Of a DNA stretch of 57,594 nucleotides, positions 1 through 57,594 are shown piece by piece. The DNA lies in NCBI GenBank assembly GCA_012522555.1, contig JAAYKG010000060.1:1-57594 (forward strand), written 5' to 3'. A model generated the notes under the pieces. The model did not search any database. It saw only the letters and a program-made list of their open reading frames with translations, and was not told the origin of the DNA. Positions within the stretch are counted from its first letter, which is position 1; every line of letters begins with the position of its first letter. Made by a program: the position numbers and the translations under genes. This DNA is from Armatimonadota bacterium (lineage in GTDB: Bacteria; Armatimonadota; UBA5829).

Positions 1-365
1 AGCAGTCTCAAAAGGAATATAACATAGATAATTCTCGACTGTATCTGACCGGCCTTTCCCAGGGTGGGCACGGAACATGGGCTATAGCTGCGATGCACCC
101 GGATATGTTCGCGGCGATTGCGCCCGTGTGCGGATGGGGGGATGAGGAGATAGCGCACAAGGTCGCGAAACTGCCGATCTGGACGTTCCACGGAGATCAA
201 GATAAGGCCGTCGACATCGAACGCAGCCGCGAGATGGAGAAATGGATAACAGACGCAGGCGGCAAATGTAAGCTGACCGTCTATCCGGGCGTAGGCCACA
301 ATTCATGGGACAACGCCTATCGCAACGAGGGCCTCGGCAAGTGGTTTTTGGAGCATAAAAAATAA
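1..365 (+). CDS. alpha/beta-hydrolase fold esterase (carboxylesterase/dienelactone-hydrolase-like), C-terminal part; 5' end lies outside the window
   Basis: Frame 3 is open from the window edge. It reads LYLTGLSQGGHGTW (GxSxG-type nucleophile elbow), then WTFHGDQDKAV and GVGHNSW (Asp and His in catalytic-triad order). Stop TAA at 363-365. Confidence 0.75.
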   Translation, partial: QSQKEYNIDNSRLYLTGLSQGGHGTWAIAAMHPDMFAAIAPVCGWGDEEIAHKVAKLPIWTFHGDQDKAVDIERSREMEKWITDAGGKCKLTVYPGVGHNSWDNAYRNEGLGKWFLEHKK

Positions 366-1517
366 TCACGCGCAGGTCACGAACTCCTGCGATACATCAT
401 TCAGCAGCAGCAGACCCGAATGAGTGACGCGGAGGCGGGAATTGGCCAGTTCGACCAGACCCCGTCGCTGCAGGGATTCTATCTCTGCGGCGAATTCGGC
501 CATCGGATCGAGGCCCAACCGCCTCTGCGTTCGCGCTAGGTCGACGCCTTCGAGCATCCTCAGCCCCTGAATTATAGTCTCCCCCAGCCGTTCTCGGCAG
601 TCCAGCGACTCCGAAAACTCGATGGCTTCACAGCCGGTGTTAATTGCGTTGATATATTTTCTGGGGTCGGAGACCCGGCGCGATCGTTTTCCATTTATAT
701 AGCTTGTTGCCCCAGCTCCGAATCCGTAGTAAGGCCCATTCATCCAATAGACCATATTGTGGCACGATCGGAAGCCGGGGCGTGCGAAGTTGGAGACTTC
801 ATAATGCTCGTAACCGGCCTCGCTCAGCTTGCTTATTGTCAGCTCATACATCCTCAGGCGCAAATCCTCATCGACCGGCTCCAGCCTGCCGGCCGCCAAC
901 AATTCCGCGAACCGAGTCCCTTCCTCTATCGACAATTCATACAGTGAAAGATGTTCGGGCGGCGGTTTGAGTTGCAAGGCGGCGTCGAGAGTGTCCGACC
1001 AATGCCCCAGCCCCTGGCCCGGCAGCGCGAAGATCAGATCAACCCCCACATTGCAAAAGCCTTCTTCGCGGACGGTATTATACGCGGCAGCGGCCTGGTC
1101 CCGAGAATGGATTCGCCCCATAGTGCGCAAATACGCGTCATCGAAGGATTGGACGCCAAGACTGATCCTATTGAACCCCGCATGCCTAAGTCGGCTGGCC
1201 CCATTCGCGTCGATAGTGCCGGGGTTTGCCTCTAAAGTGACCTCAGCATCCTCATCAATGCCTATGCTGCAGCGCAATTCACCCAGAATTGCCTCCAACT
1301 TTTCGGCGGGTAAAACCGTCGGAGTCCCGCCGCCGAAGTAGACGGTTTGCAAGCTCGATTGATCGTTTTTCCGCACCTGCCTTATCTCGCTCATCAAAGC
1401 GCAAGCATAGCTGTCGAAAAAAGAATCCATGCCGGAATAGGAATTGAAGTCGCAATACCAGCACTTCGAGACACAAAACGGGATATGGATATAGGCCGCT
1501 TTTGGAATGTCGATCAC
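366..1517 (-). CDS. hemW: radical-SAM heme chaperone HemW (coproporphyrinogen III oxidase-like)
   Basis: CxxxCxxC motif (CVSKCWYC) near the N-terminus, GGGTP motif and a HemN_C-like tail. Start placed at GTG 1517-1515 (VIDIPKAAYIHIPF), which overlaps the trxB stop as GTGA. The ORF-track start at 1685 would overlap trxB by about 170 nt with Gly/Ser-rich sequence. Confidence 0.85.
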   Translation of the reverse strand: MIDIPKAAYIHIPFCVSKCWYCDFNSYSGMDSFFDSYACALMSEIRQVRKNDQSSLQTVYFGGGTPTVLPAEKLEAILGELRCSIGIDEDAEVTLEANPGTIDANGASRLRHAGFNRISLGVQSFDDAYLRTMGRIHSRDQAAAAYNTVREEGFCNVGVDLIFALPGQGLGHWSDTLDAALQLKPPPEHLSLYELSIEEGTRFAELLAAGRLEPVDEDLRLRMYELTISKLSEAGYEHYEVSNFARPGFRSCHNMVYWMNGPYYGFGAGATSYINGKRSRRVSDPRKYINAINTGCEAIEFSESLDCRERLGETIIQGLRMLEGVDLARTQRRLGLDPMAEFAAEIESLQRRGLVELANSRLRVTHSGLLLLNDVSQEFVTCA

Positions 1518-2476
1518 GTGATCATTTGACCCCAATCTTCCGCTACCGGCAGCCTCACCAGATATGCGTAGGCTCCCAGAGCCGCTTTCGCCCCGTCTCC
1601 CGCAGCTATTATTATCTGTTTCTCCGGCACATCGGTCACATCCCCAGCCGCATACAGCCCAGGAATCCCCGTGCGAGCCGCACAATCTACCGGTATTTCC
1701 CCGTGTGGGTTAAGCCGCACCACGCCATCTGCAAAATCGGTGTTCGGGCTGAGGCCAATCTCGATGAAAACGCCCTTCACATCCAAGCGCCTCGGCGATC
1801 CGCCATCCACGCTGTCTATCATAATCCCATCGACAAAGTCCTCGCCGATTATCTCAGTTACCTTCGTGCCGGTAAGGATCTCGACGTTATCGGCCTCCTG
1901 TGCTTTGCGCACGACCACCGCATCGGCCCTCAACTCGGGAGAGCGCTCGATGATATATACTTTTGGGCATATCTTCATCATCTGCACAACCGCGTCGAGG
2001 CCGGAATTGCCTCCTCCGATGATAGCAACATCGTGGCCGGCGAATACAGGCCCGTCGCAGGTAGCGCAGTAGGTTACCCCTCTGCCAATAAGCTCCTTTT
2101 CGCCTGGCACACCCAGCATCCTGGGGGATTTGCCTGTCGCGACAATCACCGCTCTGGCAGTAAAGGTTCGGCCATCATGGGTCTGCACACTGAATCGATC
2201 CCCAGTGCGGCTAAGGTTCGAGGCGCGAGTATACTCATGCGGAACATTAAACTGTCTCACGTGCTCTTCGAATTTCTGTACCAGTTCCGGCCCGGTGATG
2301 AACGGAAAACCCAGATAGTTTTCTATTCCCGCGCTCCACATCGTCTGGCCGCCGATATCGTCGGAGATGACCAGCATATCCATCTGCTTGCGAGCGCCAT
2401 ACACAACCGCAGTCATCCCCGCAGGGCCTCCGCCCAGCACTATCAGATCATAATGTGTTTTATCAGCCATACGCAC
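1514..2476 (-). CDS. trxB: thioredoxin-disulfide reductase
   Basis: GGGPAG FAD motif, CATC redox-active disulfide and GGGNSG NADPH motif. 320 aa is the typical length. Confidence 0.95.
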   Translation of the reverse strand: MRMADKTHYDLIVLGGGPAGMTAVVYGARKQMDMLVISDDIGGQTMWSAGIENYLGFPFITGPELVQKFEEHVRQFNVPHEYTRASNLSRTGDRFSVQTHDGRTFTARAVIVATGKSPRMLGVPGEKELIGRGVTYCATCDGPVFAGHDVAIIGGGNSGLDAVVQMMKICPKVYIIERSPELRADAVVVRKAQEADNVEILTGTKVTEIIGEDFVDGIMIDSVDGGSPRRLDVKGVFIEIGLSPNTDFADGVVRLNPHGEIPVDCAARTGIPGLYAAGDVTDVPEKQIIIAAGDGAKAALGAYAYLVRLPVAEDWGQMIT

Positions 2477-2488
2477 CTCAAATCCAGT

Positions 2489-2734
2489 CTAGCCCAGCAG
2501 TTCTTCGAGTTTGGCGCGATTAAATCCGACGATCGTTTGGCCGTCGACCTCGATGACCGGAACACCAAGCTGCCCGGACTTTTGCACCATAGCATTTCGC
2601 GCTTCGAGGTCGGCGGCCACATTCTTTTCTGAAAACTCAACTCCCTTCTGCTTGAGATAATCCTTCACCTGGTGACAGTACGGACAAGTGGGAGTCGTAT
2701 ACACTGTCACCTGTTTTGCGTCTTGTGTTGCCAT
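2489..2734 (-). CDS. glutaredoxin-like small redox protein (CPYC active site)
   Basis: 81 aa with VTVYTTPTCPYCHQVKDYL and a GVPVIEVDG thioredoxin-fold signature. Lies directly upstream of trxB on the same strand. Confidence 0.9.
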   Translation of the reverse strand: MATQDAKQVTVYTTPTCPYCHQVKDYLKQKGVEFSEKNVAADLEARNAMVQKSGQLGVPVIEVDGQTIVGFNRAKLEELLG

Positions 2735-2796
2735 TATTATCCTCCTTAAAAGAATATTTCATCCACAGCTATACCCAAAATCGCGGCTATTTGCTA

Positions 2797-2825
2797 TTGC
2801 ATTTGGCCGACTAAACTGGTATACT
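2797..2825 (+). promoter_or_regulatory. sigma-70-type promoter for rpsT (TTGCAT-N17-TATACT)
   Basis: TTGCAT at 2797-2802, a 17-nt spacer, and TATACT at 2820-2825, about 55 nt upstream of the rpsT start. Confidence 0.5.
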
Positions 2826-2879
2826 GGCAAGGTTATCAGTTTAATAATCCCTTCGGCACAGACAGGGGGTGAGACCTAG

Positions 2880-3146
2880 TTGCCAAATATTAAATCTGTT
2901 GTTAAAGACGTTAAGAAGTCTCGAGAGCGCAGGCTCCGAAACCTCGATACGAGGTCCAAAATCAAGACCTTCGTAAAGAAGACCAAATCGGCGATGGACG
3001 AACAGTCCGATCAGACAGCCGCGTTGCTCAATGAGACTGTGAGCATACTCGATAAGGCCGCCAAGCGTGGGATTATCCATCCTAACGCTGCTGCCCGGCG
3101 CAAGTCCAGGCTTATGAAGCGAATCAACGCTAAGGTCTCCGAATAA
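2880..3146 (+). CDS. rpsT: 30S ribosomal protein S20
   Basis: TTG start. PNIKSVVKDVKKSRERRLRN ... AAKRGIIHPNAAARRKSRL is a typical S20 sequence. 88 aa. Confidence 0.95.
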   Translation: MPNIKSVVKDVKKSRERRLRNLDTRSKIKTFVKKTKSAMDEQSDQTAALLNETVSILDKAAKRGIIHPNAAARRKSRLMKRINAKVSE

Positions 3147-3179
3147 GCCGGCTGCCATAAAGTATACCAGATTTGAACC

Positions 3180-3211
3180 AGAGAGGTAAGCGATGCTGCC
3201 TCTCTTTTCTT
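3180..3211 (+). terminator. rho-independent terminator after rpsT
   Basis: AGAGAGG (3180-3186) pairs with CCTCTCT (3199-3205), followed by TTTCTT. Confidence 0.6.
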
Positions 3212-3247
3212 CGCACATCTGCTGTAGTTTTGCTGGAGGTCGCAGAT

Positions 3248-4150
3248 ATGCTGACGAAAAAACAGGTTATAGACGGTCTGATCGACCTGGGGCTTGAAGC
3301 CGGAGATACGGTAATTGTTCACAGCTCCCTGCGCAGTTTCGGCGAGGTCGACGGCGGCGCGGATACGGTTATCGACGCCATATTAGAGACGATCGGGCCG
3401 GATGGCACTTTGGTTGTGCCGACATTCAACTACGACCCTGGGGTTTTCGACCCCGCAGCCACTCCATCTGTGGTGGGTATGATCACCGAGGCTGTTCGCA
3501 TACGCCCGGAGGCGATTCGCAGCAGCCACCCGACACATTCGGTGGCGGCGATCGGCAGGCTGGCCGAGCAAATCACCGAAGATCATGATAGAGTCGAGGC
3601 GTTTGCGAGAAATTCCGCGCTTCACAAAGCAGCGCGGGTGGGCGGGAAGATTCTCCAGCTCGGAGTCACACAGACCTCTAATTCTTCGATTCACGTAGCC
3701 GAGGAGCTTGCACAGGTTCCATACCTCGACAAACAGCGGCGCGTCGGCATCAAGCTGCGCAGTGGTAAGGTCGTGCACAAATGGGTCCGCAGACCCGGCT
3801 GCAGCCAGGGTTTCGAAGCTATAGACGAATTGCTATACGAACAAGACGCCATAAAAGAGACGATTATAGGCCGGTGTAAAGCCAGGCTGATGGGTGCCAG
3901 AGCCGTGATCGAAGTTGCCGTTGATATGCTTAGAGCCGACCCAGCGGCGCTGCTGTGCGACAGGCCGGAATGTGGGGCCTGCGCGGAGTCGCGGGCGATG
4001 ATTGACGCCACAGCCTCGGAGGAAGAGGAACGCCGCCTTACTGAAATGGCCGAAGAAGAGGAACGTATCCGCAGGCAGACCGAGGAAAAGCTCGCGGGAA
4101 GAGTCAATTTTTATGAAATCGACGGCCAGGACAGGTCCTCATCCAACTAA
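3248..4150 (+). CDS. AAC(3)-family aminoglycoside N-acetyltransferase-like protein with an acidic C-terminal tail
   Basis: VIVHSSLRSFGEVDGGADTVIDAILETIGPDGTLVVPTFNY matches the Antibiotic_NAT/AAC(3) N-terminal signature. Start moved to ATG 3248 because 3180-3211 is the rpsT terminator. Confidence 0.8.
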   Translation: MLTKKQVIDGLIDLGLEAGDTVIVHSSLRSFGEVDGGADTVIDAILETIGPDGTLVVPTFNYDPGVFDPAATPSVVGMITEAVRIRPEAIRSSHPTHSVAAIGRLAEQITEDHDRVEAFARNSALHKAARVGGKILQLGVTQTSNSSIHVAEELAQVPYLDKQRRVGIKLRSGKVVHKWVRRPGCSQGFEAIDELLYEQDAIKETIIGRCKARLMGARAVIEVAVDMLRADPAALLCDRPECGACAESRAMIDATASEEEERRLTEMAEEEERIRRQTEEKLAGRVNFYEIDGQDRSSSN

Positions 4151-4171
4151 TATCAGCCTGGCCGTCGGAAA

Positions 4172-5143
4172 TTAAATCATTTTCTCCGAATATGCGCCCA
4201 TACCGCGGAATTTTTTGTATCGAGTATCGAGCAACTCGGGGATGGGAACCTCTAAAAGCTCGTCGATGTGTTTTACTAAAGCAGCTTTGAGGTTTCTTGC
4301 CGCCAGATCCATATTCCGATGGGCGCCGCCCAGAGGTTCCTTGACGACCTCATCGACCAATCCAAGCTCGCGACCGCCTTCGCTGGTGACTTTCATCACC
4401 TCTGCTCCATCTTTGCCCCGAGCCGCGTCCTTCCATACGATTGCCGCGAAGCCCTCCGGAGGGATCACGGCATAGATGGAATGCTCCAACATAAGCACCC
4501 GATCTCCCAGCGCTATTCCGATTGCTCCGCCGCTTCCGCCTTCGCCGATCACCACCACAACAACAGGCGTCTTGAGCGTGGCCATTTCCATCATATTTCG
4601 AGCGATAGCCCCACTTATCCCGCGCTGTTCCGCACCGACGTTGACATCCGCCGCCGGGGTATCGACGAAGCAGATCACCGGCCTGTGGAATTTCTCCGCC
4701 AGCTTCATAAGCCGCAGGGCCTTGCGGTAGCCCTCAGGCTTGGCGCTGCCGAAGTTTCGATATCCTCGCTCCTTTATATCACGACCTTTTTGTTGACCAA
4801 CGAACATCACCTGTCTGTGGTCCAGGGTTGCTATTCCGCCAACCATCGCCGGGTCATCAGCAAACAGCCTGTCGCCGTGCAGTTCGGTATAATCATCAAA
4901 GATAGTGCGCACATAATCCAGCGTATACGGCCGTTTGGGATGTCTCGCGAGCAGGGTCTTGTCCCAAGCGGATAAATTAGCAAATATCTGCTCAATTAGT
5001 CGATCACGATCGGTCTCAAGCGCGAGAATATCTTCAGTGCGATCCTCTCCGCTCTCCGCTGTCAGCCGTTTGATCTCTGCGATCTGTTCGTCGAGTTCGG
5101 CGATTGGTTTCTCGAAGTCGAGTATGTTCCAGCTAGGCGGCAT
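4172..5143 (-). CDS. accA: acetyl-CoA carboxylase carboxyltransferase subunit alpha
   Basis: LDFEKPIAELDEQI ... RHPKRPYTLDY ... VICFVDTPAADVNVGAEQRG are typical AccA motifs. Start at ATG 5143 behind AGGAGGA. Overlaps the accD stop by 11 nt. Confidence 0.93.
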   Translation of the reverse strand: MPPSWNILDFEKPIAELDEQIAEIKRLTAESGEDRTEDILALETDRDRLIEQIFANLSAWDKTLLARHPKRPYTLDYVRTIFDDYTELHGDRLFADDPAMVGGIATLDHRQVMFVGQQKGRDIKERGYRNFGSAKPEGYRKALRLMKLAEKFHRPVICFVDTPAADVNVGAEQRGISGAIARNMMEMATLKTPVVVVVIGEGGSGGAIGIALGDRVLMLEHSIYAVIPPEGFAAIVWKDAARGKDGAEVMKVTSEGGRELGLVDEVVKEPLGGAHRNMDLAARNLKAALVKHIDELLEVPIPELLDTRYKKFRGMGAYSEKMI

Positions 5144-6005
5144 CTTCGTTGTCCTCCTGTTCTCGACAGAAAGCAAGCAGTTTGATCAAGGTCGGCTTGA
5201 GGTCTTTGCGAGGGACGATTCGGTCGATGTGGCCGTTTTGCAGTGCAAATTCCGCCCTGCGGAAATTATCCGGGACGTTGACCACCTGTGCTTGCTTCGC
5301 AACACGATCCGCGGTCAGCCCGGTCAGCAGGCCCGGCTCGGAGATAGTGAAATCGCCCAAAGACCCGTAACTGGCGAGGACTCCGGCCAGCGAGTTGTCC
5401 GTCAAGACGACTATATAAGGAATCCCGGCCTCGTGGAGCTTCGCACAGGCGGCCGAAGTCTTGGCCATCTGCATAAGTCCCGGCAGCCCCTCGGTCACTC
5501 GAATCCCGCCGGAGGCTATGAACATAATCACGGGCATATCGTTTTGTATGGCGAACTCCATCGCTCGCACCACTCTTTCGCCGACCACTCCGCCCATAGT
5601 GCCGGCCCAGAAGTGGAAATCCAGCACGCCAAGCACCACCGAGCGGCCGTCGATCTCTCCGACGCCGGTGATTATAGCTTCCTCCATACCGGTTTTTGCC
5701 CGCCACTTTGCGAGCTTGGGTTCATATTCGTCAAACTCCAGCACATTCACCGTGGCCAGATTCGCGTCCATCTCCTCGAACGCACCGTCATCGACTATGC
5801 TCTCGATGCGCTCCGCGGCCCCAAGTATATAGTGATAGCCACACTTGTTGCACACGCGCATATTTTTTAGAAGTTCTTTATTGAAGAGTATCTCGCTGCA
5901 CTGAGGACACTTTGTCCACAAACCGTCAGGTAGAGCATCCACGCTCTGCCTCGCTGTCTTACGCGCAGCTTTTGCCCTTCTGCCAAACCATGGCGCAGGC
6001 GTCAT
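5133..6005 (-). CDS. accD: acetyl-CoA carboxylase carboxyltransferase subunit beta
   Basis: N-terminal zinc ribbon CPQC...CNKCGYH followed by a carboxyltransferase domain. Adjacent to accA. Confidence 0.93.
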   Translation of the reverse strand: MTPAPWFGRRAKAARKTARQSVDALPDGLWTKCPQCSEILFNKELLKNMRVCNKCGYHYILGAAERIESIVDDGAFEEMDANLATVNVLEFDEYEPKLAKWRAKTGMEEAIITGVGEIDGRSVVLGVLDFHFWAGTMGGVVGERVVRAMEFAIQNDMPVIMFIASGGIRVTEGLPGLMQMAKTSAACAKLHEAGIPYIVVLTDNSLAGVLASYGSLGDFTISEPGLLTGLTADRVAKQAQVVNVPDNFRRAEFALQNGHIDRIVPRKDLKPTLIKLLAFCREQEDNEDAA

Positions 6006-6085
6006 ATCGGCACCTCAACTACAAAACTATCTGATTTTCGCAGACAAAATTCGTGATAACTCCACCATTATAACAGAAACTCCAT

Positions 6086-8050
6086 CTACGCGCCGATTCT
6101 GCCGACCCACCACAAGAGCACAACGAAAAGCAGAGAAATCACAAAGGCAATGGAGAATCCGATGATATTCACAGCGCGGGGATGATTTATCTCCCACGGG
6201 TGTCCTTTGCTCGCTCCAGCATAGACCATTTCCACTCCTTGCTCCTCGAGTTCCGCTTCTTTGCCGACGGGAGTGCTGATTAGTTTATAGAACTGGTCCA
6301 GCCTCTGCTTGGGCAGCGGTTTGCCAATCAGGCTCCCCAGGATCAAAGCGAGAATCCCCGCGGGCAGAAATGCAAGCAATCTATAGTGTAGCAGGCTCTT
6401 GTCCGCGTAAATACCCGGCAGGGGAACCCCGGCGCCGCGCATCACGATGTCCCCCGGTTTTATATCCAGATGGGGATCGGCGCTTTCGATGACGATCCCG
6501 CCTTTGTCCATAATCCCAATGGCGGCTTTTTCTGCTGCGGTGGCTTGCCTCGCTGAAATAGTGGAGTGTTCGCGTTTGGCTATCAGTGCAATCCTGTTCT
6601 TGCGCTCGAATCCATTGTCGGTTTTTCTGATAACGTCGACCATGACCCGGCTGATGGGCTTACTATCCATAAGCGCGCTAAGTTCCGCCGGGCTGTTTAC
6701 GGCTTTATAGGCGTTAACGGCAAGGCGTTGGCTCACCAATTGCCCAGGCTCGCCAACGATCAGCCATATCGTCAGCATAACCGCAAACGACGCCCACGCT
6801 CCTGTGGCATTTGCTCTTCTCCACAGCACCCCGGCCCACATAAACACCCCCGTAAAGGTGCTCAGAGTCCAGAACCACATCAGCGCTTCCGCCACGCCTT
6901 TTTGACTGAGCGCAAAGAACACTCCCAACGCCACAATAACAAGCCCGGCGACCCTGGCGACTCCCAGTAACTGAATATCCGTCGCAGTCGGTCTGATATG
7001 TTTTTTGAAAATATTTCGCGAAAGCAGAGCGGAAGCCGCCACCATAAATGCACTCAAACTGGACATCTGCGCCGCCAGAATCGCAGCAAACATAAGCCCG
7101 ATGAAACCCGGAGGCAGAAGTGTTCGTATTGCCGTGCCGAATGCGGCCTCCCGCTCAAACGGGGCCACATAATTCTTTGCAACCATCCCGATCATCACCA
7201 CCCCGGTCAGCGCCCAACCAATAGAGCAAAGTCGCTTCACGAAATTGCCATAGGTGAACCCTATACGGCCCTCGAACTCAGTTTTCCCGGTGGAACAGAC
7301 CTCCATGATATGCGGCTGTGCCACAATTCCGATCAGCATGGAAATGGATCCGGCGATGATCCACCATATATTTAGCTCCACTTTTCCAGTCAGAGCAAAC
7401 ATGGCTGGATCGGTCACTGCTTCGTGCAGACCTGCGAATCCCCCGAGCTTGGCCAAGCCGAACGGGATAAGAAGCAGAGACATCACCACGATCAACAGCC
7501 CCTGCACGCTCTCCGTCACCACGGTCGCCACCAGCCCGCCCGCCGTTCCATAGATCAAAAACACGATAGTCATCCCCAGAATCGACCAGATCGGAGCGAT
7601 CGCACCTCCACTCACCGCATACACTACGAACCCTGTTCCAATCAGCAAGGTTCCTATGTTGACCGCAAAGATCATAACCCCCCAAAGGGCATATAAAGTG
7701 CCCAACGACGAGCCGAACCTGGCTTCAAAAAAATCAGCCGTCGTCAGATAGCGGGATCTGCGGAACAGCGGCGCCATCAGCCAATAAAACGGCGTGACGA
7801 ACAAATACGCGAACGTATACCATATTCCGGCCAGCCCATTCTTGAACGCCGCGCCGACCACCACCACCGGATCGTCCGCGTGTGTTCCTGTTCCAAGAGC
7901 GTGCATCATCATCAGAAACTTGTTAAATTTACGTCCGCCGGCGAAGAAATCGCCGGTATTCTTGATCTTTCTGGCCTGAAAAACCCCCAGAAACAGAATC
8001 CCAATGAAGTAGATCGCCAGAACGGCGATATCGAGCGAATTCATGCACAT
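6086..8050 (-). CDS. sodium:solute symporter (SSS) family transporter with a large inserted soluble domain
   Basis: IYFIGILFLGVFQARKIKNTGDFFAGGRKF is an SSS N-terminal signature, and there are many hydrophobic helices. Start is ATG 8050 (or 8044), behind GGGAGG. Confidence 0.85.
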   Translation of the reverse strand: MCMNSLDIAVLAIYFIGILFLGVFQARKIKNTGDFFAGGRKFNKFLMMMHALGTGTHADDPVVVVGAAFKNGLAGIWYTFAYLFVTPFYWLMAPLFRRSRYLTTADFFEARFGSSLGTLYALWGVMIFAVNIGTLLIGTGFVVYAVSGGAIAPIWSILGMTIVFLIYGTAGGLVATVVTESVQGLLIVVMSLLLIPFGLAKLGGFAGLHEAVTDPAMFALTGKVELNIWWIIAGSISMLIGIVAQPHIMEVCSTGKTEFEGRIGFTYGNFVKRLCSIGWALTGVVMIGMVAKNYVAPFEREAAFGTAIRTLLPPGFIGLMFAAILAAQMSSLSAFMVAASALLSRNIFKKHIRPTATDIQLLGVARVAGLVIVALGVFFALSQKGVAEALMWFWTLSTFTGVFMWAGVLWRRANATGAWASFAVMLTIWLIVGEPGQLVSQRLAVNAYKAVNSPAELSALMDSKPISRVMVDVIRKTDNGFERKNRIALIAKREHSTISARQATAAEKAAIGIMDKGGIVIESADPHLDIKPGDIVMRGAGVPLPGIYADKSLLHYRLLAFLPAGILALILGSLIGKPLPKQRLDQFYKLISTPVGKEAELEEQGVEMVYAGASKGHPWEINHPRAVNIIGFSIAFVISLLFVVLLWWVGRIGA

Positions 8051-8191
8051 AGTGGCCTCCCGCGAGAGTCTGATCACTTGCTGGTAGCTTATTAGCCATC
8101 GAGATTTTCTTTCCTGCCGTGGGCGATAATTGCTTGTGCGGCGCGATGGGTAGAATCATTTTGGTGAACGTCGTTATAAGGAAGTGCCGAG

Positions 8192-8491
8192 ATGAGAGGT
8201 GCATACGCAATATCGCTGGGAGTGCTGTTTGTCGTCGTTTTGGCAAGTGGATTTGTATTCGCAGATCAAAGTAATAATCCAGTCCCGCGCGTGCAATCGC
8301 CGAAAGTGGCCCAGCCGCCAGCTTCTATTCCGCAGCAACCGACCTGCCCGACGTTGAGATGCCCGCCTGTGGACTGCTGCGAGATTGCCCCGCAAACCTG
8401 CGGAGCGTTCTGCCAGGCTGGTCAACTGTCTCCCGGCTGGCCATATAATTGGTGTTCCGAATATTGGGTGCGGCCCAACACAAACTATTGA
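8192..8491 (+). CDS. small secreted Pro/Cys-rich hypothetical protein
   Basis: Signal-peptide-like N-terminus (AISLGVLFVVVLASGFVFA) and 7 Cys in the mature part. AAGGAAG lies upstream of the ATG. No family recognised. Confidence 0.45.
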   Translation: MRGAYAISLGVLFVVVLASGFVFADQSNNPVPRVQSPKVAQPPASIPQQPTCPTLRCPPVDCCEIAPQTCGAFCQAGQLSPGWPYNWCSEYWVRPNTNY

Positions 8492-8503
8492 TGACAGATC
8501 CAA

Positions 8504-10555
8504 TCAATCCCTGGGGTAAATCCGCACCACAAGCGGGCTGAACGGTTCGATATTCAACTCGAGCCACAGCTTGCTGCCGGTCATTTCAGCCCGTGCGCCT
8601 TCGACTTCCACTTCCGCCATCAATCCCATATCCGCTAACGGCAGTTCGATGCTGCGCGATATCGGCGCATCGGTCAAGTTAAACGCATTCAACACGCAAT
8701 GCCCCGTGTCTTCAAGCACATGAAAATGCGTCAGCTCATCAAGCCCATGAAACTCGCCGTTTACATATAACTCCTTCATGGACAGATACTGCGCCAGAGC
8801 CTGCTTATATGCCTGCCGCCGTTTATCGGTTCGCCCTCCGCAGATGCCGATGTGTTTGATAGTCGACACATACCACCAAAATGCCAGGCACTGATCGTTA
8901 TCTGCGTCCATATCCAACGGCATATATAACGGCAGATCATAAGCCAATCGATAGTAAAACAAGCTCAGCGATTCGCCCGACAGAAGGTTCTCAAGAGGGC
9001 TGCTCGCCAGTTGAAACGACCACCCTTCATGAAAAGTCCTGTCATAATCGTGCAGATAGTAGATAGGCAGATACCCAACCCCCCACGGCCACACCGGGTC
9101 GTGCAATTCCGTGAGCAGGTTCGGATGATGTTCGCGGATCCCGCGAATCAGGCTAATCACCGCTCGGGCGTGCATATCCGGAGTCGTCGGTACCTTGTGC
9201 CCGTGTCTGCCGTGGAAGCAAGCCCCGCGCCAGTCGAACTCATCAAAGACCATAAATGAGACCCCAGCGTCCGCAAGGCTCTGCAGTCGGCGCAGCATTT
9301 CCTGCTTACATTCATCAAAAACAACGCACGGCTCGTAGAATGGCTTTTGCGGATCGGCGGCGTAATAACCAACGTGTCCATCGTAGGTGCGGCGATACAT
9401 ATCGGGGTATCCATCGTGATAACTGCGGCCAATCACCCTTATGCCGGTCTGCAGGCCATATTGGTCGCGCATTCGTTCAACGAAGCTGCCGACAGCTCCC
9501 AAACGAGTTGTGTCCCATATCGAATTCCCTCGTTCGTTCTCCCACTCCGAGCCGAGTTGCAGAGCCTCGCAGCCAATATCCCGCGCGGCGGCCGCCTCTT
9601 TCTCGATATCAGCCAGGCTTGTAGCCTGGGCCGGCAGAGACCACACCACCGGCGGGTTATAATCATCCGGCAGGCCGTGGCCAAGCCCGGCCAGATAATC
9701 CTTAAAAATATACGCTCCCCTGCGCCACAATCCCTCGTAAAACTTATAATGTGTCTGCCCAAAGCCAACTTCGAGGCCCGGTCCCAGCCGCACCGCCTCG
9801 GAAGGTTCATCATACAGCGCAGGAGCAGCTCCGCCGAAGACCAGATATCTTGCCCCATCATCAGTGCGCTCGGTATCCAGCATACTGTATTCGATCATCG
9901 CAGGATTATACTTAAGCATAAGCAGACCGTGCTCTCCGTCGGTCCAAGCCCACGCCTCAGAACGCGCCTGCCCTCGATCCACTATCTCGCTGCTGATACT
10001 AGTGCGGTTTGCATATTCCGAGCATTGATACCTGGCGTGATATAGATCATCAACATGATAGTCGTGTTTTTTTCCGTCCGGCTGCAGTCGAAACGGAATG
10101 GCTATCGCCCGATAATTCTCGATGTCGATTCCAGCGCCGCCGTATTCGACGGAAGGCTGTAACTGCTTGCGAAAACCGAACCGATAACCCCGCAGCGCCA
10201 AATGCTTTTCAGAAGGGTTGCGCAGCAGGATTTGCTCGTCGAAAAACTCATCATCGTCTGGCAGATACAACCTGTGCCGAATGTCCACTTCAACTCCGGA
10301 GCCTGCCGCACCCAGCCTGCCGCTGATTGTGACGATACGCCCCCCTCGATCCGGGGATTCCTCGGTCACCTCCGGGTTCCATAGACCATCGAGGACTACG
10401 ATCTTTTCGGCGTGCTCGACCGCTGCCTGGTAGCAGTAGTCACTATCCGCGAAAGCAACTCCGGAATAGTTGTCGGTCAGAACACATCGCCCTGTGCGAT
10501 CGTCTAATTCTATATCAAGCCGGTAACGCGCCGTATGTAGACTGAGTTGAGCCAT
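8504..10555 (-). CDS. hypothetical glycoside-hydrolase-like protein (alpha-galactosidase/GH36-like TIM barrel; function tentative)
   Basis: Uninterrupted 683-aa ORF without a signal peptide. The central region (ALQLGSEWENERG ... GVSFMVFDEFDW) resembles the melibiase-type (beta/alpha)8 catalytic core. Confidence 0.7.
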   Translation of the reverse strand: MAQLSLHTARYRLDIELDDRTGRCVLTDNYSGVAFADSDYCYQAAVEHAEKIVVLDGLWNPEVTEESPDRGGRIVTISGRLGAAGSGVEVDIRHRLYLPDDDEFFDEQILLRNPSEKHLALRGYRFGFRKQLQPSVEYGGAGIDIENYRAIAIPFRLQPDGKKHDYHVDDLYHARYQCSEYANRTSISSEIVDRGQARSEAWAWTDGEHGLLMLKYNPAMIEYSMLDTERTDDGARYLVFGGAAPALYDEPSEAVRLGPGLEVGFGQTHYKFYEGLWRRGAYIFKDYLAGLGHGLPDDYNPPVVWSLPAQATSLADIEKEAAAARDIGCEALQLGSEWENERGNSIWDTTRLGAVGSFVERMRDQYGLQTGIRVIGRSYHDGYPDMYRRTYDGHVGYYAADPQKPFYEPCVVFDECKQEMLRRLQSLADAGVSFMVFDEFDWRGACFHGRHGHKVPTTPDMHARAVISLIRGIREHHPNLLTELHDPVWPWGVGYLPIYYLHDYDRTFHEGWSFQLASSPLENLLSGESLSLFYYRLAYDLPLYMPLDMDADNDQCLAFWWYVSTIKHIGICGGRTDKRRQAYKQALAQYLSMKELYVNGEFHGLDELTHFHVLEDTGHCVLNAFNLTDAPISRSIELPLADMGLMAEVEVEGARAEMTGSKLWLELNIEPFSPLVVRIYPRD

Positions 10556-10636
10556 ATCAGAATCGCTATCTCCTTGAAAAGCGGCAAGGGTATTATGCCC
10601 TTCCCGTCAATCAGTGTCAAATGACGTTTGCTGAAG

Positions 10637-10665
10637 TTGACACGACTGTTCAGGAATAGGACAAT
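10637..10665 (+). promoter_or_regulatory. candidate sigma-70 promoter for the resB operon (TTGACA-N17-GACAAT)
   Basis: TTGACA at 10637-10642 and GACAAT at 10660-10665, about 50 nt upstream of the resB GTG. Confidence 0.3.
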
Positions 10666-10717
10666 ACAATAGAAGTGGGAGACGGCGAATAGGCTGTCTT
10701 TCGCAGGAGGTCTGTTT

Positions 10718-12118
10718 GTGAGTGAAGTCGATCTGCGCGACGACGTAGAAAAGATGGATAATTCCCCGAAGCAAAAGGATATCGGCGCAATGGAGGCGCT
10801 GTGGAGCCTGTTTAGCTCGATGAAAACGGCCATCGTGCTGCTGCTGGGGCTTGCTGCTGTGTCGATATTCGGCACAGTCATCGAGGATAAGCACGGCATT
10901 ACGATCTACCACTCTTCGTGGTTCTCGGTGCTTCTTGTTTTGGTAGGGATAAACCTGGCGGTGTGCAGCATTAACAGGTTCGGCATCGCCTGGAGAAAGA
11001 CCGTCAAACCCTGCATCGAAACGGACTCCGCGCAGGTGGCGGCGATGAACATCTCAGAGACCGTTTCATCATCAGACTCGGTTGAATCGGCGACGCAAAA
11101 ATTGCTTGGGGCGCTGCGTGGAGGGTCATATCGACCCCTGAGCCGTGGTGACGAAAAAGAGGCTTCGATCTACGCAGCCAAAGGCTCGGCGGTGATCTGG
11201 GGGCCGTATTTGACCCACCTCAGCATCCTCGTGATCTTTATCGGGGCGATATTTGGCGGTATTCTAGGCACCGATGGTAATGCTATCATTTTGGAAGGCG
11301 AAAAGACGGCCGGGTATTTCACGGAAAACAGCAACAAGCAGATACCCCTCGGCTTTGAAGTCAAACTGAAAAAATTTGAGATCAAACACGACGGTAAAGG
11401 CAACCCAACAGCCTATCGAAGCGACCTGCAGGTTTATGACGGCGGCAAGGTTGCGGCACACAAAATCATCGACGTCAATCACCCGCTTACATATAACGGG
11501 ATGACTTTTTATCAGAGTGACTATGGTATCGCGGGGGTGATTATCAAAGTCACATCGCCCGATGGCGACACAGCGAGCATTCCGTTCGAGGTCGGCTTGG
11601 ACAATCGTTCCGGCGCGAAGATGTTTGTGATCGCCGAAGAGCCGTTCAAAGAGTTCACACTGAGTGGGAAAAAGTGGACCATTTTCGTGCATGATCTGGT
11701 TCCTGATTATATCGGCGGCAAGGCGCTCAATCGAAGTAATTTGCCGGTGAACGTCGCCGTCAATATTATGCTCAACGATCGGTTTCCTGAGTATAAAGGG
11801 CTGGATGCGTGGAAGCGGCTTGGATGGGTTCCTGTGTCCAAAACCGCCGAATATGACGGGCTTAAGGTCACCCTGGAAGAGGTGATTAACTACACCGGCC
11901 TGCAGGTGGCGCGAAACCCGGCGCTGCCGATTGTGTATGCCGGGTTTATTTTGATGGTGGTCGGTTTGTTTATGTCTTTTTATGTGACTCGCCGGATCAT
12001 TAGAATCAGCGTAGTCGAATCCGGCAGCGGCTCTGATGTGACGATTGGGGCCTCCTCGAAAGCCGAACCGGAGATATTTGAGAAAGATTTCAAACGTCTG
12101 CGCGAGTCGATCTCGTAG
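10718..12118 (+). CDS. resB: cytochrome c biogenesis protein ResB/Ccs1 (system II)
   Basis: GTG start 7 nt after AGGAGG. LWSLFSSMKTAIVLLLGLAAVSIFGTVIE is a ResB N-terminal signature. Large periplasmic domain with a C-terminal TM helix, followed by ccsA. Confidence 0.9.
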   Translation: MSEVDLRDDVEKMDNSPKQKDIGAMEALWSLFSSMKTAIVLLLGLAAVSIFGTVIEDKHGITIYHSSWFSVLLVLVGINLAVCSINRFGIAWRKTVKPCIETDSAQVAAMNISETVSSSDSVESATQKLLGALRGGSYRPLSRGDEKEASIYAAKGSAVIWGPYLTHLSILVIFIGAIFGGILGTDGNAIILEGEKTAGYFTENSNKQIPLGFEVKLKKFEIKHDGKGNPTAYRSDLQVYDGGKVAAHKIIDVNHPLTYNGMTFYQSDYGIAGVIIKVTSPDGDTASIPFEVGLDNRSGAKMFVIAEEPFKEFTLSGKKWTIFVHDLVPDYIGGKALNRSNLPVNVAVNIMLNDRFPEYKGLDAWKRLGWVPVSKTAEYDGLKVTLEEVINYTGLQVARNPALPIVYAGFILMVVGLFMSFYVTRRIIRISVVESGSGSDVTIGASSKAEPEIFEKDFKRLRESIS

Positions 12119-12142
12119 CAGGGTCGGAGGATCATTTTATTT

Positions 12143-13003
12143 ATGACTGAACAACTGGGCCTGAGCCTGTTTAAGTATGCTTTTTGGATATATCTGGTCT
12201 CAGCGGCCTGTTATCTCGTCGCATTGGTGGGCAGCCAAACGAGATTGGCGCGAGTCGGGCGAGTATTGTTGGTGGCTGGGCTTGCTGTGCATACGGCGTC
12301 GATAACGATAATCGCGATAGTCATCGGCAGACTCCCGCTGCTGAATTTGTATGAGTATATGCTCTCATTCACGTGGGCTGCTGTTGTAGTCTATCTGGCG
12401 GTGGAACTATTTACAAGGAACTCTTCATTGGGCGGCTTCAGCGTGCCTTTGATATCGGCGTTTGCTCTATTTACGATGAGATTGCCAAACGCCAAAATCG
12501 ACTACAGCGTTATGCCTGCTTTGCAAAGCGCGTGGCGGACCCCGCATATTGTGAGTGGGATTCTGGCATACGGAGCCTCGATGGTGGCTTTTGTGCTGGC
12601 GGTGATGTATCTGCTCAGGGAAAATGCGGACCGGCGAGCGCAAGCTGATCCGAAGTCGCAGTCTCGATCATTTTGGGCAAGCAGGCTCCCTGTGGCGAAG
12701 GTGCTGGATCGCACGATCTATCGCACGGTCGCATTTGGGTTTTTGATGCAGACGCTGCTGGTGGTGATTGGCGCTGTTTGGGCACAGATCGCGTGGGGAA
12801 GGTATTGGGGCTGGGACCCAAAAGAGACCTGGTCGCTGATCACCTGGCTAATCTACGCGACCTATTTGCATACCCACACAATGATGGGATGGAGGGGCCG
12901 CAGGTCGGCATGGCTTGCGATTATCGGCTTCGGCGCGACTATCTTCACGTTCCTTGGGGTTACATATTTCTTCCACGGGCTGCATAGCTACGCTACAGGA
13001 TAA
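12143..13003 (+). CDS. ccsA: cytochrome c-type biogenesis protein CcsA/ResC
   Basis: Trp-rich heme-handling motif WGRYWGWDPKETWSLITWL with conserved His residues. Polytopic membrane protein. Confidence 0.92.
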   Translation: MTEQLGLSLFKYAFWIYLVSAACYLVALVGSQTRLARVGRVLLVAGLAVHTASITIIAIVIGRLPLLNLYEYMLSFTWAAVVVYLAVELFTRNSSLGGFSVPLISAFALFTMRLPNAKIDYSVMPALQSAWRTPHIVSGILAYGASMVAFVLAVMYLLRENADRRAQADPKSQSRSFWASRLPVAKVLDRTIYRTVAFGFLMQTLLVVIGAVWAQIAWGRYWGWDPKETWSLITWLIYATYLHTHTMMGWRGRRSAWLAIIGFGATIFTFLGVTYFFHGLHSYATG

Positions 13004-13005
13004 TA

Positions 13006-13632
13006 ATGGCGCATTATTCGATAAGTGTAAATCTGGCGCACCGGAAATGTGTGGTGGTCGGAGGGGGCAAGATCGCGGAGCGCAAAGCGAAGACGCTTCT
13101 GGATTTTGACGCTCGCGTGCACGTGGTCTCCCCTGAACTCACCGCAACTTTGAGTGAACTGGCGAATCAAGGACTTATCGAGCATGCAGCGCAGAACTAT
13201 AATAGCACACACCTTGATGGCGCATTTCTGGCTGTTGCGGCTACGGATGATATGCTTGTCAACAGAGCGGTTTCGGTGGATGCTCAGAGCCGAAACATTC
13301 TGGTCAATGTGGTTGATGTGCCGGAATTGTGCACTTTTTTTGTGCCGGCGATGGTGCGACGGGGAGATCTTGTTATAAGCGTGTCCACTTCGGGTAAAAG
13401 CCCGGCATTGGCGCGCCGCATTCGACAGCGACTAGAGTCTGATTTTGGATCGGAATATGGGGAACTTGCCGCGCTGCTGGGCGAGGTGCGGAGTGAAGTG
13501 AAAGCTCTTTACCCTGATATTTCCGATCGTAACCGAGCCTATCTTCGCATATTGGACTCGGATGTTCTCGATTTGCTGGCGGCGGGCCGAACCAAAGAAG
13601 CTATTGAAAGGGCGCGCGAGTGCATCTTGTAG
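13006..13632 (+). CDS. precorrin-2 dehydrogenase / sirohydrochlorin ferrochelatase (SirC/CysG N-terminal type)
   Basis: VVVGGGKIAERKAKTLL Rossmann motif. The 208-aa siroheme-synthase N-domain architecture lies immediately upstream of hemA. Confidence 0.85.
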   Translation: MAHYSISVNLAHRKCVVVGGGKIAERKAKTLLDFDARVHVVSPELTATLSELANQGLIEHAAQNYNSTHLDGAFLAVAATDDMLVNRAVSVDAQSRNILVNVVDVPELCTFFVPAMVRRGDLVISVSTSGKSPALARRIRQRLESDFGSEYGELAALLGEVRSEVKALYPDISDRNRAYLRILDSDVLDLLAAGRTKEAIERARECIL

Positions 13633-14948
13633 TCATCGGCCTCAACCACGAGACCGCACCAGTCGAAATCCGGGAGAAATTGAGCATCACCGACCAGCAG
13701 TTGCCGGATGCGCTGCGTGGACTCGCATCGCTGGACGAGGTTTTGGAGTGCGTCATCCTCTCCACCTGTAACCGCACTGAAATATATGCCTGCACCCCAA
13801 CCAGGGCAAATGACGCCGTGATCGTTGATTGGATGAGCAAATATTTTAGTGTGAGCGCTGAAGATTTTCAGCCGTTTACTTATTCTCGAGCCGGTCACAA
13901 AGCGATAGAGCACCTGTTCAGAGTGGCTTCGGGGATCGATTCGATGGTTCTGGGAGAAGCTCAGATACTTGGGCAAGTGAAGTCGGCCCACGCCGCGGCT
14001 GCCGCTTTGCCATCGGCCCACACCCTCCTTGGAGGACTCTTTCAGAAGGCGATTTCGGTGGGCAAGAGAGTCCGCACAGAAACCGAGATAGGTCGAGGCG
14101 CGTTTTCGGTAGGCTCGGTAGCGGTCAGGATTGCACGATCGATCTTCGATGATCTCAAGGGGCGAAGCGTGTTGATTATCGGCGCGGGCAAAATGGGTGA
14201 GCTGACTGCGACCCATCTTACTTCATCCGGCGCCGATTCCGTGCTTGTGGCAAACCGCACCCAGCAGAAAGCAATCGACCTGGCCGCAAGGTTCGACGGG
14301 CGCGCAGTGGCGTTTGAGGACAGGCAATCGGCTATGTTGTCGGTGGATATAGTCATTACATCAACAGGCGCAGGGGAGCCGATAGTCAACAAAGACATGG
14401 TGGCGTCGGTGATGCGGGCGCGGCGCGGCAGGCCGCTGTTCTTTATAGATATCGCAGTGCCGAGGGATGTCGAAGCGCAGGTCGGCAGCCTGGATGGGGT
14501 GTTTGTCTACAATATAGACGACCTGCGGTGCGCTGTCGAAGAGCAGGCGGAGGGGCGACGTGAGGAGGTGGCGAAGGTGGAGGAGATTATCGGCTCGGAG
14601 GTCGAGGAGTTTTTAGTGAAATTCCGCACCCTGGATGCGATTCCGGTGATAACGGCCCTGCGAGAGAAGTTTGAAGATATCAGGCAGCAGGAGCTTGATA
14701 GGCTGCAAAGCAAGCTCAAACATCTTTCCCGAGAGGATTTGGAGCTTATCGGCGTCTCGACCCGCTCTATAGTAAATAGAATCTGCCACACGCCTATGAT
14801 ACAGATTAAGGACTACGCCATACAGGACGATTCCTCCGACAAGCTGGATATGATCTGCGACTTGTTCGGGATATGTCGTATCGAACAAACCGACGAAAAT
14901 CAGCCTCAGACAGCTCAGGCGAATGATCTTGGGGGCAAGCGGCCATAA
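13620..14948 (+). CDS. hemA: glutamyl-tRNA reductase
   Basis: GTG start. VVIGLNHETAPVEIREKLS, catalytic STCNRTEIY and GAGKMGE NADPH motifs. Confidence 0.95.
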   Translation: MHLVVIGLNHETAPVEIREKLSITDQQLPDALRGLASLDEVLECVILSTCNRTEIYACTPTRANDAVIVDWMSKYFSVSAEDFQPFTYSRAGHKAIEHLFRVASGIDSMVLGEAQILGQVKSAHAAAAALPSAHTLLGGLFQKAISVGKRVRTETEIGRGAFSVGSVAVRIARSIFDDLKGRSVLIIGAGKMGELTATHLTSSGADSVLVANRTQQKAIDLAARFDGRAVAFEDRQSAMLSVDIVITSTGAGEPIVNKDMVASVMRARRGRPLFFIDIAVPRDVEAQVGSLDGVFVYNIDDLRCAVEEQAEGRREEVAKVEEIIGSEVEEFLVKFRTLDAIPVITALREKFEDIRQQELDRLQSKLKHLSREDLELIGVSTRSIVNRICHTPMIQIKDYAIQDDSSDKLDMICDLFGICRIEQTDENQPQTAQANDLGGKRP

Positions 14949-14974
14949 TAATCGATATCGCTCTAATTTTATAT

Positions 14975-15757
14975 TTGTGCGCAGCGGTGCTATACCTCTG
15001 GAGTATGCTGGGAGGGAGCGGCCGCGCCAGGCGTGGAGCGCAAACGGCAGCGGTTTTGGGGGTTGTTGCGCAAGGTGTGGCTATCGTCATAGCATGCGTC
15101 CAGAACCAACAAATTGCAATCAACAATCTATCAGACTCGCTGATGTTTCTTGCGTGGGGGTTGGTGGGGCTGTATTTGTTGATGGAGCGTCGGTTCCGCA
15201 TCGCTATCGTGGGCGCGTTCACCACTCTTCTGGCAGCGTGTTTGATCGTAATAGCATCATCACTGCCGCAAAGCATCAGCGCCGAACTGCTGCCTGCGCT
15301 GCAAAGCCACTGGAACGCGATTCACACCATCACCTGCCTGCTCGGATACAGCGCATTTACGTTGGCGTGCGGCGCGGCGGTGGTATATTCGATTCAGGAG
15401 CGGATGTTAAAAGCCAAGCGAATTAATATGTTTCAGAAGCATCTGCCTTCGCTGGACGTCGCCGACCGGCTGGCCTACAAGTTGGTGTCGATAGGGTTTC
15501 CGATGCTGACGATTGGCATCATCACAGGTTCGCTGTGGGCGCAGTCGGCGTGGAGTTCATACTGGAACTGGGATCCAAAAGAAACCTGGTCTTTGATCAC
15601 CTGGCTGGTATACGCAGCGTATCTTCACGTGAGGCTGATCAGCCGCAGGCGCGGTAAGTGGTCGAATCGCCTGCTTGTGATCGGTTTCTTGTGTGTGTTA
15701 ATGACATTCGTTGGGGTCAATTTACTTGATTTCGGCCTGCACAGATATAACTGGTAG
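14975..15757 (+). CDS. CcsA-family cytochrome c assembly protein paralogue (HemX-like position after hemA)
   Basis: WSSYWNWDPKETWSLITWLVYAAYLH Trp-rich motif in a polytopic protein. Start is uncertain (TTG 14975, or a few codons upstream). Confidence 0.85.
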   Translation: MCAAVLYLWSMLGGSGRARRGAQTAAVLGVVAQGVAIVIACVQNQQIAINNLSDSLMFLAWGLVGLYLLMERRFRIAIVGAFTTLLAACLIVIASSLPQSISAELLPALQSHWNAIHTITCLLGYSAFTLACGAAVVYSIQERMLKAKRINMFQKHLPSLDVADRLAYKLVSIGFPMLTIGIITGSLWAQSAWSSYWNWDPKETWSLITWLVYAAYLHVRLISRRRGKWSNRLLVIGFLCVLMTFVGVNLLDFGLHRYNW

Positions 15758-15796
15758 CGTTTCGTGTCGATAATATCAATTTAGTCCAGGGCCGAT

Positions 15797-16007
15797 GCAC
15801 AATTTACTCCCTCTCCCTTGAGGGAGAGGGCGGGGGTGAGGGGGTAAGCCAGCAAAACTGGGTAGGGTGCTGATGCTATGAAAGATGATGCAAAAGGATA
15901 GATTTCACCCTCACCCTGACCCTCTCCCCCGGGAGAGGGGACTTTGAGCCTCACTCTCTCCCCCTGCGACGCAGGCACAATTTACCCCCTCTCCCCCAAG
16001 AGACGGG
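15797..16007. repeat. cluster of three GC-rich palindromic repeat units (CCCTCTCCC/GGGAGAGGG hairpins with GGTGAGGG arms)
   Basis: Unit A is 15797-15846, unit B 15905-15942 (inverted relative to A) and unit C 15975-16007. GCACAATTTACYCCCTCTCCC occurs at both 15797 and 15975. The 65-aa ORF across the cluster (GEG/SPL low complexity) is an artefact. Confidence 0.6.
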
Positions 16008-16115
16008 ATTGGCTGGTTTAGTGCGAAAAATTCCCTTAAGACGGAGAGCGTATTTACAGTAGTGCGGCAAATGTGCTATCCTCTATTGGATTCAGCTCAG
16101 GAGGATTGGCAGCAG

Positions 16116-17339
16116 GTGATAGTCGTCCAAAAATACGGCGGCAGCTCAGTCGCCACAACAGAAAAGATCGCAGCAGTCGCAAAACGAGTCGCCGAGCGGG
16201 CTAAAGAAGCCTGCGTGGTGGTGGTTGTTTCGGCGATGGGCGATACTACCGATGAGCTTATAAGCATGGCCAGACAGCTCAGTTCTATGCCGGAGGATCG
16301 CGAGATGGACAAACTTCTTGCGACCGGGGAGCAGGCCTCCAGCGCCTTGCTGGCGATGGCAATGCACGATCTGGGTATTCGCGCAGTGTCGCTGACCGGC
16401 GGCCAGGCAGGGATAATCACGGAACGCACCGCAGGCAGAGCGAGAATCCTCAAAATAGACGTCAAGCGGCTTCGAGAGGAGCTTAATAAACAGAACGTTG
16501 TTGTTGTCGCCGGATTTCAGGGGATAACAGAGAACGCCAGTTGGGCCGATATTACAACGCTCGGCCGCGGAGGGTCGGACACTACTGCAGTCGCTCTTGC
16601 GGCCGCACTGAAGGCGGATAGCTGCGAGATATTCACAGACGTCGATGGTGTGTATACAGCGGATCCTCGCATTGAAGCTGACGCTCGAAAGCTTGATACG
16701 ATCAGTTATGAAGAAATGCTGGAGATGGCTGGGCAGGGCGCTCGGGTTATGCACTCGCGAGCGGTCGAGCTTGGCGAACTATACGATGTTGATATCCTTG
16801 TGGCCAATAGCACAAAAGACGTTCCCGGAACCGTGATTAAAAAGGAGGACGACGAAATGGAAGTCCGCAACCCTGTGCGTGGGATTGCTCATGATACCGA
16901 TGTGACGCGCATCACTGTCGCGGGAGTCCCCGATCAACCAGGAATCGCATCCAGGTTGTTTGCGACTCTGGCGCATTCAAATATCAACGTGGATGTGATC
17001 GTGCAAAATGTCGGCACGGAGGGGCTGGCTGATGTGTCGTTCACTGTGCAAGATGCGGACCTGGAGAAGGCCAAGAAAGCAATCGGGCCTGTGACCAGCG
17101 AAATCGAGGCGCGCGAAGTCGTGGTCGATCAAAACGTCGCTAAAGTTTCGATAGTCGGCAGTGGAATACGCAGCAACCCCGGATACGCCGAAAAAATGTT
17201 CACTGCGTTTGCCGCTGCGGAGATAAATATTCTGTCTATCACAACAAGTGAGATTCGCATCACCTGCCTAATAGCCAGAAATCAAGTCAAAAATGCGGTC
17301 CGAGCGCTCCACAGAGCATTTGAGCTGGAAAAGGCCTGA
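16116..17339 (+). CDS. lysC: aspartate kinase (monofunctional, two C-terminal ACT domains)
   Basis: VVQKYGGSSV kinase N-terminal motif and tandem ACT regions. Start placed at GTG 16116 behind AGGAGGA, not at the ORF-track ATG 16062. Confidence 0.93.
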   Translation: MIVVQKYGGSSVATTEKIAAVAKRVAERAKEACVVVVVSAMGDTTDELISMARQLSSMPEDREMDKLLATGEQASSALLAMAMHDLGIRAVSLTGGQAGIITERTAGRARILKIDVKRLREELNKQNVVVVAGFQGITENASWADITTLGRGGSDTTAVALAAALKADSCEIFTDVDGVYTADPRIEADARKLDTISYEEMLEMAGQGARVMHSRAVELGELYDVDILVANSTKDVPGTVIKKEDDEMEVRNPVRGIAHDTDVTRITVAGVPDQPGIASRLFATLAHSNINVDVIVQNVGTEGLADVSFTVQDADLEKAKKAIGPVTSEIEAREVVVDQNVAKVSIVGSGIRSNPGYAEKMFTAFAAAEINILSITTSEIRITCLIARNQVKNAVRALHRAFELEKA

Positions 17340-17352
17340 AGAATATTTTGCG

Positions 17353-17383
17353 AAAAGCCCGTCGCCAGGCGGGCTTTTTTTGT
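17353..17383 (+). terminator. rho-independent terminator after lysC
   Basis: AAAAGCCCG...CGGGCTTTTTTT hairpin plus T-run, 14 nt after the lysC stop. Confidence 0.75.
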
Positions 17384-17489
17384 ATGCGGGGGATTGATGA
17401 GCAGGATTAAACGCGAGCTATTTCTTTTTTATTCGCGACCTTTGTTTCGTACGTGTGAGATTATCTGCAACCATGCGGCTCGTCTATTT

Positions 17490-17987
17490 ATGAAAAAGAG
17501 CGCTCTTGGCCATCCCAAAATACGCGAGCAACTTGAACGCCTCAACAAAAACCGCATCGACCTCCAGCGCGAGCTTAATTCTATAGGCACAGGGCACAGT
17601 CACATATGCGCGGAGTGCCGAGGCAAATGCTGCGGAGGCGTTCGGGAGCGAGACTCGTTTATAGATAGGATAATTCAAGACCCCGAAACTCGGCATCTGA
17701 GCGCTCGGCGCAAATCCGGCGAAATGGCTGCCTATAAATATATTACCCACTCAACGGAGATCGCCGAAGCCAAACCTGTCGAGGGTTTCTGCGCCGAACT
17801 TACCAACCAGGGCTGCAAAATTCCTTACGAACTTCGCCCTATGCAATGCACGGCTTATTTCTGTCGTCTGGCCATCCGCCAGCTTTCAGAAACGGACTGC
17901 GACAGGGGAATCCGCGCATTAACTGGGTTAATGCGAGTTCAATTTCGTACGGTAATCCTTGCCATTACAACTGTCATCTACACCTAA
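17490..17987 (+). CDS. YkgJ-family cysteine-cluster protein (putative Zn/Fe-chelating domain)
   Basis: CAECRGKCCGG (CxxCxxxCC) plus a downstream GCKIPYELRPMQCTAYFC, as in the UPF0153/YkgJ family. Start at ATG 17490 is preferred over the upstream ORF-track start. Confidence 0.7.
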   Translation: MKKSALGHPKIREQLERLNKNRIDLQRELNSIGTGHSHICAECRGKCCGGVRERDSFIDRIIQDPETRHLSARRKSGEMAAYKYITHSTEIAEAKPVEGFCAELTNQGCKIPYELRPMQCTAYFCRLAIRQLSETDCDRGIRALTGLMRVQFRTVILAITTVIYT

Positions 17988-18062
17988 CTGCTAGATATAT
18001 GAATTGCTTTGGCACAGTAGTTGCAGATAAAGTTATTATTTGCGTAACTGGGTGGGCTAAAG

Positions 18063-20285
18063 TTGATAAGAACATATTTATGGGTGTTGCTGCTCGTGCT
18101 GGCCGTATCAACCGGGTGTGGTGCGGCTATTGTAATCGAGGACGCGTTTTGTCGGGGAGGGCAGGTATTTTTACACTGGGCCGACCCGGATACGCAATAT
18201 ATACGCTACCATATCTATCGAAACTCAAGTGTAATAGATGATAACTCTATCTCCCAAGCACAGTTAATCGATGGGAATGTGCCGTTAAACAGCGCAAAAG
18301 ATGCGGCTGCGACCTCGGCGGCATTCAGACGCGGCGAGCCTGACCCCGATCGCGGGTACAGAATTTTCGATCTGGCCGAACCATTGGACAAACGCGATGG
18401 CCTTAAGGTGATTACAGTAGACGCACCGGCAGATCGTTATTATGCCGTCGTAGGCGTGAATTCGGATGGCACCGAAGACTTGAATATTGTCGTAGGGCAA
18501 AACAGCCTTTCGTCTGCTATTCATGAGACTTCCGGAAATGCTGTGCCTGTTCTTGATGAAAAGGGAGTGCAGAACGTCTCAGGGTACGATTATCCTTGGG
18601 AAACCTACACGTGGTTCAAGCGCAATGATGAGTCACTGTTCGACGGCGAGGCAACGAAGATTACCATCACCCTCCCCAAACCTAACTTGTCCGGAAAATA
18701 CGCAACGATGTTATATCTTCATGCCATAAACGGAACAAACAGGATTCAGCCCTGGTGGAACCTCATCATTATTTCACCGATGGATTGCTCCCCGAACCTG
18801 CCTCACGGGGGCAATAGTTGGTGGTATGGGTATTGCAGCACCTATCCTTCTTTGTCCGGAACTGTGATCAACTACACGGAAAATATGCTGTTGCATATGT
18901 TGGGGTGGGCGAAATCGAGCTTTCCAATCGATGAAGACCGTGTTACCGTCAGCGGAGGGTCGATGGGCGGCACAGGTGCGCTGTCGTTTGGCCTGCGGCA
19001 TCCTGAGTTGTTTTCGAGTATATGCGCAACCGTCCCGCAGGTGAATCCCGGATTGCCGGATATAGGCTGGTCGCAGACTCAATTAAGAAATATCTGGGGT
19101 TCGTTGGCGGCGAATTTGCCTTCCGACGAGGGTGTGGGGGTGTGGGATCGCCAGAACTCGACTGCGTATGTGACGAATCATCCCGAAGATATTCCATTCA
19201 TAAAGGTACAGAACAGCAAAAACGACGATACCTTGAAGTGGTTTCAAGTTCCGCAATTTTATTACAATCTTAACGAGAACCGACACGCGTTCATAGCGGC
19301 TTGGGGCCAAGGCGGGCATGTCAACAGCTCTTCCGGCCTGCCGCCGGAATATACTGGCTTTGATGTCTACACAAAGATTAAGCGCAGCCAGAGCTACCCC
19401 GCGGTCAGCAATTCTTCCTCAAATAACAATCCTGGCAATGGCGACCCCTCGCAAGGAGACAGCGTGGGACAGATGAATGCCGGATACGATTGGCAGATAC
19501 GAACCGCCACTGCCACCACGTGGGTGGCTGATATCAAATATACGGTGAGCGGCGGAACGCCCACCGCCGATATATCTCCACGCAGACTCCAGCAGTTCGA
19601 TTTTGCATCGGGCGATCGACTTGCTTATATTTTAACGGAGATTGCGACGGGGCAAGTTATTGCAGGTGGCTATGTGACTGCGCAGCGCGGCCGATTCGTC
19701 ACCGTGCCCAACATTCCGTTTGCTAATGAATATCGGCGGCTGACGATTCGGAAAACCTCGGGTCAGACAATACCTGATTTGATTGCTTTTGACGAAGACG
19801 CTGATGTTGACCTCGACGAGATTATCATAACTGCTGTATTTGCGGACGCAGCCTACGCGTGTAGTGAGAAGCGCGTGCCGGCCGTAGCGCTTCTTGGTGC
19901 GCATGGATTTGAGGTGGGAGATAGCATTTCATTGCGGGGCACGAAGACAGTGTTTGGTGGGATGGTTGCAGTGAATGTTTCCCAGTTCACGACTGTCAGC
20001 CCCTCAACTAATACCATTCGCCCGATTGGCTCGCCTGGGCTAGACGGTAGCCACGGTAGGCCGCTTCAGTTGGGTGTACTTGTGAAGGTTTGGGGGAGAG
20101 TGCTTGAAGACGATAATTTCGTTATCGATTCGGGAAGTGGGCCGATAGTTATATACGGCGGTTATGGCGTGAAGCCTGCTGTGGGCACTTATGTAGCGGC
20201 GACCGGTATTTGTTCAGAAATGCAATCAGCAGGCGTTCAATATGGAGTCAGGGTGCGCGACGCCCAAGACATCATCTCGTTTTAG
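18063..20285 (+). CDS. secreted lipoprotein with a central alpha/beta-hydrolase (esterase) domain
   Basis: TTG start and lipobox-like LAVSTGC. VTVSGGSMGGTGALSFGLRHPELF is a GxSxG nucleophile elbow. N-terminal beta-sandwich-like region and a C-terminal module resembling the C-terminus of the C25 peptidase at 28565. Confidence 0.8.
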   Translation: MIRTYLWVLLLVLAVSTGCGAAIVIEDAFCRGGQVFLHWADPDTQYIRYHIYRNSSVIDDNSISQAQLIDGNVPLNSAKDAAATSAAFRRGEPDPDRGYRIFDLAEPLDKRDGLKVITVDAPADRYYAVVGVNSDGTEDLNIVVGQNSLSSAIHETSGNAVPVLDEKGVQNVSGYDYPWETYTWFKRNDESLFDGEATKITITLPKPNLSGKYATMLYLHAINGTNRIQPWWNLIIISPMDCSPNLPHGGNSWWYGYCSTYPSLSGTVINYTENMLLHMLGWAKSSFPIDEDRVTVSGGSMGGTGALSFGLRHPELFSSICATVPQVNPGLPDIGWSQTQLRNIWGSLAANLPSDEGVGVWDRQNSTAYVTNHPEDIPFIKVQNSKNDDTLKWFQVPQFYYNLNENRHAFIAAWGQGGHVNSSSGLPPEYTGFDVYTKIKRSQSYPAVSNSSSNNNPGNGDPSQGDSVGQMNAGYDWQIRTATATTWVADIKYTVSGGTPTADISPRRLQQFDFASGDRLAYILTEIATGQVIAGGYVTAQRGRFVTVPNIPFANEYRRLTIRKTSGQTIPDLIAFDEDADVDLDEIIITAVFADAAYACSEKRVPAVALLGAHGFEVGDSISLRGTKTVFGGMVAVNVSQFTTVSPSTNTIRPIGSPGLDGSHGRPLQLGVLVKVWGRVLEDDNFVIDSGSGPIVIYGGYGVKPAVGTYVAATGICSEMQSAGVQYGVRVRDAQDIISF

Positions 20286-20298
20286 CGACAAATAAATC

Positions 20299-20326
20299 GA
20301 AAAGCTCGGTTTTCGCCGAGCTTTTC
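20299..20326 (+). terminator. rho-independent terminator
   Basis: AAAAGCTCGG-TTTTCG-CCGAGCTTTT, a perfect 10-bp stem ending in a T-run, 14 nt after the stop. Confidence 0.75.
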
Positions 20327-20622
20327 AATCTTACAAAATATTCACTTTTCCAATTTTTAAGTTGGGCTGTAAATGTTTCCGTTGAAGCCCAAGGAAAAAT
20401 GATGACTACACAGCGTTTCACAGGGCTTCATCGCTTGCTTCTTTACAACCATTTGCATATTACCCGCAATTAGACAGGCAGTCGATTACCTGTACGACCT
20501 AATTTTTCGTAATACCAAAGTAGTATAATGAGCCGGGCACGAGCGGGAACCTATTGTGTGCGTATTTGCGTCACTATGGATGTGAGAACACAGCCGCCCC
20601 GATCGGCCAAAGGAGCAGCCTT

Positions 20623-21306
20623 TTGTCTATACTCAAAACACTTTTAGTGATCACCATAAGCACTGCAAGGCTCATATTCCCTGGAATGCCGGGAGACCCA
20701 AGCGCATCCGAGGGTGCTAAGCCGACAGCAGTTCGCTCGTTAAACATTGAACTCGCGTCCGATAATGCGGTTGAAGCAGCCTCCAAAGCAAGTATGTCGA
20801 TCCCCGAAGCGCTCGGCTACGGCAAGAGCGTCGACTTGATGGTTGAGAGATCCGCGCCTGAAAAGTCAGAACCCAGCAAAATCGAGCTTAGGGAATACTG
20901 GGGCAGTTCGCAAAATATTGCGGCAGATCAACCCAAGATTACCACCTCAAGCAAACACACCGATGAAGATATAGATGATTCCGTTCCGGACAGATCTTTT
21001 GCTTTTTGGCCGTCCACCAACCCGAAATCTTTCGAAGAATCCACAGATCTAGCCGGTGTATATACCCTGAAGAGCAACTTTTGCGCTAATACGTCAGTTA
21101 CCCTCACTAAGGATCAGAACTTTCTCGAGCCGTTAAACATCACTACCTCCGCAACTCAAGCCGATCTGTCAAGACCAATTACGGTGAGATGGAAACCTGT
21201 GGCTGGCGCGGTGGGATACATTCTAACGGCTTTTGGAGGCAATGAAAAATACAGCATTACGTGGACGTCAAGCGCCAAACCCGAACTTGCCCGACGGGTG
21301 ATCTAG
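20623..21306 (+). CDS. hypothetical secreted protein, N-terminal part ending at an in-frame TAG
   Basis: TTG 20623 lies 7 nt after AGGAG. Hydrophobic N-terminus (SILKTLLVITISTARL). The Fn3-like VRWKPVAGAVGYIL motif sits near the TAG at 21304-21306. Confidence 0.6.
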   Translation: MSILKTLLVITISTARLIFPGMPGDPSASEGAKPTAVRSLNIELASDNAVEAASKASMSIPEALGYGKSVDLMVERSAPEKSEPSKIELREYWGSSQNIAADQPKITTSSKHTDEDIDDSVPDRSFAFWPSTNPKSFEESTDLAGVYTLKSNFCANTSVTLTKDQNFLEPLNITTSATQADLSRPITVRWKPVAGAVGYILTAFGGNEKYSITWTSSAKPELARRVI

Positions 21307-21312
21307 CGACCC

Positions 21313-21546
21313 GTGACCCAGGAGAGCCTTGAAAATTATATTAAAGAAGGGGTTATCATCCCTGCCTATGTGGTGTCCAATACCATACCGGCGGGTGTGT
21401 TTAAGGGATCAAACAGTGTGATGCTGAGGGCTACAGCCGTAGGCAGGGACATAGTGCAGACGAACGACGACATTACGACCTGGATTCTTGTGCGCTCCAC
21501 CAGCAGCGTGCCGCTGTACAGTAAACTCGCCGAAGCGAGCAAGTAA
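21313..21546 (+). CDS. probable continuation of the 20623 ORF (same frame, two codons after the TAG)
   Basis: Same reading frame as 20623-21306 and no SD before its GTG. The sequence reads on as one beta-rich domain. Confidence 0.4.
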   Translation: MTQESLENYIKEGVIIPAYVVSNTIPAGVFKGSNSVMLRATAVGRDIVQTNDDITTWILVRSTSSVPLYSKLAEASK

Positions 21547-21642
21547 TACCAGAGCCGTGGACAGAGAACTGAGGTTGAAGTAGGGTCGATGGATCAGAGC
21601 TGCGCAATGTTGTAGTATATCCATAGATGCGGGAGGTTTGCG

Positions 21643-22875
21643 GTGCAAATTGCATATTGCTGTGTGTTGATGATCTTTCTCAGCGCGTGTTCTTGCGTTG
21701 GGGATATAAGCGTTAAAGAGTTCGGCGCCGTGGGTGACGGCAAAGCTGACGACACCTCAGCCATTCAATCTGCCATAGACAAAGCCTCCGAGAACAAACA
21801 CGGTGCTTGCGTGGTGCTTCCGGCAGGGGCATATCGCCTCACCGATACCATTACCATAAAAGGCTGCCTGCTCAAAGGACTTGAAGCCGGGGGTTGGTCA
21901 TCTGATTCTGCTCCGATGCCGAAGTTGATCGTCGATCATACCAAAGGGCCGTGTATAAGAGCGGGGGCGGGGGCGTCGGTTCACGGGATCAACTTTGAGT
22001 ATGATCATAAAGGCCAGGCTGCCGTTAAGTTCGGCGAGACCATTTTGATTGAAGGTCTCGGAATATCCCTTACTAACCTTCGCATTCATAGTCCTTATGA
22101 GGCGATTATGGCCGATGGAACGACCAACATCGGTCGGCTGAATATTGAGAACATCTTTATCATATCAGCGCGGAGCTGCGGGGTATATGTCACCAACACC
22201 TATGATATTCCTACTTTGCGAAATATAGAGGTCTGGAACCCGGACAAATACTCTCAGCAGCACTGCGTTGGGTTCAAATTCGGCAAGAATGATGAAATCA
22301 GAGTGGATAGCTGCTTCGCGTTCGCTTGCAAGACGGGTTTTTTGTTTGTAAAGGAAAAGGACGGGGCGACGTGGGGAGGGATGAACGGCTGCTCGGCTGA
22401 CTTTTCAATAAATGGGATTGTGATTGAGGAGGTCAACTCCCTGAGAATAAACGGCGGTTGTTTGTGGGCACATTCGACCTCTCTAAAGGTTGCTGGGCCG
22501 GGGCGGGTGATGGTGACAGGAACCGACCTTAGATCAAACGGCGACGCGGCATTGATCGTGGATGATTGCACAAGTGTTAATATCACAGGCTGCGACATCG
22601 GTAAATCAGGTCCCGATTGGCCGAACGTTCCCGCGGTGAAGATCAACGGCGGCAAAGGCGTCCTTATAAGCGGTTGTACGATCGACGACAACGGGCCAGG
22701 CATTGTGGCAGCTGCGGGTGCGGACTATTTTTCGATCACCAACAACGTTTTTCTGCCCTCGAAATATGAGGCGATCATCGACAAGTCCGGAGCGGAAGCG
22801 AAAAAGATAATCTCCAGCAATTTGATAGAAAAAATTAGCGAGACCGAAGGGAAATCTCAGCTTGATTCAAAATGA
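21643..22875 (+). CDS. right-handed beta-helix lipoprotein (Pectate_lyase_3 / polysaccharide depolymerase-like)
   Basis: GTG start 6 nt after GGGAGG and lipobox FLSAC. SVKEFGAVGDGKADDTSAIQSAID is the PF12708-type N-terminal signature, followed by repeated beta-helix coils. Confidence 0.85.
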   Translation: MQIAYCCVLMIFLSACSCVGDISVKEFGAVGDGKADDTSAIQSAIDKASENKHGACVVLPAGAYRLTDTITIKGCLLKGLEAGGWSSDSAPMPKLIVDHTKGPCIRAGAGASVHGINFEYDHKGQAAVKFGETILIEGLGISLTNLRIHSPYEAIMADGTTNIGRLNIENIFIISARSCGVYVTNTYDIPTLRNIEVWNPDKYSQQHCVGFKFGKNDEIRVDSCFAFACKTGFLFVKEKDGATWGGMNGCSADFSINGIVIEEVNSLRINGGCLWAHSTSLKVAGPGRVMVTGTDLRSNGDAALIVDDCTSVNITGCDIGKSGPDWPNVPAVKINGGKGVLISGCTIDDNGPGIVAAAGADYFSITNNVFLPSKYEAIIDKSGAEAKKIISSNLIEKISETEGKSQLDSK

Positions 22876-22914
22876 AGAGTGCCGACGGGCGAGAGTGCTT
22901 TTCACAAGTTAAAA

Positions 22915-22949
22915 AATAAAGCAAAAAGCCCGCCAGGGAATCGGCAGGC
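22915..22949 (-). terminator. rho-independent terminator downstream of tRNA-Gln
   Basis: The minus strand reads GCCTGCC-GATTCCCT-GGCGGGC followed by TTTTTGCTTTATTTTTT. Confidence 0.6.
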
Positions 22950-22982
22950 CGTAAAATCGGAGGGATGTTCGGTTTTGAAAAA

Positions 22983-23058
22983 TGGCTGCCGACCTAGGGC
23001 TTGAACCTAGAACCTTCTGATCCAGAGTCAGACGCTCTGCCAGTTGAGCTAGTCGGCA
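22983..23058 (-). tRNA. tRNA-Gln (anticodon CUG), CCA encoded
   Basis: Manual cloverleaf: acceptor TGCCGAC/GTCGGCA, D stem GCTC/GAGC, anticodon stem TCTGA/TCAGA with loop CTCTGGA, T stem CTAGG/CCTAG with loop TTCAAGC, discriminator G, then CCA. 76 nt. Confidence 0.93.
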
Positions 23059-23186
23059 AGACAGTAAAATTTAACACAATTCGGAGCTTTGTGTCAAGCA
23101 AAATCGTCGTTAAGTAGCCCTGAATGAATCGACGCCGACCACGAGTAGTCATCAGCGCTGGTAAACAGGAATGGAGCGCCGGGTTA

Positions 23187-23540
23187 TTAACCGGGAGGCC
23201 AACTAAGACTTCGCCCACCCAGAAGGTGGAAATGCACATGCCACACCGATTGCCCTGCACCCTCGTTGCAGTTGATGACTAATCTGTAGCCATCTTGGCT
23301 GATTCCTCGGTCTGCGGCGATTTTGTTGGCGGCAACAACGATCTTGCCCATCAAGCAAACATCAGAGTCATTCATTACGTCAGATATTCTGGCGATGTGC
23401 TTTTTGGGCACAATTAAAACATGGACTGGCGCTTGCGGATTGAGATCGTCAAAGGCAGCAACCTCATCATCCTCATATATGAGTTTGCCCACCTTACCTG
23501 CCGCAATTTTGCAAAAAATGCAATCATCGATCTTGTTCAT
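23187..23540 (-). CDS. HIT-family (histidine triad) nucleotide hydrolase
   Basis: CIFCKI ... HVHFHLLGG histidine triad. 117 aa. Confidence 0.92.
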   Translation of the reverse strand: MNKIDDCIFCKIAAGKVGKLIYEDDEVAAFDDLNPQAPVHVLIVPKKHIARISDVMNDSDVCLMGKIVVAANKIAADRGISQDGYRLVINCNEGAGQSVWHVHFHLLGGRSLSWPPG

Positions 23541-24825
23541 CTTTACCCTCCATAGACCCTATGAGGAAGTTGTGCTCGGCGGCCTCGATTTTTACCCTGA
23601 CGATCTCGCCTCGCAGGCTGAGGTCGCCATGAAAACGAGTCTCAACATAATTATCAGAAAAGCCAACCAAATGTCCAGTCCCGCCCCCCTTTTCTACAAG
23701 CACTTCTAACGATTGGCCGATAAGTGACGATGCAAACCGGCGCTGGGTGATTGTTCCCAAGTCGGATATTTCTTCTGCACGACGTTTCTTCTCATCCGCC
23801 GAAACATGATCGGGTAAAGATGCGGCGGATGTGCGCTTGCGTGGGGAAAAACGAAAGACATGTAACCGCGAAAAGCCTATTGCGTCGACCAGAGATCGTG
23901 TATTGGCGAACGCCTGTTCTGTTTCTCCGGGGAATCCGACAATAACGTCCGTGGTTACTGCAATTCCAGAGATGGCTCGTCTGACTCGATCGACTATTTG
24001 TATATACTGGGCAGCGGTGTAAGGACGATTCATCGCAAGTAAAGTATCATCATCTCCGCTCTGCAGTGGAATGTGAAGATGCCGGCAGACTTTTGGAGAT
24101 TGCATTGCCTCCAACAAGGCATCGCTAACCTCCCACGGTTCGATTGAGCTGAGCCGAATACGTCCAATTCCATTGATAGTTGAAACTAAAGATATCAATT
24201 CAGGCAGGCGGCTGGATTCTGAACTTTGCGTCGTGCCATAACTACCTAAGCGTATCCCGGTAAGCACAACTTCTTTGTAACCGTGGTTTGTCAGGTCCTG
24301 AACCTCAGACAAAACATCTTCGAATGAGCGCGAGGGTTTGCAAGGCCTTGCGTAGGGGATCACACAGTAGGAACAGAATTGGTCGCAGCCGTCCTGCACT
24401 TTCACAATTGCTCTGGTCCTAAGGCGGGGCGGCGAATTGGGTGATACTTGTCCCAGTTCAGAAATAGTGGTTTCGACAGCAGAATCAAATTGGGCAGATA
24501 TAAGGGCCGAAAGCGCGTCTTTCTCGGAATTGGAAACAGTGAGTATCTTTGCGCTGATGTTTTTCAATTGGGCTGCTTCCAACTCGGCATAGCAGCCGGT
24601 AACTACAATTAGCGCATTACGATTCGATTTTATCGCTCGGCGAATCGCGGCGCGTGATTTACTGTCAGCGGTGGCGGTTACCGAGCAGGTGTTTACCACA
24701 TACACATCTGCTTGGCTGTTGAATGGCACAATCCGGAAGCCGGCGACCTCCAAATCGCGACGATATCTTTCGGTCTCATATTGATTGACCTTGCAGCCAA
24801 GAGTATAGTAAGCAATTGTCGGCAT
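23524..24825 (-). CDS. mtaB: MiaB-like radical-SAM tRNA methylthiotransferase (MtaB type)
   Basis: UPF0004 N-domain (YTLGCKVNQYE), radical-SAM CDQFCSYC and a C-terminal TRAM-like domain. The size (433 aa) fits MtaB. Confidence 0.88.
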   Translation of the reverse strand: MPTIAYYTLGCKVNQYETERYRRDLEVAGFRIVPFNSQADVYVVNTCSVTATADSKSRAAIRRAIKSNRNALIVVTGCYAELEAAQLKNISAKILTVSNSEKDALSALISAQFDSAVETTISELGQVSPNSPPRLRTRAIVKVQDGCDQFCSYCVIPYARPCKPSRSFEDVLSEVQDLTNHGYKEVVLTGIRLGSYGTTQSSESSRLPELISLVSTINGIGRIRLSSIEPWEVSDALLEAMQSPKVCRHLHIPLQSGDDDTLLAMNRPYTAAQYIQIVDRVRRAISGIAVTTDVIVGFPGETEQAFANTRSLVDAIGFSRLHVFRFSPRKRTSAASLPDHVSADEKKRRAEEISDLGTITQRRFASSLIGQSLEVLVEKGGGTGHLVGFSDNYVETRFHGDLSLRGEIVRVKIEAAEHNFLIGSMEGKDEQDR

Positions 24826-24984
24826 ATTAACATGGTATTATGATGGCAGACCTTCGTCAACAGCAAAGCAGGAATTATCTGCGAGATCGCTAATCAGAGC
24901 TTATACCTGATTTTCAGCTTCCGTTGTGGGTGGAAGTGCTGGATGAACATTTGTTGCTATAACTTGTCGATTGGGAGGAATGGT

Positions 24985-26133
24985 ATGGGTAGTGAACGGG
25001 CGCACCAACGGGGAACGACTTGGGCCATAATTGCGATCGGCTCACTTGCTGTAATCCTACTGATAGAGCGATTGAAATGGCTGATTGTAATGATCACAGC
25101 CACTGCGGCTCCGTTCTTTGTAGCATTTCTGCTGGCATTCATGTTGAATCCGCTGATGGCCCGACTGGAGAAGAGGGGCTTGTCGAGGGTATGCTCGGTG
25201 GTTGTAACGAGTCTGCTGTTTCTGGCTGTCTTTGCCGTCGGAGTATTCCTGGTGCTGCCGCAATTCGTAACTCAAGGCGCAGATTTCGTGAGCAGCATTC
25301 CAGCATATGCGCGGGCCTTGGAGAAAGGAATTGATAATTTTCTGGTCGGTCAAAAGGCCTTGTTACAGAGAGTTAGCTTACCAACCTCGATTGCTGAATT
25401 AATCAAGCGATTCCCCGACGAGATGCGACAGTTTTCCACCGCAGCTTTGAATGTAATGAGTCATTTCGTGCTAGCTGTAGTGAGTAAAGTGACTTGGCTG
25501 GTGGTTGTGCCTCTTGTTACGGTATGGCTTCTTATCAACTGGAATGCTCAAAGAGAGGCGATTTACAGACAAATCTCTGATGTTCATCGAGAACGATTCG
25601 TTCGTGTAACACAGTGTATTGCGGGGGTATTAAACTCATACGTGAGGGGAACAATTGTGGTAGCTGTGTTATATGGCGTGGTCACAACCGTGATCTTAGG
25701 TTTAATATTTCGTATGCCATATGCACTGATACTGGGACTGATCGCCGGCCTGGTGTCACCGATACCGTATGTCGGCTCGATTATTATATTACTGTCGACA
25801 GGGATCGTAGCCTATGCCACAAATCCTTCGCTCGGGTACGTTGTGGCAGTTATTTCGGCTATGGTAGTTCAGAACAATATCCTGTTCGATAATTTAGTGG
25901 CGCCAAGAGTATTAGGCGGAGCGGTTGGACTCAATCTCCCGTGGAGTCTTTTTGCCCTTATGTTGGGTGGGAGCATGTTCGGCATAGCGGGAATGCTCAT
26001 TGCAGTGCCAGTCGGCGCCACAATTCGGGTAATCATACTCGAATTGATGCCAAAAGCGCCAAAAGCTCAGTCGGATAATAAGCACCCAGAAAGACAAGGA
26101 GGGACCGAGGAGACTATCTCCCACACAACATAA
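24985..26133 (+). CDS. AI-2E family transporter (PerM/UPF0118)
   Basis: Polytopic protein with the typical central loop and a C-terminal PYVGSIIILL ... GGSMFGIAGMLIAVP region. Start at ATG 24985 behind GGGAGG. Confidence 0.88.
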   Translation: MGSERAHQRGTTWAIIAIGSLAVILLIERLKWLIVMITATAAPFFVAFLLAFMLNPLMARLEKRGLSRVCSVVVTSLLFLAVFAVGVFLVLPQFVTQGADFVSSIPAYARALEKGIDNFLVGQKALLQRVSLPTSIAELIKRFPDEMRQFSTAALNVMSHFVLAVVSKVTWLVVVPLVTVWLLINWNAQREAIYRQISDVHRERFVRVTQCIAGVLNSYVRGTIVVAVLYGVVTTVILGLIFRMPYALILGLIAGLVSPIPYVGSIIILLSTGIVAYATNPSLGYVVAVISAMVVQNNILFDNLVAPRVLGGAVGLNLPWSLFALMLGGSMFGIAGMLIAVPVGATIRVIILELMPKAPKAQSDNKHPERQGGTEETISHTT

Positions 26134-26986
26134 TCAACAGTCGCTCGAGATCATCATCAGAGTAATATTCCATCACGATCCGGCCACGGTCTTTAGTCTG
26201 AATAATTGAGACCTTCGTGCCAAATAGCCTCCGCAGTTGCGCCTCAGCTTCCAACAGGTTCGGGTCTTGTTCATCCAAAAATGTTTCACGTGAAACATTC
26301 TCCGTTCCCCTGCTAGCCTCGCCACGATTCCACTCCCGCGCCAGTCTCTCGGCCTCTCTCACTGATAACCCTGCCCCTGTAATCCTCTTGCACAGTTCGA
26401 TTCGTTCAGGCTCACCATCTATTGAAAGTATGGCCCTAGCATGCCCTTCTCCAATTCTTCCTCTTTTGAGCTCAGATTTCACGGGCTCCGGTAAACTTAG
26501 CAGCCTCATGGTGTTAGCAATAGCCGAGCGACTCTTTCCAACCGCAAATGCCAGGCTCTCTTGCGACAGGCCAAACTCTTCTGATAGACGTTTATACGCT
26601 AAGGCGGCATCAATCGCATTAATATCCTCTCGTTGAATGTTTTCAACCAATGCGACTTCAAGGCTTTGCTCGTTAGTCAGTTCCCGAACAACCGACGGTA
26701 TACGCGCTAACCCAGCAGCCTTCGCCGCTCTCAGTCGTCTCTCACCGGCCACCAGTTCGTAGTCGCCATCTCCTTTTGATCGGATGACTATTGGCTGAAG
26801 GATACCATGAACCCGCACTGAGTTTACCAGCTCTTGGAACTTCTCATCACTATATTCGTTGCGCGGTTGGTATGGATTAACGCTAACCTTGGAGATATCA
26901 ACTTCAGAAATCGTCCCTGGCTGCACTTCCTTATCCGCCATCGGGATCAATGCCCCTAATCCTCTACCGAGACCTTTCTTTTCCAA
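26114..26986 (-). CDS. parB: chromosome partitioning protein ParB/Spo0J
   Basis: [13 protein letters not shown]-terminal motif, ParB box ([15 protein letters not shown]) and an HTH. TTG 26986 lies 9 nt after GGAGG; TTG 27007 is an alternative start. Confidence 0.92.
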
Positions 26987-27749
26987 AAGTGGCCACCTCC
27001 GCAGCAAATATCATATAGGCTTCAGCGCCTTTAGATTTCGGATCATAGGAAATTATAGGCTGCCCATGACTAGGAGCCTCACTCAATCAGACATTTCTGG
27101 GGACAAGCACAGGGGACACCCTGGCCCCAAAAAATCGCCTCACCTCATCGACCACCTGCTGAGAAAGATTGGTCCGATAATCGAACATAGTCAGCAACAC
27201 TTTTGCGACCTCAAGGCTGGGGTTCAGGTGCTGGTTCACTAATTCCACAGTCTTTAAAAGCTGGCTGATCCCCTCCAACGCATAATACTCACACTGTATT
27301 GGCAATATCACATACTCAGCCGCGGTAAGCACGTTTACAGTCAACAAGCCCAAAGGTGGCGGACAATCAATCAGAATGAACTCATATCGACCGCTCACTC
27401 TCTCCAGGGCCTGTTTCAGCTTCGTCTCCCGCGACATGGTGGACATCAATTCTATGTCAGCCCCGGCCAGGTCCAGTTTTGCAGGCGCGAGATCTAGCCC
27501 TTGAGTGTCGGTAGAAATTATCACCTGTTCTATGGGAACTTCGTTGATGAGCACGTCATACATGCACATCTTCAACTCCGACTTGATAACCCCCACACCA
27601 CTGGACGCATTCCCCTGCGGATCAATATCGACAAGTAATGTTCTTTCATCCTGGGCTGCCAAGCACGCCGCCACATTGACGGCAGTGGTCGTCTTTCCGA
27701 CACCACCCTTTTGATTTACAACAGCAAAAATCGATGCCATTCCTATCAC
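26964..27749 (-). pseudogene. parA: ParA/Soj partition ATPase interrupted by an in-frame TGA (27087-27089)
   Basis: Deviant Walker A (NQKGGVGKTTT). The ORF stops after ...VLVPRNV, but the same frame continues [40 protein letters not shown], which is the normal ParA C-terminus. The TGA replaces the conserved Arg of PRNVRLSEAPS. Confidence 0.85.
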
Positions 27750-27843
27750 CCACCGATCAGTAGTTCTTATACGGTGGACACTCCTTCGCGTTCTGCGATC
27801 TCGAACATGAGTTTAGATAATCTCATATAATGTAGACGCATGT

Positions 27844-28149
27844 CTATCTTATTTTGTCCGCAGCGCGCCTCCGGAGCATCATATCTGCAATTTCAGCACC
27901 GCTAACATTGTAGTCTCCCTTGGCAATTCGGTCCTTGATTTCCATAACGACCTCGTCCCTTGTTTCCGGCACATCTCTTAGCGCTGCCTCAGCCACAACC
28001 ATGCCCTGTTCCAACGGAGATAGCGACTGCGTGCTGTTGGTTGTTTGGCTCGATACTAGCCCCTTGGGTCGATTCTTCGGGAGAATCTTCTCTTGTGCTG
28101 CTCCCTGATTTACACAGGCCTTATTGGATTCGACGCCCGATATCTTCAT
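27844..28149 (-). CDS. flgM: anti-sigma-28 factor FlgM
   Basis: 101 aa with a disordered N-terminal half. The C-terminus EIKDRIAKGDYNVSGAEIADMML matches the FlgM family. GAGGAGG SD present. Confidence 0.8.
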   Translation of the reverse strand: MKISGVESNKACVNQGAAQEKILPKNRPKGLVSSQTTNSTQSLSPLEQGMVVAEAALRDVPETRDEVVMEIKDRIAKGDYNVSGAEIADMMLRRRAADKIR

Positions 28150-28242
28150 CTTACTAGTCCTCCTCGGCTTTCACACAGCCTCGGTGTCATCTGCCCCATC
28201 ATATTACGCCCCAAACGCCAAAAAGGCAAACCCCGAAGCTTG

Positions 28243-28330
28243 AGAACGGCAGCCCGGCCGACATACACGTCTTCGTGTTTAGCCCCGTGGCTTTGCGTCC
28301 CCTTCTTTCGAAGAGTTTGCCTTTATCATT
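28243..28330 (-). promoter_or_regulatory. c-di-GMP-I (GEMM-I) riboswitch aptamer in the flgM leader
   Basis: The minus strand reads AAAGGCAAACUCUUC-GAAA-GAAGGGGACGCAAAGCCACGGGGCUAAACACG-AAGA-CGUGUAUGUCGGCCGGGCUGCCG. It has a GCAAAC segment, a GAAA-capped hairpin, the near-invariant GGGACGCAAAGCC junction, a second hairpin and a GC-rich 3' strand. A paralogue lies at 44262. Confidence 0.8.
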
Positions 28331-28350
28331 TGATTAATCTCTATTCTTTG

Positions 28351-28378
28351 TTATCGGAACCTCATGGCGTAGTCTTTA
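28351..28378 (-). promoter_or_regulatory. sigma-28 (FliA)-type promoter for flgM
   Basis: The minus strand reads TAAA-N16-TCCGATAA (consensus TAAA-N15-GCCGATAA), placed just upstream of the riboswitch aptamer. Confidence 0.5.
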
Positions 28379-28479
28379 GGGCTATGCGCATTATTATCTA
28401 AATATTTTTGCAGATAACGCTCGACCCAATAGCTCTATCATCTTGTGCAGATTGTGGAATAACCATAGCGTCCGAAGCA

Positions 28480-28508
28480 TTGACTTGTCACCATTCTCGA
28501 GCTATTCT
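28480..28508 (+). promoter_or_regulatory. candidate sigma-70 promoter for the C25 peptidase gene (TTGACT-N17-TATTCT)
   Basis: TTGACT at 28480-28485 and TATTCT at 28503-28508, about 55 nt upstream of TTG 28565. Confidence 0.3.
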
Positions 28509-28564
28509 GAGGTTATGGCCATTTTGCGACTCGTCATACCGCCTCGCAGCACAGGAGGCCCTAG

Positions 28565-31500
28565 TTGCGCAAGTTGTTTTTGATTATTTTCTCCGTTTTG
28601 CTGGCTACCAGCGCGTCCGCATCGGGTTATTTTGCCGTGCCAACTCCGTCATTCGAGCCGGAATTCAAAACCATGGAGAGCGGGCTCTATATTTTGGCAC
28701 CTGGCTATAGCAATTATTCCTCTCCTGGTGATCCATCACTGCCGTTTCAAGATATAAGGGTTATCGTGCCTCCTGATGCCCTCCCGTCTTCAATCACAGT
28801 CGCTCTTACAGACAACAAACTCGACACAATAACCGTTGAAAAGCAGATCGTGCCTACACCTCCAATCAAGCTCGCTCTCGACGACTCCCCTGTCTTGGAT
28901 TGGGGCACAAACAAACAAATTGATTCTGGTCGAAACACACTCGTATACTTAGCCGACGAGCTATTTCCGGCCTCTCACGTCCAGCTCATCAGCGTAAATA
29001 ACCTTCGTAAATGGAAGATCGCCACCGTGCGCTACTTCCCCTTGCGATACAATCCGATCACATCCACTCTTGAACGAACTACCGGTGGGCAGATATCGCT
29101 TTCCTACAGCACAGTTATTCATACAAATGACCTTTCACCGGAGCGCCTTGCTGATGATATGTTCGCGGACAAAGTTCAATGCCTTACAGCCAACTACTCC
29201 GACGCCAAGTCGTGGTACACTTCGCCAAAATCTATTCGCAGTACCACACTTATGCAATCCAGCTCCGATCCGTGTTACATGATCATTACCACATCCGCCG
29301 TAACCTCTGCCAGCAACCAACTGCAAGCCTTTGCCTCCCACAAAGCAAATCGGGGTTTTACGGTAGAAATAGCGACCGAGGATGACTGGGGCGGCGGCAT
29401 CGGGGATGATGCCGCCAACAACATTCGCTCGTATTTAGCCGATAATTATATATCAAAACAGATTCAATACGTGCTGCTTATCGGAAATCCAGACCCTACG
29501 GTCGGCGATGTGCCGATGAAGATGCTTTGGCCTCGCTACTACAGCATCGATCCGTACCGCGAAGCTCCGTCCGATTATTTCTACGCCGATCTAACTGGAA
29601 ATTGGGACCTTGACGGTGACGGCTACTATGGCCAGCAAGAAGGCGATTTCGGCCCTGAGGGTGTGGATGTTTTTCCCGAAGTCATTGTGGGCCGGATTCC
29701 CTACTATGGCGACATTTCCGAAGTCGATTCAATCCTGCAAAAGACTATCAGCTACGAAACGGGTGCATTTAGAGGGGATTGGGTTAGAAATGTCTTGCTT
29801 AGTATGAAGCCATCGGACAGTTATACACCGGGATATCATCTTGGCGAGGCAATAAAAACCGATGCTGTGGCTCCGGCGGATATGCATGCTACTACAGTTT
29901 ATGATAGCGACTACGGCCTCACACCCGCACCGGATTACACTCCCTGCAGCTTCGAAAATGTTATTTCCGCCTGGCAGCAGCACGCCGGTTTCCATTTCTG
30001 GTGGACCCACGGCAACGAGACCACTGCAGCCGACGTCATCAGCACAGACCGGTGCCAAAATCTCGACGACATCCACCCATCATTCATCTTTCAATGCTCG
30101 TGTCTCAACGGCTACCCCGAAAGAGACGACAATTTAGGCTTTGCTTTGCTGAAGTGTGGGGCTATTGCGACCAATTCCGCCAGCCGCGTTTCCTGGTACT
30201 ATCCCGGTCAGACCAACTTCGCCAATTCGGACTCCAATTCCGGCCTCGCCTATACATACGCGACCAAGCTGATCCGAGATCACTTGCCGTGCGGAGACGC
30301 GCATTATGCAACGCTCGCCGAGGTTCCAAATGTTATTTGGATGAATCACTGCGTCTTCAATCTCTACGGAGACCCGTCGGTGCAGTACCCTTCCGCCCCG
30401 ACAATATCCCATTCTCCGTTGGGCAATACCGATGTTACAACGCAGCCATACGCCATACGGGCTACCATCGCAAGTACTACACCCATAGCTCCTGCCAGCC
30501 CGAAACTCTATTGGAAAACATCCGCGTCAAATGCGTTCACAGAGCAAACTCTGCAGTCTTTAGGGGGAGGCGCATATGCCGGCTCGATCCCCGCACAAGG
30601 TCTGAATACGATCGTTTCCTATTATCTCGAAGCCACCGACAGCGTCGGTGAAACAACGCTTCTTCCCGCCGATGCTCCGACCAACGTGATATCCTTCGAG
30701 ATCAGAGCCGACGTAGAGCCTCCGGTGATAACACACACTCCCCTGGCCGATACGCCAAACAAGTTCGGCCCTTATCCGGTCGAGGCGTCTATCACCGATG
30801 ATCTTGGGATCCTGTCCGCCTCCGTACACTACAAAATCAATGATGGGCCTTGGCGGCATCTTGAGATGGAGCGCACATCCGGCGATATTTTTTCTGCTCT
30901 TATGCTCGGCCCGACAGCGTCCGGGGATACGGTTAGCTATTATCTCACTGCAACCGATATTTCGCTGGAATCTAGAACCACGCGGCTTCCGGATGTCGGC
31001 GCCTATTCGTTTAACATCGGCAAAAAGATTTACGTCGGAGTCTTCAACTCTAGTGAAACACCGTACTATTTCAGCGGCGGCAACTCGAACGCCTGGGGGC
31101 CAGTTTCCAATATTCTTAATACAGACCCGGCCCGTAGATTTCAAGTCAGCGTGATCACGGATCTCGATGGAGATAACGGATCGATCGGGATAACTGGGCA
31201 GGATGTGCTGTTTCTACCAGACAACGCCGTTCCATACACTTGCATGCAGACGGTATCGGATTGGTTCGAGCCTGGGAAAACAATTGTCGCGATGGACAGT
31301 GCGGCTTCCTATGCCGCATACACCGGGTGGATGTGGCCTGGAGCAGTCGGCACCAATGGTTATGCGATCATACCTGGCCTAGGTTATTGGACCAACGACG
31401 CAGACGCGAACGACCAGCAGATTTGGGCGGCCGATAGTATAACCAAGGATTACACTATTGGACAAGTAATAGGTTCGGCAGCGGGGGACGCCGTTTTTTA

Positions 31501-32623
31501 CACAAATAAGTTGCCCACGGATGCTCACGCGCTTTCCGGCAGCGCAACCAAACCAAACATATGTCATGCCGCATATCGAGATGTCCCTGGCAAGGGCCGC
31601 ATTGTCGTCCTCGGGCCGTATATCCAACCCATCGAAAGCCAGTATTCGATCATTCGCGAATCCGCCGTCCCTCCCACGTCCCCACGCGGCCTCCAGCTAA
31701 TCTCCCCTAACGGTGGAGAATCATTCGCTGCCGGCGCACAGGTCAAAATCAGATTCACCGCTACAGGAGGTTGGATAGAGTCCGATAGGATCAAAATAGA
31801 GTATTGTACGGGCCTTGACGCGGTCTGGAGACAGGTTGCGGGCGCACAGTCTCTCGACTACGACTCGGAAAGTTTCACGTGGAACACTGCGAACCTTCCG
31901 GGAAGTCACGGCTACCTCGTGCGCATAAGCACGCTTGATGAAGCGCTTTCGGATCAGTCCGATATGCCGTTTTCCATTGTTCCCAATATAGACATATCCT
32001 CCGCCAAATCTGTCCCAGACGGGGATCTGATCAGATTACCAGGCAAGGTGGTAATTTGCGGTATAGATGGATTCACATATATCGAGGAGCCGGATCGGCG
32101 TGCCGGTATTCGGATAATTGGAGCCACAGGGTTATCCATTTCGACTCTGGTCAATATAACGGGCTGCTTAGACACAATCGACAGGGAGCGCGTTGTTGAT
32201 GCCGATTCTGTGGAGGTGCTCGGGCCGGGGGCTCAAGTGCGACCTTATGTGATGAGTTACCGGGCCATTGGTGGAACAGATTTCGGTTTGCAATCAGCAG
32301 TGATGGAATACAGGTTACACCAGTCCAGCCAAGCCGTGCCGACTATAGGACTAAACAATATAGGGCTTTTAGTCCGGGCGTCCGGCAGGGTAGTCGCAAG
32401 TGGTGTGGATTGGTTCTACATTGACGACGGTTCGAGGTGTAACGACGGCTCCGGCATGATCGGGGTCAAGGTTCTATGCCCGAACTCGAATCCGCCGGCT
32501 CAAGGTGAATTTGTGGTGATCAACGCGGTCAGCAGCGCATATTTTGAGCGCAACGGACTGTGGCGCGCTTTGGTGCTGCCAGGCTCGCATCACTTGATGA
32601 CGCTCGACAAATCTCAAGAGTAG
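28565..32623 (+). CDS. large secreted gingipain-like cysteine peptidase (peptidase C25 family) with Ig/Fn3-like repeats and C-terminal beta modules
   Basis: TTG start and Sec signal (LFLIIFSVLLATSASASG). C25-like core: YMIITTS..., YVLLIGNPDP, DYFYADLTGNWDLDGDGYYG, VIVGRIPYY. Candidate catalytic His (WWTHGNE) and Cys (FIFQCSCLNG). 1352 aa. Confidence 0.8.
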   Translation: MRKLFLIIFSVLLATSASASGYFAVPTPSFEPEFKTMESGLYILAPGYSNYSSPGDPSLPFQDIRVIVPPDALPSSITVALTDNKLDTITVEKQIVPTPPIKLALDDSPVLDWGTNKQIDSGRNTLVYLADELFPASHVQLISVNNLRKWKIATVRYFPLRYNPITSTLERTTGGQISLSYSTVIHTNDLSPERLADDMFADKVQCLTANYSDAKSWYTSPKSIRSTTLMQSSSDPCYMIITTSAVTSASNQLQAFASHKANRGFTVEIATEDDWGGGIGDDAANNIRSYLADNYISKQIQYVLLIGNPDPTVGDVPMKMLWPRYYSIDPYREAPSDYFYADLTGNWDLDGDGYYGQQEGDFGPEGVDVFPEVIVGRIPYYGDISEVDSILQKTISYETGAFRGDWVRNVLLSMKPSDSYTPGYHLGEAIKTDAVAPADMHATTVYDSDYGLTPAPDYTPCSFENVISAWQQHAGFHFWWTHGNETTAADVISTDRCQNLDDIHPSFIFQCSCLNGYPERDDNLGFALLKCGAIATNSASRVSWYYPGQTNFANSDSNSGLAYTYATKLIRDHLPCGDAHYATLAEVPNVIWMNHCVFNLYGDPSVQYPSAPTISHSPLGNTDVTTQPYAIRATIASTTPIAPASPKLYWKTSASNAFTEQTLQSLGGGAYAGSIPAQGLNTIVSYYLEATDSVGETTLLPADAPTNVISFEIRADVEPPVITHTPLADTPNKFGPYPVEASITDDLGILSASVHYKINDGPWRHLEMERTSGDIFSALMLGPTASGDTVSYYLTATDISLESRTTRLPDVGAYSFNIGKKIYVGVFNSSETPYYFSGGNSNAWGPVSNILNTDPARRFQVSVITDLDGDNGSIGITGQDVLFLPDNAVPYTCMQTVSDWFEPGKTIVAMDSAASYAAYTGWMWPGAVGTNGYAIIPGLGYWTNDADANDQQIWAADSITKDYTIGQVIGSAAGDAVFYTNKLPTDAHALSGSATKPNICHAAYRDVPGKGRIVVLGPYIQPIESQYSIIRESAVPPTSPRGLQLISPNGGESFAAGAQVKIRFTATGGWIESDRIKIEYCTGLDAVWRQVAGAQSLDYDSESFTWNTANLPGSHGYLVRISTLDEALSDQSDMPFSIVPNIDISSAKSVPDGDLIRLPGKVVICGIDGFTYIEEPDRRAGIRIIGATGLSISTLVNITGCLDTIDRERVVDADSVEVLGPGAQVRPYVMSYRAIGGTDFGLQSAVMEYRLHQSSQAVPTIGLNNIGLLVRASGRVVASGVDWFYIDDGSRCNDGSGMIGVKVLCPNSNPPAQGEFVVINAVSSAYFERNGLWRALVLPGSHHLMTLDKSQE

Positions 32624-32629
32624 AAGCGA

Positions 32630-33301
32630 TTAAAACCGATCCATCGCTCCCTCAATCGCCACGACACGCGTCGGAGCGCCGTCCAAACCGGCCAGATTTA
32701 ACGGCAGAGCTGTCAGAAAGACGCGGTCTGCGGTGATTTGGCTCATATTCGCGACAGTCTCCAAAAGTACCATTCCGGTCGACAATAAAGCTTTGTGGAC
32801 TTGAAGGCCCTGCGAAGTGTGAACTGATGGCTGCTCGATGCCGAGGAGTTTAATTTTCCTCGCCGCCAGCCACGCCGCCGCCCCCTCGCTCAAACTCGGG
32901 AACTCCGTAAAAAACTCCGGTTCATTCCATCGCTTTCCCCATCCGGTCTTGAGGAGCAGCCTCGCGCCTTCCGGTACCCTGCTATCAAACAAGTCGAGGT
33001 CGGCCGAAATGATCTCCGCACGCGGCGCAAGCTCTCCAAAATCCAACACCTCTGCCCACCCGACGAGCGCATCAAGATCGAATCTATCCACCCCACGATT
33101 ATCATGCATGGCGTGGTGGGGGCTGTCTATATGCGTGCCGGTATGAGTGCCAAAACAAACCTTGCTGTTGTTATAGTCATTTTGCGGGATAACCGACGTT
33201 CGATTAAACACCACCTCGACATCGCCGGGCCACACAGGCATACCATCCGTTATCTTATATGTCAGATCAATCAGCCTATTCAAAATGCCCTCCTGCGCCA
33301 A
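32630..33301 (-). CDS. cyclase-family protein (kynurenine formamidase-like)
   Basis: HTGTHIDSPHH metal-binding motif of the putative cyclase family (PF04199). 223 aa. Confidence 0.88.
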   Translation of the reverse strand: MAQEGILNRLIDLTYKITDGMPVWPGDVEVVFNRTSVIPQNDYNNSKVCFGTHTGTHIDSPHHAMHDNRGVDRFDLDALVGWAEVLDFGELAPRAEIISADLDLFDSRVPEGARLLLKTGWGKRWNEPEFFTEFPSLSEGAAAWLAARKIKLLGIEQPSVHTSQGLQVHKALLSTGMVLLETVANMSQITADRVFLTALPLNLAGLDGAPTRVVAIEGAMDRF

Positions 33302-33371
33302 TCATATCAAAGTATAGCCTCAATAGAGCTGTTTTGAATACCCGCTGGTCATTATCCAGGCCCTAAACACC

Positions 33372-33401
33372 AAAAAAGGTGGCGTCTGAACAGACGCCAC
33401 C
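33372..33401 (-). terminator. rho-independent terminator after the TIM-barrel gene
   Basis: The minus strand reads GGTGGCGTC-TGTTCA-GACGCCACC followed by TTTTTT. Confidence 0.75.
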
Positions 33402-33422
33402 TTAGCTGTCAACGAGGTTCTC

Positions 33423-34343
33423 TTAAGCCTTCTTCCACTGCTCGCGCAGGAACTTAACCGATTTAGGGATCTCCACCTCCGGGTCACCTATGCAGCCACA
33501 CTCGAAGCTGCAAAAGTCCCGGTATCCGAGCATCTTCAGGCCCTTGAAGCCGTTAGTATAATCCCGTTCATCCTGCCCCGGCAGATTGCGCCTTATTGAA
33601 GCCAGGTGCACGTGTCGAAGCATCTCGCCACCAGACAAGAACGCCCCCATATCGCTGGTCTCCTCGACAAACATGTGATAGAAATCACCCATCACACACG
33701 CAGCCGGATGACCAACATCCCTGCAAATCGCCGCCGCATCCGCCACCAAACGCACATACCAGGTCTCCTTGCGATTAAGTGGTTCAAGCAGCATCCGAGT
33801 CCCGGCCTGCGAGGCAAACTCGCAAAGCTCCGGGAGTTGATCGAGCAGAACCTTGCGCCCCTCGATATGGTCGAGCTTGGTCTGCCCATTAAATGCAGGC
33901 ACATAGATCAGGCCCGTTGAGCCAAGCTCTCCGGCCGCGGTGAGGATCACCTTCATGCTGTCCACACACTGTTTGCGAATGGCAGCATCGTCGCTCATCA
34001 GCGCTCCGTCGAATCCGGCGCAGATCGCTGTCATTTTGATTTTGGAATTGGCAAGCACCGATTTGATCTCAGTGACTCGCTTCTCGAGGCCCCTTCCGCC
34101 GACCTCAAGGCCATCGATGTCCCACTTTTCCATTTTGGCGATTTTCTCAGGCAAATCTTTACCAGGAATACGGCCTTCCTGGCTTGCGATTTGCAGCACC
34201 GCGCCCTTCTTTGGCTCCGATTTTTTTACGCCAACCAGACCGGTGTCTTCGATTCCGGCTTGTGCGCCGGACGCCAATCCAGCGGCCATAGCCGCGCCGC
34301 TGATCACCCCTGCTGTGAGCAATTCACGTCTACTTATCTTCAT
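33423..34343 (-). CDS. Tat-exported sugar phosphate isomerase/epimerase (xylose isomerase-like TIM barrel)
   Basis: Twin-arginine signal (SRRELLTAGVISGAAMAAGLASGAQA) followed by an AP_endonuc_2-type TIM-barrel pattern. Confidence 0.88.
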   Translation of the reverse strand: MKISRRELLTAGVISGAAMAAGLASGAQAGIEDTGLVGVKKSEPKKGAVLQIASQEGRIPGKDLPEKIAKMEKWDIDGLEVGGRGLEKRVTEIKSVLANSKIKMTAICAGFDGALMSDDAAIRKQCVDSMKVILTAAGELGSTGLIYVPAFNGQTKLDHIEGRKVLLDQLPELCEFASQAGTRMLLEPLNRKETWYVRLVADAAAICRDVGHPAACVMGDFYHMFVEETSDMGAFLSGGEMLRHVHLASIRRNLPGQDERDYTNGFKGLKMLGYRDFCSFECGCIGDPEVEIPKSVKFLREQWKKA

Positions 34344-34372
34344 CTGAAACCTCCATAATCACGCACTGACGC

Positions 34373-35647
34373 CTACACGAACTTGGTCTGCCCAGGCACC
34401 GCAACAGGGGCCACCGGCAGCGGGCCAAACTCGAGCTTCGCGGGCATCAGGTCCTCCTGAGAATTGAGCGCCTGCTCCCAGGATATTTCCTGTCCGGTAT
34501 AAGCGGACATTCTGCCCATAATCGCGGTTAAGCAGCTTTCGGCGACCGTTTTTGCTTCGTTGAGCGGCTTGCCCGCGCGGATGCTGTCGATGAGGTCCTT
34601 GTGCTCCTGCTGATAAGCGCCGGGGTTGTCTCCCTCAAATCTCCACGCATTGGCACCGAATATACCGCCTCCACAGTTCGAGTGGCCTTTCTGGCCCACA
34701 ATTCGTTCGGAGACGTTGTTTACACAGCCGTCGATCTGTCGGCACATGCTCATAACATGAACATCATTGGGATAGATGAAGTCAATCGCAAAATGATCGA
34801 AAATGTGCCCGAACGCCGGATCAACGCGAACTTCTCGCCCGCCCATTCCAACGGCCTTCTCGGGATGCGCCCCAATCGCCCAGTTGATGACGTCGATATT
34901 GTGGACGTGTTGCTCGCAGATATGATCACCGGAAAGCCACGTGAAATACAACCAGTTGCGCAGTTGCCACTCCATATCGGTCCACTCTGGCTTGCGGGCG
35001 TGGTTCCACAGCCCTCCCTGGTTCCAATAGCACTGCCCTCCGACTATCTCGCCGATCGCGCCGTCGTGAATGCGCTTCATCGTTTCGACATAGCTCCTTT
35101 GGTGCCTGCGCTGTGTGCCTGCGACGACCCCGAGCTTCTTCTGTGTTGCAATCTCACCTGCGGCGATGACCGTGCGCACCCCAGGCCCATCGACGGCCAC
35201 AGGCTTCTCCATAAAGACATGCTTGCCCGCTTCGATAGCAGCCTTAAAATGCGATGGTCTGAACCCGGGAGGCGCGGCAAGGATCACCAGATCGACACCC
35301 GATGCGATAACTTTTTTATACGCGTCGAACCCGACAAAACAGCGGCTCTTCGGTATGTCCACTTGTTTTTTTATGTCTTCACTGCCGGTGAGGTTGCTCA
35401 GACATCCATCAACACGATCCTGAAACGCGTCGCCCAGGGCCACAATCTTGATCCCCGGTCCGCCTGCGTTAATGCAGTCTTTGGCGGCTCCCGTTCCACG
35501 ACCCCCGCAGCCAATAACGCCGACTCTGATAACATCGGAGCCTGCCGCATGCACGTTCTGCCCAAGCAGTACCGGCCCGGCACCGACTAATACAGCCGCA
35601 GCAGCCGTGGACTTGAGAAAGTCCCTTCGAGAAAGCCCGTTTTCCAT
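34373..35647 (-). CDS. Tat-exported Gfo/Idh/MocA family oxidoreductase
   Basis: SRRDFLKSTAAAAVL Tat signal and IRVGVIGCGGRGTGA Rossmann motif. Typical Gfo/Idh/MocA N- and C-domains. Confidence 0.92.
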   Translation of the reverse strand: MENGLSRRDFLKSTAAAAVLVGAGPVLLGQNVHAAGSDVIRVGVIGCGGRGTGAAKDCINAGGPGIKIVALGDAFQDRVDGCLSNLTGSEDIKKQVDIPKSRCFVGFDAYKKVIASGVDLVILAAPPGFRPSHFKAAIEAGKHVFMEKPVAVDGPGVRTVIAAGEIATQKKLGVVAGTQRRHQRSYVETMKRIHDGAIGEIVGGQCYWNQGGLWNHARKPEWTDMEWQLRNWLYFTWLSGDHICEQHVHNIDVINWAIGAHPEKAVGMGGREVRVDPAFGHIFDHFAIDFIYPNDVHVMSMCRQIDGCVNNVSERIVGQKGHSNCGGGIFGANAWRFEGDNPGAYQQEHKDLIDSIRAGKPLNEAKTVAESCLTAIMGRMSAYTGQEISWEQALNSQEDLMPAKLEFGPLPVAPVAVPGQTKFV

Positions 35648-35710
35648 ATTGATCTCCCTTTACATTGCACAGAACCCCGGGGTTCTGCATTTTGCTTGCT
35701 GGTCGTTAAA

Positions 35711-36505
35711 TTACAGTTCGCGCAACACCCTGAATCCTACAAATTCACCATCCGAAAGCCACCACTTGCTTTTTGGATCCTGAGGATCGTTGGCTTGCCA
35801 CGCATCGGTTTGATACTTCCGAGTCGATGGCTTACATTTAGCCGGCAGATCCATAAACGATCCGCCACACACCACCGGCTTGCCTTTCAGATCGACGCAC
35901 CACTCCGCCACATTGCCCAACATATCGTGAATATCCCAGGCATTTGGCTTCTTGGATGCGACCGCTGAGGTTTTCTCGGCAAACGTGACAGCCATTTCTT
36001 TAAGCTTTTCGGCGTTTGGCTCCGCCGCGCCTGCCCGGCACGCGAATTCCCATTCAGCTTCGGTCGGCAGCCGATATTTATGACCCGACTTCTTCGACAG
36101 CCACTCACAATACGACTTCGCGCCCAGGTAGGTAATGTTGATCGCCGGGTAGCCTTTATGGCCAAAGCCACGGTCAATCGACCCATAGGGGTTACTTGGT
36201 GTGGAGGTCGCGTCTTTTTCTACCAGTTTTACTTCTTCCAGCGCACCCAATCTGTATGCATCATAGGCATCCCAGGTGGTCTCAGTTTTTGCGATATAAA
36301 ACGGTCCGACTTTGATTTTTTTTGTTGCACCTTCTTTTGCCGGATCGGGCATCGTGATCTCGCCGGCTGCCACAAGCGCCATATCGAACTTAACCAATGT
36401 CCCTGGGATTTCCTGGGTATAGACTTTTTGCGGGGTTTTATCCGCTCGAGCGACACAAGCGCCAAGCAAAAGCACGCAGGCACCGATCAAGACTCTAGTT
36501 TTCAT
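35711..36505 (-). CDS. secreted formylglycine-generating-enzyme (SUMF1/FGE-sulfatase) domain protein
   Basis: Signal peptide MKTRVLIGACVLLLGACVARA. YRLPTEAEWEFACR and DMLGNVAEWCVD are hallmark FGE-sulfatase motifs. Start at ATG 36505. Confidence 0.88.
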   Translation of the reverse strand: MKTRVLIGACVLLLGACVARADKTPQKVYTQEIPGTLVKFDMALVAAGEITMPDPAKEGATKKIKVGPFYIAKTETTWDAYDAYRLGALEEVKLVEKDATSTPSNPYGSIDRGFGHKGYPAINITYLGAKSYCEWLSKKSGHKYRLPTEAEWEFACRAGAAEPNAEKLKEMAVTFAEKTSAVASKKPNAWDIHDMLGNVAEWCVDLKGKPVVCGGSFMDLPAKCKPSTRKYQTDAWQANDPQDPKSKWWLSDGEFVGFRVLREL

Positions 36506-36531
36506 AGATTGTCCTTTCTGTGGCGTGCTGC

Positions 36532-38391
36532 CTACGGGAGTTCCAGCGCACACGCCCCTCGACTGAATGTTATTACTCTCCGCTGATCTTTAATAGACGC
36601 AAGCGCGGCGTCGAGAATCCCCAGCCGCTCGTCTGCTGATTCAAATTCGATGCTTCCCGGCTGGTAGAAACGGCGTTCATCTTCCAACACTTGTCTATAA
36701 AACTCGAAATATTCGGGCTTGTTGTAGTATTCTCGGTCGAGATATTCGCACATCGCCGCCGATTCATTCTCCCGCACCAGCAGCGACACACAGCCGCCTT
36801 TGCCCGCTCCCGTCAATTTGCCTCCGAGATACCCCGGGCCTCTGCGGGCAATCGTAAGCAGCAGATCGAGTTGCGGGTTTGAAACGCGAAAATCAATGGC
36901 CAATATATCCTGCAGCTCATCAACCATCCGCCCCACCTTTACTCTATACTCATCCAGCTCGGGAGAGTCCATCGCCAGTTCGCCGTTTGCCAGGCGCCTG
37001 TCAGCCTCCAGGAATATGCGTTCCAATTCGCTGCCGATAATATTTTCTTTGTGAAAAAATCTGGCGGTGGTGCGGATGTGATAACCGCCGATGTATCTGC
37101 GCGGCGCTGTATAGATGCGCTCGATCGTCTCTCGATCCTTGCCGAAAACGACCCCAGCCTCATCCGGAGTGATCTTCACCGGCAGCAACAACAAAAACTC
37201 GCGGATAGCGTCGTCTGATATGCCGAGGATGTCTTTGTGAAGGCTGCCGAATTTATGATAATTCGCCTCTATTTTCTTCCAAAGCTCAGGTTGCGATTCA
37301 AGCAGCGGCACCGGCCCGCCAACTTTGAAGCCGAATTTATCCGCCAAGAGTCGCCCCAGCCAGCCTTCTCCGCCAGCCTTGCCTGCTGCCTGCTCCTCGC
37401 GGACTGCTTTGATGATGAGCTTAGCCAACTCGTCGCCCATCTGCATCCAGCCCTTGCGCATGTTAAAGCTTTGGTTGCCGCCGAGGGTCTTATTCACCTC
37501 CCAAAGGGAGTTTGCCAGCACGACGTGGATACCTTTTATAAAGGGCAGTGGGTCTGCGGTGAGTTCTGGCTTGGAGTGTCTATTGTAAACAACGCTGTTG
37601 ACCGGGTTTCGCAGAATAGTAGTCTGGTCGTTTGCGCCTCCGTGTGTGCCGACATACCATTCCGCCTCCCCAAGCATCTTACAAACCTGTTGAATGCTCC
37701 ATTCCGGCAGCAAATCTCGATTGCACAGATACATAGCGAGAAATGACAGGACAACTATCGCAGACGACGAGCTTGTTCCTGCGCGAAAAGGCGCCGTGGA
37801 TGTACCGAAAGTAATATCTGCCCCACGCAATTTAAGTGACGGGTCATCCCACAAAACGCGCATGAACGGGCTGAGGACGTAGTTTAACCAATTTCCTTGA
37901 GGTCTGCCGTAGTGGGGATATACCAGCGATCGATTGTCCCAGTTGTTTTCCAGCTCTCCCGCATACTTATCCCACGGGGCCTCGACAAAACGTCGAAATT
38001 GCTCGGTAATTGATATTTCTGTCGTAGGAAATAACGGATTGACGTTGCTGACGGACAGAATATCATCATCGCGCGGCGTTACAGCAGCGGGCACATCGCC
38101 ATCAATGGTCGTTGACATGTGGTCCCCGGCGCACATGTCGAGATACTCCAAAAAAGCGTTGAGTCGACCGGGAGCTCTGATCAAAAACGATGGTTTGTCC
38201 CCGACGTTCTGCTCGTGAAGTCGGGCTGTTTCCGAAAATCTCTTTCGTTGTCTGGCGAGATATTCGGGATCGGAATTGGCGTATATTTGCTGCCCGAGGT
38301 ATTCGTCGACATCACGCAAACCCGACTCGAGCTTACTTGCGATCTCTACGGGCGGCAAAGGCTTGGTAGTCAGCCTGAAAATATGACTCAT
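36532..38391 (-). CDS. atypically long galactokinase-like GHMP-family kinase
   Basis: RAPGRLNAFLEYLD (GalK N-terminal signature-like), AGTSSSSAIVV (GHMP motif II), EAEWYVGTHGGANDQ (GalK-like) and KLTGAGKGGCV (motif III). 619 aa, with a long insertion between motifs II and III. Confidence 0.8.
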   Translation of the reverse strand: MSHIFRLTTKPLPPVEIASKLESGLRDVDEYLGQQIYANSDPEYLARQRKRFSETARLHEQNVGDKPSFLIRAPGRLNAFLEYLDMCAGDHMSTTIDGDVPAAVTPRDDDILSVSNVNPLFPTTEISITEQFRRFVEAPWDKYAGELENNWDNRSLVYPHYGRPQGNWLNYVLSPFMRVLWDDPSLKLRGADITFGTSTAPFRAGTSSSSAIVVLSFLAMYLCNRDLLPEWSIQQVCKMLGEAEWYVGTHGGANDQTTILRNPVNSVVYNRHSKPELTADPLPFIKGIHVVLANSLWEVNKTLGGNQSFNMRKGWMQMGDELAKLIIKAVREEQAAGKAGGEGWLGRLLADKFGFKVGGPVPLLESQPELWKKIEANYHKFGSLHKDILGISDDAIREFLLLLPVKITPDEAGVVFGKDRETIERIYTAPRRYIGGYHIRTTARFFHKENIIGSELERIFLEADRRLANGELAMDSPELDEYRVKVGRMVDELQDILAIDFRVSNPQLDLLLTIARRGPGYLGGKLTGAGKGGCVSLLVRENESAAMCEYLDREYYNKPEYFEFYRQVLEDERRFYQPGSIEFESADERLGILDAALASIKDQRRVITFSRGACALELP

Positions 38392-38566
38392 ATATCAGCA
38401 TCCACCTCTTTTGAGTACACATGAGGTTAACACCACCAGCCCGTGTACGTCAAATAATGCGGGCCACCTCTTCGACAAATCCTGAACAATCTCCGCACGA
38501 ATCAGCGCAAAAAGAAATGATGGAGGATCAGAGGCCAATGGACTAATGACAATGAGGGCAAAAACA

Positions 38567-38596
38567 ATTGACACCCGTATTTGGTATCGGGTATAA
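38567..38596 (+). promoter_or_regulatory. consensus sigma-70 promoter for rpsU (TTGACA-N18-TATAAT)
   Basis: Perfect TTGACA at 38567-38572 and perfect TATAAT at 38591-38596. This implies a leader of about 160 nt before rpsU. Confidence 0.6.
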
Positions 38597-38765
38597 TTAC
38601 GGTAGACGTAAGAGTAGGCAATCAGCAACGTTTGTGGATTAGCGGATTTGGCGAAGTAGCTACACTTACTCACTTGCCTTATAGTATAGTATAGCGCTGC
38701 CGATCCTCTCCCCACACTGACGCGGTGCTACGTGCCCGAGACTGTCGATGGAGGAGGGATTATGG

Positions 38766-38945
38766 TTGGCACAGGTTCAAGTAAAACCTAATGAGAGTCT
38801 GGACAGCGCTCTGAAGCGCTTCAAGAAAGCGCTTCAGCAGACCGGTGTTCTCAAAGAAGCACGTGAACACGAGCACTACGAGAAACCCAGCGACAAAAGG
38901 CGCAAGGCCGAGGCGGCGAGACGCCGAAAGATGCGAAGAGCGTAA
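38766..38945 (+). CDS. rpsU: 30S ribosomal protein S21
   Basis: [20 protein letters not shown]...[10 protein letters not shown] is a typical S21 sequence. TTG 38766 behind GGAGGAGGG is preferred over the ORF-track ATG 38748. Confidence 0.92.
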
Positions 38946-38950
38946 AGTCC

Positions 38951-39409
38951 ATGAACGGACCTATGTCGTTAACTGAAAAGCTTCTTGAAGACCAGAAGCT
39001 CGCAATGAAATCCAAGGATGAGTTGGCTTTGTCCACCATCCGGCTTCTTAGATCATCGGTGAGTTACGCCAGAATCGAAAAAGGCGGCGATCTCACCGAT
39101 GATGAAGTTTTACAAGTACTTACTCGTGAGGCCAAGCGGCGCAGGGAGGCGATTGAAGCCGCGGTTTCGGGAGGAAGATCCGACGTCGCAGAAAAAGAAC
39201 GCGCGGAGTTGGAAATCATTACTGCCTATCTGCCTGAACAACTCGATGAGACCGAAATAGAAGCGATAGCCAGGGAAGTTGCCACGCAAGTCGGAGCGTC
39301 AGACCCAAGCAACCGTGGGAAAGTTATGGGCCTGTTGATGAAGCGGATTCGTGGCAGAGCGGACGGGAAATTAGCCGGTCTCGTTGTCGAGAGGATTTTA
39401 CGAGGCTAG
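38951..39409 (+). CDS. GatB/YqeY domain protein
   Basis: SLTEKLLEDQKLAMKSKDELALSTIRLL ... ITAYLPEQL is a typical YqeY sequence. Conserved position after rpsU. Start is 38951 or 38963. Confidence 0.9.
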   Translation: MNGPMSLTEKLLEDQKLAMKSKDELALSTIRLLRSSVSYARIEKGGDLTDDEVLQVLTREAKRRREAIEAAVSGGRSDVAEKERAELEIITAYLPEQLDETEIEAIAREVATQVGASDPSNRGKVMGLLMKRIRGRADGKLAGLVVERILRG

Positions 39410-39466
39410 ACACTTGCGCGTGGCGAATACTATGTCGATAAACCACATCGCCTTTGACTCTTCAAT

Positions 39467-41701
39467 ATGAGATCCTTTATGCCACTCATCGGTAGGCGCG
39501 CCAAAAAGAACTCGGATAAAAGCGCTCCATCCACAAGAATAGATGTAAAAAGAGCCGGGCTGGCATTTGCAACAATTGCGATCCTGTCGGTGTTGCTGTC
39601 TATTCACATGTTGCCGAGCAGAATCGATCTCAAAGTCGGAGATGTCGCCGCCGATGATATTGTCGCCCCTCGCGCCGCCAAATATGTCGATTCCTCGGAA
39701 ACCAGGCTAAAGAAAACCAAAGCCGCGGCGGGTGTAGGCAAGGTATATGACGCACTGCCAAGCGCGGCAGACCAGGCGATCGCCACTTTGAAGTCGATTT
39801 TCGCGATTGTTGAGGTCGTGCGTCGGGACTATCCGGACCAGTCGGCGGAGGCAAAGATTGGCGCCCTTCGGAACAGATTGGGCACAGGTGTCGGTTCGCG
39901 TATTTCAGACTCTACATATTTGTCTTTGCTTTCGGCGGATGCCGCCGCCCTGAGGCAAATAGAGGACGAGTCGCTGCATATAGTCAGCGCAGCCATGAGC
40001 AAAGAAATTCGCGACAACCCCTCGGATCTTCGGTCAGCTCAAGATGAAGTTGTCAATGAATCCCGCAGACTGATAGCGGATCCTCGAAAAGCGGCTCTGG
40101 TTGCAGAGCTTTCTTCGGATTCGATCAAGCCCAATCGAATATACAACCCCAGCCGCACAATCGATCTCCAGGAAGCTGCGCAGGCCCGTGTTCGACCGAC
40201 CCACAAATTGATTTCCCGCGGCGAATTGGTGATAGCCAAGGGGGAACCCGTCTTGGAAGAGCACATGGAGAAGCTCCAGGCGTTGGGGCTGCGCAATCCC
40301 CGCATAGACTATCGAACTGTAAGTTCGCTCACTGCTTTAGTAATGCTGGCGGTGCTGCTGGTCGGGGGGTATTTGTCCAGATATTACCCGGAGGTCTATC
40401 GCAGCACAAAATCTCTGTTTTTGCTCGCATTGCTGGCGGTGATCGGCACCCTCGCCCTGCGCATAAGCGGCAGCTTGCTGGGGATCAACCTTACAATGGA
40501 TCAGGTTGGTTTTCTGGGTGTGCTGTGGGTGGTGACAGTGGGCATGTTGGTCAGCGCTTTGGTCAACCCCCAGGTGTCGGTTGTGATCGCGGCTTTGCTT
40601 TCGATTGTGTTGTCGCTGATGCTCAACGGTGAACTGCGCTTTGCTGTCAGCAGTTTTATGACTGCGATTGTGGGCATTTTAGGGGTAGCCGATATTCGAG
40701 ATCGCACGGACCTGGCGCGGGCGGTTGGATTTTTGTCTGCGACGGGTGTATTGTTGGTTTGGGTGACGGGCGGAATAGCCAACGACTCCTATTTTAATAT
40801 GCGCATGGGCACGTTCTGGGCCGGCGTGGTTGTGCCCATAGGCGCTGGGGCGATATTTCTTATCGGCACGGTACCGCTTGAGAGGCTTTTCGGCCTGACA
40901 ACGCATCTTTCTTTGTTGGAGCTTGCTGATACAAACAAACCGCTGCTGCGTCGATTGGTGATCGAAGCGCCGGGGACGTATACGCATAGTATGGCGGTGG
41001 GGCATCTCGCCGAGACAGCGGCGCAGGTCATTGGGGCTGATCCGCTTATGGCGCGTGTGGCGTCGTATTATCACGATATTGGCAAGATTCGCAGGCCGCA
41101 TTTTTTCGTCGAAAACCAGAACATTGAAAATGTGCACGATAAGATAAGCCCCACGCTGTCGGCGTTGGTGATAACGTCGCATATAAAAGATGGGGTGGAA
41201 ATCGCCAGAGATTATAAACTGCCCAAAGTGGTTATCGACGTCATCAGCCAGCATCACGGGACATCGTTGGTTCAATATTTCTATGAGCAGGCTATCGGCA
41301 CGCAGGATCCCGCGACCGAGTTGGAGAGCCAGTTCAGATACACCGGCCCAAAGCCGAAATCAAAGGAAGCTGCTTTGGTGATGCTTGCGGATTCAGTTGA
41401 AGCCGCGTCCAGAGCGATGTCCAAACCGACCCGTGCCACCATTGAGTTGATTGTAAACAAAATTGTGGCTGATAAACTGCGGGATGGACAGCTCGATGAG
41501 TCGGATCTTACATTCAAGGAAGTTAGCAAAGTCACAGGCGCATTTATAAAAGCCCTTATCGGCACACTACATGCGCGGATCGATTATGCCGAAGTAGTGG
41601 ACAAGAAAGCGACCAATGGAAATTCTAATAACAAAACACGAGCCAATGGCTTTGAGGACCAGCCGGCTGAAGAAGCGGGCACTGAAAGTGCTGCAATCTG
41701 A
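39467..41701 (+). CDS. 7TM-receptor HD-domain phosphohydrolase (PgpH/YqfF type)
   Basis: Extracellular N-domain, seven TM helices, then an HD domain (HSMAVGHLAE...YYHDIGK...SQHHG). Gene order pgpH-ybeY-dgkA. Confidence 0.9.
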   Translation: MRSFMPLIGRRAKKNSDKSAPSTRIDVKRAGLAFATIAILSVLLSIHMLPSRIDLKVGDVAADDIVAPRAAKYVDSSETRLKKTKAAAGVGKVYDALPSAADQAIATLKSIFAIVEVVRRDYPDQSAEAKIGALRNRLGTGVGSRISDSTYLSLLSADAAALRQIEDESLHIVSAAMSKEIRDNPSDLRSAQDEVVNESRRLIADPRKAALVAELSSDSIKPNRIYNPSRTIDLQEAAQARVRPTHKLISRGELVIAKGEPVLEEHMEKLQALGLRNPRIDYRTVSSLTALVMLAVLLVGGYLSRYYPEVYRSTKSLFLLALLAVIGTLALRISGSLLGINLTMDQVGFLGVLWVVTVGMLVSALVNPQVSVVIAALLSIVLSLMLNGELRFAVSSFMTAIVGILGVADIRDRTDLARAVGFLSATGVLLVWVTGGIANDSYFNMRMGTFWAGVVVPIGAGAIFLIGTVPLERLFGLTTHLSLLELADTNKPLLRRLVIEAPGTYTHSMAVGHLAETAAQVIGADPLMARVASYYHDIGKIRRPHFFVENQNIENVHDKISPTLSALVITSHIKDGVEIARDYKLPKVVIDVISQHHGTSLVQYFYEQAIGTQDPATELESQFRYTGPKPKSKEAALVMLADSVEAASRAMSKPTRATIELIVNKIVADKLRDGQLDESDLTFKEVSKVTGAFIKALIGTLHARIDYAEVVDKKATNGNSNNKTRANGFEDQPAEEAGTESAAI

Positions 41702-42071
41702 ACATTGCGTTCAACAGACCGAGGTAAGCATCTTGCTTACCGATGATCAGAATATTAGAATACTTAATAAGCAATATCGAGACATCGATGAGTCGACGGA
41801 TGTTCTGTCGTTTTCACAGCACGAAGGTGCGGAGGATTTTCCGTGCGCCGAGGAGGAAAACCTCCTTGGTGATATAGTCATTTCAGTGGAGACCGCCAGG
41901 CGACAGGCCGAACAGCGAGATGTTGGGCTTGATGAGGAGCTTGACATGCTGCTGGTGCATGGGCTGTTGCACTTGTTGGGTTACGATCACGCCCAACCGC
42001 AAGAAGCCGAAGCGATGTTCGCGCGGCAAGCCGAGTTGCTCGAAGGGCAGATGGATAAGGATAGCGATTGA
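41646..42071 (+). CDS. ybeY: rRNA maturation endoribonuclease YbeY
   Basis: HGLLHLLGYDH zinc-binding motif. Start is uncertain (41616-41700) and overlaps the pgpH 3' end. Confidence 0.9.
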   Translation: MALRTSRLKKRALKVLQSEHCVQQTEVSILLTDDQNIRILNKQYRDIDESTDVLSFSQHEGAEDFPCAEEENLLGDIVISVETARRQAEQRDVGLDEELDMLLVHGLLHLLGYDHAQPQEAEAMFARQAELLEGQMDKDSD

Positions 42072-42074
42072 GCG

Positions 42075-42794
42075 ATGCGTTTTCTTCGTAACCCGATGAA
42101 CGGGTTCAAATATGCGGTTGAGGGAGTGGTGCATGTGTTTCGCACGCAGCGGCACATGCGGTTCCACTTCTTGACTATGGTGTTGGTTTTGGTGGTCAGC
42201 CTGGTTTTCAAGCTGAAGCGCGAAGAAGTGATTGTGTTGTTGTTTACGATCACTTTGGTGCTGGCTGCTGAGATGTTCAATACGGCGATTGAGGCTGTGG
42301 TGGATTTAGTCACCCAAACCTACCATCCGTTGGCTAAATTCGCCAAGGATATAGCCTCAGGGGCGGTGTTGATTACCGCGATAAACGCGCTGGCGATCGG
42401 TTTTTTACTTTTCCCTGGCGGCCAACGGCTCAATTTGCTCAGCGAAGAGCTTGGATTGCATGTGCCTGATTGGCCGACTGTGGGTTCTGTAACATTTTTG
42501 TTACTGGGCATAATGGTGTTAATGTGGAAAGTGGCCGGTAGAAAGGGCAAACTACTTAAAGGTGGGGTGGTCAGTGGCCATTCGGCAGTTGGTTTCTTTC
42601 TGGCGACTACTATTGTATTTATGTCCGGCAGGGTGGCAATTGGTATAATGGCTTTTATGTTGGCGGTTTTAGTTGCTCAGAGCAGGGTGGAAGGTGGTAT
42701 ACACACTCTTGCCGAAGTAGTGCTCGGAGCGCTGTTGGCGACGGGGGTGGCGTGCGTTGTGTATGGCGTGCTATCTCCGGTGTTTCCTTTGTAG
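42075..42794 (+). CDS. diacylglycerol/undecaprenol kinase (DgkA) fused to a PAP2-like phosphatase half-domain
   Basis: The N-terminal ~115 aa match DgkA (FKYAVEGV...AAEMFNTAIEAVVD...KDIASGAV). The C-terminus carries PAP2 motifs SGHS and SRVEGGIHTLAEVVLG. Confidence 0.85.
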   Translation: MRFLRNPMNGFKYAVEGVVHVFRTQRHMRFHFLTMVLVLVVSLVFKLKREEVIVLLFTITLVLAAEMFNTAIEAVVDLVTQTYHPLAKFAKDIASGAVLITAINALAIGFLLFPGGQRLNLLSEELGLHVPDWPTVGSVTFLLLGIMVLMWKVAGRKGKLLKGGVVSGHSAVGFFLATTIVFMSGRVAIGIMAFMLAVLVAQSRVEGGIHTLAEVVLGALLATGVACVVYGVLSPVFPL

Positions 42795-42815
42795 ATGAGA
42801 GGTTAAGTTCCGCTA

Positions 42816-44171
42816 GTGGACCCAGACCCAAACCGTATAGTGACAGGGATAATCATAATCGCGGTGCTTGTGATGCTCAATGCGTTCTTCGCCGCGGCTG
42901 AGATGTCGCTGGTTTCCGTAAGAAGAACTCGAATCAAGCAGTTGGTGGAAGAGGGTAATGCGCGCGCGCGTACGGTTTTAGAACTGCTTGAGCACCCCAC
43001 GAACTTTATGGCGACCGTCCAGATTGGCTTGACGCTGGTCGGATTTTTGGCATCAGCGTTTGCGGCGGTGAGCATAGCCGAGCCTGTCGCAAAGTTTTTG
43101 CATACCTCAAAAGCGATTGCCGTAATCTTGGAAACTGTTGTGCTGAGCTTGATAACCCTCGTCTTTGGAGAGATCGCGCCGAAAAGTGTGGCGATACAAC
43201 GCGCCGAGAAACTGTCGCTGGCGTTCGGCGGCACGGTGAAACTGTTGTCAATTCTCACTCTGCCGGCGGTCAAACTGGTCAGTTTCCTGAGCGATCTGAT
43301 CGTTCGTCCGTTTGGTGTGCATGCGCGCTTCAACAGCCCGATTCTCACTGAAGAAGAACTCAAAATGATGGTAGAAGCCGGCGAGGAGGAAGGTGTCATC
43401 GAGGAAGAGGAAAAGGAAATGATACATTCCATCTTCGATTTCACCGACACGGTGGCTAGGCAGGTAATGGTTCCTCGAACCGATATGGACGCGGCGCCGG
43501 TTACTAGCACACTCGACGAACTGCTGGATATTATCACCGAGACGGGCCGCTCCAGAATCCCTATTTATGAGGATAACGTCGACAATATTATCGGAGTTGT
43601 TCACGCGAAGGATCTGATCCCGGTATTGAGGCAGGATAAGCATAAATATGATCTGCGGGCGGTGATGCGTCAGGCGTATTTTATCCCGGAGACCAAAGAT
43701 GTTGATGAATTGCTGGCGGATTTCAAGCTGGGCAATGTCCAGATGGCGATTGTGCGTGATGAATATGGCGGCACTGCGGGGTTGGTTACCGTCGAGGATT
43801 TGCTCGAGGAAATCGTCGGCGAGATTCGGGATGAATATGATATGGAGGAGCCGCTGATTGATGTTGAGGATGTTGACCATGCCATTGTCAGTGCGAGGAT
43901 GAGCATCGACGACCTCAACGAGCAAATGGGTGTGGATATCCCGGAAAGTGAAGAATTCGAGACCATCGGCGGTTTCGTCTTTGATTTGTTTGGACGGCAG
44001 CCCGAAGAAGGAGAGGTGATTAGTTGGAGCAACCTCGATTTCGTCGTTCACAGCCTCGATGGCGGTCGACTACACCGAATACAGATCATCCGAACGGAAA
44101 GACCAAAAGAATCCGGCGAGGAAGGGGCCGACACAAACGGCAAATCGAAGAAAAATAACGGCTCCAAATAA
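42816..44171 (+). CDS. hemolysin-family / CNNM (DUF21-CBS-CorC_HlyC) membrane protein
   Basis: GTG start. DUF21 TM region (LNAFFAAAEMSLVS), a CBS pair and a CorC_HlyC C-terminal domain (ETIGGFVFDLFGRQPEEGE). Confidence 0.92.
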   Translation: MDPDPNRIVTGIIIIAVLVMLNAFFAAAEMSLVSVRRTRIKQLVEEGNARARTVLELLEHPTNFMATVQIGLTLVGFLASAFAAVSIAEPVAKFLHTSKAIAVILETVVLSLITLVFGEIAPKSVAIQRAEKLSLAFGGTVKLLSILTLPAVKLVSFLSDLIVRPFGVHARFNSPILTEEELKMMVEAGEEEGVIEEEEKEMIHSIFDFTDTVARQVMVPRTDMDAAPVTSTLDELLDIITETGRSRIPIYEDNVDNIIGVVHAKDLIPVLRQDKHKYDLRAVMRQAYFIPETKDVDELLADFKLGNVQMAIVRDEYGGTAGLVTVEDLLEEIVGEIRDEYDMEEPLIDVEDVDHAIVSARMSIDDLNEQMGVDIPESEEFETIGGFVFDLFGRQPEEGEVISWSNLDFVVHSLDGGRLHRIQIIRTERPKESGEEGADTNGKSKKNNGSK

Positions 44172-44261
44172 CTTGCATCCCCCTATTCATCGACCAATTT
44201 CCCGTATTCCTCACAGGCTGGCCCGCCGCCCGGTGTGGCATAAGCTATATGAAGATCAACC

Positions 44262-44352
44262 GACAATCGCAAACCCTGGGAAACCAGGGGACGCAAAGCT
44301 ATAGGGGCTAAATTCCGACGATACGTCGGGACAAGTCTGCCAGGCTGCCGAA
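44262..44352 (+). promoter_or_regulatory. c-di-GMP-I (GEMM-I) riboswitch aptamer upstream of the HD-GYP/GAF/GGDEF operon
   Basis: CGCAAACCCUGG-GAAA-CCAGGGGACGCAAAGCUAUAGGGGCUAAAUUCCGACG-AUA-CGUCGGGACAAGUCUGCCAGGCUGCCG. It shares the core GGGGACGCAAAGC..GGGGCUAAA...GGCUGCCG with the flgM-leader copy. Confidence 0.8.
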
Positions 44353-44437
44353 GTTGATGCGTGTTTTCACCCGAATAATTCATTACAGGCATACGGGATG
44401 AAAATGCGTGGTCTGCTGCGGCAGCCTGGCAGTTTTA
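44337..44437 (+). promoter_or_regulatory. candidate riboswitch expression platform (anti-aptamer / terminator-like helix)
   Basis: CGGCAGCCUGGCAG (44419-44432) is the perfect reverse complement of the aptamer 3' strand CUGCCAGGCUGCCG (44337-44350) and is followed by UUUUA. Confidence 0.4.
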
Positions 44438-44589
44438 CGCCAGGACGCATTTATTCTCGCAGATTGGCGGAAGCCTGCCGGAATGGAATCCGATGTCACT
44501 TTTGTCGATGATGAAGTTTTTATCGATTGGCTCGAAGTATCTGTTTTGCGCGAGGAGCCCGCGCTGCCACATAGAAGGGCAGATGCAAT

Positions 44590-46443
44590 ATGAGAAATGG
44601 GCGCAAAATCTTGTTTTGCTTTATAACGGGGCTGGCGGCGTCGATGTTGGGGCTGATGTTTTGGAGCCGTTGTCCTGTGGCTGGGTGGAGCTTTCTCATC
44701 GCTGCGCCGTGGCTGATGTTTGCGTGGATACTTTTTTTACATCGAGATACCTCGTCCGAATGTGTGGTAAGGCTTGCGGCGGCTGATAGTCTGTCGGAGG
44801 CGTATCGCCGCGCCACAGTAGCCCTTGCGTCGGCTATTGGCGCCAAAGATTCCTACATTCATCCCTGTGTGAACCGTGTGCCGCGAATATGTGAGCTTAT
44901 CGCCGATCACATCGATCTGGACCATGATGCTGTGGAGAAGCTCAAGCTCGCCGCACTGATAAGAGATGTCGGCAAATTGGGAGTGCCGGATCATATTTTG
45001 CTTAAGCCAGGCCCGCTGGACGCCGAAGAGTTCGCCAAGATGCGCAACCATGCCGCTATCGGCGCCGATTTGCTGCGCCAGGCCGATTTGCCGGATGATG
45101 TCGTGGATATGGTGCTTTACCATCACGAAAAGTACGACGGCACCGGTTACCCTGAGCGGCTGGCGGCGAATGATATCCCTTTGGGGTCGCGGATAATCTC
45201 AGTTGCGGTGGTGTATGATGCATTGATATCCGACAGGTGCTATCGAAGTGGCTGGACGCATTCCGACGCGATTTCCCATATACAGGAGCTTTCCGGCGCA
45301 GCATTCGACCCGGCGGTCGTCGATGCGTTTTTTGCCGTTGAGTCGCAGATTTTGGAATTGGGGGCGGAGCTTGCACGCGATATGAAGTCGCAAGTGAACG
45401 GGAGTGCCGAGGTCAGTTGCGCCGCGGTGGACACAATCGCCCAGGCCAATCGGGAACTGATATCACTATTTGAGATCACCCAGACTCTATCCAGCACCCT
45501 GGAGATCGATGAGGTGCTGGCGTTGTTGGCCAACAGGACACGCAGGCTCGTGCAAGGTTCGACGTGTGTGGTATTGATGGTTGACAAAACACATTCTAAA
45601 TCTCTCATCGCCAAAACGGCGGTCGGCCGGTTTGAAGAGATGTTTGTCGGAGCACGGGCAAGATACGGCAAGGGAATCACCGGCCGCGCCGCTCAAAAGG
45701 CCCAACCACGGGCCGGGCACTACGACCCTGATGATCTTGTATTTAACTATAGCGAAACTCCTCCCGAGCTGGATTTCAAATCTTGCCTGGCCGTGCCGAT
45801 AGTAAGCTACGGAGACGTGCTCGGCACAATTAATCTATATGATGTCTGCCGAAGATCGTTTACCGAAGATGAGATGCGAGTGCTGACGTTTATTGCCCAT
45901 CAGGCAGCCCTGGCTGTACATAACGCGCGGGCCTTTGAAGAGGCTCGAGATTTCGCCTTGCGCGATCCGCTGACTAATCTGCGCAACGGTCGATTCCTGC
46001 GGCATTATCTGGACAGGGAGCTGAATCGCAGCTTCAGGTTCGATGAGCCTCTGTCGGTGTTGGGTATCGATTTGGACAATTTCAAGGGTGTAAATGATTT
46101 GAAAGGGCACGAAGCCGGAGACAGGGTGCTTAAGGATGTGGCGGATATATTCAGACGTGAGCTTCGGGATTATGATGTAATCGTGCGTAACGGCGGGGAC
46201 GAATTTGTAGCGGTGCTTCCTGAGACCGGTTATTCGGAGGCGAAGCGCACTGCACAGAGGATTCAATCGGCGATTGAGAACTATGCTCGCACGAAGGTCA
46301 ACGATGTGCCTCGCTTTGGGGTGAGCGTGGGGGTTGCGTCGTATCCGGCTGATGGAACTGATGCGAGCGCCCTGCTAGCCTCCGCGGATGCGGCTATGTA
46401 TGCCGACAAACGATCTCGGAATCTACTTCGCAAGGCTGCTTAG
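44590..46443 (+). CDS. membrane-anchored HD-GYP phosphodiesterase / GAF / GGDEF diguanylate cyclase multidomain protein
   Basis: Two N-terminal TM helices. HD-GYP domain (IRDVGKLGVPD...YHHEKYDGTGYPERL), a GAF-like region, and a GGDEF domain with intact RNGGDEF plus an RDYD I-site 5 residues upstream. Confidence 0.9.
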   Translation: MRNGRKILFCFITGLAASMLGLMFWSRCPVAGWSFLIAAPWLMFAWILFLHRDTSSECVVRLAAADSLSEAYRRATVALASAIGAKDSYIHPCVNRVPRICELIADHIDLDHDAVEKLKLAALIRDVGKLGVPDHILLKPGPLDAEEFAKMRNHAAIGADLLRQADLPDDVVDMVLYHHEKYDGTGYPERLAANDIPLGSRIISVAVVYDALISDRCYRSGWTHSDAISHIQELSGAAFDPAVVDAFFAVESQILELGAELARDMKSQVNGSAEVSCAAVDTIAQANRELISLFEITQTLSSTLEIDEVLALLANRTRRLVQGSTCVVLMVDKTHSKSLIAKTAVGRFEEMFVGARARYGKGITGRAAQKAQPRAGHYDPDDLVFNYSETPPELDFKSCLAVPIVSYGDVLGTINLYDVCRRSFTEDEMRVLTFIAHQAALAVHNARAFEEARDFALRDPLTNLRNGRFLRHYLDRELNRSFRFDEPLSVLGIDLDNFKGVNDLKGHEAGDRVLKDVADIFRRELRDYDVIVRNGGDEFVAVLPETGYSEAKRTAQRIQSAIENYARTKVNDVPRFGVSVGVASYPADGTDASALLASADAAMYADKRSRNLLRKAA

Positions 46444-46454
46444 GAGTGTTGAGT

Positions 46455-46643
46455 ATGGACAACAAATGCTGTCGTGCTTATGGCTGTCCAGCGAGCTTTT
46501 ATATGAACTGCCGAGCTTATAATGAAAATCGAAACTGTTGGGAAGTTGACCGTAAGCCCTGCTGCCGAAATACACAATTGTCGGTCTGCTGCGAATGTGA
46601 GGTATATAGTAAGTGTATGCGCGGGCTTGTGCAGGGAGTATGA
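46455..46643 (+). CDS. 62-aa cysteine-rich miniprotein (11 Cys; NCWE motif)
   Basis: ATG 46455 lies 8 nt after AGGAG, which overlaps the upstream stop. Tightly packed between two GGDEF-type genes (3-nt gap to the next gene). Reads MDNKCCRAYGCPASFYMNCRAYNENRNCWEVDRKPCCRNTQLSVCCECEVYSKC. Confidence 0.6.
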   Translation: MDNKCCRAYGCPASFYMNCRAYNENRNCWEVDRKPCCRNTQLSVCCECEVYSKCMRGLVQGV

Positions 46644-46646
46644 ATT

Positions 46647-47360
46647 ATGGCTCGAATATTTATGTTTGCATCATGGGCGGCGGCAGCCTCGCTGGCCGGG
46701 ATTGCCGTCGTTAGCACGGATATCAAATGGCGTGTGGCTGCCGTGATTCTAGCTGGTTTGGTTGTTTTGCCGAGCCTGTTGATCGCATTCCGGTCTATAG
46801 CTGCCCGCGAACCATCGCAAGAAACTCAGCCGATACGGCAAACCGAAGCGTCATCAAATGAACAGCAGACCGGGGTATATATGGACCCGTTGACCGGGTT
46901 AGCTACCAGGCATTATTTGACGATGTTTCTGAATCGAGAGATCAGCCGATGCAAGAGATCCGGCGCGGAATTAAGCCTGGCGATATTTGACTTTCCGGAT
47001 TTGTCGAAGGTCGAGGAGCAATCGGCCCTTACGGCTATGGCTGATGTCGGTGCGAAGATGAAATCTATGCTTCGAGACTACGATCTGGTGGCGTTATTCT
47101 CATTAGGCCGCCTCGCTATCGTGCTGCCGGAGACGAACGTGTCGAAGTCGCTGGAGATTGTCGAAAGGCTGCATCAACTGGCGACCGGCGTCTGTGCGGA
47201 CGACAAGCCGCTCACCGCCACAGCCGGCCTGGCATCATTCCCCACTCATGGCGACACCTCGGAATGGCTGATCACCTCCGCCCACCGAGCGCTGAACCAG
47301 TGCAGAGCGGGTTCATCAAAAGACGTCCACGTGCTTGAGAACTATCAACTCGCGGGCTGA
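46647..47360 (+). CDS. membrane-anchored degenerate GGDEF-domain protein (GGDEF replaced by SLGRL; RxxD I-site retained)
   Basis: Two TM helices, then DPLTGLATRHYL...LRDYDLVALFSLGRLAIVLPETN...AGLASFP. The fold is conserved, the active-site residues are lost, and RDYD is kept. Confidence 0.8.
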   Translation: MARIFMFASWAAAASLAGIAVVSTDIKWRVAAVILAGLVVLPSLLIAFRSIAAREPSQETQPIRQTEASSNEQQTGVYMDPLTGLATRHYLTMFLNREISRCKRSGAELSLAIFDFPDLSKVEEQSALTAMADVGAKMKSMLRDYDLVALFSLGRLAIVLPETNVSKSLEIVERLHQLATGVCADDKPLTATAGLASFPTHGDTSEWLITSAHRALNQCRAGSSKDVHVLENYQLAG

Positions 47361-47372
47361 ACTCAAATACGC

Positions 47373-47804
47373 TTAAGCCGCAGTTCCCCTGTCAGAGGGC
47401 GCGAGGTGTTTGATCAAAACGACGGGTGAAGTGTATTTATCGGTAAAAAATACTTCATCGACCCCTGAGCGCATCAATTCCGCGCCCCGTGCCAGCATGC
47501 CCCTGTCTGGAAGTTGTGTCGTATGGCGGTGTTCGCATCTTCCGGAGTCGTTTACGGTGATTGTGAGCGCGTCGGCGGTCAAACTCCAGCTCAAATCGAT
47601 CATGCACAGCTCCGGATCGGGTGTGCCGTGTAAATATGCGTTTGAGACGGCCTCACCCACCGCTATAAAAAGGCCGCAAGCTTCATCTTCCTCAAAACAC
47701 ATATTCTCAATCATCCGACTGACCCAGCACCGGGCGCAGCTCAGTCCGCTGGAGTCAGGCTTGACTTGTATACATTGTTGTTCGCACATAGCATCCTTCG
47801 CCAT
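47373..47804 (-). CDS. RsbW/SpoIIAB-like anti-sigma regulatory factor (HATPase_c_2 Ser/Thr kinase)
   Basis: 143 aa with an N-box-like AVGEAVSNAYLHG and a G-box-like VNDSGRC. No STAS partner lies in the window. Confidence 0.7.
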   Translation of the reverse strand: MAKDAMCEQQCIQVKPDSSGLSCARCWVSRMIENMCFEEDEACGLFIAVGEAVSNAYLHGTPDPELCMIDLSWSLTADALTITVNDSGRCEHRHTTQLPDRGMLARGAELMRSGVDEVFFTDKYTSPVVLIKHLAPSDRGTAA

Positions 47805-47917
47805 AATATATTGCTATCCGGACTGCGGCTTCATCAAACGTGTGGATGATATGCAGGATATTACGGTCGAGTATAGAATCAAATTCTATACGAATATCAA
47901 ACGATAGGAGACAATCG

Positions 47918-48886
47918 ATGAACAGGATCATTGTTGTCGTTATTGCGATCTGCCTGGTGGTGGGGTTGAGTTCTTGTGGCGATAAGCCGGGCCAGGACGC
48001 CGCAGGCAAGAGGGTGCATATCGCGTTTGTTACCAACAATGTCTCGGATTTTTGGAAAATAGCTCAAGCGGGGGTCAATAAGGCCCAAAAGGACTTCGAC
48101 GTAACGTGTGACTTCAAGATGCCGACTGCCGGAACCGCTGCCGAACAGAAGGTGATCCTTGAGGATTTGGTTACCAGAGGGGTGACCGGGATAGCTGTAT
48201 CCCCGGTCAATCCGGATAGCCAGACGGTGGTTCTCGATAAAGCTGCCTCCAGCGTCAACCTGATCTGCATGGACTCCGATGCCCCTGAAAGCAAGCGAAT
48301 ATGCTACGTTGGCACCAGCAACTTCGATGCAGGCAAGACGGCAGGGGAACAGATCGTAAAAGCGCTGCCGGATGGCGGCAAGATAATGCTATATGTGGGG
48401 ATGCGGGATGCTCAAAACGCTCTGGATCGCTACAAAGGCATCCGGGAAGTCCTCAGCAAGGACGCGAAATACAAAATCCTGGGTGTGATGACAGATGATA
48501 CGAATCATACGAAAGCTCGCGCCAATGTCGAAGACACACTGGTCAAGCACCCGGATATCGCCTGCCTGGTGGGTTTGTGGAGCTACAACGGCCCAGCTAT
48601 TGTCAACGCTGTCAGAGCGGCCAATAAGGTCGGCAAAGTCAAAATAGTCTGCTTCGACGAGCAGGACGATACCCTGCAGGGTGTCAAGGACGGCGCGATT
48701 TACGCCACTGTCGTGCAGAAACCGTTTGAGTTCGGCTATCAATCGGTTAAAGTGCTGGCGGCGCTGTCCAGAGGCGATGAGAGCGTCGTCCCCGAGTCCA
48801 AGATGATTGATACCGGGGTGCGGGTGATCGACCAGTCCAATATCGACGAGTTTTGGGCGGAGCTTAAGGAGCAAACGCAAAAATAA
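47918..48886 (+). CDS. sugar ABC transporter substrate-binding lipoprotein (RbsB-like, periplasmic binding protein family 1)
   Basis: ATG 47918 behind AGGAG. Lipobox VVGLSSC, then a type-I PBP pattern (IAFVTNNVSDFW...GVTGIAVSPV...GLWSYNGPA). Confidence 0.9.
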   Translation: MNRIIVVVIAICLVVGLSSCGDKPGQDAAGKRVHIAFVTNNVSDFWKIAQAGVNKAQKDFDVTCDFKMPTAGTAAEQKVILEDLVTRGVTGIAVSPVNPDSQTVVLDKAASSVNLICMDSDAPESKRICYVGTSNFDAGKTAGEQIVKALPDGGKIMLYVGMRDAQNALDRYKGIREVLSKDAKYKILGVMTDDTNHTKARANVEDTLVKHPDIACLVGLWSYNGPAIVNAVRAANKVGKVKIVCFDEQDDTLQGVKDGAIYATVVQKPFEFGYQSVKVLAALSRGDESVVPESKMIDTGVRVIDQSNIDEFWAELKEQTQK

Positions 48887-48920
48887 ATATTGTAGCGATC
48901 TAATATTGTTATACAACTCA

Positions 48921-48993
48921 TGCCCTCTCACTCAGGAGAAGGGGGTTAAGTAAAGCACCCTCTTCTCCGTGATATGATTAAGGTGAGGGGGCG
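48921..48993. repeat. GC-rich nested palindromic element between the ABC binding-protein and ATPase genes
   Basis: Outer arms CCCTCTCAC (48923-48931) and GTGAGGGGG (48983-48991). Inner arms GGAGAAGGGGG (48935-48945) and CCCTCTTCTCC (48958-48968). Shares the GGTGAGGGGG arm motif with the 15797-16007 cluster. Confidence 0.5.
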
Positions 48994-49070
48994 CTTTGTT
49001 TTAATGCGCAAGTTCTGCCGCTAAGCCTTTTCTTCTTTCGATATCGTTTCGTGCATGCTAAAATAGCCTC

Positions 49071-50576
49071 ATGCATTGTCCTGCTTATATACTTGAAATG
49101 AAAAGCATCACCAAGCGTTTCCCCGGCGTTCTTGCTTTGAATGGGGTAGATTTGGGGTTGTGCGAAGGTGAGATACTCGGCCTAATCGGCGAAAATGGCG
49201 CAGGCAAGTCCACACTTATGCGCATCCTGGGAGGGGACTATCCAGCGGATTCCGGAAGCATTCTTTTTGGTGGCACACCGACTGTTATCGCAGACGTCCA
49301 CCACTCAATCAACCTCGGTGTTTCAATTATTTATCAGGAACTGAACCTGGCTCCTAATTTGGACATCGCTTCAAATATATTTTTGGGCCGGGAACCGCGA
49401 AAAAGAGCGCTTGGGATCGTCGATACCTTGCGGTTGTATGCCGAAGCTGAAGAAATCGCCACTCGGGTAGGTATATCCGCCCCTCTCACCACACTCGTAG
49501 AGCAATTGTCCCCCGGAGAGCAGCAGCTCGTCGAGATAGCCAAGGCGCTTTCCATGGACTGTCGGATATTGGTTCTCGATGAGCCTACCAGCTCGCTGTC
49601 ACCAGCCGAAGCCGGCAAATTGTTCGACGTAATGCGTGGACTTAAAGAATCTGGGGTTTCGATGATATATATCTCCCATAGACTCGCCGAGATAGAGGAG
49701 ATGTGCGATAGGGTCGTGGTTTTGCGAGACGGCGAGCGGGTCGGGGAGCTGAATCGCAAAAGTATATGCAGCGATGAAATGGTTCGTATGATGGTGGGGC
49801 GGGATATCTCGCGCTATTTCCCGGAGCACGGGTGTGTGAGCAAAACCGAGACTGTAATGTCGGTCGAATCTTTGTCATATCGCGGCTGTGTTGGGCGGGT
49901 GAGCTTCGATCTGAAAGCTGGGGAGATTCTGGGAATTGCCGGCCTGGTCGGCTCTGGTCGAACTGAACTGATTCAAGCTTTATTTGGCGTGGAGCCAAAA
50001 CTGACCGGTGAAATCAAAATGTCCGGAAGATCCGTTGACATACAAAACCCATCCGATGCAATCGCCGCTGGTATGGGACTTGTGCCGGAGGACCGCAAAG
50101 CTCTCGGGGTGATTTTGGAGATGTCGGTAGCCGACAACATCACCCTGCCCGGAGTGGGAAGCTACAACCCGCCGTTTCTCGACAGCAAAAAAGAGCGTGC
50201 GGCCGCTGAGGAACTTGTGAATCGCCTGGAAATCAAGACCCCGAGTCTGGGCCAGCTCGTGGGTTTTTTGTCCGGCGGCAACCAGCAGAAGGTTGCTTTA
50301 GCAAAATGGCTGGGGATGGCGCCGAAAATTCTTATCCTCGATGAACCGACCCGGGGCATTGATGTCGGCTCAAAAAGTGAGATTTATAAACTGATACGCA
50401 ACTTCGCCGATGAGGGGATGGGCGTGATAATGGTCTCATCTGAGATGGAAGAGATCATCGGGCTGTCGGATCGCGTTTTGGTGATGAGCGAAGGTCGAAT
50501 GATGGGGCTGCTCGAAAGAGCCCAAGTCGACGAAGAAAGTATAATGAAATTGGCGAGCGGAGGGATTCGGGTTTGA
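49071..50576 (+). CDS. sugar ABC transporter ATP-binding protein (tandem ABC domains, RbsA-like)
   Basis: Walker A GENGAGKST and signature LSPGEQQ in the first half. LSGGNQQK and ILDEPTRGID in the second half. Confidence 0.93.
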   Translation: MHCPAYILEMKSITKRFPGVLALNGVDLGLCEGEILGLIGENGAGKSTLMRILGGDYPADSGSILFGGTPTVIADVHHSINLGVSIIYQELNLAPNLDIASNIFLGREPRKRALGIVDTLRLYAEAEEIATRVGISAPLTTLVEQLSPGEQQLVEIAKALSMDCRILVLDEPTSSLSPAEAGKLFDVMRGLKESGVSMIYISHRLAEIEEMCDRVVVLRDGERVGELNRKSICSDEMVRMMVGRDISRYFPEHGCVSKTETVMSVESLSYRGCVGRVSFDLKAGEILGIAGLVGSGRTELIQALFGVEPKLTGEIKMSGRSVDIQNPSDAIAAGMGLVPEDRKALGVILEMSVADNITLPGVGSYNPPFLDSKKERAAAEELVNRLEIKTPSLGQLVGFLSGGNQQKVALAKWLGMAPKILILDEPTRGIDVGSKSEIYKLIRNFADEGMGVIMVSSEMEEIIGLSDRVLVMSEGRMMGLLERAQVDEESIMKLASGGIRV

Positions 50577-51535
50577 GAAAATTGCTGGCAATGACGTCGT
50601 TGCTGATCGGGCTGGTGGTGGCCATTTGTGTGTTTCAGTGGGTAACTCATCCCGATCACTCCATCACGTTTTTATCCGCCGTCAACCTGAGCAATCTGAT
50701 GCAGAGAGTTGGATTGCTGGGCATTTATGCTTTAGGGGCCGGGATCGTTATTCTGTCCGGCGGGATCGATTTGTCGATCGGTTCGGTGATGGCTTTCGTA
50801 GGAATGGCTATCGGATTGCTCGCGGCTGCAAATTGGAACCCGTTTGTGGTCAGCGCTTTGATCGTGCCTTCCTGCGCGCTGTTAGGGTTCTGGCACGGAT
50901 TCTTAGTAGGCAAGGTCAAATTACAGCCATTTATCGCCACTTTAAGCTCTCTTTTGCTGCTCAGGGGCCTTGCCAGGGGCATACCAAACGGCTTGTCGCA
51001 GAGCCTGCCTGATGAGCGATTCGCTTTTTTGGGCAATGGCTCGTTTGTGGGGATACCAATCCCGTTTTTGATTCTGATTGGGGTAGCGCTGATCCTCGGG
51101 TTTATGATGAATTTCACCGTCTATGGACGATATCTTTACGCCATAGGCCGCAACGCCGAGGCTGTTCGATATTCCGGGATCAAGGTCAATAGAGTCCGCA
51201 CTTTAGCTTATGTGATATGTGCGGTGCTGGCCGGACTTGCCGGCGTGCTGGAGTTGTCCCTCAACAGGGAAGTCCAGCCTGCGCAATCTGCGTTGATGTA
51301 CGAAATGTGGGCAATAGCCGCCGCAGTGCTGGGTGGGTGCAGCCTGCGCGGCGGAGAAGGCACTGTGCTTGGCGTCATTGTCGGCGCCATTCTTATCAGA
51401 GTTATGGATAATGGCATGAACCTGGTCGGAGTCGGCTCGGAGTGGCAATGGGCAGTTATCGGCGTGATTGTGCTTGGCGGGGTAATCGCCGACGCCGCTT
51501 ATAAGCTCCGCGCAGAGCAGAAAACCAAGGCGTGA
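50573..51535 (+). CDS. sugar ABC transporter permease (RbsC/BPD_transp_2 family)
   Basis: 4-nt overlap with the ATPase gene. Polytopic protein with GGIDLSIGSVMAF and GGCSLRGGEGTVLG motifs. Confidence 0.92.
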   Translation: MRKLLAMTSLLIGLVVAICVFQWVTHPDHSITFLSAVNLSNLMQRVGLLGIYALGAGIVILSGGIDLSIGSVMAFVGMAIGLLAAANWNPFVVSALIVPSCALLGFWHGFLVGKVKLQPFIATLSSLLLLRGLARGIPNGLSQSLPDERFAFLGNGSFVGIPIPFLILIGVALILGFMMNFTVYGRYLYAIGRNAEAVRYSGIKVNRVRTLAYVICAVLAGLAGVLELSLNREVQPAQSALMYEMWAIAAAVLGGCSLRGGEGTVLGVIVGAILIRVMDNGMNLVGVGSEWQWAVIGVIVLGGVIADAAYKLRAEQKTKA

Positions 51536-51581
51536 GCTGTTCAACGGCCGCCGTTTCTATTGAGGTCGGGAATTTATTGGT

Positions 51582-51944
51582 ATGAAGATACTCCAAATGC
51601 CGGCGCTAGCGATGCTGTTAGGGTCGATACCGTTCGGCTATATCGCTGTCTATATCCGAGATAAACAAATCGCCGACGAATCCAGCAGGGCGATCGGTTC
51701 GATTCGCGATGCCGTCGGCGTGCCTGCGCTTGTCGTGATGGTGATTCTAAATGTCGCCAAAGGGTTTGTCCCTGTATATTTGACTATGGCAGCCTTTGCA
51801 TCAGTCCCATTCGCGCTCTTGGTCGGCGCAATCGCGGTCGCGTCCCACTGTTTTCCGTATTGGTTTATGTTCAAGCCGATGGGTAAGGGTGGAAGTGTGG
51901 CTATTGGCGCGATCGTGGCTATAATCGTATCGTTAATCCGTTAA
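51582..51944 (+). CDS. short, divergent PlsY-like (glycerol-3-phosphate acyltransferase family) membrane protein
   Basis: LLGSIPFGYI and HCFPYWFMFKPMGKGGSVAIG resemble PlsY motifs. The protein is only 120 aa and lacks the GSGNxGATN motif. Confidence 0.55.
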   Translation: MKILQMPALAMLLGSIPFGYIAVYIRDKQIADESSRAIGSIRDAVGVPALVVMVILNVAKGFVPVYLTMAAFASVPFALLVGAIAVASHCFPYWFMFKPMGKGGSVAIGAIVAIIVSLIR

Positions 51945-51946
51945 TT

Positions 51947-52809
51947 TCAGATACGGACAGCGGCCGTAGTCGAATTTGTGACGGCGGGCAAACCTATTAT
52001 TTGCCTTGCTTTCTGCGGCGATGCTATTGATCGGCCACAAGCTCGGGCTACCCCTACCAGTCGATCGATTAGATCTGCATTCGTTGCTAATCTGCTGCGC
52101 TGTTCGTCAAACCAAAGATTGTCCTCAAGGCCAACTCGAACGTGGCCGCCCATGGTGATCGCGAGAGTGTTGACACTGAACTGATATCGACCTATCCCTG
52201 CTGCAGCCCACGTGACCCCATCGGGTAAGGCTCGAACCATTGTCGCCAGATTGAAAGCCGTCGCGCTTATTGTGCCTAAAGATCCCAACAGCAAGTTGCA
52301 ATAAAATGGAGGTCTGAGGATCTCGTGGCTTGTAAGATAATGCGAATACTCGACCATTCCCAGATCGAAACACTCCCATTCCGGGGTGATTTTTCTTTTG
52401 GCCATCTTCAGCGCAAGCGCCTTAATCATATCGGGCTGTTGACTGATTCGTTTCGAGCAAAATTCATGGAGCCAAGGGTAAGCGAAGCCATTTCCGGAGC
52501 GGGATCAACCAACTCAAGCACCTCCGAGCGCTGTTCAAAAGTCTTGAACACCCGGCCGCTAGTCGACACACAAAGAATAATGTCGGGGCAGACCTTTCGG
52601 ACACCATTCAGAATCTGAGAATAAATATCCTTGCGGTATGTGGGTAAGTCGTCGCTATCTCGGGCGTGAAGGTGCACAATAGAGGCTCCGGCGTCCCGGC
52701 ATCGCCTCACATCGGCGATGATTTCTTCCGGCGAGACAGGGACGTGTGGAGTGTCTTTCTTAGTAGGAACCATACCGGTAATCGCGGCATTTATAATAAG
52801 ATCATCCAT
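51947..52809 (-). pseudogene. 3-keto-5-aminohexanoate cleavage enzyme family (BKACE/DUF849) gene split by a 1-nt frameshift
   Basis: ORF 52426-52809 (IINAAITGMVP...HLHARD...LTLGSMNF...NSPI*) and ORF 51947-52429 (MIKALALKM...PEWECFD...GGHVRVGLEDN) together make one BKACE TIM barrel. Adding one C to the CCC run (plus-strand GGG 52433-52435) restores NSPDMIKAL. Confidence 0.85.
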
Positions 52810-52813
52810 ATCA

Positions 52814-53455
52814 TCACTTTCCTTCCACTCCGGTTTTGACTATCCTTGCTGGTACGCCCATTACCTGAACGGCGTCCGGAACATCTTTAACCACCACAGA
52901 GCCTGCTGCAACTATGCTGTTTGAGCCGATGTTGATCCTGTCTATAATCGTCGAGCCGATGCCAATGTAAACGCCAGAGCCAATATTCACCATCCCGGCC
53001 ACTGTAGAGCCGGGCTGCACCGTCGTGAAGCTGCCAATGTCCGTATGATGGCCGATTATGGCGCCCTTGTTGACCAGCACTTGTTGTCCGAGAGAAGCCT
53101 TATACGACACATTGCATAGAGGGCCGATAAAGCACCCAGCCCCCAACACAGCGTCGCAAGACACCCGCGCCGTGGGATGAATAATAGTGGTGAAACTCAT
53201 CCCCAAGGCTTGCGCTTGTTCAACATATATCTTTCTATGGGTGGTGGCTATACCGCACACACATAGATGTGTGTCTTTGAATTGCGCGATATCGTCCAAC
53301 CAATATACAGGCAGCCCGCAAAGCTGCTTCTCGCACAGCGTTGGATCGAGGTTTTCGACGAAACCCGCGACCTCACAACCAGGGACCTCCGAGATCATAT
53401 CGGCCAACTCTTCGGCGAGGGTGCGGTTCCCAAGAATCAAAATTCTCCGATTCAC
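52814..53455 (-). CDS. NeuD/PglD-family sugar N-acetyltransferase (left-handed beta-helix)
   Basis: N-terminal Rossmann-like ILILGNRTLAEELADMI plus C-terminal hexapeptide repeats. 1-nt gap to the DegT gene. Confidence 0.88.
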   Translation of the reverse strand: MNRRILILGNRTLAEELADMISEVPGCEVAGFVENLDPTLCEKQLCGLPVYWLDDIAQFKDTHLCVCGIATTHRKIYVEQAQALGMSFTTIIHPTARVSCDAVLGAGCFIGPLCNVSYKASLGQQVLVNKGAIIGHHTDIGSFTTVQPGSTVAGMVNIGSGVYIGIGSTIIDRINIGSNSIVAAGSVVVKDVPDAVQVMGVPARIVKTGVEGK

Positions 53456-54568
53456 CTACCAACCCCCTCGAATAAGCTCGCAGATATAGACGATCTCTTC
53501 ATCAGTGAGATCGAGATGCAGCGGAAGTGACATCACTCTCGACGAGAACCACTCGGCATTTGGCAGAATCCCTTTTTCATACATAGGGTACAGATCATTT
53601 CTTCGGTAGTGAACCCCAACGCCGACACCATTTTCCCGTAGCTTATCGACCAACCCGTCCCTGTCTTCGGCCAGGATACAGCACAGATGCCGCGCGCTCA
53701 AGCGATCCGGTTGATATTCCAATAATTGTAATCCAGGGACATCGGCTAGCCGGGAGCTATACATATCAGCTATTTGCCTGCGCCGATTATTGTCGTTTTC
53801 CAGGCAGTCCAACTGGACTATACCGATAGCCGCCTCAATATCGGTCATGTGATACTTGAACCCGACCTCCGCGACTTGATAATCCCATTGATAGGTTTTT
53901 CCGCTGGCGCCCTCGCTGCGAAGATAGGTATCCTTGTCGATTCCCAGCCACCGCAAACGGCGCAGGCGAGCGTCGAAGTGTTCGGATCGGACGGTAAGAG
54001 CGCCACCGTCTCCCATCGGCAGATTTTTGACCGCATGAAAAGAAAAGGCATGAACATCGCCGATGCCGCCTATTTTATGCCCTTTATATTCCGCGCCGCA
54101 AGCATGTGCGCAATCTTCTACAACCGGAATATTATGCTCGGCCGCCAAAGTATATAACGCATCCAGATCGCAGGGATAGCCGCCGTAGTGCATAGCTATA
54201 ATCGCCCCCGTCTGAGGTGTTATTTTTTCCTTAATCGACTCCACGTCAATATTGCCTGTCATAGGCTCGATGTCGGCAAAGATCGGCTTGAGCTGCTCGT
54301 ATAAGATAACGTGGTTGGTCGAAACGAATGTGACCGGGGTCGTTATGATTTCTTTTCCCGCCGGGATATTCAGCACCTTAAGAGCAAGATGCAGCGCGGC
54401 TGTGCAGGAATTTAACCCGACGCAATGTGGCGAGCCGACATAATCGGCGAATCTGCCCTCGAATTCCAGTGTCTTTGGCCCAAGTCCAATCCAACCCGAC
54501 CTCAGCACATCGCCGGCGGCGGCTATGGCTTCCTCTTTGATTCGTGGTCTAAATAAGCTTATCTGCAT
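53456..54568 (-). CDS. DegT/DnrJ/EryC1/StrS-family PLP-dependent sugar aminotransferase
   Basis: SCTAALHLAL, a HAFSFHAVKNL segment whose Lys I take as the PLP-binding residue, and a typical 370-aa length. Confidence 0.93.
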   Translation of the reverse strand: MQISLFRPRIKEEAIAAAGDVLRSGWIGLGPKTLEFEGRFADYVGSPHCVGLNSCTAALHLALKVLNIPAGKEIITTPVTFVSTNHVILYEQLKPIFADIEPMTGNIDVESIKEKITPQTGAIIAMHYGGYPCDLDALYTLAAEHNIPVVEDCAHACGAEYKGHKIGGIGDVHAFSFHAVKNLPMGDGGALTVRSEHFDARLRRLRWLGIDKDTYLRSEGASGKTYQWDYQVAEVGFKYHMTDIEAAIGIVQLDCLENDNNRRRQIADMYSSRLADVPGLQLLEYQPDRLSARHLCCILAEDRDGLVDKLRENGVGVGVHYRRNDLYPMYEKGILPNAEWFSSRVMSLPLHLDLTDEEIVYICELIRGGW

Positions 54569-54587
54569 TAGAGTCCTTAGTGTTATA

Positions 54588-55478
54588 TCAGCTTGACCAT
54601 ATTCCGATCAGCGCAAAGTAATTCTGTGGAGAATAGGGCCACATATTGATCGCGCGGCGAATAGTATCTCTGGCTCCTTGCGTATCTTTTTCGGAACCGG
54701 CTTTGCTGATAGCGATTTTTCTGAGCATGCGACTATAGTTACGCCGGACACAGTTTACCAAGCCGGGCCGTTCTTCTAACGCCCAGCTAAGAGTCTTGTC
54801 CATGACCCTGAGAGTGGCTTTGCGCATAGTCTGGGTGCGCTTGTGCATCTGATCCGGATGCATTCGATATAGCGTCAACCGATCGGGCCTGGCGATGAAG
54901 CTGCGGTGTTTGGCCATGCTCAGATAGAAATCCCAATCCCCCGCACCGACGATCGATTCATCAAACATCCCGCATTCGACAACAGCATCGCGCCGCGTTA
55001 AAATACATGATGGGGTCCTGATAAAACACCCCCTGCAAAGCCGATTTAACGCGCTGCGGATGTGTTTTCGTGGTTTGGTTTCTCCTCCGATAGGCCGAAG
55101 TGATTCATCGACGGCTTTGTAATGGCAAAACACCAGTCCGGCCTGTGGGTTTTCTTCGAGTGAACACACCTGCGACGCCAAAAAGTTCGGCAGCCATATA
55201 TCATCCTGATCGAGAAAAGCAAGGTATTTGCCTTTAGAGGCACGAATGCCCACGTTTCTAACCGCAGACGCACAGGTTTTTTGTGTTTGACAAATTAGTT
55301 TGACCTTATCAACGATGTTATACTGAGCCGTATATTCCGGCCCGGAGCAATCGTCAACGATTATGATTTCATAATCATCGAAAGTTTGGCCCAGCACGCT
55401 ATCAACAGCCTGGTTCACAAAATGTGGAGCTTTATGGGCAGGAATGATCACGGATACAGCAGGAGCTTGCATTATCAT
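54588..55478 (-). CDS. family 2 glycosyltransferase
   Basis: VSVIIPAHKAPHFVNQAVDSVLGQTFDDYEIIIVDDCS and a FLDQDD (DxD) motif. Confidence 0.9.
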   Translation of the reverse strand: MIMQAPAVSVIIPAHKAPHFVNQAVDSVLGQTFDDYEIIIVDDCSGPEYTAQYNIVDKVKLICQTQKTCASAVRNVGIRASKGKYLAFLDQDDIWLPNFLASQVCSLEENPQAGLVFCHYKAVDESLRPIGGETKPRKHIRSALNRLCRGCFIRTPSCILTRRDAVVECGMFDESIVGAGDWDFYLSMAKHRSFIARPDRLTLYRMHPDQMHKRTQTMRKATLRVMDKTLSWALEERPGLVNCVRRNYSRMLRKIAISKAGSEKDTQGARDTIRRAINMWPYSPQNYFALIGIWSS

Positions 55479-55594
55479 GCCCTTTCATCGGAAGCTCTCG
55501 ACGCTGACGCGCCCGAGTTCTAATATAGCTGCTTCTCAATTCGGGGTGTTATTTCCTTCAGCCAAAAGATGGAATTAATTAAGCTTGCACAGAC

Positions 55595-55625
55595 ATAAAA
55601 AAATCGCCCGCGACTGATCGCGGGC
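55595..55625 (-). terminator. orphan terminator-like hairpin in a divergent intergenic region
   Basis: GCCCGCGA-CTGA-TCGCGGGC (55606-55625), a perfect 8-bp stem. The minus strand follows it with GATTTTTTT, while the plus strand has only TTTGC. No annotated gene reads into it. Confidence 0.35.
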
Positions 55626-55709
55626 TTTGCACATCATTCCAATATCGGAACAACAATAGAGGAAACTACGCTTATGTATAATATTGATGCACTTATCGTA
55701 CCATTGGAG

Positions 55710-55739
55710 TTGACGCAAGGGTAATCCGGTTCTTATACT
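55710..55739 (+). promoter_or_regulatory. candidate sigma-70 promoter for murJ (TTGACG-N18-TATACT), implying a leaderless or near-leaderless mRNA
   Basis: TTGACG at 55710-55715 and TATACT at 55734-55739. The murJ ATG at 55749 lies about 10 nt downstream with no SD. An alternative extended -10 (TGTATAAT) sits at 55675-55682. Confidence 0.35.
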
Positions 55740-55748
55740 AGGTTGACG

Positions 55749-57594
55749 ATGACATCACATAAGCACTTCAAGAGAGCGGCGGGTCTGATGCTGGTGGCGG
55801 TTCTCGCGAGCCGGCTGTTGGGGTTGGTTCGCGAGATGCTGATAGCCCGGCAGTTTGGATCCACAGGGGTTGTCAGCGCATATTATGCCGCGTTTAACCT
55901 TCCGGATCTGCTCTACTTCTTTTTGTCCAGCGGTGCGCTGTCGAGCGCGTTTATTCCTGAGTTCACAAAACGCTTCGAGACCGGCAAAAAGCGTGAGGCA
56001 TGGGAAGTTTCCAGTATCATCGCTTGCTTTATGGGCCTGGTGCTGCTCGCGGCGGTCGTCATTTTCTGGGTTTATGCCAAGCCGTTGGTCAGCATCCTCG
56101 CGGTGCCGGGATTTGTTACCAGATATCCCGAACTGGTTCCGCTCACCGTGCTGCTGACTCGCATCATCTTGCCCTGCCAGTTGTTTTTCTTCCTGGGTGG
56201 GCTGATGAGCGCGACATTGGAATCGCGTCAGAAGTTCGCCGCACGAGCGGCTGGGCCTGTTATCTATAACCTCGGCATCATTTTCGGCGCAGTAGCGCTA
56301 GCCAAATGGTTCAACATCGCCGGGCTTGCATTTGGAACCCTGGTCGGAGCTTTTGTCGGCAATGTGGTTTACACGTTTTATTGTATGCGCAAGGAGGGAT
56401 ATTCGTTTTATCCCAGCCTGAACCTGCGCCACCCTGGGGTTGTGCGAGTGGCCAAGCTCGCCCTGCCGGTAATATTCGGCCTGGGGCTGCCGCAGATCGA
56501 CGTTATAGTCAACAGATGGTTCGCGAGTTTCGTGTCGGCAAGCGCTCCGGCAGACCTCAACTTCGCCAACCGCCTCATGCAGGTCCCACTCGGCAGTTTC
56601 GCTCAGGCAGCCGGGACTGCCATTCTGCCGATGCTGTCGGCTTATGCAGCAAAAAACGCGCTCAGCGATATGCGCAGCGGGGTCAGTTACGGTCTCCGCG
56701 GAATTATGGTGGAAAGCCTGCCCGCGACAGCTTTTATGGTGGTGATGGCTGATCCTTTGGTGCGGGCGATATATATGGGGGGAGAATTCAAACCCTCCAG
56801 CGTAGCGCCGGTCGCGTTATTGTTGATATGGTATTCCGTAGGGATCTTCGCCTGGGCGGGCCAAAGAATAGTGGCTCCTGGGTTCTTCGCTTTGCAGGAT
56901 ACACTTACCCCCGTAGTCATCGGCACCGTATCGACCGTCATATTTATCCCGCTCAATGTGATCCTTATGAAGTCTATGGGCGCGCCGGGTATCGCGCTGG
57001 CGACCACGATAGGCATCACCCTGCACTTCGTCGGCATGAGTTGGGTGTTGCGAAAGAGACTACGCGGACTTGACGGAGCCAAAATGATCCGAACAATCGG
57101 ATTATCTTTGGTTGCGGCTGCGCTGATGGGCGCTGCGTGTTTCGGAGTGAGGATAGGGATGTCCCAGGCTCTTGGCGCGTGGCAGCTTCAGGATGGGGAT
57201 ATTTCAAACCCGACCGCACTCGCTGAAAAATTGGAGCGCGATAACCACCCTCTGTCGGGTTTCATATATTCGGAGGTCAGGGACAAAACACGCAAGCTGA
57301 TAGACGACGATCAACAGGCCGCTCAACTGGCTCCGGATATCAGAGTCCTGCTGGTCGGCGAGCTGAATCGGATATTGCAGGATGATTCACTCTATCAAAG
57401 CGACAGATTTGCCAGAATTCTGCTGCCGTCGGATGTCAAGCAATCCGTCCGACAGCGCCCCTCCCAAGAGCAGCTCACCGATTTGAATAGACGGTTAATC
57501 GAGTCCGCCTATCTCGATACAATAAGCCGCCGCCAAGGCAAAACAATGTCGGATCGCGTGCAGGCCTGGCTGCGGCGAATGCTCGAAGATCCGC
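55749..57594 (+). CDS. murJ: lipid II flippase MurJ (MviN) with a C-terminal soluble extension; 3' end lies outside the window
   Basis: Not in the ORF track because the frame stays open to the window end. LASRLLGLVREMLIARQFGSTGVVSAYYAAFNLPDLLYFFLSSGALSSAFIP is the canonical MurJ N-terminus. After about 480 aa of TM region a hydrophilic tail continues to 57594. Confidence 0.9.
   Translation, partial: MTSHKHFKRAAGLMLVAVLASRLLGLVREMLIARQFGSTGVVSAYYAAFNLPDLLYFFLSSGALSSAFIPEFTKRFETGKKREAWEVSSIIACFMGLVLLAAVVIFWVYAKPLVSILAVPGFVTRYPELVPLTVLLTRIILPCQLFFFLGGLMSATLESRQKFAARAAGPVIYNLGIIFGAVALAKWFNIAGLAFGTLVGAFVGNVVYTFYCMRKEGYSFYPSLNLRHPGVVRVAKLALPVIFGLGLPQIDVIVNRWFASFVSASAPADLNFANRLMQVPLGSFAQAAGTAILPMLSAYAAKNALSDMRSGVSYGLRGIMVESLPATAFMVVMADPLVRAIYMGGEFKPSSVAPVALLLIWYSVGIFAWAGQRIVAPGFFALQDTLTPVVIGTVSTVIFIPLNVILMKSMGAPGIALATTIGITLHFVGMSWVLRKRLRGLDGAKMIRTIGLSLVAAALMGAACFGVRIGMSQALGAWQLQDGDISNPTALAEKLERDNHPLSGFIYSEVRDKTRKLIDDDQQAAQLAPDIRVLLVGELNRILQDDSLYQSDRFARILLPSDVKQSVRQRPSQEQLTDLNRRLIESAYLDTISRRQGKTMSDRVQAWLRRMLEDP

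Follow-up and report, generated by a model that had tools for sequence, protein, structure and literature searches.

A c-di-GMP-I riboswitch in the predicted sigma-28-dependent leader of flgM in Armatimonadota, most likely a transcriptional ON switch

Whether bacteria live motile or sessile is universally signalled by c-di-GMP, and the late flagellar genes have a universal checkpoint in FlgM/sigma-28. To our knowledge, direct links from c-di-GMP to FlgM/sigma-28 are few. Known links include FleQ-type regulators, YcgR at the motor, the flgB riboswitch of Clostridioides difficile, and the non-flagellar RsiG/WhiG system. A stretch of 57,594 nucleotides from an uncultured Armatimonadota lineage, referred to as the window, raises the question of whether a c-di-GMP-I (GEMM-I) riboswitch can act on flgM itself, and in which direction. 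The features of the locus are listed in Table 1. Aptamer helices are designated stem P2 and so on, to distinguish them from promoters P1 and P2.

Table 1. Features of the flgM leader in the order of transcription (positions in the window).
Feature	Position	Strand	Basis
Sigma-28 (FliA/SigD)-type promoter P1	28351..28378	-	Motif match and conservation in leaders
c-di-GMP-I (GEMM-I) aptamer	28245..28331	-	RF01051 match of 88.2 bits; covariation
Strand P, AAAGGCAAACUC	28313..28324	-	5' strand of the aptamer; alternative pairing with strand H
Strand H, UUCGGGGUUUGCC	28225..28237	-	Anti-aptamer strand; proposed 3' strand of the terminator
Candidate sigma-70-type promoter P2	28201..28229	-	TTGCCT-N17-TAATAT; conserved TAnnAT
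U tract, UUUUU	28220..28224	-	Directly 3' of strand H; conserved in the main clade
Element X, GGGGCAGAUGACACCGAGGCU	28177..28197	-	Second partner for the linker and strand H
Shine-Dalgarno, GAGGAGG	28159..28165	-	Read from the sequence; 9 nt before the ATG
flgM, 101-aa anti-sigma-28 factor homologue	27844..28149	-	PF04316, TIGR03824, homologues, PDB matches

The leader contains a complete c-di-GMP-I aptamer, as the sequence-only reading had proposed. A cmscan search against Rfam aligns positions 1-87 of 87 of the RF01051 model with an E value of 3.7e-16. The score exceeds the gathering score of 35, the threshold below which that reading would have been abandoned, by a factor of 2.5, and zero non-canonical pairs are flagged. 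The hallmarks seen are the GAAA tetraloop, GGACGCAAAGCC, and CUAA...UAUG. Stem P2 reads CUCUUC-GAAA-GAAGGG and is followed by the junction GACGCAAAG; stem P3 carries the tetraloop receptor CUAA/UAUG, and the 3' tail is GCCGUU. The ligand-contact nucleotides G20, A47, and C92 (Vc2 numbering) are canonical, being the G of AAAG-GC, the A of GACGC-A-AAG, and the C of UG-C-CG, respectively. Their columns are invariant in an alignment of 41 main-clade leaders (A2). Over 41 homologous leaders, 97.6% of the cells in the aptamer helices are paired and 10 pairs show compensatory changes, a level reached by 0 of 500 shuffles. The RNA thus has the features of a canonical c-di-GMP-I riboswitch and is predicted to bind c-di-GMP.

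Two related riboswitch families were considered and rejected. Position 20 is G rather than the A of c-GAMP riboswitches (GEMM-Ib), and is invariant in A2. The c-di-GMP-I-GGC family (RF03167) is defined by G47 (GACGCGAAG), which is absent here; the window matches RF01051. For sixteen homologous loci, RF03167 is the best-scoring family. This label is a scoring artefact, because the three such loci that were inspected (L040, L053, and L058) read GACGCAAAG in the region of position 47 and A47 is invariant in the 41 main-clade leaders.

The gene downstream belongs to the FlgM family, and its product is a putative sigma-28 inhibitor. The protein scores 43.4 bits against Pfam PF04316 (cutoff 25, residues 42-92) and 38.3 bits against the NCBIfam equivalog TIGR03824, just below the cutoff of 40.75. 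It has 54 homologues, named FlgM by NCBI and JGI, and FlgM chains, 1rp3_B among them, take the first two places among its PDB matches (E values 0.003 and 0.013). The ATG at 28149 lies 95 nt after the end of the aptamer, which bears out both the gene and the spacing originally proposed.

The arrangement is conserved at the level of the phylum and is not a one-off. Of 58 homologous flgM loci across Armatimonadota, 54 have a GEMM-I aptamer ahead of flgM, a recurrence far beyond chance that spans more than 50 related genomes, and the layout extends to Capsulimonadaceae, in which FlgM identity is about 36%. The riboswitch class is known; the target gene is new. No published description of the riboswitch-flgM arrangement was found in the literature, in keeping with the earlier remark that no characterization of this combination of promoter, riboswitch, and flgM was known to its author. 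The deep-branching clades have a different expression platform without the U tract. These loci (L024-26, L059-62, and L064) carry an anti-aptamer segment, CCUGCGUU, together with an explicit anti-SD/SD helix, and constrained folding of them gave no switch.

Transcription of the leader is predicted to start upstream of the aptamer. We defined a sigma-28 promoter as TAAA-N15(+/-1)-GCCGATAA conserved among orthologous leaders. Promoter P1, with the sequence TAAAGACTACGCCATGAGGTTCCGATAA, fits TAAA-N16-GCCGATAA at 11 of 12 positions, with one mismatch. It consists of TAAA (28378..28375), a 16-nt spacer, and TCCGATAA (28358..28351), and is located 20 nt upstream of the aptamer. With at most one mismatch, the motif occurs three times in the window against an expectation of 0.27. 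The other two sites, 14587..14614 and 56353..56380, are found within coding genes (hemA-like and murJ-like) in antisense orientation and are regarded as chance matches, leaving P1 as the sole intergenic one. Phylogenetic footprinting supports the promoter that the sequence-only reading had assigned: of 55 homologous leaders, most match the consensus at 10 or more of its 12 positions. Main-clade leaders keep a fixed distance of 28-37 nt from the end of the -10 element to GGCAAA. The start site is therefore expected upstream of the aptamer, at about 28344..28342 in the window.

On the same strand, the 5' leader between the aptamer and flgM holds a putative expression platform, whose predicted helix and the aptamer fold exclude each other. 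In the main clade, including the window, the pocket strand P (AAAGGCAAACUC), which contains G20, is complementary to a downstream GGGGUUUGCCUUU that is followed by a U run. Strand H is complementary to strand P and also to CGAA of the loop of stem P2. The core complement, AAAGGCAAAC/GUUUGCCUUU, is 10 nt long and would arise by chance within 100 nt with a probability of about 1e-4. The P:H pairing is the minimum-free-energy fold of the window leader. It is also predicted, with no ligand modelled, in all 43 distinct main-clade leaders, where it is favoured over the aptamer fold by a ddG of -10.5 to -22.4 kcal/mol.

The pairing potential of the P:H helix is conserved. The helix is 97.1% paired, compared with 40-62% for slid controls, and permuted strand pairs matched the cognate pairs in 0 of 5000 trials. 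Lineage-specific compensatory changes are found in L022/L054, L014, L053, and L049. Covariation in this helix is weak, with only three pairs and four cells changed on both sides; both strands are nearly invariant. The z-score of the whole-leader fold is likewise weak (-1.66 against shuffles). The T run after GTTTGCC, mostly of 4-7 residues, is kept across the main clade, and a helix closed by GG/CC pairs abuts UUUUU. The loop of this helix consists of about 85 nt of structured RNA, and a simple terminator scan made no call. We infer that the P:H helix and the U tract form a putative intrinsic-terminator-like element with the rest of the aptamer as its loop. The downstream strand folds weakly by itself (0 to -6.3 kcal/mol across loci), which argues that no other strong terminator exists in the bound state.

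Taken together, the leader most probably holds a c-di-GMP-I riboswitch that acts as a transcriptional ON switch. RNA polymerase would start about 8 nt past TCCGATAA, with the aptamer as the first element to fold. In the ligand-free state, the pocket strand would be captured by GGGGUUUGCCUUU, while the 3' strand of stem P2 and the junction (GGGGACG) would re-pair with the 3' strand of stem P1 and the linker (CGUUCUC). The result would be a long rod with its GC-closed base against the U tract, and RNA polymerase would stop before flgM. With c-di-GMP bound, the pocket strand would be locked in the aptamer, strand H would have no upstream partner and could later pair with element X, and polymerase would continue into flgM. 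At high c-di-GMP, sigma-28 would then drive its own inhibitor, closing a negative feedback loop and turning the late flagellar genes off; at low c-di-GMP, the feedback transcript would be aborted. A signal to stop swimming would in this way probably act directly on the flagellar checkpoint in Armatimonadota.

The ON direction is a prediction from folding energies. A switch of the reverse polarity, in which flgM expression falls on binding of c-di-GMP, would make sigma-28 more active when c-di-GMP is high, contrary to the usual relation of c-di-GMP to motility. We consider such an OFF switch improbable. In its favour, thermodynamic prediction is the sole source of the polarity, and the best-known flagellar GEMM-I element, Cd1 of C. 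difficile, switches OFF (PMC9262584, PMC5386303). The holo aptamer might let a local hairpin (CAAGCU/GGUUUG) terminate at the U tract, or the P:H rod might serve as a processive antiterminator or stabilizer. However, the local hairpin in the strand freed by the ligand has only -3.3 kcal/mol in the window and is very weak across loci, whereas the rod predicted without ligand is favoured by 10-22 kcal/mol and has GG/CC pairs next to the U tract. A somewhat better, though still unlikely, alternative is a mainly post-transcriptional switch, in which strand H alternates between P and X, and translation or mRNA stability is regulated. Binding of the ligand would lead to H:X pairing and free the region beside the Shine-Dalgarno from X; the U tract and the TAnnAT box would have other roles. 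The H:X complementarity is indeed conserved. The duplex is predicted at -21.3 kcal/mol for the window, with values of about -17 to -24 kcal/mol at most loci, and 0 of 5000 permutations did as well as the cognate pairing. Locking the aptamer raises the predicted H:X pairing from 0.07 to 0.85 in the window and, on average, from 0.03 to 0.53 across loci. Element X also forms a small hairpin adjoining the Shine-Dalgarno with lineage-specific pair changes (GGCU/AGCC, AGCU/AGCU, and CCCCG/CGGGG), and the deep clades possess the anti-SD/SD helix in place of a U tract. However, the modelled accessibility of the Shine-Dalgarno shows no consistent shift on locking (it rises at 19 loci and falls at 13; Wilcoxon p = 0.25), and its means are equal for the free and locked states in a separate folding comparison. 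A four-strand relay, P:H to H:X to X:SD, that frees the Shine-Dalgarno was rejected as the main model for the inconsistent accessibility change. A conserved U run abutting a GC-closed helix is also most simply read as a terminator. Post-transcriptional control is compatible with transcriptional ON control as a second layer rather than exclusive of it, and the relay is kept only as a rival or such a layer.

The region downstream of the aptamer contains a further candidate promoter, which bears on how much of flgM expression the riboswitch governs. Promoter P2, composed of TTGCCT (28229..28224), a 17-nt spacer, and TAATAT (28206..28201), overlaps strand H and the U tract. TAnnAT is found at a spacing of 17-18 nt in most main-clade leaders, and the six positions of its -10 element have an information content of 1.39 (T), 1.72 (A), 0.78 (t), 0.22 (n), 1.56 (A), and 2.0 (T) bits. 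TAnnAT was also considered as an RNA partner of AAUAU near the 5' end, a pairing rejected for amounting to only four A-U pairs (window and L009). The box is better explained as a -10 element, because T-A-x-x-A-T is conserved without covariation. P2 is thus probably a sigma-70-type promoter independent of the riboswitch and would supply basal FlgM, so that sigma-28 and c-di-GMP are likely not the sole route to FlgM. It is very unlikely that the regulation of flgM by a real aptamer is marginal, with most flgM mRNA coming from P2 and P1 yielding mainly a short terminated RNA that could act as an sRNA or a c-di-GMP sponge. The TTGCCT-N17-TAnnAT footprint does have a typical -10 conservation profile, and transcripts from P2 would lack the aptamer entirely. 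However, the putative P2 of the window agrees with the consensus at just 8 of 12 positions and was not called by a simple scan, and L019, L053, and L058 lack the -10 box yet keep the aptamer, H, and X. The aptamer and flgM are also kept together phylum-wide despite changing platforms, which argues for cis-regulation of flgM.

The overlap of strand H with the putative -35 element of P2 could alone explain part of the conservation of H. In Salmonella, flgM is served by a class 2 flgAMN promoter and a class 3 sigma-28 flgMN promoter. The Armatimonadota locus would be alike in combining a sigma-28-dependent promoter, which would provide autogenous feedback, with a probable second, sigma-28-independent one. 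Unlike in Salmonella, which is not known to have a riboswitch at flgM, c-di-GMP is predicted to gate the sigma-28 route, and the leader terminator appears to have the second promoter nested within it.

A fuller, tentative version of the transcriptional ON switch, which we hold to be somewhat less probable than not, combines three layers: a terminator on the sigma-28 transcript that uses the pocket strand as a toehold, a housekeeping promoter nested within it, and an element X that captures the freed strand H. Element X would then be a downstream mimic of the pocket strand, and the terminator would enclose the whole aptamer. If true, c-di-GMP would open and close the sigma-28/FlgM negative feedback across the whole phylum.

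The individual parts of the proposed switch can be compared with known systems. The aptamer resembles Vc2 of Vibrio cholerae and the RF01051 family in the GAAA tetraloop of stem P2, the tetraloop receptor of stem P3, the GGCAAAC and GACGCAAAGCC junctions, and G20/A47/C92. It differs in its target, flgM, in its host phylum, Armatimonadota, and in that the 5'-most aptamer strand is also the predicted 5' strand of the terminator. A precedent for a transcriptional ON switch in GEMM-I is the pilM riboswitch of Geobacter metallireducens (PMC9262584), whose aptamer and terminator folds are mutually exclusive, as is predicted for the flgM leader. The pilM RNA is a GEMM-Ib that senses c-GAMP and has A at position 20, where the flgM leader has G. 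Its terminator is built from the 3' part of the aptamer (T+A+H) and sequesters the Watson-Crick C (PMC9262584), whereas in the terminator predicted here the 5' pocket strand P is joined to H and almost the whole aptamer forms the loop. This platform would add a variant to riboswitch design, in which the ligand-pocket strand doubles as the 5' strand of the terminator and the terminator has a promoter nested within it.

The Cd1 riboswitch, located upstream of the flgB flagellar operon of C. difficile (PMC5386303, PMC9262584), is likewise a GEMM-I element in a flagellar leader that links c-di-GMP to the sigma-28 (SigD) regulon by transcription termination, the mode predicted here. However, Cd1 switches OFF, has a terminator separate from the aptamer, and controls the early operon encoding SigD, whereas the flgM leader is predicted to switch ON and to act on the anti-sigma factor. 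The outcome, less motility, would be the same, although polarity and target partner are both reversed. In Streptomyces, c-di-GMP silences the FliA-family sigma factor WhiG through the anti-sigma factor RsiG (PMC7005675), a precedent for action via the anti-sigma partner. RsiG is not a FlgM homologue and is bound by c-di-GMP directly, unlike the RNA-level control of anti-sigma synthesis predicted here. A riboswitch that gates the sigma-28-driven synthesis of anti-sigma-28 would be a new and very compact connection, and the link between aptamer and flgM is conserved across a poorly studied phylum.

The surroundings of flgM bear on the extent of the regulated unit. Neither fliA nor other flagellar genes are present within the 57.6-kb window; some metagenome-assembled genomes of Armatimonadota are reported to carry flagellar genes (PMC10290634). 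The order flgM-parA-parB is syntenic phylum-wide. Most relatives have a canonical terminator directly after flgM, which indicates that the regulated unit is flgM itself, and riboswitch control of parA-parB was rejected on this ground. Unlike most relatives, the window lacks a canonical terminator after flgM, and transcription may read through from flgM toward parA-parB there.

The leader of flgM contains a full-length c-di-GMP-I aptamer. The Rfam scan matches RF01051 at model positions 1–87 of 87, with an E value of 3.7e-16 and no flagged non-canonical pairs. The score of 88.2 bits exceeds the gathering score of 35 and confirms the aptamer proposed in the sequence-only reading. Across 41 distinct main-clade leaders, which share the expression platform of the window (alignment A2), the aptamer structure is 97.6% paired, and 10 pairs carry changes on both sides; no shuffle reached either value.

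Features of the flgM leader, its neighbourhood and other parts of the window
Feature	Position	Strand	Detail
Sigma-28-type motif	28351..28378	-	TAAAGACTACGCCATGAGGTTCCGATAA
RF01051 aptamer	28245..28331	-	
Hairpin P2	within 28245..28331	-	CUCUUC-GAAA-GAAGGG
Aptamer junction	within 28245..28331	-	GACGCAAAGCC
Hairpin P3	within 28245..28331	-	CUAA/UAUG tetraloop receptor
Aptamer 3' strand	within 28245..28331	-	GCUGCCG
Strand P (5' pocket strand)	28324..28313	-	AAAGGCAAACUC
Strand H and flanks	28237..28222	-	UUCG-GGGGUUUGCCUUU
U tract	28224..28220		UUUUU
Candidate promoter P2	28229..28201		TTGCCT-N17-TAATAT
Element X	28197..28177		complementary to linker and strand H
flgM	27844..28149	-	101 aa; ATG at 28149, after GAGGAGG
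Inverted repeat	27833..27846	-	TAGAC-ATGC-GTCTA, overlaps flgM stop codon
flgM-parA spacer	27750..27843		
Spacer terminator (GC hairpin and U-run)	L010, L014, L017-L021, L037, L045, L048		present
In-frame TGA in parA	27087..27089	-	PRNV*LSEAPS
Conserved gene order	26114..32623		
Second c-di-GMP-I aptamer	44258..44352	+	RF01051, 64.8 bits
HD-GYP/GAF/GGDEF gene	44590..46443		
GGDEF gene	46647..47360		
Split PF05853 ORFs	51947..52429; 52426..52809	-	profile positions 2-118; 127-274
murJ/mviN-like flippase gene	~55770..57594	+	read from sequence
Rejected sigma-28-like match	56353..56380	-	antisense inside murJ/mviN-like gene

The sigma-28-type motif expected just upstream of the aptamer is present as TAAA-N16-GCCGATAA with one mismatch. 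At this tolerance the window contains three matches against 0.27 expected. The other two are antisense within a hemA-like and a murJ-like gene, the latter a chance match, so the leader motif is the sole intergenic sigma-28-like site. When the best TAAA-N14-17-GCCGATAA match was taken from each of 55 leaders, most retained at least 10 of 12 positions. The spacer is nearly always 16 nt in the main clade, where the -10 element ends 28–37 nt before GGCAAA; this distance is 68–92 nt in the deep clades (L024-26, L059-62, L064). Conservation of this kind clearly marks a promoter of the FliA/SigD type. Transcription would then depend on sigma-28 and is expected to start ~12 nt ahead of the aptamer.

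The downstream gene is flgM, and its start codon lies 95 nt past the aptamer, both as proposed. The product scores 43.4 bits against Pfam FlgM PF04316 (cutoff 25) and 38.3 bits against the stricter NCBIfam equivalog TIGR03824, just below the cutoff of 40.75. With a profile built from 29 homologues, the best PDB matches are two FlgM chains (E 0.003 and 0.013), one being 1rp3_B, Aquifex FlgM in complex with sigma-28. The identical protein is found in many metagenome assemblies, and NCBI and JGI annotate it as FlgM of Armatimonadetes/Armatimonadota MAGs.

A divergent gene for a 1352-aa C25 peptidase lies upstream of flgM, and the chromosome-partition genes parA and parB lie downstream. The flgM-parA-parB synteny is kept in more than 50 loci; the longer order C25 peptidase-flgM-parA-parB-AI-2E transporter likewise recurs in more than 50 Armatimonadota loci (L007-L060), deep clades included. 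No flagellar genes or fliA occur within the 57.6-kb window; flagellar gene sets have been reported for some Armatimonadota MAGs (PMC10290634). The regulated unit appears to be flgM itself, because most relatives carry a canonical hairpin and U-run terminator directly 3' of the gene. No such terminator occurs in the spacers of the window and of L008 and L009, its closest relatives, so that in this sub-lineage transcription may continue into parAB. An inverted repeat similar to that at the flgM stop codon, ACnnnnGTCTAC, directly follows the stop in many homologous loci. Six near-identical metagenome contigs, L001-L006, encode a 258-aa ParA with arginine (AGA) at the codon that reads TGA in the window; the window's source has either a nonsense variant or a sequencing error here.

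The arrangement is conserved across Armatimonadota. Loci were gathered by the FlgM alignment A1, 21 from species-representative genomes and 38 from metagenomes. In 54 of 58 loci (19/20, 19/20 and 16/18 in the individual Rfam scans), flgM is preceded by the aptamer in the same orientation; these include Capsulimonadaceae, whose FlgM is only ~36% identical. Two of the four misses, L038 and L063, are contigs cut too near the gene; the others, L027 (Ignavibacteriales) and L065, are distant partial matches. At close range, six independent assemblies with 2–72 differences from the window over 6 kb match its leader (28140..28400) at 100% identity.

In the predicted ligand-free fold of the window leader, strand P and CGAA pair with the segment containing strand H, supplemented by GGGGACG:CGUUCUC pairing, while P3 stays intact. 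The GG/CC base of the helix adjoins the U tract. All 43 distinct main-clade leaders have this long-range P:H helix as their minimum-energy fold, with a gain of 10.5–22.4 kcal/mol over the aptamer fold plus a free downstream strand; alone, that strand forms only weak structure (0 to -6.3 kcal/mol). Pairing in the alternative helices is 97.1%, compared with 40–62% in slid controls. Their strict covariation is small (3 pairs, 4 cells), since the two strands hardly vary. Compensation is seen within lineages, as UGAAAGA:UCUUUCA in L022 and L054 and as other changes in L014, L053 and L049. In 5000/5000 permutations, which did not control for relatedness, the cognate combinations of the variable 5' and 3' segments gave stronger pairing than the permuted combinations.

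Strand H is predicted to pair with the nucleotides of the pocket (G20, the G21-C22 pairs and A23-25), so each fold precludes the other, and a bound ligand should keep H from nucleating. On these grounds, a transcriptional ON switch is predicted. Without c-di-GMP, a terminator would form ahead of flgM; with c-di-GMP, transcription would continue into the gene. The modelled terminator is atypical in using the 5' pocket strand, with nearly the whole aptamer as its loop, and it escapes a simple terminator scan.

Rfam clan competition assigns L012, L014, L035, L036, L040, L044, L045, L047, L049, L051, L053, L055, L058 and L064 to RF03167 (c-di-GMP-I-GGC). This label, found on 16 homologous matches, is a scoring artefact: the variant-defining position is GACGCAAAG, not GACGCGAAG, in the three alignments inspected (L040, L053, L058), and all 41 aligned main-clade leaders have A in that column. 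The aptamers are thus canonical c-di-GMP-type, and automatic annotation of these loci would mislead. A further conserved element lies downstream of the aptamer. Main-clade leaders share a TAnnAT hexamer at 17–18 nt spacing (T 1.39, A 1.72, t 0.78, n 0.22, A 1.56, T 2.0 bits) within poorly conserved sequence, a profile characteristic of -10 elements rather than of base-paired RNA. This suggests a candidate sigma-70-type promoter, P2, that overlaps the terminator strand and would supply flgM mRNA independently of the riboswitch. The window's copy matches only 8/12 consensus positions, and the box is absent from L019, L053 and L058.

Element X offers strand H a second partner. The window's H:X duplex has an energy of -21.3 kcal/mol, most loci fall at about -17 to -24 kcal/mol, and cognate pairs beat permuted ones (0/5000). 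When the aptamer is constrained, mean predicted H:X pairing rises from 0.03 to 0.53, the window's own value going from 0.07 to 0.85. The stretch immediately 5' of the Shine-Dalgarno sequence is another partner of X, with which it makes a small hairpin. A translational relay is unsupported by these calculations because modelled Shine-Dalgarno accessibility shows no consistent change between the free and aptamer-constrained states.

The deep clades (Capsulimonadaceae and others) retain the aptamer, the sigma-28 motif and flgM, and lack the U tract. They carry CCUGCGUU, complementary to the P2 3' strand or the junction GACGCA, and an anti-SD GGUUGUUCC opposite the SD GGAGCA(A/G)CC; constrained folding revealed no switch logic in these leaders. 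Genuine riboswitches typically keep their link between aptamer and gene while the platform changes.

If the switch is ON, high c-di-GMP would let sigma-28 transcribe its own inhibitor, closing a negative feedback loop that would silence late flagellar genes; at low c-di-GMP the flgM transcript would be aborted. The ON reading agrees with how c-di-GMP usually relates to motility. In pilM, a known GEMM-I ON switch, the terminator is instead built from the 3' part of the aptamer (PMC9262584). The proposed switch would be an RNA-level parallel to the arming of anti-sigma RsiG by c-di-GMP against the FliA-family sigma WhiG (PMC7005675), and would mirror Cd1 of C. difficile, which acts as an OFF switch on the SigD-encoding operon (PMC5386303). 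Full-text literature searches, of incomplete coverage and hence no proof of absence, found no published description of a c-di-GMP riboswitch-flgM arrangement. The aptamer class is well known; the target is notable and the platform possibly unusual.

The second c-di-GMP-I aptamer of the window lies ~238 nt upstream of the HD-GYP/GAF/GGDEF gene, which the GGDEF gene follows, suggesting that c-di-GMP feeds back on the enzymes of its own turnover. In the leader of this aptamer, no simple terminator or sigma-70 promoter is called. The murJ/mviN-like gene is missing from the called ORFs because it runs past the window end. Two adjacent ORFs with a 4-nt overlap share the coding sequence of a beta-keto acid cleavage enzyme (PF05853), probably because of a frameshift, which would mean either a pseudogene or an assembly error.

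Follow-up and report, generated by a model that had tools for sequence, protein, structure and literature searches.

An Armatimonadota operon behind a c-di-GMP-I-type aptamer, encoding a predicted diguanylate cyclase, a cysteine-rich miniprotein and a degenerate GGDEF protein

What does a second-messenger riboswitch control when the genes behind it appear to belong to the same second messenger's network, and when one of them is a very small protein rich in cysteine? We addressed this question at a locus within a 57,594-nucleotide stretch of DNA from an Armatimonadota bacterium (GCA_012522555.1, JAAYKG010000060.1; hereafter the window). An initial annotation had described a GEMM-I (c-di-GMP-I) aptamer followed by three tightly packed genes. 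All of these elements are present, at essentially the positions originally given:

44258-44352, + strand: c-di-GMP-I aptamer (RF01051 match, 64.8 bits)
44337-44436, + strand: expression-platform hairpin (fold, covariation, 13 related leaders)
44483-44593, + strand: possible 36-aa upstream ORF, of uncertain status as a gene
44590-46443, + strand: gene 1, 617 aa, HD_5/GAF/GGDEF protein (Pfam, alignments, hydropathy)
46455-46643, + strand: gene 2, 62-aa Cys-rich miniprotein (orthologues, codon-position pattern)
46647-47360, + strand: gene 3, 237 aa, degenerate GGDEF protein (Pfam, motif comparison, orthologues)

The AGGAG Shine-Dalgarno sequence of gene 2 (46442-46446) overlaps the TAG stop codon of gene 1 (46441-46443), and the ATG of gene 3 lies 3 nt downstream of the gene 2 stop codon. 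Absence of the triplet from related genomes would have counted against the proposed unit; it proved to be present in 10 or more related genomes or contigs, and 9 of these also have the riboswitch. All relatives of the operon are uncultured MAGs, and most of those with the recurring triplet carry an Armatimonadota label. An aptamer stands upstream of the orthologous operon at related loci L001, L002/3, L004, L012, L021, L025, L042 and L061. Because the riboswitch and gene order are repeated in related contigs, and because substitutions in the miniprotein gene are biased by codon position, the locus is not a product of chance.

The principle of this arrangement is known. GEMM-I riboswitches occur upstream of GGDEF, EAL or HD-GYP genes (Weinberg 2007, PMC1950547), and control of such genes by c-di-GMP-I riboswitches was reported by Sudarsan 2008, as cited in PMC3971182. 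The initial annotation knew of no described system of this composition, but placing GGDEF and HD-GYP genes under a riboswitch is no novelty in kind. Like known GEMM-I systems, the locus has the RF01051 fold and places turnover genes of the second messenger under its control. Unlike them, it combines a fixed three-gene cassette containing an unannotated Cys-miniprotein, a C for G at the G20 contact of the window aptamer and a conserved hairpin of great length (about 95 nt) that recruits the aptamer's own 3' strand. The locus is therefore a set of riboswitch-controlled c-di-GMP genes plus a candidate new accessory protein, with functions assigned by prediction. For the model as a whole, we have moderate confidence that the operon is a lineage-specific, Armatimonadota-type c-di-GMP signalling unit under riboswitch control.

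The aptamer assignment is borne out by the RF01051 covariance model, which is matched over positions 1-87 of 87 with an E value of 1.9e-10 and a score above the gathering threshold of 35. The equivalents of A47 (ACGCAAAG) and C92 (GCUGCCGAA) are canonical. The full ligand-contact set G20/A47/C92 is nevertheless incomplete, because the equivalent of Vc2 G20 (44268, model column 11) is a C, a feature that the initial annotation passed over. Position-by-position comparison revealed a G at this site in all 14 related aptamers, and the same C in 8 additional assemblies from this species. G20 contacts the Hoogsteen face of one ligand guanine, and the Vc2 G20A variant is bispecific for c-di-GMP (53 nM) and cGAMP (120 nM) (PMC6140456). 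Membership of the aptamer fold stands, but ligand specificity is not to be assumed given this C, which could mean weaker binding or an altered choice of ligand.

If the substitution had impaired the riboswitch or changed its ligand, so that it responded to another cyclic dinucleotide or to c-di-GMP only at high concentration, the operon would be no simple c-di-GMP autoregulatory unit. The role of G20 and the bispecificity of G20A are consistent with such a change, as is the fixation of C in the further assemblies against G in the related aptamers. However, the remainder of the aptamer, including the A47 and C92 equivalents, and the expression platform are intact and conserved, and the controlled genes are c-di-GMP genes. 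In addition, C in its protonated form could still contact the Hoogsteen edge of the guanine by pairing, as C+.G-C triples and the protonated A20 described in PMC6140456 suggest. We consider a lost or altered response quite unlikely.

The direction of the switch is suggested by the 237-nt leader between the aptamer and gene 1; the initial annotation mentioned neither its long hairpin nor its small upstream ORF. The 5' arm of the hairpin (44337-44350) is the aptamer 3' strand; its 3' arm (44419-44432) is followed by UUUU (44433-44436). This terminator-like hairpin and the aptamer share a strand and are mutually exclusive, making the expression platform incompatible with the folded aptamer. The minimum free energy fold of the leader has a z score of -4.6, and the platform hairpin also occurs in 13 related leaders. 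RNAalifold identified compensatory changes in 6 of the 18 hairpin pairs, with covariation reaching the aptamer strand itself (column 12 versus column 105, C-G to U-A). A U-rich run lies directly 3' of the hairpin in 9 of the 13 leaders, including tracts of U7-9 in L017, L047 and L033. Because this conserved, covarying hairpin uses the aptamer 3' strand and is followed by U-tracts in relatives, the leader architecture most likely implies an ON switch. Without ligand, the aptamer 3' strand would pair with its downstream complement to form the long terminator-type hairpin; with ligand bound, it would be kept within the aptamer and transcription would read through.

For the window species, the efficiency of termination, and even its mechanism, are uncertain because the U-tract is weak or absent: it is UUUU in the window and UUCU in 8 further assemblies, and no U-run after the hairpin was found in L001, L002 and L004. 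These same leaders favor an alternative in which the long hairpin is an anti-sequestor or RNA-stability element, with the leader acting as a translational switch (of the leader ORF, for example) or as an OFF switch. Such a role would also fit the GGGGG-AUG small ORF that begins 6-15 nt past the hairpin in most relatives, and a conserved loop motif, GGGCUGCAGG, that could compete for the hairpin 3' arm. It fits poorly with the U-rich runs placed directly after the hairpin in most of the related leaders, and a search downstream of the hairpin found no conserved alternative terminator. We regard it as unlikely.

The first protein under this control carries HD_5 (residues 85-243, PF13487, E 1.2e-33), GAF_2 (304-444, E 1.1e-17) and GGDEF (456-609, PF00990, E 2.4e-39) domains behind two N-terminal transmembrane segments (hydrophobic stretches 6-26 and 30-51). 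Its GGDEF motif is intact, with an RDYD I-site 5 residues upstream. The protein also has the D-x-D / N / GH-x-x-D substrate and metal residues expected of a cyclase alongside GG[DE]EF and RxxD, and its GIDLDNFKGVNDLKGHEAGD ... RDYDVIVRNGGDEF segment aligns with PleD. These motifs predict an active diguanylate cyclase that is regulated through its I-site.

The HD-GYP domain presents a different picture. It has the HD_5 domain and GYP motif of its family, and, compared with the phosphodiesterases PmGH (4MCW), PA4781 (4R8Z) and V-cGAP3 (5Z7C), it shares the HD_5 fold (E 6.8e-34 to 4MCW) and falls in the Y/F subfamily at the E185 position. Relative to PmGH, it keeps D222, H250, H276, H277, D305, D183, K225 and GYP (HHEKYDGTGYP). 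In contrast to those enzymes, the HD dyad is RD, with R at the H221 equivalent, and the H189 equivalent is C. Only five of the seven metal ligands (H189/H221/D222/H250/H276/H277/D305) are thus present, which places the domain outside the catalytic-site definition. It further differs from them in being membrane-anchored and fused via GAF to an active-looking GGDEF domain. The initial annotation had overlooked the RD in place of HD; its description of a membrane-anchored protein with HD-GYP, GAF and intact GGDEF domains is correct, whereas the phosphodiesterase function that it assigned is made unlikely by these substitutions. In PmGH, H189A and H221A each abolish phosphodiesterase activity (PMC4159591), and degradation of c-di-GMP by gene 1 is accordingly unlikely, so that the operon does not appear to be the proposed unit that would synthesise, break down and bind its messenger. 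The R and C substitutions differ from the alanine mutants assayed in PmGH, and residual or altered hydrolysis is possible.

Could the operon still be a complete homeostasis unit, in which gene 1 both makes and hydrolyses c-di-GMP, gene 3 binds it and the riboswitch closes a negative-feedback loop? Both HD_5 and GGDEF are strong Pfam matches, and D183 and K225 are kept along with five of the seven ligands and GYP, these last two being still under constraint. Moreover, sister clades with like architecture (L021, L025, L038, L060, L061 and L062) have the complete H..HD..H..HH..D set, which makes a bifunctional ancestor probable. Against this, R replaces H221 not only in the window but at all 7 loci of the clade, the position of H189 is variable (C in the window; Y, Q or H in relatives), suggesting relaxed constraint, and the alanine exchange of either histidine inactivates PmGH. 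We think it improbable that the unit is homeostatic in this sense; the gene 1 protein is probably a cyclase only and no make-and-break enzyme. The GYP motif is required for HD-GYP::GGDEF complexes and dispensable for catalysis (PMC4159591), and the partnership of HD-GYP and GGDEF in gene 1 recalls the GYP-dependent RpfG-GGDEF complexes described in the same study.

The gene 3 protein, as initially described, starts 3 nt after gene 2, is membrane-anchored, and has lost GGDEF while keeping RxxD; our analysis agrees. It has two transmembrane segments (hydrophobic stretches 4-23 and 26-53) and a GGDEF domain (PF00990, residues 78-221, E 4.2e-15) in which SLGRL replaces the signature motif and RDYD is kept. 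Three orthologues (P0002-P0004) are 47-50% identical, with gene order unchanged. Proteins of this type elsewhere have AASRL, AGGRL, APGRL, SPTRL, SASRL, KDDEF, KDDMF or SSDEF; GG[DE]EF is lost and R[DE]YD retained in all orthologues. PelD and PopA are degenerate GGDEF receptors that bind c-di-GMP via an RxxD I-site. Gene 3 resembles them in having a GGDEF fold, a lost active-site motif and a strictly conserved RxxD 5 residues upstream, the sequence hallmarks of a degenerate receptor. It differs in being minimal (two transmembrane segments and GGDEF within its 237 aa), with no recognisable output domain and with binding by prediction only, and in always being encoded after the miniprotein. From its sequence, we predict the gene 3 protein to be a c-di-GMP receptor and not an enzyme.

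Between the two lies the least familiar member of the operon. The description of gene 2 as a 62-aa protein with 11 Cys and a Shine-Dalgarno sequence overlapping the upstream stop codon proved accurate. Orthologues in L001, L002, L004, L012 and L042 are 53-61% identical, and the conserved cysteines are C5, C11, C19, C28, C36/37, C45 and C48, with CWE at 28-30. Across six orthologues, the distribution of substitutions over codon positions 1, 2 and 3 is 166:232:413, indicating purifying selection; gene 2 is a real gene that gene callers have missed. The window member has no match in Pfam, NCBIfam or the PDB. An AlphaFold2 model is all-helical (pLDDT 83), and Foldseek returned no structural analogue of it. 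The protein has neither a signal peptide nor a hydrophobic segment, and a cytoplasmic location is predicted. From the pattern of cysteines, it presumably binds a metal or an Fe-S cluster.

An exhaustive phmmer search yielded 51 cluster representatives of an unannotated family, two of which (P0059 and P0080) were repetitive false positives. Members stand alone, are 59-100 aa long, are annotated 'hypothetical protein', and share 7-8 conserved Cys and invariant Cys, Y, W and E residues in the core motif C-x5-7-C-P-A-S-x-Y-x2-C-x8-C-W-E-x5-C-C-x7-C-x2-C. HD_5 is the upstream neighbor in 22 of 37 scorable genome loci (20 of them also with GAF) and the downstream neighbor in 2 further loci. An independent metagenome scan found a same-strand HD-GYP gene within 1.2 kb in 19 of 73 miniprotein loci. 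Overall, a GAF/HD-GYP protein is the immediate neighbor in about 35-40% of 130 loci, and the linked loci span Armatimonadota, Nitrospirota, Desantisbacteria and Brocadiaceae. The HD-GYP partners beyond the window clade retain all histidine ligands. In other Armatimonadota loci (L014, L017, L047, L033 and L060), the miniprotein is the first gene after the riboswitch. About 60% of family members, notably an Actinomycetota subfamily, have no HD-GYP neighbor, so that the family as a whole is not specific to c-di-GMP signalling. Neither the spread of the family across several phyla nor its link to GAF/HD-GYP proteins had been noticed in the initial annotation.

Two known identities for the miniprotein were considered and rejected. 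NCBIfam NF045718, 'two-CW domain-containing protein', matches 8 of 46 family members weakly (best E 0.0012) and is similar in being a short Cys-rich module with CW(E) motifs, of which many family members have two (CWE...NCWE). The window protein, by contrast, has no match to it even at E 10 and has only the second CW (C28-W29), and the family consists of stand-alone proteins; it is a distant relative at most. The term 'two-CW domain' did not occur in the literature searched. The second identity, a RiPP precursor or SCIFF-type peptide, was discarded because no maturase is adjacent in the window or its orthologues, conservation runs across the core, and a radical SAM neighbor accompanies few family loci. 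More broadly, a small and very Cys-rich protein might be the ribosomally synthesised precursor of a peptide, or might be secreted as a disulfide-rich peptide, its signalling neighbors being incidental, and radical SAM plus Fer4_12 domains do occur in 2 of 53 downstream neighbors of the family. We judge this highly improbable: besides the missing signal peptide and hydrophobic segment, there is no leader/core split, the whole 50-residue core being conserved; no maturase, protease or exporter was found in the operon or orthologous operons; the dominant neighbor is a cytoplasmic GAF/HD-GYP domain; and weak similarity is to the two-CW family.

HD-GYP enzymes with iron centers are redox-gated, and Bhr-HD-GYP has a fused iron sensor (PMC9388753). 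The idea of coupling HD-GYP activity to a metal or redox module is shared here, but the putative module is a separate small protein in place of a fused hemerythrin domain, and the partner HD-GYP in the window is itself degenerate. We tentatively advance, as a possibility we would rate below even, that the family is a hitherto unrecognised accessory subunit which binds metal or Fe-S and serves GAF/HD-GYP proteins. It would supply or sense redox/metal status for the phosphodiesterase iron center across several phyla, would form in Armatimonadota the constant core of c-di-GMP-riboswitch operons, and would have stayed hidden because gene callers skip it.

Taking product roles from motifs and gene neighborhood, and switch logic from structure and covariation, we infer the following circuit. 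The membrane-anchored cyclase of gene 1 would make c-di-GMP, probably without hydrolysing any, and its HD-GYP remnant, GYP intact, would probably be a docking or regulatory domain. The gene 2 protein would most likely form a complex with the GAF/HD-GYP domain and relay redox or metal status, while the membrane-anchored dead GGDEF of gene 3 would bind c-di-GMP at RxxD as a receptor or output. The net effect would be that c-di-GMP induces a cyclase together with a cofactor subunit and a receptor, so that the circuit commits by feed-forward and product inhibition sets its ceiling. Where sister clades have an intact HD-GYP, the equivalent cassette would be a true make-and-break homeostat.

Networks of c-di-GMP are usually described as comprising cyclases, phosphodiesterases, receptors and riboswitches. 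The miniprotein, which accompanies HD-GYP proteins in four or more phyla and is consistently left out of annotations, is a candidate for a fourth protein part. If it is indeed a metal or redox subunit, it would offer a direct handle on the in vivo activation or gating of iron-dependent HD-GYP enzymes. The cassette also forms a natural evolutionary series, with HD-GYP intact or degenerate by clade, enzyme-first or miniprotein-first order, and G20 in relatives versus C20 here. Read from sequences of uncultured bacteria, this series could show a make-and-break module turning feed-forward.

The small ORF of the leader is uncertain as a gene, since its codon-position bias is weak and its frame is interrupted in L004. 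Its TGA overlaps the gene 1 ATG (ATGA), with the frame open from a GTG at 44408, and it is annotated as a gene in 8 same-species assemblies. An ORF of about 61 aa occupies the equivalent place in L001, L002, L012, L042, L021, L025 and L061, with the common motifs MFxxFYDPRE and T.EQLLFLLED.

A c-di-GMP-I aptamer stands ahead of three tightly packed genes in the window, as the initial annotation had proposed. The aptamer matches RF01051 over the full model length and well above the gathering score, and Pfam searches place HD_5, GAF_2 and GGDEF domains on the first protein and a GGDEF domain on the third.

Features of the operon (forward-strand coordinates)
44258-44352 (+), c-di-GMP-I aptamer; full-length RF01051 match, 64.8 bits against a gathering score of 35
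Between aptamer and gene 1, leader of 237 nt
44590-46443, gene 1, 617 aa; Pfam HD_5 85-243, GAF_2 304-444, GGDEF 456-609
46455-46643, gene 2 (miniprotein), 62 residues, 11 Cys
46647-47360, gene 3, 237 aa; GGDEF domain, E 4.2e-15

The ribosome site of gene 2 (AGGAG) overlaps the stop codon of gene 1, and gene 3 starts 3 nt past the gene 2 stop codon. The suggested membrane anchoring of the gene 1 and gene 3 proteins agrees with two N-terminal hydrophobic segments in each; the same analysis found none in the miniprotein. Flanking genes are unrelated (CNNM/CBS/CorC upstream; a convergent HATPase_c_2 downstream).

We find that this cassette recurs in related genomes. Gene 3 orthologues, 47-50% identical, lie on contigs that share the window's layout of riboswitch, HD_5-GAF-GGDEF gene, uncalled small ORF and degenerate GGDEF gene, and the small ORF is the miniprotein (53-61% identity). 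A degenerate DNA pattern for CPASxY[LM]xC-x8-CWE, built by hand and validated on the window and the relative loci (L numbers), was searched in GTDB species representatives and in metagenomes. Among the species representatives it retrieved 57 loci, all from MAGs. Six of these carry the full triplet (L012, L021, L025, L038, L042 and L061). Gene 1 and the miniprotein are present in L062, and in L060 an HD_5-GAF-GGDEF gene comes after the miniprotein; those of the eight that bear a taxon label are all labelled Armatimonadota. RF01051 lies upstream of the operon in L012, L021, L025, L042 and L061. Elsewhere the miniprotein comes first, after a c-di-GMP-I aptamer in L014, L017 and L047 and after the RF03167 'GGC' variant in L033 and L060, and the next gene encodes a degenerate GGDEF protein (L017, L047, L033) or an HD_5-GAF-GGDEF protein (L060). 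Across these riboswitch units, then, no protein is as constant as the miniprotein. Note that in these two MAGs the aptamer before the miniprotein, at L033:5414-5509 (+) and L060:6612-6709 (-), scores as RF03167 (68-74 bits) and not as RF01051; to our knowledge, the ligand of this variant class is unsettled.

Codon-position differences of 166:232:413 among six miniprotein orthologues point to purifying selection. A word-index homologue search with the miniprotein as query returned no match because gene callers skip its ORF. It is uncalled in every public assembly examined (L063-L070, which are further assemblies of the window's species, and L001-L005), and a 36-aa leader ORF was called in L063-L070, where the miniprotein was skipped. 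The list from an exhaustive phmmer search contains 51 cluster representatives, among which P0059 and P0080 were rejected as repetitive false positives. C5, C11, Y16, C19, C28 and C48 are invariant in the family, and P12, A13, W29, E30, C37 and C45 nearly so. A profile search adds 48 family proteins of 59-100 aa, all annotated as 'hypothetical', with no Pfam domains and no fusions. The window's miniprotein matches no Pfam or NCBIfam family at E values up to 10; NCBIfam NF045718, 'two-CW domain', draws weak matches from 8 of 46 family members (best E 0.0012), and a literature search for that name found no mention. A PDB profile search gave no sequence relative, only a chance match at E 1.9. The AlphaFold2 model is compact and helical (pLDDT 83), and Foldseek found no match to it in the PDB. 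We rejected a reading as a RiPP or secreted peptide, given the lack of a hydrophobic segment and of a maturase in the operon and its orthologues. One miniprotein-like module, at L034:714-1352 (-) in a MAG labelled Patescibacteria, is apparently fused to a C-terminal region of ~150 aa that by eye resembles a FabZ-type dehydratase.

The miniprotein family is linked to HD-GYP proteins well beyond the window. With ORFs counted from 150 aa upwards, HD_5 occurs in 22 of 37 upstream neighbours; within these 22, HD_5 is accompanied by GAF in 20, by GGDEF in 10 and by a 7TM HisKA_7TM region in 6. HD_5 lies downstream in 2 more loci, and GGDEF occurs in 11 of 53 downstream ORFs. These HD-GYP partners come from Armatimonadota, Nitrospira/Nitrospirota, Desantisbacteria, Brocadiaceae and unclassified MAGs. 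An independent scan of JGI metagenomes found a same-strand HD-GYP gene no more than 1.2 kb away in 19 of 73 loci, or 13 of the 37 with sufficient upstream sequence. An Actinomycetota subfamily has two CW motifs and other neighbours (Acetyltransf_6, Proton_antipo_M, DUF2085), so the family is broader than c-di-GMP signalling. Its pattern is CWDLKGCPASHYMNC...CWE...GCLC, with no c-di-GMP neighbours (L013, L018, L020, L027, L035, L039, L055, L057, L058 and others). Over all family loci, neighbour counts not tied to specific loci are 5 for Acetyltransf_6 and 3 each for Metalloenzyme, Proton_antipo_M and DUF2085. T2SSE occurs in 4 of 53 downstream ORFs; in L007 (Nitrospira sp.), a 7TM-GAF-HD-GYP gene and the miniprotein are followed by a T2SSE-type secretion/pilus ATPase gene (L007:2953-4029, -).

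Gene 1 had been credited with both an HD-GYP phosphodiesterase and an intact GGDEF cyclase, and the active-site residues support only the second half of that description. Its GGDEF domain and PleD agree in the metal and substrate residues, in GGDEF and in RxxD. Aligned onto the solved HD-GYP structure of PmGH (4MCW, E 6.8e-34), the HD-GYP domain retains D222, H250, H276, H277, D305 and the HHE..DG.GYP block, but the HD dyad has become RD (H221 to R), and the equivalents of H189 and E185 are Cys and Tyr. Tyr at E185 is usual for the Y/F subfamily of HD-GYP proteins; H189A and H221A each abolish PmGH phosphodiesterase activity, whereas GYP mutations spare it and the GYP motif is required for HD-GYP::GGDEF complexes (PMC4159591). 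Every one of the seven loci in the window's clade (L001-L005, L012, L042) has the RD dyad too, and within the clade the H189 position varies (C, Y, H or Q). All histidines are kept in sister clades with the HD_5-GAF-GGDEF architecture (L021, L025, L038, L060, L061, L062), as they are in every stand-alone HD-GYP partner from other phyla. Read from these active-site motifs, gene 1 would be a cyclase whose HD-GYP domain is dead or altered.

In gene 3 and all its orthologues, both GG[DE]EF and the N/GH residues upstream of it have been lost. In the window the motif is SLGRL, as first noted, and gene 3-type variants also include AASRL, AGGRL, APGRL, SPTRL, SASRL, KDDEF, KDDMF and SSDEF. R[DE]YD, five residues upstream of the lost motif, is retained throughout. 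This loss and retention lead us to predict that gene 3 encodes an I-site c-di-GMP receptor.

The aptamer itself is unusual at one ligand-contacting base. Column 11 of the Rfam model, the unpaired base just 5' of P1, corresponds to G20 of the reference Vc2 aptamer; it is C in the window (44268) and G in 13 related aptamers and in the window's second c-di-GMP-I aptamer. Sequencing error was ruled out by the presence of C20 in 8 further same-species assemblies (L063-L070) with SNPs elsewhere. G20 recognises one guanine of the ligand at the Hoogsteen face, and a G20A aptamer retains c-di-GMP binding (53 nM) while also acquiring binding of cGAMP (PMC6140456). No data on G20C were found; a protonated C could mimic the G20 interaction.

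Downstream, the aptamer 3' strand CUGCCAGGCUGCCG (44337-44350) can pair with CGGCAGCCUGGCAG (44419-44432) to form a ~95-nt hairpin with UUUU behind it, and the leader fold has a z-score of -4.6. Thirteen related leaders share this platform hairpin, and their inner stems vary. In the RNAalifold analysis, 6 of its 18 pairs show compensatory changes, including one within the aptamer strand (C-G to U-A in L017 and L047). A U-rich run follows it in 9 of the 13 (U7-9 in L017, L047 and L033). The stem and loop of the hairpin are too large for the limits of a simple terminator scan, which did not pick it up, and a permissive Rfam scan of the leader returned the aptamer alone, besides meaningless miRNA-hairpin matches to the platform hairpin. 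Formation of such a terminator-like hairpin would use up the aptamer's own strand, which implies an ON switch; the U-run is weak in the window, reads UUCU in L063-L070 (T-to-C at 44435, alongside several hairpin-loop SNPs) and is absent in L001, L002 and L004.

Composite and degenerate c-di-GMP domains are familiar. The initial annotation knew of no described system with the operon's composition; GEMM RNAs ahead of HD-GYP and GGDEF genes already appeared in the original description of the motif (PMC1950547; PMC3971182). What is new is the fixed cassette, the C20 aptamer, the conserved long platform and, above all, the unannotated miniprotein family with its multi-phylum association with GAF/HD-GYP proteins. 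In the mechanism that we propose, c-di-GMP binding would block terminator formation and turn the operon on, and gene 1 would add c-di-GMP up to its I-site limit. The miniprotein would hold a metal or Fe-S cluster through about eight cysteines, and may join the GAF/HD-GYP part and convey redox or metal status, for which the redox-gated Bhr-HD-GYP offers a comparison (PMC9388753). That it is a new accessory metal or redox subunit of HD-GYP proteins is a tentative proposal, somewhat short of an even chance in our judgement. Gene 3 would take up c-di-GMP at RxxD and relay the signal at the membrane, possibly docking onto the GYP loop of gene 1, much as GGDEF proteins dock on RpfG (PMC4159591).

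The leaders hold two further features. A conserved GGGCUGCAGG motif occupies the platform-hairpin loop in 10 of 13 leaders (e.g., L001:5534-5637, L002:4966-5067, L042:1541-1644, L017:1629-1735); L004 has UGGCUGCAGG there, and the GGGCUGCAGG motif is missing from the window and L012. Its GGCUGC core duplicates sequence of the aptamer 3' strand, hinting at competition for the hairpin 3' arm and a more elaborate switch. Between the hairpin and gene 1 lies a possible small ORF (window 44408-44593; L001:5662-5847, L002:5093-5281, L012:2865-3050, L042:1668-1853). In relatives it has ~61 aa, the motifs MFxxFYDPRE and T.EQLLFLLED, and a GGGGG-AUG start right behind the hairpin; the window has only a 36-aa version with ATG (44483-44593), whose TGA overlaps the ATG of gene 1. 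Codon-position differences (11:18:24 between L012 and L042, flat between L001 and L002, with L004 frame-shifted) make a weak case for coding.

The window's second c-di-GMP-I aptamer, at 28245-28331 (-), scores higher (88.2 bits) and has the canonical G20. Directly downstream is a 101-aa ORF for the anti-sigma-28 factor FlgM (27844-28149, -; Pfam FlgM E 4e-11), so c-di-GMP would gate flagellar sigma-factor control too in this genome. By eye, ParA-like (27087-27749) and ParB-like (26114-27007) ORFs come after it.

Follow-up and report, generated by a model that had tools for sequence, protein, structure and literature searches.

The closest described relatives of the element analysed here are the GEMM-I (c-di-GMP class I) riboswitches, among which Vc2 of Vibrio cholerae provides the numbering that we use; the roles of its tertiary and pocket nucleotides are taken from PMC3764141. 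In this fold, A47 intercalates between both ligand bases and C92 forms a Watson-Crick pair with ligand G-beta (PMC3764141, PMC6140456), and position 20 reads the Hoogsteen edge of ligand G-alpha, with G20 making two hydrogen bonds to that base of c-di-GMP (PMC6140456). A20 is a known determinant of c-GAMP recognition or bispecificity, and many natural A20 aptamers nonetheless bind c-di-GMP (PMC6140456). The GEMM-Ib riboswitch of Geobacter pilM works as an ON switch of transcription: its terminator and aptamer are mutually exclusive, and the terminator captures the C92-equivalent cytosine (PMC9262584). Here we add to the annotation of an uncultured Armatimonadota genome a second GEMM-I riboswitch, together with a promoter-like element, a putative competing terminator, and a putative operon, all on one 57.6-kb stretch of DNA (the window, i.e., the whole stretch that was analysed). 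Our main reading, to which we assign a probability of about 0.65, is that this is a functional GEMM-I riboswitch, transcribed from its own promoter-like element, that exerts transcriptional ligand-ON control of a c-di-GMP-synthase operon.

The complete aptamer, including P1, lies at 44255-44358 on the plus strand and is almost certainly a genuine GEMM-I aptamer, as indicated by RF01051, our own covariance model, folding, and covariation among orthologs. Rfam cmscan matched RF01051 (c-di-GMP-I) at 44258-44352 (plus strand) over model positions 1-87 of 87, with 64.8 bits against a gathering score of 35 (E = 1.9e-10 on a whole-window basis); our own model scored the aptamer at 108.4 bits, and RF01051 was the best-scoring Rfam model, the variant-family models matching lower. 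P1 pairs 44255-44262 with 44349-44358, leaving A44351 and A44352 bulged; P1a consists of G44269-C44270 paired with G44293-C44294, plus the hairpin at 44274-44289; and P1b (44297-44346) has an extended distal helix of 8 bp (44313-44320 with 44324-44331). All three form when the aptamer is folded in isolation. The candidate tetraloop receptor in P1b retains its 5' half (CUAAA), and its 3' half reads ACAAG against the consensus UAUG, as it does in many orthologs. The initial annotation had claimed a second c-di-GMP-I aptamer at this place, and the claim was borne out by both of the checks named with it, the RF01051 search and a search for compensatory changes in homologous leaders, which were found in P1, P1a, and P1b. 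The RNA string quoted there is window 44268-44350 exactly, and the four elements it named are all present: the CCCUGG-GAAA-CCAGGG hairpin of P1a (44274-44289, GAAA loop at 44280-44283), the GACGCAAAGC core segment (44290-44299), CCGACG-AUA-CGUCGG within the distal P1b helix (44313-44331), and the GGCUGCCG 3' strand (44343-44350). The element is thus a further member of a known riboswitch class, ordinary except that a ligand-contacting G is replaced by C. No third c-di-GMP-I copy was found within the 57.6-kb window by Rfam or by our own covariance model.

Orthologous leaders were recovered by an ortholog search of genome contigs and by exact-protein look-ups, giving 24 leaders (the window, 10 GTDB genomes, one JGI contig, and 12 further contig loci, L161-L174 without the duplicates L163 and L164). 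The linkage between aptamer and gene is observed directly: the aptamer lies upstream of the orthologous gene in 24 out of 24 Armatimonadota leaders recovered. At distant HD-GYP/GAF/GGDEF paralog loci from Acidobacteriota and others (100 loci, 576 kb), by contrast, there were only three weak GEMM-I matches, so the riboswitch linkage appears specific to the Armatimonadota ortholog group. Metagenome contigs searched with the ortholog alignment contained at least one true ortholog (L081) among the matches listed, the others being generic HD-GYP proteins, and a scan of viral contigs for the GEMM-I core pattern returned chance matches only. Aptamers of the RF03167 type (c-di-GMP-I-GGC) occur in a related Armatimonadota locus (L015).

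The stems covary among these leaders. In a structure-blind MAFFT alignment of 18 sequences, pairing is retained in 96.5% of cells, and double changes occur at 12 of the 24 pairs; in this same alignment the observed level of covariation was reached by none of 500 shuffles, and sliding the stem partners lowered pairing to 23-48%. A model-fitted alignment of 32 sequences gave similar figures (96.7% paired, double changes in 14 of 24 pairs). The equivalents of Vc2 C44, the bulged G83, and the P1 bulge A are each present in 24 of 24 orthologous leaders. The same constraint can be seen between two strains: the window and strain L161 differ in the aptamer by a single change in 111 nt, from G.U to A-U with the pair preserved, so that divergence is 0.9% in the aptamer against 5.8-8.3% in the neighbouring spacer.

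The gene at 44590-46443 (plus strand), which starts 238 nt downstream of the aptamer on the same strand, encodes a membrane protein of 617 aa with HD-GYP, GAF, and GGDEF domains (Pfam HD_5, GAF_2, GGDEF). Its GGDEF motif, RxxD I-site, and guanine-binding N502 and D511 are intact, and all of these are kept in all 40 orthologs, including those behind A20 leaders. The His of its HD dyad is replaced by Arg (residue 125, codon 44962-44964), and in an alignment to the HD-GYP structures 4mcw, 5z7c, and 4r8z the HD reads RD in this protein. The second gene of the putative operon (46647-47360, plus strand) encodes a degenerate GGDEF protein of 237 aa (Pfam GGDEF, 56.3 bits), in whose translation SLGRL replaces GGDEF and RDYD is retained; a GGDEF gene of ~268 aa lies downstream of the main gene in most related contigs. 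There is also a possible leader ORF of 36 aa (44483-44593, plus strand), without a Pfam match, with a stop that overlaps the start codon of the main gene (ATGA). Most orthologs have a conserved small ORF of 61 aa at this position, and small genes are called there in related contigs; the 36-aa ORF may be a remnant of it. The window and L161 have different start codons for the 36-aa ORF, and five out of five substitutions in its N-terminal part are non-synonymous.

The other c-di-GMP-I aptamer of the window, with the canonical G at position 20, lies at 28245-28331 on the minus strand (Rfam, 88.2 bits), 96 nt upstream of a 101-aa ORF (27844-28149, minus strand) that is FlgM by Pfam (43.4 bits; cut-off, 25). 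Over the aptamer, the two copies share 63% identity, and what they have in common is the family-defining core. The initial annotation described the cores as nearly identical, which holds for this shared core and fails at Vc2 position 20, which is G there and C (44268) here. It also called the copies paralogous; since the copy studied here is closer to the leaders of other Armatimonadota species (72-79% identity) than to the flgM copy (63%), the relationship is ancient at most. In the minimum-free-energy fold of 28345-28130 (minus strand), the segment GGGGUUUGCCUUUUUGG (28218-28234) is complementary to the 5' core of the flgM aptamer, AAAGGCAAAC, and ends in a U run, which makes it a candidate for the competing terminator strand of that leader. 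In such folding models both leaders of the window look like ligand-ON terminator switches, and the proposal that they form one ligand-responsive regulon is plausible on this count; given the C at a ligand contact in one of them, it is plausible rather than established.

The equivalent of position 20 (44268, plus strand; Rfam alignment column 11) lies directly 5' of GCAAAC, and the C found here instead of G is the sole core deviation of the window aptamer. Among the orthologous leaders (24 examined), this base is G in 16, A in four (L001, L002, L008, and L174), and C in two, C20 being found also in an independent assembly of strain L161, whose downstream protein is 99% identical. The equivalents of A47 and A48 (44295-44296, plus strand) are A in 24 of 24 and 23 of 24 leaders, and those of G91 and C92 (44347-44348, plus strand; inside the 5' strand of the competing helix described below) are kept in 24 of 24, so variation among the ligand-contacting bases is confined to position 20, the others being invariant or nearly so. 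The leaders with A20 or C20 are scattered among G20-bearing relatives, a distribution which suggests that position 20 changed independently at least three or four times. Variants with A20 (cGAMP) were added as a GEMM-I sub-class in 2015. Because position 20 separates ligand sub-classes within the fold in the literature, C20 qualifies the ligand assignment and not the membership of the fold. Vc2 G20 mutants, studied by Smith et al. in 2010, reportedly lose affinity yet bind in the nanomolar range, and the searchable literature yielded no binding measurements on a naturally occurring C20 aptamer. With C20 here and G20 in the flgM copy, ligand affinity or specificity may differ between the two. 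We consider it probable that the physiological ligand predicted for the window aptamer is still c-di-GMP, and the canonical GTP-specific GGDEF residues in all 40 orthologs, A20 ones included, argue for this signal; the most likely effect of C20 is that it weakens or retunes binding, giving a threshold different from that of the flgM copy, rather than abolishing it.

The alternative that survives best, though we judge it unlikely, keeps the same fold and ON mechanism and supposes that, with C20 (or A20 in sister leaders), the aptamer has become bispecific or now recognises a different cyclic dinucleotide such as 3',3'-cGAMP. The restriction of variability to position 20 among the ligand-contacting bases and its apparently repeated change would both fit such retargeting, as would the part played by A20 in c-GAMP recognition or bispecificity (PMC6140456), and C20 is stably inherited in two strains whose leader changes elsewhere preserve the structure. 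From base chemistry, C, with N4-H as donor and N3 as acceptor on its Watson-Crick edge, would match the pattern of A20 in GEMM-Ib, or a protonated C could read G-alpha like a C+.G Hoogsteen pair; however, a pyrimidine does not reach as far as A or G and would require a different contact geometry, and many natural A20 aptamers keep c-di-GMP binding (PMC6140456). Moreover, the 57.6-kb window contains no c-GAMP synthase (neither DncV/CD-NTase nor a Hypr-GGDEF with Ser at the D511 equivalent), and the regulated GGDEF is canonical in all orthologs. It is likewise rather unlikely that the C20 form is an uncharacterised GEMM-I sub-class with a distinct ligand preference, for which 3',3'-cGAMP, a mixed or pyrimidine-containing cyclic dinucleotide, and pH-dependent recognition of c-di-GMP via protonated C would be the candidates.

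Upstream of the aptamer there is a promoter-like extended -10 element, TGGCATAAG (44236-44244, plus strand), with the -10 hexamer CATAAG at 44239-44244; 19 of 22 orthologous leaders have an exact TGGCATAA, located 20-35 nt ahead of P1. We infer from this pattern that TGGCATAAG serves as the promoter of the aptamer transcript, which would then start at ~44249-44252; a consensus promoter scan of 44000-44800 returned nothing relevant. When the 22 orthologous leaders were inspected by eye for upstream elements, most had a conserved box, TTCCTCACAGG in the window (44207-44217, plus strand) and GGTAGTWTCYTCAGGT in the ortholog consensus, at a similar spacing to the aptamer; this box may serve as an operator or belong to the promoter as an upstream element. 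Three ORFs overlap the leader, one on the minus strand (44183-44392) and two on the plus strand (44059-44304 and 44493-44786), and with openness as their only support we deemed them spurious.

Downstream, a terminator-like hairpin of ~96 nt (44337-44432, plus strand) is mutually exclusive with the aptamer. Its GC-rich, 14-bp base helix pairs CUGCCAGGCUGCCG (44337-44350), the 3' strand of the aptamer, with its exact 14-nt complement CGGCAGCCUGGCAG (44419-44432); above it are inner helices (44352-44373 with 44394-44417) and an apical loop (44374-44393), and directly 3' of the hairpin comes a U tract, UUUU (44433-44436), and then ACGCC. The hairpin is part of the minimum-free-energy fold of the leader. 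Its conservation and covariation are direct observations: each of the 24 orthologous leaders has an equivalent hairpin, in which 95.2% of cells are paired and 9 of 22 pairs carry double changes. For example, an A to G change in the aptamer strand of L006 is met by U to C in the terminator strand, and the six changes in 72 nt of hairpin between the window and L161 include the compensatory G44373A/C44394U. Across the 24 leaders, the U content of the 10 nt after a conserved CCUGG in the 3' strand of the helix (the last pairs and the start of the tail) is 47.5%, against 22% in the hairpin; the U tract of the window is short (4 U), and the tail is U-poor in three orthologs (L166-L168). A generic terminator scan of 44000-44800 made no call at 44337-44436, where stem and loop exceed the limits of the scan. 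At 96 nt, the hairpin is long for an intrinsic terminator.

Constrained folding places the terminator structure 13.5-27.5 kcal/mol below the structure with the aptamer enforced, which means that its formation has to be prevented by ligand and kinetics. When the aptamer is enforced, a small alternative hairpin, CCUGGC-AGUUUUAC-GCCAGG (44425-44444, plus strand), appears; it is possible only if the aptamer keeps its 3' strand, and the U tract is then buried in its loop. Only the window and L161 show this small hairpin; the other orthologs have no counterpart. The apical motif of the long hairpin, GGGCUGCAGGUAAUCGGAC, is nearly invariant among orthologs, and a simple terminator model leaves it unexplained. 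Its CUGCAGG resembles CUGCCAGG of the aptamer; both are nearly invariant and so lack covariation, and the window version has diverged. We considered the motif as a decoy or antiterminator for the 3' strand of the terminator and, with no covariation and a diverged copy in the window, did not adopt this.

A terminator-type, ligand-ON switch is the probable mode of control. In the proposed mechanism, the transcript would start from TGGCATAAG (44236-44244). Without ligand, the aptamer 3' strand (44337-44350), which holds the 3' strand of P1b, G91, the ligand-pairing C92, and the 3' strand of P1, would pair with 44419-44432, so that the base of the long hairpin followed by UUUU would cause termination. 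With ligand bound, the aptamer would retain this strand, the terminator would have no base and the U tract would sit in the loop of the small hairpin, and the polymerase would read through into the operon encoding the GGDEF diguanylate cyclase with GAF and HD-GYP domains (44590-46443), the degenerate GGDEF protein (46647-47360), and perhaps a short peptide from the leader ORF. Translational control by sequestration of a Shine-Dalgarno sequence is not favoured, since the hairpin contains no ribosome-binding site and the main start lies ~155 nt further on.

Two other accounts of the leader seem quite improbable, and a third can be set aside. If G20C cripples binding, the element would be decayed or independent of ligand, and the leader a constitutive attenuator or otherwise regulated, e.g., by a protein on the apical motif. 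A direct ligand contact has been lost, the window copy scores below the flgM copy (64.8 vs 88.2 bits), the aptamer of ortholog L174 looks degenerate (50.8 bits, P3 truncated), and the conserved apical motif fits no simple terminator model; but the other pocket and tertiary nucleotides are all intact, and between the two strains the aptamer has diverged far less than its spacer (0.9% vs 5.8-8.3%), with its lone change keeping the pair. Less probable still is a ligand-OFF switch, in which the long hairpin would be an antiterminator, and the small hairpin at 44425-44444 followed by ACGCAUUUAUUCU a terminator formed with the ligand-bound aptamer. That hairpin does form when the aptamer is enforced, and a U-rich stretch (UUUAUUCU) lies 5 nt downstream of it; however, a 6-bp stem with a displaced U run is a poor terminator, the conserved feature is the U-rich tail abutting the long hairpin, and we reject an OFF model built on the small hairpin because this hairpin and its tail have no equivalent in orthologs other than L161. 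A chance motif match without RNA function is effectively refuted, as the initial annotation had maintained, by the E-value of 1.9e-10, the right orientation and position ahead of a c-di-GMP gene, and the conserved, covarying aptamer in 24 orthologous leaders.

Under the preferred ligand-ON reading, c-di-GMP would turn on a diguanylate cyclase that bears a product-inhibition site and, via the sister copy, the anti-sigma factor FlgM. If true, this wiring would be a simple, testable circuit for choosing between sessile and motile life in a phylum that has hardly any genetics. The orthologous leaders, with G, A, or C at position 20, form a natural series on how one nucleotide tunes GEMM-I affinity and specificity. 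Should C20 turn out to confer a new specificity, it would mean an added sub-class, as with the A20 (cGAMP) variants, and the two riboswitches of the window would report different signals.

Compared with Vc2 (tfoY leader; RF01051), the window aptamer has the same three helices (P1, P1a capped by a GAAA tetraloop, and P1b containing a receptor region), the GCAAAC and GACGCAAAGC cores, and equivalents of A47, A48, C92, C44-G83, and the bulged A/G14-C93 (PMC3764141, PMC6140456); it differs in the C at position 20, the receptor 3' half (ACAAG vs UAUG), and the 8-bp distal P1b helix with a triloop. Vc2 is reported to be an off-switch (bioRxiv 10.1101/617340), whereas the platform here is a long terminator hairpin that is predicted to be ON. 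Similar to the GEMM-Ib 3',3'-cGAMP switches of Geobacter (Gs1761, pilM), the window aptamer combines this fold with a base other than G at position 20, and the pilM arrangement, an ON switch in which the terminator takes the C92 equivalent, is the one predicted for this leader. GEMM-Ib, however, has A at position 20 (A14 in Gs1761) and not C, and its genes serve exoelectrogenesis and pili, whereas the gene here is a canonical diguanylate cyclase, with no cGAMP synthase evident in the window. Cd1 of Clostridioides difficile (flgB operon) is a GEMM-I element that works through transcription termination and is linked to motility, as the sister copy of the window is by preceding flgM; but in Cd1, an OFF switch, the aptamer coexists with the terminator (PMC9262584), whereas both window leaders resemble ON switches in which terminator and aptamer are in direct competition. 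Bc1 of the Bacillus cereus group shares an unusually long expression platform (PMC11218506), which comprises two separate terminators 28 bp apart, in contrast to the single long hairpin built here on the aptamer's own 3' strand. Finally, c-di-GMP-I-GGC (RF03167) and c-di-GMP-I-UAU, which share its clan (CL00126), are orphan GEMM-I variants from nature whose core nucleotides have changed, whereas the window aptamer matches the parent RF01051 best and deviates in the core only by C20.

We identified a c-di-GMP-I aptamer (RF01051) at 44258-44352 (+) by cmscan, with a full-model match of 64.8 bits (threshold 35, E = 1.9e-10). The initial annotation had proposed a second c-di-GMP-I aptamer here; the RNA string it quoted is exactly 44268-44350 (+), with all of the named sub-elements present. 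Since the covariance-model match is significant and compensatory changes support the stems in homologous leaders, the aptamer is real, far beyond a chance motif match. The whole-window Rfam scan returned three matches above the gathering score: this copy, the RF01051 aptamer in the flgM leader (28245-28331, reverse strand, 88.2 bits), and a tRNA-Gln (anticodon CUG; 22983-23058, reverse strand, also predicted by ARAGORN). Our own covariance model, built from Armatimonadota aptamers, recovers the same two copies and no further c-di-GMP-I copy in the 57.6-kb window; a relaxed local Rfam scan added only meaningless matches to miRNA models, which arise from the long hairpin just downstream of the aptamer. 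Fold, covariance-model score, covariation, genomic placement, and the pocket nucleotides except position 20 (Vc2 numbering) all place this copy in the GEMM-I family. The finding is well founded but unremarkable, apart from a modest twist at position 20.

Orthologous leaders were collected from GTDB genomes (10 usable), JGI metagenomes (one), and exact-protein look-ups (12 further contig loci), giving 24 leaders with the window included. RF01051 is found upstream of the orthologue in all 10 GTDB loci having upstream sequence, and our own model finds the aptamer in all remaining leaders (two are cut by contig ends). In a structure-blind MAFFT alignment of 18 aptamers, 96.5% of the cells are paired under the Rfam-type structure, with double-sided changes in 12 of 24 pairs; none of 500 shuffles reaches these values, and sliding the partners reduces pairing to 23-48%. 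A model-fitted alignment of 32 aptamers gives 96.7% pairing and double changes in 14 of 24 pairs. Between the window and L161, the corresponding locus of a second strain, the aptamer differs at one of 111 nt, where a G.U pair becomes A-U. The aptamer shares 72-79% identity with orthologous leaders of other species, as against 63% with the flgM copy; thus the two copies, which had been called paralogous, do belong to the same family, but as old independent members rather than products of a recent duplication. Likewise, their reported core likeness holds for the family core but not for position 20, which is C (44268) in this copy and G in the flgM copy in the Rfam alignment.

A few related loci deserve mention. 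The low score of the L006 leader is an artefact, since a run of N (an assembly gap, L006:270-290) interrupts the P1a hairpin of its aptamer. The leader at L174:1237-1328 carries a degenerate-looking aptamer (50.8 bits; GAACGCAUAGC) with a truncated P1b and A at position 20, and nonetheless retains the long hairpin; it may be a riboswitch in decay. Other Armatimonadota loci contain tandem GEMM-I aptamers (L012:4755-4858 and 4864-4971) or three aptamers (L015:3306-3408, 5640-5745, and 5796-5901). For two of the L015 aptamers, the best score comes from the Rfam variant model c-di-GMP-I-GGC (RF03167). GEMM-I diversity seems high in this phylum.

The aptamer is intergenic: the upstream operon (encoding a 7TM-HD protein, YbeY, DgkA-PAP2, and a CNNM/CBS/CorC protein) ends at 44171, and the downstream gene, from 44590, encodes a protein of 617 aa that has a membrane segment at its N-terminus and the Pfam domains HD_5 (HD-GYP), GAF, and GGDEF. 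The first gene of the ybeY-dgkA-corC operon (39467-41701, forward strand) encodes a 744-aa protein of 7TMR-HDED / 7TM-HD / HD (PgpH-like) architecture, a family that includes cyclic-di-AMP phosphodiesterases. The 617-aa protein belongs to a tight family of homologues (47-99% identity), whose named members are all Armatimonadota. The GGDEF motif, the RxxD inhibitory site five residues upstream, and the guanine-binding N502 and D511 are invariant in 40 of 40 aligned orthologues; judged by these residues, the protein should act as a product-inhibited diguanylate cyclase specific for GTP. The HD dyad histidine (residue 125, codon 44962-44964; position confirmed by alignment to the HD-GYP structures 4mcw, 5z7c, and 4r8z) is replaced by arginine in the window and the relatives nearest to it (25 of the 40 orthologues have R, 14 have H, and one has K), although the GYP motif and the GGDEF domain are intact. 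This substitution makes phosphodiesterase activity doubtful in this lineage and suggests that this half of the protein is inactive or repurposed. The second gene (46647-47360) encodes a 237-aa degenerate GGDEF-domain protein, with SLGRL instead of GGDEF and an I-site-like RxxD motif (RDYD) retained. The protein is a candidate c-di-GMP receptor, and most related contigs have a comparable gene (~268 aa) after the main one.

The 3′ strand of the aptamer, CUGCCAGGCUGCCG (44337-44350), is made up of the 3′ strands of P1b and P1, with G91 and C92 between them, and its exact 14-nt complement lies at 44419-44432, followed by UUUUACGCC. In the minimum-free-energy fold of the leader these two strands form the base of a long hairpin (~96 nt, 44337-44432, forward strand); the P1a hairpin and the P1b distal helix are kept, but the fold abolishes P1, most of P1b, and the binding pocket. 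All 24 leaders have an equivalent arrangement, and in their hairpin alignment the 22 predicted pairs are 95.2% paired, with double changes in nine (reached by 0 of 500 shuffles). For example, an A-to-G change in the shared strand of L006 is matched by U-to-C in the downstream strand, and in the rest of the hairpin the window and L161 differ at six of 72 nt, including the compensatory pair G44373A/C44394U. The 10 nt after the conserved CCUGG of the helix 3′ strand contain 47.5% U, compared to 22% inside the hairpin, across the 24 leaders, three of which (L166-L168) are U-poor there. The simplest reading would be a transcriptional ON switch, with the long hairpin as a putative terminator. This fold is more stable than the enforced-aptamer fold by 13.5-27.5 kcal/mol, and therefore the aptamer would prevail only kinetically and with stabilization by the ligand; enforcing the aptamer in the window releases the downstream strand, which then forms two small hairpins and places the U tract in a loop. 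An OFF switch built on a small hairpin at 44425-44444 plus UUUAUUCU has a low probability, because that hairpin is not conserved outside the window's species.

The apical part of the putative terminator hairpin carries a near-invariant motif, GGGCUGCAGGUAAUCGGAC, in all orthologous leaders (alignment A4, columns ~57-78), of which the window has a diverged version (ACAGGCAUACGGGAUG, 44384-44400). The motif resembles the aptamer's own 3′ strand (CUGCCAGG) with one C fewer, and might act as a terminator-strand decoy or as a protein site.

A consensus promoter scan found no match in the aptamer region. An extended -10-like element, TGGCATAA (44236-44244, forward strand), occurs without mismatch in 19 of 22 leaders at 20-35 nt upstream of P1, and a second, GGTAGTWTCYTCAGGT-like box about 20 nt further upstream (44207-44217, forward strand), which may be an operator, is conserved across species; the riboswitch is therefore probably transcribed from a promoter of its own, with a start at ~44249-44252. 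Between the hairpin and the main gene, most orthologous leaders also contain a conserved 61-aa small ORF (MFWTFYGAREDR...SAPKTAEQLLFLLED...; e.g., L166:1250-1435, L168:1243-1428, L171:194-379, and L172:1159-1347, with equivalents in others), which has a GGGGG Shine-Dalgarno sequence 7-9 nt upstream and no Pfam match. In the window and its closest relatives, this site contains only a short ORF with little conservation (36 aa in the window, 44483-44593, forward strand), whose stop overlaps the main ATG as ATGA.

The 101-aa ORF behind the flgM-leader aptamer matches Pfam FlgM (43.4 bits, cut-off 25) and is directly followed by parA and parB (27087-28149, reverse strand), an unusual neighborhood for flgM. 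Divergent from this riboswitch region is a gene for a 1352-aa protein with Peptidase_C25 (gingipain-like) and propeptide domains (28565-32623, forward strand). In the minimum-free-energy fold of this single leader, the 5′ core of the aptamer (AAAGGCAAAC) pairs with downstream GGGGUUUGCCUUUUU (28218-28234, reverse strand); unlike in the present copy, the competing strand appears to take the 5′ core and not the 3′ strand. The fold suggests another ligand-ON terminator, in which case high c-di-GMP would raise FlgM and damp the flagellar late genes, fitting the usual role of c-di-GMP. That both copies form one regulon, as initially proposed, is reasonable but unproven from a scan covering the 57.6-kb window.

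Position 20 corresponds to column 11 of the Rfam model and immediately precedes the G-C pair of GCAAAC. [quoted passage not shown] C44268 is not an assembly error, since L161, an independent assembly from another sample (downstream protein 99% identical), has the same C along with differences elsewhere in the leader. Of the orthologous leaders, 22 retain an intact 5′ end; 16 of these carry G at position 20, four carry A (L001, L002, L008, and L174), and two carry C. All non-orthologous aptamers of the same phylum carry G. A47, G91, C92, the C44/G83 tertiary pair, and the bulged P1 adenosines are conserved in 24 of 24 leaders, and A48 in 23 of 24; thus position 20 is the sole variable ligand-contacting base, altered several times independently. 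The searchable literature gave no description of a natural C20 aptamer. The same canonical c-di-GMP synthase stands behind G20, A20, and C20 leaders alike, and the window encodes no other cyclic-dinucleotide synthase; the favored reading is therefore that the ligand is c-di-GMP and that C20 alters affinity or threshold (probability roughly 0.65). The circuit would then be a positive feedback capped by the I-site. In the less probable alternative, C20 would shift ligand specificity: the Watson-Crick edge of C offers the same donor/acceptor pattern as A20, and G-alpha could be read by a protonated C, much as in C+.G Hoogsteen pairs. The aptamer is strongly conserved between the two strains, which makes a loss of its function unlikely. 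We consider the position-20 twist worth a bench test.

Compared to known systems, this copy has neither the G20 that defines the c-di-GMP-type sub-class of GEMM-I nor the A20 that defines cGAMP-type GEMM-Ib. Its predicted ON logic is the same as that of the Geobacter pilM GEMM-Ib riboswitch, in which the terminator captures the equivalent of C92 (PMC9262584), as we predict for the long hairpin here.
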